Positions 1-11,716 of a stretch of DNA of 11,716 nucleotides are shown piece by piece; positions within the stretch are counted from its first letter, which is position 1; each line of letters starts with the position of its first letter. The stretch is taken from NCBI GenBank assembly GCA_030430565.1, contig JAUIKS010000004.1, forward strand, positions 461,992-473,707. Direction: 5' to 3'. A program made the translations under genes and the position numbers. The notes beneath the pieces are model-generated. The model did not search any database and was not told the origin of the DNA. It saw only the letters and a list, made by a program, of their open reading frames with translations. Source of the DNA: Polyangia bacterium. Its GTDB lineage: Bacteria > Myxococcota_A > Polyangia > Nannocystales > Nannocystaceae.

Positions 1-1920
1 GGTGCGGGGCTTGAGCCGGGGGAGCATCGCCATCTGGGCGCGGCTCTCGATCTGGAACACGCCCACGGTGTCGGCGCGGCGGCACATCGCGTAGGTCTCG
101 GGATCCTCGGCGGGGATCGTCGCCATCTCGAGCGCCACGCCCTCGTGCTCGCGGATCAGCTCGAGGCAGCCGTGCACGTGGGTGAGCGCGCCGAGGCCGA
201 GCAGGTCGACCTTAAACAGCCCGAGGTCCTCGACGTCGTTCTTGTCCCACTGGATCACGGTGCGCCCCGGCATCGCGGCGGGCTCGATCGGCACGAGCGT
301 GTCGACCGGCTCGGCGCCGATCAGGAAGCCGCCGGGGTGGGTCGCGGTGTGCCGCGGGAAGCCGAGCAGCTCGGCGGTCAGGCGGAGGAAGTGCTCGACG
401 CGCGCGCGGCTGTCTGAACCGCCATGTTGTTTTTGATCGCGGCCCTCGGGGTCGAGCAGGCCGGCCTCCGCGAGCGCGTCGGGGCGCAGCTCGCCGCCGT
501 AGCCGTCGTGCAGCCGCGCGGCGCGGTCGAGCGCGGCCGCCGGGATCTCGAGGACCTTGCCGACCTCGCGGATCGCCGAGCGCGGGCGGTAGCGGATGAC
601 GGTGCTGACCATCGCCGCGTGACGTCGTCCGTAGCGCCGGTAGACGAACTGGATGACCTCCTCGCGCCGCTGGTGCTCGATGTCGAGGTCGATGTCGGGG
701 GGCTCGGCGCGCTCGCGGCTGATGAAGCGCTCGAACAGCAGGTCCATGCGCACCGGGTCGATCGCGGTGATCCCGAGGCAGTAGCAGACCGCGGAGTTGG
801 CCGCGCTGCCGCGGCCCTGGCAGAGGATGCCCTCGCGCCGGCAGAACTGGACGATCTCCCACATCGTCAGGAAGTAGCCGCCGTAGTCGAGCTCGCGGAT
901 CAAGGCGAACTCGCGCTCGAGCTGGGCCATGACGTCGCCCGGGATGTCGCCGCCGTAGCGGACGCGCGCGCCCTCGAGGGTCAGCGCGCGCAGCCGGCCG
1001 GCGCTGACGCTGGCGTCGCCACCTGCGTCCTCGGGCAGGTCGCTGGCGGGGTAGCGGTAGCGCAGCTGGTCGAGCGTGAACTCGCAGCGCGCGGCGATCT
1101 CGAGGGTGCGCGCGAGCGCCTCGGGGTCGTCGGCGAACAGCGTGCGCATGGCGGCGGGCGACTTGAGGTCGTGCTCGGCGTTCCCGCGGATCGCGTCGCC
1201 GGCGGCGCTGAGCGTTCGGCCGCGGCGGATGCAGCTCAGGACGTCCTGCAGCGGGCGGCGGGCGGCGTCGTGGTAGAGGACCTCGACGCCGGCGACCACG
1301 GGCACGCCGAGGCGCGCCGCGGCGGCTCGCAGCTGGCGCTCGCGGGAGCGCTCGCGGGCGGCTTGGTGACGCGCGCACAGGGCGTAGAGCGCCGGCGGTC
1401 GGTTCGCGGGCTCGCGCTCGCGCTGGGACGAGGCGAGCGCGGCGAGCAGCTCGGGGTCGCGGCACAGCGTGATCAGCCCGGGGGCGCGCGTCGTCGCCAT
1501 GACGTCGCCGAGGCTGACGCGGGACTGGCCCTTGGGGGAGCGCAGGCGCCCGCGCGAGAGCAGCTGACAGAGGCGGCCGTAGCCGGCGCGGGTCTCGGCG
1601 AGCAGGACGAGCTCGCGGTCGTCGTCGCTGGCCAGCGGCGCGGGCGGGTCGTGATCTACATCTGGCTGAAGAAGCAGGTTGTCGGCGGCGCCGGGATCCG
1701 CGGGCGCGCCGACGGTGACCTGGGCGCCGAGCAGCAGCGTGAGGCCGAGCTCGCGGGCGCGGACGTGGGCGCGCACGAGGCCGTGCACGCCGTCGCGGTC
1801 GGTGATCGCGAGCGCGGGCAGGCCGAACTCGTGGGCGCGCTCGACCAGCTCCTCGGGGTGCGAGGCGCCCTCGAGGAAGGAGAAGTTGGTCTTGACCCAC
1901 AGGGGCGCGTAGCTGGTCAC
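1..1920 (-). CDS. dnaE2: Error-prone DNA polymerase III alpha-subunit paralogue DnaE2 (ImuC), N-terminal ~640 codons. The gene continues beyond the window start, so the C-terminal part is missing.
   Basis: The minus-strand translation from GTG at 1918-1920 reads TSYAPLWVKTNFSFLEGASHPEELVERAHEFGLPALAITDRDGVHGLVRAHVRARELGL, the conserved PHP-domain N-terminus of DnaE2. At the window edge the same frame reads VFQIESRAQMAMLPRLKPRT, the FQxESRG-like Pol III alpha motif, so the frame is continuous over ~1.9 kb. It sits directly downstream of imuA-imuB, the classic cassette order. It is absent from the ORF track because no stop falls inside the window. Confidence 0.85.
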   Translation of the reverse strand, partial: MTSYAPLWVKTNFSFLEGASHPEELVERAHEFGLPALAITDRDGVHGLVRAHVRARELGLTLLLGAQVTVGAPADPGAADNLLLQPDVDHDPPAPLASDDDRELVLLAETRAGYGRLCQLLSRGRLRSPKGQSRVSLGDVMATTRAPGLITLCRDPELLAALASSQREREPANRPPALYALCARHQAARERSRERQLRAAAARLGVPVVAGVEVLYHDAARRPLQDVLSCIRRGRTLSAAGDAIRGNAEHDLKSPAAMRTLFADDPEALARTLEIAARCEFTLDQLRYRYPASDLPEDAGGDASVSAGRLRALTLEGARVRYGGDIPGDVMAQLEREFALIRELDYGGYFLTMWEIVQFCRREGILCQGRGSAANSAVCYCLGITAIDPVRMDLLFERFISRERAEPPDIDLDIEHQRREEVIQFVYRRYGRRHAAMVSTVIRYRPRSAIREVGKVLEIPAAALDRAARLHDGYGGELRPDALAEAGLLDPEGRDQKQHGGSDSRARVEHFLRLTAELLGFPRHTATHPGGFLIGAEPVDTLVPIEPAAMPGRTVIQWDKNDVEDLGLFKVDLLGLGALTHVHGCLELIREHEGVALEMATIPAEDPETYAMCRRADTVGVFQIESRAQMAMLPRLKPRT

Positions 1921-1953
1921 GACGGTCGCTCGCTTCGCGATAAGTAGAGGTGC

Positions 1954-3663
1954 TCAATCGACCAGGCCGTGCCAGAACCAGCGGTCGCGCGGGCGGTCGT
2001 AGAAGATCCACATCAGCGCGCCGTGGGCGGTCTCGGCGTAGTAGTAGTCGCGCTCGACGGTCCGCGCCCACCAGCCGCCGCTGACGCGGAACGGGCCGTG
2101 CAGGCGGCGCACGGTCGTCATCTTGGGCGCGTATGTCTTCGGGGACTTGTCGTCACCCGCGGCCGGAGCGGCGCTCGCGGGGCGCTCGCGGGGCGCTCGC
2201 TGCGGGACGCGCCAGGGGAGATGATCCTCGGGCGGCGAGGGCAGGGGCAGCGGGCGCGCGAACACCCGGCGCAGCAGCGGCGCGCCCTGCAGCGGATCGT
2301 GATCGTTGGCCGGCCAGGGATCGGGGGGCGGCGCCGGGCGAGCGCGCGGCAGCCGAGTCGTCTGCTCCCAGGTGAAGCGCGCCTCGGGGAGGTGGGCGTC
2401 GCGCAGGCGCGCGCGCGTCACGGCGTGGTCGCCGAAGGCCGCGCGCAGACGGGCGAGCGCGGCCGCGGCGGCCTCGGGATCGCGGCGCGGACGTTGCCCC
2501 GGGAGCAGGTTGACCTGGGCGCCGCGTCGCCGCTCGCGCTCGCCGGTCAAGGTCATCGCGCGCACCGGCGCCGGGAAGCCGCCGCGGCTCGCTCGCTCGC
2601 CGAGGCGCAGGCGGATCAGGTCCACGAGCTTGAGGAGGTCGCGCGTGGGGGCGGCGGGCGTGATCTCGAGGCGCGAGGGATCGTGCGGGCGATCGGGATC
2701 GCCGGGCGCGCCGTCGAGTGACTCGATGGCCATGTCGAATTCGAAGTCGATCGTCAGCGATCGCAGCGCGTCCTGCTGGCTCTCGCCGCGCGCGTCGAGG
2801 CGCGCGAGCAGGGCGGCGAGCGCCTCCTTGAGGATGAAGAGCAGGCGCTCGTGGTGATCGTCGGGCGGATCGACGACGCGGCTCAGCACGAGGGGATCGA
2901 GCAGCTCGGCCGGGGTCAGCGGGTCCCAGGTCTGCCCGTTGGCGCGGGCGTGCAGCTCGGCGGCGGCGCGCCCGAAGCGGAGCCGCAGCGCGGGCGCGGG
3001 CAGGGCGAGGAAGTCGCCGAGCGTGCGCACGCCGAGCGGCGCCAGGGTCTCGCGCAGGCGCGGCGGGAAGTCCTCGCGCGGCAGGCTGGCGAGCGGCACG
3101 CGGGCGAGCGCGGCGCGCTCCTGCGCGGGGCCCTCGAGCAGCCAGACGTCCTGCTCGGCTCGCGGCGCGCGGCTGCGGTCCTGCGCGACCGCGAGGCTGG
3201 CGAAGCGCGAGAAGCCGATGACGATCGTCGCCGAGAGTTCGAGCTCGCGGACAACCTCGAGGGTCTGGCGCCCCCAGGTCTCGAGATCGCCGAACAGCCG
3301 CTCGAGGCCGCCCGGGTCGAGCCAGAAGACGCCGGGTCGCGCCGCGCTGGGCTCGACCCGCGGCGAGCAGCGCTGCAGCGCGCTGAGGAGCTGCGCGTGG
3401 GCGTCGGCGAGCTCGTCGGCGGAGACCGTGGCGGCGCGCAGCTCCGGGACCAGGCTGCAGGCGGCGGCGTAGCGCGCCCCGGGGTGCACGCGGGCGCGAC
3501 GCGCCGCCGCGTTGGCCCAGCGGACCACGCCCTGGGGACCCAGCTTGTCGATCACGACCGCCGGGCGCCCGCGCCACGCCGGGCGTCGCTTCAGCGCGAG
3601 CTGGAGCGGCAGGGCGGGCAGCGCGAGGCAGGCGACGCGCGTGACCTGGGCGGCGGTCGGCAT
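1954..3663 (-). CDS. imuB: ImuB, the Y-family (DinB-like) polymerase paralogue of the imuA-imuB-dnaE2 mutagenesis cassette.
   Basis: This is the track ORF 1954..3924 on the minus strand. It has Y-family features: N-terminal VACLALPALPLQLALKRRP...PAVVI, PGVFWLDPGGLERLFG, and the C-terminal RDYYYAE...WIFYD...WFWHGLVD module typical of ImuB. I place the start at ATG 3661-3663 (MPTAAQVTRVACLALP...). The upstream 87 codons of the track ORF are low-complexity (ATATATATTNTTTNTTST), overlap imuA in another frame and cover a 12-bp microrepeat. The stop is TGA at 1954-1956. Confidence 0.8.
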   Translation of the reverse strand: MPTAAQVTRVACLALPALPLQLALKRRPAWRGRPAVVIDKLGPQGVVRWANAAARRARVHPGARYAAACSLVPELRAATVSADELADAHAQLLSALQRCSPRVEPSAARPGVFWLDPGGLERLFGDLETWGRQTLEVVRELELSATIVIGFSRFASLAVAQDRSRAPRAEQDVWLLEGPAQERAALARVPLASLPREDFPPRLRETLAPLGVRTLGDFLALPAPALRLRFGRAAAELHARANGQTWDPLTPAELLDPLVLSRVVDPPDDHHERLLFILKEALAALLARLDARGESQQDALRSLTIDFEFDMAIESLDGAPGDPDRPHDPSRLEITPAAPTRDLLKLVDLIRLRLGERASRGGFPAPVRAMTLTGERERRRGAQVNLLPGQRPRRDPEAAAAALARLRAAFGDHAVTRARLRDAHLPEARFTWEQTTRLPRARPAPPPDPWPANDHDPLQGAPLLRRVFARPLPLPSPPEDHLPWRVPQRAPRERPASAAPAAGDDKSPKTYAPKMTTVRRLHGPFRVSGGWWARTVERDYYYAETAHGALMWIFYDRPRDRWFWHGLVD

Positions 3664-3696
3664 CGGCGCGCGGGCGGGCGTCAGCGGGATCGTCGA

Positions 3697-3750
3697 GGTG
3701 GTGTTCGTGGTGGTGTTCGTGGTGGCGGTCGCGGTGGCGGTCGCGGTGGC
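3697..3750. repeat. 12-bp tandem microrepeat between the imuA stop and the imuB start: GGTGGTGTTCGT x2, then GGTGGCGGTCGC x2, then a partial copy. On the mRNA it is ACC/ACG-rich.
   Basis: Read directly from the sequence. Four to five contiguous 12-mers with two sub-variants. Confidence 0.8.
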
Positions 3751-3754
3751 GCGC

Positions 3755-4555
3755 TCAGGCGAGACCCCAGGGGCCGCGGCGGCGCTCGGGCGTGAGCGTC
3801 GGCGCCTCGCCCGACTTGTCCTTGAGGACACGCGGCGAGATTTCGAAGCGAAGCCCGCGCGCGTCGGTCTTGTGCACGCGTCGGGGCGCGACGCGGAGGT
3901 TGACGAGGGGTCCAGCGGATTCATGGTGATCGGCTTTCTCCGTCAGGATCACGAGGCGGCTGCTGTGCTGCCGCGCGAGGGTCAGCAGGCGCGCCTGCCA
4001 GGTCGCGCCGCGCCGGCTGCTGCGGGGCGGGGGCGCCTGGCACATGTCGACGACGACGAGGCCGTACGCGCCCGAGCGCAGCAGCAGCTCGGCCGCCCTC
4101 GCCAGCTCGAGCGCCTGAGTCGAGCGCCGCGGCCTGGGGACGTGGACGACGATCAGCGACTCGAGGTCGACGCCCGCCTCCGCCAGGTCGGGCGGGAACA
4201 GCGAGCCGCCGGCGGGCTGCACCCAGGCCGTGGTCTCGAGCTCGCGCTGCGCCTCGCGGACGATCGCGACGGCGGTGCTCATCTTGGCGGAGCCGCTGTC
4301 GCCGGAGAGCTCGACGAGCCGCCCTGGTCGACAGAGCGCGCCGAGGCCGGCGGGCGCGGGCGCGCCGGCTTCGTCCTGCTCTCCCGACCCGGTCTTTTGG
4401 TTCAGATCCTCGGCGACGGCGAGCTTGGCGAGCGCGCGTTTTGTTGTGGTGTTTTCGCGGCGTTCCTCCGCGTGTTGAAGACCGTTCTCCTCCGGCGGCG
4501 AATCCGTCCAAAGTGCGTTGTAATGCGCGTTAGCGCCCAATTTGAGCCCCACCAT
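3755..4555 (-). CDS. imuA: ImuA, the RecA/SulA-fold protein of the SOS mutagenesis cassette.
   Basis: This is the track ORF 3755..4558 on the minus strand. The sequence GRLVELSGDSGSAKMSTAVAIVREAQ...WVQPAGGSLFPPDLAEAGVDLESLIVVHVP...ALELARAAELLLRSGAYGLVVVD is the characteristic ImuA core with a degenerate RecA-like P-loop. It lies immediately upstream of imuB. The start is ATG 4553-4555 (GTG 4556-4558 is also possible) and is preceded by a G-rich SD-like GGGGGGATGGG. The stop is TGA at 3755-3757. Confidence 0.75.
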   Translation of the reverse strand: MVGLKLGANAHYNALWTDSPPEENGLQHAEERRENTTTKRALAKLAVAEDLNQKTGSGEQDEAGAPAPAGLGALCRPGRLVELSGDSGSAKMSTAVAIVREAQRELETTAWVQPAGGSLFPPDLAEAGVDLESLIVVHVPRPRRSTQALELARAAELLLRSGAYGLVVVDMCQAPPPRSSRRGATWQARLLTLARQHSSRLVILTEKADHHESAGPLVNLRVAPRRVHKTDARGLRFEISPRVLKDKSGEAPTLTPERRRGPWGLA

Positions 4556-4578
4556 CACCCCATCCCCCCGACCTGTTG

Positions 4579-4607
4579 AGCATACTGAACTTCAAATCAG
4601 TATCCAA
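4579..4607 (-). promoter_or_regulatory. Putative sigma70-type promoter for the imuA-imuB-dnaE2 operon. On the minus strand, -35 is TTGGAT (plus 4602-4607), then a 17-nt spacer, then -10 TATGCT (plus 4579-4584). The palindrome fills the spacer.
   Basis: The hexamers match consensus 4/6 and 4/6 with optimal 17-nt spacing, in an AT-rich island unusual for this genome. The predicted TSS lies ~13-16 nt upstream of the start codon, just before the SD-like G-run. The operator overlapping -35/-10 is the canonical SOS arrangement. Confidence 0.35.
4583..4602. promoter_or_regulatory. Candidate LexA (SOS) operator: 20-bp palindrome TACTGAACTTCAAATCAGTA of the CTG-N10-CAG type, ~25 nt upstream of the imuA start.
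   Basis: Six-bp perfect inverted arms TACTGA/TCAGTA with the same 5+10+5 geometry as the E. coli SOS box TACTG(TA)5CAGTA. The reverse complement contains GTTCAG, as in reported myxobacterial LexA boxes. It sits in front of a cassette that is LexA-regulated in other bacteria. Confidence 0.45.
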
Positions 4608-4790
4608 GTATCTGTAAGAAAAATTTCAATTAATTCACGCACGGACTCGCGCCGCGGCGCGGCTTCGCGCGCGTCCGGGCGCTATCGCGCCGCGCGGTTT
4701 CGAGAGCGCGCGGGGGCGCGAAAACGTCCCGCGATCAGAGGTGCTTGATTACACATGTTTCTATCAACATGTCTGTTCAAGCTAGTCGTT

Positions 4791-4829
4791 CCTCGCGCGC
4801 GAGGGAGGGCGCGAGCCGCCCGCGCGGGC
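4791..4829 (-). terminator. Two GC-rich self-complementary elements immediately after the multi-kinase stop codon: CCTCGCGCGCGAGG at 4791-4804 and GCCCGCGCGGGC at 4818-4829. Possible weak or U-tract-less terminator.
   Basis: Both perfect palindromes are read from the sequence. No convincing U-tract follows on the minus strand, hence the low confidence. Confidence 0.25.
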
Positions 4830-4834
4830 GCGCG

Positions 4835-7800
4835 TCAGACGGCCTGCTGGGCGCGCGGCGGATCGCTGTCGGGGAGCACCACCGTGAAGGTCGAGCCGCG
4901 CCCCTGCTGGCTCTCGACGTGGATCGAGCCGCCGAGCAGCGCGCACAGCCGCTGGCTGATCGCGAGGCCGAGGCCGGCGCCCCCGTACTCGCGCGTCGTC
5001 GACATGTCCGCCTGCGAGAACTCCGTGAACAGCCGGCCGACGTCGTCGGGCGACATCCCGATCCCCGAGTCGCGGATCTCGCAGGCGAGCTGCTTGCCGC
5101 CCTGCTTCGCGTGCCAGCGGACGTCGAGCTCGATCACGCCGCGGTGCGTGAACTTGGCCGCGTTGCCGAGCACGGCCCGCAGCACCCGGAGCACGCTCGC
5201 GCGATCGGAGTACAGCGCGCCGATGCTCGGCGGGCAGGTCACCTGGAGGTCGTTGTTGTTGCGCTCCAGCTCGTCGGCGACCGAGGCGACGAGCTCGTCG
5301 ACCAAGGGCCGAATCTCGAAGCGCGCGCGGTGCAGCTCGAGCTTGCCCGACTCGAGCTTGGCGAGGTCGAGGACGTCGCTGATGAGCTCGAGCAGCCGCT
5401 TGCCGGCGTCGCCGATGCGCGCGAGGTCCGGCAGCGCGTCCGGGGCCCGCGTCGCGAGGTCCTCGGCGAGGATCTCGCTGTAGCCGATGACCGCGTTCAG
5501 CGGGGTCCGCAGCTCGTGGCTCATGTGGGTCAAGAACGCGCTCTTGAGCCGGCTCGCCTCGAGCGCCTCGTCCCGGGTCGCGCGCATGAAGCGGTTCATC
5601 CGCGAGCTCTCCAGCGCGATCGCGATGTGGTTACACATCGCGACGAGCAGCCGTCGATCCTCCGGCGCGAACAGCCCGCGGACGAGTCGATTGTCGAGGT
5701 AGACGACGCCGATCAGGCGGTCCTGAACCAGCAGCGGCGCGCAGACGATGCTCTTGAGCCCGAGCGCCTCGACGCTCTCGGAGCCCGTGAACTCCGAGTC
5801 GTCGCTGCCGCCCACGACCTTCACCGCGCGCGTCGCGACGACGTGCTCGATCACCGTCGTGCAGTAGCGGTCGTCGCGGTCGAGGTCGCGCCCGCGGCTG
5901 TCGCGGCCCGCGATGCGTCGAAGGTACCCGCCGCCGCGATCGCTCGACTCATCCTCGCTGACGAACAGCAGCGCGCGCTCGGCCCCCATCGCCGAGATCA
6001 GCGCGTCGAGCAACCTACGCGCCTGCGCGCCCACGCCCCCGCTCCCCCGCGCGACGGCGGTGCGGCTGACCTCGAGCAGCGCGTCGAAGCAGCGGTCGAG
6101 CGCGCCGGCGCCCCCGGACGATCGCTGACGCAGCAGCTGGCCCGGCGCGGGCGCGACCTCCTCCGACGTGACGCCCCCGTCTCTGACGCCGCCGCCGCTC
6201 GTGAGGCTCGACGAGCTGAGCCCGATGTCACCTCGCACCTGCAGCGCTGGATCGGCGAGCTCAAACTCCGCCCGGATCCGTCGGGCGCGCGGCGCCCAGC
6301 CTTCATGGTGCGCGAGCTGCAGCGCCGCGCCGGCCTCTCTCCGCGCGGCGGCGGCGTGACCCATCGTCGCAAGCAGGCGCGCGCGCTCGCGGTGAACCTC
6401 GAACTGCGCCCACGGGCTGTCGATGACGAAGGCCGTGCTCTGGGCTCGCCCGAGGAGCTCGACCGCGCGCGCGAAGGCGTCGCTCGCCGCCCCCTCCCGC
6501 GCGCCGTCGAGGCGCAGACGGGCCGCCACGAGCACGCGCTGCTGACACCGCAGCGCGGGCAGGCCGCGAGCGTTGGGTCCCAGGTCCTCCAGCGCGCGGT
6601 CGAGCTCCTCGCGCAGCTGCACCCGCTCTTGGTTGCGCGCCCGGTCGCCGGCGCGATCGAGCGCGGCCTCTAGCAGCGTGAGCCGCTGTCGCGCGCGCAG
6701 GAGCCACATCGGGCGCAGCAGCAGCGGCGTACGCTCGACCGGCAGCCCCGCCGACTCGAGCGCGCGGATCAACACGCCCTCGAGCTCCAGCGCGCCCGTG
6801 AACGCGCCATCCTCGACGAACACGAGCGCGCGCATCAGCGAGTGGAGCGCGCGCAGCGTTCGCCCGACGTCGTGGTCCACGAGCCGCTCGTGCGCGAGCT
6901 CGAAGCGCTCGCGGCTCTCCGCGCTGCGCCCGAGCAGCGCCTCGCAGGCCGCGACCATGCTCGCCACGCCCGCCCGCGGCGGGCGCGTGCGCGTGCGGAG
7001 CCCCGCGCCCGCGCAGCGTCGCCCCGCGCGGAGCATGAAAGACCTGGCCCTGCGTACATGTCCGCGCAGGATCAGGTTCCAGCCGAGCGTCACGTAGCCC
7101 TCGCTCGCGAGCCAGGGATCCACGCGCGCGCCGTAGTCCGCCAGCGCGCGCTCGACCTGGCTCGCGGCGCCGAGCGGGTCTCCGGCGTGCTCCCGCAGCA
7201 GCGCGCCCGTCAGCAGGCTCTCGCCCACGAGCGCGGGATCATCGAGTCGCGCCGCGCCGACCTGGGCGCGCTCGTTGAGCTCCTCCGCGCGGCCGATGTA
7301 GCCGTGGGCCGCCCACGCGCGCGCGGCCGCGTTCTCGAGGCGGACGCGGTCGGGCCCGTCCCCGAGCGCGCGGGCGCTCGCCAGGGCGCGCTTGATCCGG
7401 CTCAGCGCCCGATCGAGGTCGAGCTCCGCGCGGTCGAGCTCGCTCGCCCAGCGACGCAGCGAGACCCCCGCCACGAGCCCCTCACGGCGCTCTCCCGCGG
7501 CCCCGAGGCGGCTCGCGGCCGCCCGCTCGACGGAGCGTCGCAGCCGGCCCACCGCGCCTCGGAGACCCGCGCTCTCGCCCGCGCGCTCCTCCGGCTCCAG
7601 CTCCTCCAGGCCGCGCTTGACGACCGCGCGCGCGGCCGCGACATCGGGCGCGGCCGCGTGCACGCTCGCCAGCTTCGCGCACACCTTCGCGCGCGCCGCC
7701 GGCCGCTCGCGGCGCTCGAGCAGATGGCGGAAGTGCGCCTCGGCCTGGCGGTAGCGATAGGTCCTTTGGCACACGTCCCCGAGGGTCTCGTAGAGGTCTA

Positions 7801-10198
7801 GATCTTCGCCGAGCCCGCCGATCATCCGGGCCTGCAGCGCGGCGGCGAGGAACTGGTACGCGTGCTCCGGCGCGTGCGTTCGCAGGGCCAGCGCGCCGGC
7901 GGCTCGGTTGGTCTCGAAGGCGCGACGCGCCGTCTCACGATCAAGCGCCTCGGCGTAGTGTCGGGCCCGCGCGAACAGCTGCGCCGCCGTCAGCGTCGGG
8001 ACCTCGTCGAGCGTCAGCGCGATCCGTAGGTGGCACGCGCGGCGCTGCGCGCCCGAGAGCTCCGCCAGCAGCGCCGCGCGGATGCTCGGGTGCACGAAGC
8101 TGTACTCGTCGCCGTGCACGCGCTCGATCACGCCGACCGCGTTGGCGTTCTCGAACGCGCGCACGACCTTGTCTGCGTCGCGCTCGATGATCGAGGGCAG
8201 GTGGGCGAGCGAGAAGCGCGGCCCGACCACCGCCGCCCAGCGCAGCACCTCGCGATCGCTGGCCGCGATATCGCTGAGCCTGTGCAGCACCAGCGCCGCC
8301 ATATCGCCTGGCAGCCCGAGCTCTGGGAGCCGCGCGGCGTCGAGCTCCCATCGCCCCCAGGACGGTCTGAGGACGCCGGCGGAGAGCATCGTGCGGACGC
8401 ACTCGACGATCGTCTCGGGCTGCTCGCCGCTGCGCGCCAGGACCGCGCGAACGATCGACTCGTCGACCGGCGCGCGACCCAGGGAGTCGACGATCACCCG
8501 ACGCGCGGCCGAGAGCGCCAGGGGCCGCAGCAATATCTCGGCGGGCAGCTCGGCGTCGCGCGGGCGCGGCGGGTCGCTCGCGCGCGACGACTGTCGCGTG
8601 GTGCAGACCAGCAGCAGCGGCGGCGGGCTCCGGTCGTCGAGTCGACGCCGCAGCGCGGTCACGACCTCGCGGCTCGCCTCGTCGAGCCACTGGACATCCT
8701 CGAGCACGAGCAGGACCGGACCGCCGATCTCGGAGAGCGCATGCAGCACGCGCTCGAGCGCGAAGACCTGCTCCGCGTTGTGTCCGTCCCGCGTGCCCGC
8801 GCTCGCGGTCGAGACCCCGAGCAGCCCCGCGAGCCGCGGCGAGAGCTTGGCGAGCGCCGCGCGGCTGTCGCCCGCCGCGGTGCGGATGAGGCCGCGGCGC
8901 GCGACGATCGCCGAGCGCCCTCCCGCCGAGTCGCTCATGAAGCCGACGAGCGCCTGCACGAGCGGCGCGAACGCGAGGTTGAGCTCCTCGTCACAGCGCC
9001 CGCGCAGGACGATCGCGCGGGTCGACGCGCCCGCGCGCTCGATCAGGCCGGCGCACAGCGGGTGGGCCCCGGCGCCGGGCGGCCCCGTGAGCACCACAAA
9101 CGATCCGCGCCCCTCGAGCGCCGCTCGCCAGCGATCGAGCAGCCCGACCAGCTCTGGCTCCCGCGCGCGCAGGAGCGGGCTGAGGTCGTCACCCCGCGGT
9201 GCCGAGAGCGCCCCGAGCGGCGGATCGACGCGCTCCTCGACGAGCTCCGCGGGCGCGGGCGCGTCGTCGTCGCGCGCGCTCGGATACACGTCGAGCTGGC
9301 GCGTGAGCGCGTCGACGCGATCGAGATCCGCGAGCAGCGACGCGGCCGCCTGGTAGCGCTCCTCCGGGTCCTTGCGCAGCAACCTCATGATGATCGCGGC
9401 GAGGCCCGAGGGGATCGCCGGGTTGCGCGCGCGCGGGTCCTCGGGGCGCACGGCCGCGTGCATGTGCAGCAGGCTCCCGACATCCTCCGCGACGAAGGGC
9501 GGTCGCCCCGTCGCGCACTCGTACAGCAGCGCGCCGAGGGCGTACAGATCGGCGCGACCGTCGACCGGTCGACGCAGGATCCCGGTCTGCTCCGGCGCGC
9601 TGTAGGTGAACGTTCCGACAGGTCGGCTGCGGGCCTTCGAATCACCCCAGCCGCTCGGATCCCGCGACCACAGCTCGGCGAAGCCAAAGTCGATCAGCTT
9701 GACCGCGCCGCCGGTGTCGATCAGCACGTTGCTCGGCTTGAGATCTCGGTGGACGAGCCCGCGTCGCCACACGTGGTCGAGGACCTCGGCGACGGCGTGC
9801 CCGATCGCGATCACGCGCGGGCAGGGCATCGCGCCGCCGCGAGCCGCGAGCGCGGACGCGAGCGAGCGCCCCTCGATGAATTCCATGACGATGTACGGCC
9901 GCCCGACGTGCTCGCCGACCTCGTAGATCTTCGCGAGGCCTCGGTGATTCAAGCTCGCCAGCAGCGCGGCCTCGCGAACGACGCGCTGCCGCAGCGCCTC
10001 CGCCGAGACGTGCGGGGCCGGCGTGAACAGCTTGACCGCGACGAGCTGCGGACCGGCCTCGTCGTCAGCGTCGCTGACTTCGCGCTCGACCCGTCGGCGG
10101 CCGCGGAACACGAGGCTCGCCGCGCCCTGTCCGACCGAGCGCTCGAGCTCTATCCCGGGGATGTCGAGATGTGGCTGCATGTGCAACGAACGACCCAC
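4835..10198 (-). CDS. Cytoplasmic multi-domain signalling protein, 1787 aa. Domain order: Ser/Thr protein kinase, STAND/AAA_16-like NTPase, TPR/MalT-like helical region, GAF, histidine kinase (HisKA + HATPase_c). This is a hybrid eukaryotic-like kinase and two-component sensor kinase (a multi-sensor signal transduction multi-kinase).
   Basis: Track ORF 4835..10198. I read all the motifs from the translation. It starts at GTG 10198, with an alternative ATG at 10180. No hydrophobic transmembrane segments are evident. Confidence 0.85.
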   Translation of the reverse strand: MGRSLHMQPHLDIPGIELERSVGQGAASLVFRGRRRVEREVSDADDEAGPQLVAVKLFTPAPHVSAEALRQRVVREAALLASLNHRGLAKIYEVGEHVGRPYIVMEFIEGRSLASALAARGGAMPCPRVIAIGHAVAEVLDHVWRRGLVHRDLKPSNVLIDTGGAVKLIDFGFAELWSRDPSGWGDSKARSRPVGTFTYSAPEQTGILRRPVDGRADLYALGALLYECATGRPPFVAEDVGSLLHMHAAVRPEDPRARNPAIPSGLAAIIMRLLRKDPEERYQAAASLLADLDRVDALTRQLDVYPSARDDDAPAPAELVEERVDPPLGALSAPRGDDLSPLLRAREPELVGLLDRWRAALEGRGSFVVLTGPPGAGAHPLCAGLIERAGASTRAIVLRGRCDEELNLAFAPLVQALVGFMSDSAGGRSAIVARRGLIRTAAGDSRAALAKLSPRLAGLLGVSTASAGTRDGHNAEQVFALERVLHALSEIGGPVLLVLEDVQWLDEASREVVTALRRRLDDRSPPPLLLVCTTRQSSRASDPPRPRDAELPAEILLRPLALSAARRVIVDSLGRAPVDESIVRAVLARSGEQPETIVECVRTMLSAGVLRPSWGRWELDAARLPELGLPGDMAALVLHRLSDIAASDREVLRWAAVVGPRFSLAHLPSIIERDADKVVRAFENANAVGVIERVHGDEYSFVHPSIRAALLAELSGAQRRACHLRIALTLDEVPTLTAAQLFARARHYAEALDRETARRAFETNRAAGALALRTHAPEHAYQFLAAALQARMIGGLGEDLDLYETLGDVCQRTYRYRQAEAHFRHLLERRERPAARAKVCAKLASVHAAAPDVAAARAVVKRGLEELEPEERAGESAGLRGAVGRLRRSVERAAASRLGAAGERREGLVAGVSLRRWASELDRAELDLDRALSRIKRALASARALGDGPDRVRLENAAARAWAAHGYIGRAEELNERAQVGAARLDDPALVGESLLTGALLREHAGDPLGAASQVERALADYGARVDPWLASEGYVTLGWNLILRGHVRRARSFMLRAGRRCAGAGLRTRTRPPRAGVASMVAACEALLGRSAESRERFELAHERLVDHDVGRTLRALHSLMRALVFVEDGAFTGALELEGVLIRALESAGLPVERTPLLLRPMWLLRARQRLTLLEAALDRAGDRARNQERVQLREELDRALEDLGPNARGLPALRCQQRVLVAARLRLDGAREGAASDAFARAVELLGRAQSTAFVIDSPWAQFEVHRERARLLATMGHAAAARREAGAALQLAHHEGWAPRARRIRAEFELADPALQVRGDIGLSSSSLTSGGGVRDGGVTSEEVAPAPGQLLRQRSSGGAGALDRCFDALLEVSRTAVARGSGGVGAQARRLLDALISAMGAERALLFVSEDESSDRGGGYLRRIAGRDSRGRDLDRDDRYCTTVIEHVVATRAVKVVGGSDDSEFTGSESVEALGLKSIVCAPLLVQDRLIGVVYLDNRLVRGLFAPEDRRLLVAMCNHIAIALESSRMNRFMRATRDEALEASRLKSAFLTHMSHELRTPLNAVIGYSEILAEDLATRAPDALPDLARIGDAGKRLLELISDVLDLAKLESGKLELHRARFEIRPLVDELVASVADELERNNNDLQVTCPPSIGALYSDRASVLRVLRAVLGNAAKFTHRGVIELDVRWHAKQGGKQLACEIRDSGIGMSPDDVGRLFTEFSQADMSTTREYGGAGLGLAISQRLCALLGGSIHVESQQGRGSTFTVVLPDSDPPRAQQAV
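4859..5566 (-). other. Histidine kinase core: HisKA dimerisation/phosphoacceptor domain (~5354-5566) plus HATPase_c (~4859-5236).
   Basis: H-box FLTHMSHELRTPLNAVIGYSEIL, with the phosphoacceptor His codon at ~5516-5518. N-box VLRAVLGNAAKFT. G1 box IRDSGIGM. F-like box LFTEF. G2 box GGAGLGLAIS. All are intact. Confidence 0.85.
5603..6106 (-). other. GAF domain (residues ~1365-1532).
   Basis: ...LKSIVCAPLLVQDRLIGVVYLDNRLVRGLFAPEDRRLLVAMCNHIAIALESS is a typical GAF C-terminal beta-strand and helix signature, directly preceding the HisKA helix. Confidence 0.65.
6239..8578 (-). other. Long alpha-helical, Ala/Arg/Leu-rich region (residues ~541-1320) of the TPR/MalT-like type that follows AAA_16 modules. 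It ends in a Ser/Gly-rich flexible linker.
   Basis: Composition and heptad-like helical periodicity. The position matches the helical sensor or scaffold arm of PknK/MalT-like STAND proteins. No specific repeats could be assigned without profile searches. Confidence 0.45.
8579..9151 (-). other. STAND/AAA_16-like NTPase module (residues ~350-540) with a degenerate Walker A and an intact Walker B.
   Basis: The P-loop position reads GPPGAGAHP (residues 372-380; the DNA at ~9059-9085 translates cleanly to this). That is GxxGxG followed by Ala-His instead of Lys-Ser/Thr. Walker B is hhhhD/E-like: PVLLVLEDVQWLDEAS. Confidence 0.7.
9323..10153 (-). other. Hanks-type Ser/Thr protein kinase catalytic domain (residues ~16-292 of the 1787-aa protein).
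   Basis: Gly-rich loop VGQGAASLVF, VAVK (beta3 Lys56), HRDLKPSN catalytic loop, DFG and SAPE motifs are all intact. This predicts an active kinase. Confidence 0.85.
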
Positions 10199-10505
10199 GC
10201 GGGGTCAAGCGTAACAAAGGCGCGGGGTCGTCGGGGGGGCGGCGCGACTCCGAGCCGGCCCCGCTTCGCCGCTCCTGTGCACAGCCCCCCACGATGACGC
10301 ACGCGCACATACACCGATTCCAATCCGTAGAGTCTTCGTCCTGCGGCGCGTGCGTGCATTGACCGCGGCGAGCGACGAACGACGATCGACCGGCGCGCGT
10401 CCTCGCGCGCTCGCGCGGGTTGGCCCCCGCGAGCGGACCTGAGCCGGCGCCCGCGAACTAACGCGAACACGATGGCGGGAGCCGTCGCGCGCTGGTTCGA
10501 AACAC

Positions 10506-10535
10506 GAAGCGCCGCCCGGAGAGGGCGGCGCTTCG
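10506..10535 (-). terminator. Probable intrinsic terminator hairpin for the upstream (acidic repeat protein) gene: 12-bp perfect stem GAAGCGCCGCCC / GGGCGGCGCTTC with a 6-nt loop GGAGAG.
   Basis: Perfect inverted repeat read from the sequence, ~26 nt downstream of the TGA at 10561-10563. On the minus-strand RNA it is followed by GUGUUUCGAACC, a short U-run. It separates the acidic gene from the kinase gene, which then needs its own promoter in 10199-10505. Confidence 0.5.
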
Positions 10536-10560
10536 AGGTCTCAGGCTCGGAGGCGACCGA

Positions 10561-11716
10561 TCAGTCGTCGGAGTCTCCGTCACCCGCCGGCGGCTCGGTC
10601 CCGAACACGAGTCGGTACGCGAAGGAGCCCGCCACGAGCCGGCTCGCCGCCTTCGCCAAGACCGCGACTTGATCGGCGGCGGCGGCGTCCTTCGACGCCG
10701 TGCCGATCATCCCGAGGATATGGCGGTACGCGTTCAACAACGTCTCGCGCGTTGAGTCCGCCGGAATCTCGACCGGCGTTTCCGGGTGGCTCGGCTCGTA
10801 GGCCTCGTCGGCAGGAGCTTCCTCGCCGCCACCTTCGTCCGCTGCGTCGTCGCCCGCAGCCTCGTCACCCGCATCAGCGTCGTCGCCGGCATCGTCCCCG
10901 GCTTCGTCGTCACCGGCGGCTTCGTCACCGCTGTCAGCGTCGTCGCCGGCGGCTTCGTCACCGGTGGCTTCGTCACCGCTGTCAGCATCATCGCCGGCGG
11001 CTTCGTCCCCGGCGGCGTCATCACCCGCATCAGCGTCATCGCCGGCGGCTTCGTCACCGGCGTCCGCATCGTCACCAGCAGCGTCGTCGCCCGCGTCCGC
11101 GTCGTCGACCGCGTCCGCGTCGTCACCGGCGGCTTCGTCGCCGGCGTCCGCATCGTCACCCGCCGCGTCGTCGCCCGCGTTCGCGACATCACCAGCGGCT
11201 TCGTCGCCGGCGTCCGCGTCGTCACCCGCCGCGTCGTCGCCCGCGTTCGCGTCATCACCAGCGACTTCGTCGCCGGCGTCCGCATCGTCGTCACCCGCGT
11301 CGTCACCCGCGTCGTCACCGGCGGCTTCGTCACCGGCGTCCGCGTCGTCGCCGGCAGCGTCGTCGCCCGCGTCAACATCGTCACCGGCGGCTTCGTCATC
11401 GCCGTCCGCGTCATCGCCAGCGGCGTCGTCGCCCGCGTCGTCACCGGCGGCTTCGTCACCGTCTGCATCGTCACCGGCAGCGTCGTCACCGGCGTCCGCA
11501 GCATCGCCGGCAGCGTCGTCACCGGCGGCTTCGTCACCGGCGTCCGCATCGTCGCCGGCAGCGTCGTCACCGGCGGCGTCGTCGCCTGCGGCTTCGTCAC
11601 CGGCGTCCGCATCGTCGCCGGCAGCGTTGTCGCCCGCGTCGGCGTCGTCGCCTGGGGCTTCGTCACCGGCGTCCGCGTCGTCGCCGGCAGCGTCGTCACC
11701 TGCGTCGGCGACGACG
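10561..11716 (-). CDS. 3' part of a gene for a highly acidic Asp/Ala/Gly/Glu tandem-repeat protein. The 16-aa units resemble AGDDADAGDEAAGDDA. A non-repetitive C-terminal tail follows: ...EEAPADEAYEPSHPETPVEIPADSTRETLLNAYRHILGMIGTASKDAAAADQVAVLAKAASRLVAGSFAYRLVFGTEPPAGDGDSDD*. The N-terminus lies beyond the window end.
   Basis: The minus-strand frame ending at TGA 10561-10563 is open to the window edge with no in-frame stop. Its tail has protein-like composition and GC3 of ~85%. The terminator hairpin follows 26 nt after this stop. The track does not list it because it has no in-window start. The track's 10734..11699 minus ORF is a different frame of the same repeat (Thr/Pro/Arg-rich, ending in RKRRSRFRRTQRARRC) and is the competing interpretation. 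Confidence 0.5.
   Translation of the reverse strand, partial: VVADAGDDAAGDDADAGDEAPGDDADAGDNAAGDDADAGDEAAGDDAAGDDAAGDDADAGDEAAGDDAAGDAADAGDDAAGDDADGDEAAGDDAGDDAAGDDADGDDEAAGDDVDAGDDAAGDDADAGDEAAGDDAGDDAGDDDADAGDEVAGDDANAGDDAAGDDADAGDEAAGDVANAGDDAAGDDADAGDEAAGDDADAVDDADAGDDAAGDDADAGDEAAGDDADAGDDAAGDEAAGDDADSGDEATGDEAAGDDADSGDEAAGDDEAGDDAGDDADAGDEAAGDDAADEGGGEEAPADEAYEPSHPETPVEIPADSTRETLLNAYRHILGMIGTASKDAAAADQVAVLAKAASRLVAGSFAYRLVFGTEPPAGDGDSDD
10840..11716. repeat. Imperfect 48-bp tandem repeat array, at least 18 units, continuing past the window end. The unit resembles GTCGTCACCGGCGGCTTCGTCACCGGCGTCCGCATCGTCGCCGGCAGC.
   Basis: Read directly from the sequence. The period is a multiple of 3, so all six frames are nearly stop-free across it. 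Confidence 0.75.

Follow-up and report, generated by a model that had tools for sequence, protein, structure and literature searches.

The 11,716-nucleotide stretch of DNA analysed here (the window) carries, beside the genes of the SOS mutasome, a long reading frame in which a sequence-only reading had recognized a Ser/Thr kinase, a STAND-type NTPase, a helical arm, a GAF domain and a histidine kinase. Is this one intact protein, what do its two kinases do, and does its placement tie it to mutagenesis?

A soluble polypeptide with two intact kinase active sites

The gene and its two kinase domains are placed as follows.

4835..10198 (−): whole gene, 1,787 codons; GTG start, stop codon at 4835-4837
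9299..10153 (−): Hanks-type Ser/Thr kinase domain, aa 16-300, from Pfam Pkinase, motifs and orthologue comparison
4868..5206 (−): histidine-kinase catalytic ATP-binding domain, aa 1665-1777, from Pfam HATPase_c; N, G1, F and G2 boxes intact

We find that the frame runs through 1,787 amino acids with no internal stops, as one polypeptide; the identical protein is publicly annotated (P0001) as 1,781 aa, from an ATG at codon 7 (10180), 18 nt further downstream. Positions 845-11071 of the window are 100% identical to the Logan assembly contig L001, so that nothing points to a frameshift or an error of assembly, including the one considered from the outset, a sequencing error that splits the Ser/Thr kinase and the histidine kinase into separate genes. 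The sole close orthologue, at locus L002 of a related MAG (73% protein identity), is likewise unbroken, and dN/dS relative to it falls between 0.25 and 0.50 across all domains, which identifies a coding sequence under selection and rules out an ORF that arose by chance in a genome of 74% G+C. The highest 19-residue Kyte-Doolittle score is 1.56, below transmembrane-like hydropathy in every stretch, in agreement with a cytoplasmic protein that lacks transmembrane segments. The protein is real, intact and soluble, a "dual kinase" of the HstK type.

Five domains named in advance for a Pfam check (Pkinase, AAA_16, GAF, HisKA and HATPase_c) are all recovered above the gathering score. Pkinase covers aa 18-285 (E 3e-39), and every catalytic motif expected of a Hanks kinase is located: VAVK with K56, E76, HRDLKPSN at 150-157 (D152, N157), DFG at 170-172 (D170) and APE at 201-203, with T196 and T198 in the activation loop. 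Numbering places the catalytic Asp at D152, and the earlier assignment to D151 is wrong. At the other end of the protein, HisKA (aa 1552-1618, E 3e-18) and HATPase_c (aa 1665-1777, E 8e-25) frame a histidine kinase core that is complete as claimed, with H1561 in the H-box, N1679 in the N-box, G1 at 1710-1714, the F-box at 1724-1727 and G2 at 1739-1744. The Ser/Thr kinase domain is 81% identical to that of the orthologue, and the DHp and CA domains (aa 1535-1787) are 87% identical; with dN/dS of 0.26 and 0.25, respectively, these are the two minima along the protein. Motif content thus shows an intact active site in each kinase, and dN/dS shows these to be the parts of the protein under strongest constraint. 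No NCBIfam model scores above its cut-off, the best being TIGR03903 (TOMM kinase/cyclase) at 211 bits versus a cut-off of 706 bits.

A tblastn search of the window (11.7 kb) and of the orthologous locus L002 (23 kb) with four receiver domains finds none, while the identical queries, as a positive control, match receivers in three unrelated loci; nor is there a receiver next to the genes of the relatives P0003, P0004 and P0005. This agrees with the earlier remark that no receiver partner lies nearby, and the histidine kinase is an orphan, with a receiver neither fused nor adjacent. Orphan response regulators encoded elsewhere are common for myxobacterial two-component genes.

A STAND core that has lost its Walker A motif

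Between the kinases lies a STAND module.

8054..9181 (−): STAND nucleotide-binding oligomerization domain (NBD-HD-WHD), aa ~340-715
9062..9085 (−): degenerate Walker A loop GPPGAGAH, aa 372-379, with Lys replaced by Ala and Ser/Thr by His

Pfam AAA_16 matches aa 344-531 above the gathering score (E 4.5e-16), and an AlphaFold2 model of the middle region (pLDDT 84, pTM 0.75) adopts an NBD-HD-WHD fold followed by a sensor that resembles MalT domain III. The best Foldseek match of this model is 6MFV_A, the STAND protein PH0952 with its TPR sensor (E 4.5e-11); at the sequence level, aa 301-1399 match no PDB chain at E<=1, and the link to MalT and PH0952 is one of fold comparison only. E. coli MalT and PH0952 are transcription factors switched by ADP and ATP through intact P-loops (PMC6468293, PMC4381067). 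In the window protein, by contrast, a DNA-binding domain is absent, two kinases and a GAF domain are present, and Walker A is missing its Lys and its Ser/Thr. The orthologue is likewise without these residues (GSPGAGGQ), whereas 112 of 120 relatives have the canonical GxxGxGK[S/T]; five other members are also without the Lys and a further three have no recognizable motif, which indicates that this protein architecture tolerates Walker A loss. The sister proteins P0016, P0034 and P0035 also lack the Lys.

The STAND module itself is therefore upheld by AAA_16 and by the fold, but the working NTPase implied for it is not. With the Lys and Ser/Thr gone, the core is probably nucleotide-blind, probably with no ADP/ATP switch, and P-loop loss predicts that inducer- and ATP-dependent multimerization is absent or altered. 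Certain P-loop proteins hold nucleotide without the canonical Lys. Since such binders exist, and since the core is under purifying selection (dN/dS 0.39 versus the orthologue) and retains both a Walker B motif (LLVLED, aa 496-501) and H703, which is invariant in a 54-sequence alignment and by its position would be the winged-helix histidine, the core may still bind nucleotide.

The same observations bear on whether P-loop loss marks a decaying relic, a pseudogene in the making whose regulated function is gone. The lost Walker A differs between the orthologues (AH versus GQ), as expected for unconstrained positions, and the AAA_16 score of 60 bits lies below the 77-151 bits of relatives. Against this, the frame is unbroken in both genomes under the selection just described, strongest in the kinases (dN/dS ~0.25), Walker B and the invariant His persist, and the other members that lack the Walker A Lys or a recognizable motif show that the loss is tolerated; decay is thus very improbable.

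Some bacterial STAND proteins with helical-repeat sensors are antiviral sensors, and an Avs-like anti-phage protein with kinase effectors might be supposed from strong PADLOC matches to the PD-T4-6, mad6 and MkoA models. These matches are confined to the generic kinase domain (aa 16-318) and leave the STAND part uncovered; we reject them as kinase-domain artefacts. The outputs found in the family are signalling enzymes (histidine kinase, GGDEF, PP2C) and not toxic effectors, and no defence or mobile-element genes surround the window gene, its counterpart in L002 or the loci of three relatives, all of which leaves a defence role hardly credible.

A conserved front end with interchangeable outputs

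The protein is a member of the HstK or "multi-sensor multi-kinase" family, known since 2001, and not a new protein type. Cyanobacterial members (Anabaena HstK/Alr2258, Pkn41/Pkn42) also combine a Hanks kinase, at least one GAF domain and HisKA with HATPase_c in one soluble polypeptide of ~1,800-2,000 aa, under product names such as "multi-sensor signal transduction multi-kinase". Like the cbSTKIII class, the window protein has an N-terminal Hanks kinase, a GAF domain between the kinases and C-terminal HisKA and HATPase_c. These proteins have been described as "dual protein kinases", the HstK family and cbSTKIII (PMC2176072, PMC1262709), consistent with the initial view that proteins built this way are annotated in both cyanobacteria and myxobacteria yet barely characterized. 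Leptolyngbya boryana WP_017291650.1 has the identical Pfam order, including AAA_16, and a tblastn alignment to the pLBX gene of L. boryana extends over aa 130-1776, with 28.5-28.7% identity and a coverage of 46%; collinearity with cyanobacterial members refers to this gene, and HstK itself is compared by description. The cyanobacterial proteins differ from the window protein in often having PAS domains and a fused receiver, both absent here, in an overall identity of ~29%, and in an AAA_16 score of 151 bits in the Leptolyngbya protein versus 60 bits with the degenerate Walker A.

We find that the C-terminal enzyme varies widely across the family. In a tally made by eye over the best 120 full-length relatives, ~89 end in GGDEF, ~18 in HisKA/HATPase and 8 in SpoIIE/PP2C, and 5 have no recognized output. 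That a cyclase can take the place of the histidine kinase in HstK-type proteins was observed earlier (PMC2853384). Segment-wise BLAST shows that the kinase, the STAND core with its arm and the GAF domain are each equally similar to proteins of the GGDEF, PP2C and histidine kinase types, and that only the last 250 residues tell these types apart. Sister proteins with GGDEF or PP2C outputs, e.g., P0010 of Corallococcus exercitus, P0034 of Persicimonas caeni and the "diguanylate cyclases" of Actinoplanes and Cryptosporangium, are 44-50% identical in the kinase, 28-33% in the STAND core and arm and 42-49% in GAF; their output is c-di-GMP synthesis or protein dephosphorylation, in contrast to His-Asp phosphotransfer here. 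The family is very large: the middle region alone recovers 373 clusters at E<=1e-30 in a 50%-identity representative library, and the best 150 matches to aa 320-1395 are mostly 1,650-1,850 aa long, with matches that typically start at residue ~280-310 and end at ~1,230-1,290.

These comparisons show that a front end of ~1,500 residues (kinase, MalT-like STAND core, solenoid and GAF) forms a conserved chassis to which an interchangeable C-terminal output is attached. As the C-terminal enzyme is exchanged while the front end is kept, it is the histidine kinase that would vary as the output, with the Ser/Thr kinase belonging to the machinery that stays constant.

This qualifies the original proposal of a signalling hub with two outputs: both kinases are intact, as it holds, but the histidine kinase is swapped for GGDEF or PP2C in relatives, and two outputs are not the sole reading. 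[quoted passage not shown] It gains from active sites that are both intact and equally constrained, and from P0059, P0081, P0082 and P0115, which keep kinase and chassis with no recognized C-terminal output. To our knowledge, M. tuberculosis PknK has no GAF domain and no histidine kinase, and it is likened to the window protein here by description. PknK is listed as a Ser/Thr-kinase STAND protein in the MalT-related bacterial subfamily (PMC4381067), and in STAND proteins a terminal domain is the effector; given this N-terminal effector paradigm and the PknK precedent, the Ser/Thr kinase could well act as an output on external substrates.

Set against the hub is the constancy of the kinase while the C-terminal enzyme is exchanged, as expected of processing machinery, together with an analogy from fungi. 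Group X hybrid histidine kinases (Candida albicans Chk1; S. pombe Mak2/Mak3) also unite a Ser/Thr kinase or kinase-related domain, GAF and histidine kinase in one large cytoplasmic protein, and genetic work has treated them as oxidant sensors (PMC6324907, PMC4965123, PMC5383687, PMC9069115). They are eukaryotic and have a fused receiver, unlike the window protein, and the likeness drawn here is one of domain order; the Pfam model TPR_CHK1 weakly matches a cyanobacterial relative and is absent from the arm of the window protein. In Chk1, deletion of the Ser/Thr-kinase domain mimics the null and additional deletion of GAF partly restores function, which indicates an intramolecular role and, by analogy, fits a kinase that relieves GAF-mediated inhibition (PMC9069115). 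On balance we consider the bifurcating hub possible though doubtful. The hub and constant-machinery readings are compatible with each other.

The mutasome neighbourhood

The gene adjoins the SOS mutasome operon, as first reported, with imuA (RecA-like), imuB (IMS) and dnaE2 (PHP / pol III alpha) on the same strand. It is flanked by two spacers.

10199..10505 (−): the gene's own 5' region, ~300 bp, after the terminator-like hairpin of the upstream gene; hairpin conserved in L002
4559..4834 (−): spacer to imuA, 276 bp, the last ~95 bp nearly invariant between the two genomes

The kinase might be tied to the mutasome, through co-transcription or co-regulation with imuA-imuB-dnaE2, and so control or answer damage-induced mutagenesis. 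It lies 276 bp upstream of imuA with no recognizable intrinsic terminator between them, so that transcripts may read through, gene order is identical in L002, and a 20-bp ACATGT-N8-ACATGT motif is found in the kinase-imuA spacer of both genomes and, in L002, upstream of the kinase gene as well. In M. xanthus, some regulators of imuAB are still unidentified (PMC12288472). Scans for sigma-70 promoters and intrinsic terminators in both flanking spacers find nothing.

The shared arrangement, however, is found in a single genome, at 73% protein identity, and L002 is collinear on both sides, so that synteny is expected by descent. Synteny beyond L002 was sampled at three loci: the next-closest relatives of the histidine kinase type (33-35% identity; P0003, P0004, P0005) lie in unrelated contexts. 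The nearly invariant ~95 bp before imuA contain a CTG-N10-CAG palindrome, which argues that imuA has its own promoter and operator, and no copy of ACATGT-N8-ACATGT precedes the kinase gene in the window. A look-up at the lexA gene near the homologue P0003, meant to decide which motif is the LexA box, finds neither motif upstream of lexA, and both operator-like motifs are absent from the remaining loci examined. A scan of genome contigs with the single protein returns mostly unrelated Ser/Thr kinases that match in the kinase domain only.

A functional tie to the mutasome is therefore improbable. With adjacency in one collinear relative only and with imuA's own promoter, the placement beside imuA-imuB-dnaE2 is probably coincidental, a caution that had been voiced when the locus was first read; in three more distant relatives the adjacency is absent. 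The window gene is an ordinary orphan sensor kinase, and its adjacency to the mutasome is not to be over-interpreted.

A proposed route from ligand to histidine kinase

The region between the STAND core and the histidine kinase catalytic domain comprises four features.

6263..8053 (−): all-helical arm and sensor solenoid, aa ~716-1312, ~30 helices, MalT-domain-III-like
6098..6235 (−): disordered Ser/Thr-rich linker from solenoid to GAF, aa ~1322-1367, pLDDT below 50
5609..6046 (−): GAF domain, aa ~1385-1530, from Pfam GAF and the AlphaFold2 model
5345..5659 (−): continuous 71-residue helix, aa 1514-1584, with H1561 within it, and DHp helix 2 to aa 1617, from AlphaFold2

The arm supplies the C-terminal helical-repeat sensor domain that characterizes the STAND clade. 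A Pfam scan of aa 701-1323 at E<=1 finds neither TPR nor TPR_CHK1, because the repeats have diverged too far for profile HMMs to recognize. The linker is a candidate autophosphorylation target. A slightly wider segment around it in the alignment (aa ~1313-1367) is 18% Ser/Thr, with a family median of 22.5% versus 9% in whole proteins; disordered linkers are commonly Ser/Thr-rich, which makes this enrichment weak evidence. The GAF domain proposed earlier is confirmed by Pfam (aa 1393-1529, E 2e-13, above the gathering score) and by the AlphaFold2 model. In model me88f61209e56 (helices H147-217 and H219-250), the last GAF helix runs unbroken into DHp helix 1; both AlphaFold2 models are monomers, so this continuity is a prediction. 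Through this continuous helix, it is most likely GAF that controls the histidine kinase.

The overall explanation that we favour, and regard as reasonably probable, is an HstK-type dual kinase with a ligand-gated histidine kinase as its output, the Ser/Thr kinase within the constant machinery and a static STAND core. A cytoplasmic ligand at GAF, possibly with a second at the solenoid, would shift the register of the GAF-DHp helix, which would turn H1561 autophosphorylation on or off and probably an HExxT-type phosphatase activity too, in a dimer presumably formed through the DHp four-helix bundle. The phosphoryl group would then pass to an orphan response regulator encoded elsewhere. The Ser/Thr kinase most likely autophosphorylates in cis or trans, e.g., on the disordered linker before GAF, so as to set the gain of the output, and may have external substrates too. 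The STAND core, its ADP/ATP-driven oligomerization switch probably lost relative to the established switch logic of the class (PMC6468293, PMC4381067), would act as a static scaffold or as a platform for docking. The roles assigned here to GAF, the solenoid and the Ser/Thr kinase are all inferred.

More tentatively, and in our judgement unlikely, the protein could be a self-contained Ser/Thr-to-His relay, in which a nucleotide-blind STAND platform positions the Hanks kinase to phosphorylate the linker and thereby gate the GAF-DHp helix and the histidine kinase output. Here linker phosphorylation, and not a small-molecule ligand or ATP-driven oligomerization, would set the GAF-DHp register. If true, the rule would extend to the GGDEF and PP2C siblings that share the chassis.

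Significance of the family

The kinase-STAND-GAF chassis is among the larger uncharacterized signalling families of big-genome bacteria (Myxococcota, Actinomycetota, Chloroflexota and Cyanobacteriota) and offers the clearest example in which phosphorylation on Ser/Thr and on His is hard-wired together. The member in the window is ordinary for a myxobacterium, save for the lost ATP-binding loop of its central switch domain. It yields no new principle but is a useful natural experiment: as all domains of the protein and of its orthologue are under selection despite the missing Walker A Lys and Ser/Thr, this protein could show whether the STAND core needs nucleotide.

Gene model, domains and selection

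The window has a G+C content of 72-77%, with frequent long chance ORFs on both strands; despite this background, the 1,787-codon ORF at 4835..10198 (-) is a real gene. An identical public protein (P0001, 1,781 aa) has its start placed at the codon-7 ATG, and a Logan assembly contig matches the window DNA at 100% across 10.2 kb. Five Pfam domains are recovered, all above gathering thresholds and in the order proposed by the sequence-only reading.

Pfam domains of the dual kinase
aa 18-285, Pkinase
aa 344-531, AAA_16
aa 1393-1529, GAF
aa 1552-1618, HisKA
aa 1665-1777, HATPase_c

Both active sites are intact, as that reading had claimed: the Hanks motifs are complete (G-loop GQGAAS, K56, E76, HRDLKPSN 150-157, DFG 170-172, APE 201-203), with the catalytic Asp at D152 rather than the D151 first assigned, and so are the histidine kinase boxes (H1561 in HELRTP, N1679, G1 DSGIG, F-box and G2 GGAGLG). 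The protein was also thought to lack transmembrane segments, and we find no 19-residue stretch hydrophobic enough for a membrane helix. A nearby receiver partner is likewise missing, as had been noted: tblastn with four receiver-domain queries, which matched receivers in control loci, detects none across the window and the orthologous locus L002 (23 kb). In two-component terms, the dual kinase is an orphan.

L002 comes from a MAG, 'Myxococcales bacterium HK-STAS-MYXO-17', the one species-level relative with a clear orthologue; the encoded protein, 1,822 aa long when read as the maximal ORF, is 73% identical and has the same Pfam set. Codon-level comparison of the two genes gives dN/dS values of 0.26 for the Ser/Thr kinase, 0.39 for the STAND core, 0.44 for the solenoid, 0.50 for the GAF domain and 0.25 for the histidine kinase; purifying selection acts on all segments, with the two catalytic domains the most constrained.

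A common chassis with exchangeable outputs

The next-best relatives are just 33-35% identical, in a family that is very large (3,496 matches at E<=1e-10 among 8,000 candidates scored); at E<=1e-30 the middle region alone matches 373 clusters (50% identity), a number that rises to 4,976 at E<=1e-10. The geometry is stereotyped, as the top middle-region matches are mostly 1,650-1,850 aa long, with the match typically spanning from residue ~300 to ~1,250. Counted by eye, the 120 best full-length relatives differ in their outputs.

C-terminal outputs among the 120 best relatives
GGDEF, about 89 (87 by a cruder regex count)
HisKA/HATPase, about 18
SpoIIE/PP2C, 8
No recognised output, 5

Segment-wise BLAST finds the kinase, STAND-plus-arm and GAF segments equally close to GGDEF- or PP2C-type and to histidine-kinase-type proteins, the types being told apart by the last ~250 residues only; these three segments form a chassis that carries exchangeable C-terminal outputs across the family. 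Named taxa among these relatives are Myxococcota, Actinomycetota, Chloroflexota and Eremiobacterota; a cyanobacterial member, the Leptolyngbya boryana plasmid gene WP_017291650.1 (2,006 aa), has the order Pkinase, AAA_16, GAF, PAS, HisKA, HATPase, receiver.

A STAND domain without its P-loop

An AlphaFold2 model of the middle region (aa 320-1395; pLDDT 84, pTM 0.75) predicts a five-stranded P-loop-type domain, a helical domain and a winged-helix domain, then a solenoid of about 30 helices to about aa 1312, with aa 1322-1367 predicted to be disordered. The STAND-type NTPase proposed earlier stands as to fold, Walker B (LLVLED) and the invariant His (H703), but not as to Walker A, which reads GPPGAGAH (aa 372-379) and lacks the Lys and Ser/Thr; the protein has the fold of MalT-clade STAND proteins but not their Walker A. 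GxxGxGK[ST] is present in 112 of the 120 relatives, and the Lys column is >=90% conserved in a 54-sequence alignment. Since the L002 orthologue has GSPGAGGQ, the two critical positions drift freely; the Lys is also lost in a few GGDEF-type relatives (P0016, P0034 and P0035). In characterised STAND proteins, multimerisation is licensed by ADP/ATP exchange in the Walker A pocket, which acts as the switch (PMC6468293, PMC4381067). Judged from these motifs, this switch has most likely gone from the dual kinase, and the STAND domain would survive as a scaffold.

Proposed signalling mechanism

In an AlphaFold2 model of the output end (aa 1368-1787, pLDDT 83), the GAF fold is predicted to run into a single unbroken 71-residue helix (aa 1514-1584) bearing H1561, followed by DHp helix 2 and the ATP-binding domain. 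GAF or PAS sensors usually act on histidine kinases through coaxial helices of this kind. The closest histidine kinase cores are those of hybrid-type kinases, e.g., BarA, TorS and LuxQ; the dual kinase has no fused receiver, and its HELRT motif would fit a bifunctional kinase/phosphatase. The evidence best supports a cytoplasmic sensor whose GAF domain, and possibly solenoid, would gate autophosphorylation of H1561; the phosphate would then pass to an orphan response regulator.

The Ser/Thr kinase does not vary with output type, and the simplest view therefore places it in the regulatory machinery; the pre-GAF linker, Ser/Thr-rich and disordered across the family (median 22.5% vs 9% for whole proteins), would be a likely target of the kinase. 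Candida Chk1, likened here by its shared domain order and not by homology, points the same way, as loss of its kinase domain mimics the null and function partly returns when GAF is deleted too (PMC9069115). Alternatively, the Ser/Thr kinase might be an independent output, and PknK is listed in work on STAND proteins as a Ser/Thr-kinase member (PMC4381067).

The SOS neighbourhood

Gene order on the minus strand of the window
10561-11716 (-), acidic-repeat gene, extending past the window edge
10506-10534, terminator-like hairpin
4835-10198 (-), dual kinase
276-bp spacer
imuA, imuB and dnaE2 (-)

The adjacency to the mutasome operon recurs in L002, where gene order is identical, and fails in three more distant histidine-kinase-type relatives, whose contexts are unrelated. 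Because L002 is collinear on both flanks, shared descent suffices to explain the common order. About 95 bp 5' of imuA (~4556-4650) are almost identical in both genomes, the rest of the spacer having diverged, and contain a perfect palindrome, TACTGA-N8-TCAGTA (4583-4602), with the CTG-N10-CAG spacing of LexA boxes. This near-invariant block argues that imuA has its own promoter and operator, and is likely a LexA operator and promoter for imuA-imuB-dnaE2. A functional link between the dual kinase and the mutasome is very improbable in our estimation.

A second 20-bp motif, ACATGT-N8-ACATGT (the palindrome CATGT-N8-ACATG), occurs once in the window, in the kinase-imuA spacer (4753-4772), and four times in L002 with <=1 mismatch (6694-6713, 9606-9625, 15460-15479 and 15534-15553), against chance expectations of 0.01 and 0.03 matches; every copy lies in an AT-rich intergenic island, and 82 other loci examined have none. 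One L002 copy is upstream of the kinase gene, a position at which the window has none. The motif looks like a putative operator of some regulator, or a second LexA-type box.

The acidic-repeat gene (L002 orthologue from ~7183) encodes >380 residues of degenerate Asp/Ala/Gly-rich repeats (AGDDADAGDEAAGDD) and then a short conserved C-terminal domain; the product has no Pfam match, and the repeat DNA is strongly self-similar. Directly beyond it, the 12-bp perfect G+C-rich hairpin (GAAGCGCCGCCC / GGGCGGCGCTTC, loop TCTCC, then GTGTTTCG) is kept with compensating changes in L002, yet falls under the T-run threshold of the terminator scan. Read as its maximal ORF, imuB runs 170 nt into imuA, and its N-terminal extension (~3663-3924) contains a Thr/Ala/Asn low-complexity run (ATATATATATTNTTTNTTS) built from trinucleotide repeats; this stretch is probably repetitive intergenic spacer, as imuB begins at ~3663 in the public annotation. 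L002 carries another Ser/Thr kinase gene (3085-6186; 1,033 aa), unrelated to the first and about 4 kb upstream of the acidic-repeat gene, in a region corresponding to sequence outside the window. On L083, a metagenomic contig with the homologue P0003, a 512-aa ORF overlapping the kinase gene by 4 nt and then a 361-aa ORF (7679-10361) have no Pfam match, and a lexA gene (12788-13504) lies 5 kb downstream.

Placement of the dual kinase

The dual kinase has all the defining features of the HstK-type 'dual protein kinases' (PMC2176072, PMC1262709). The lost P-loop is its one distinctive trait within an already known, large and biochemically neglected family.
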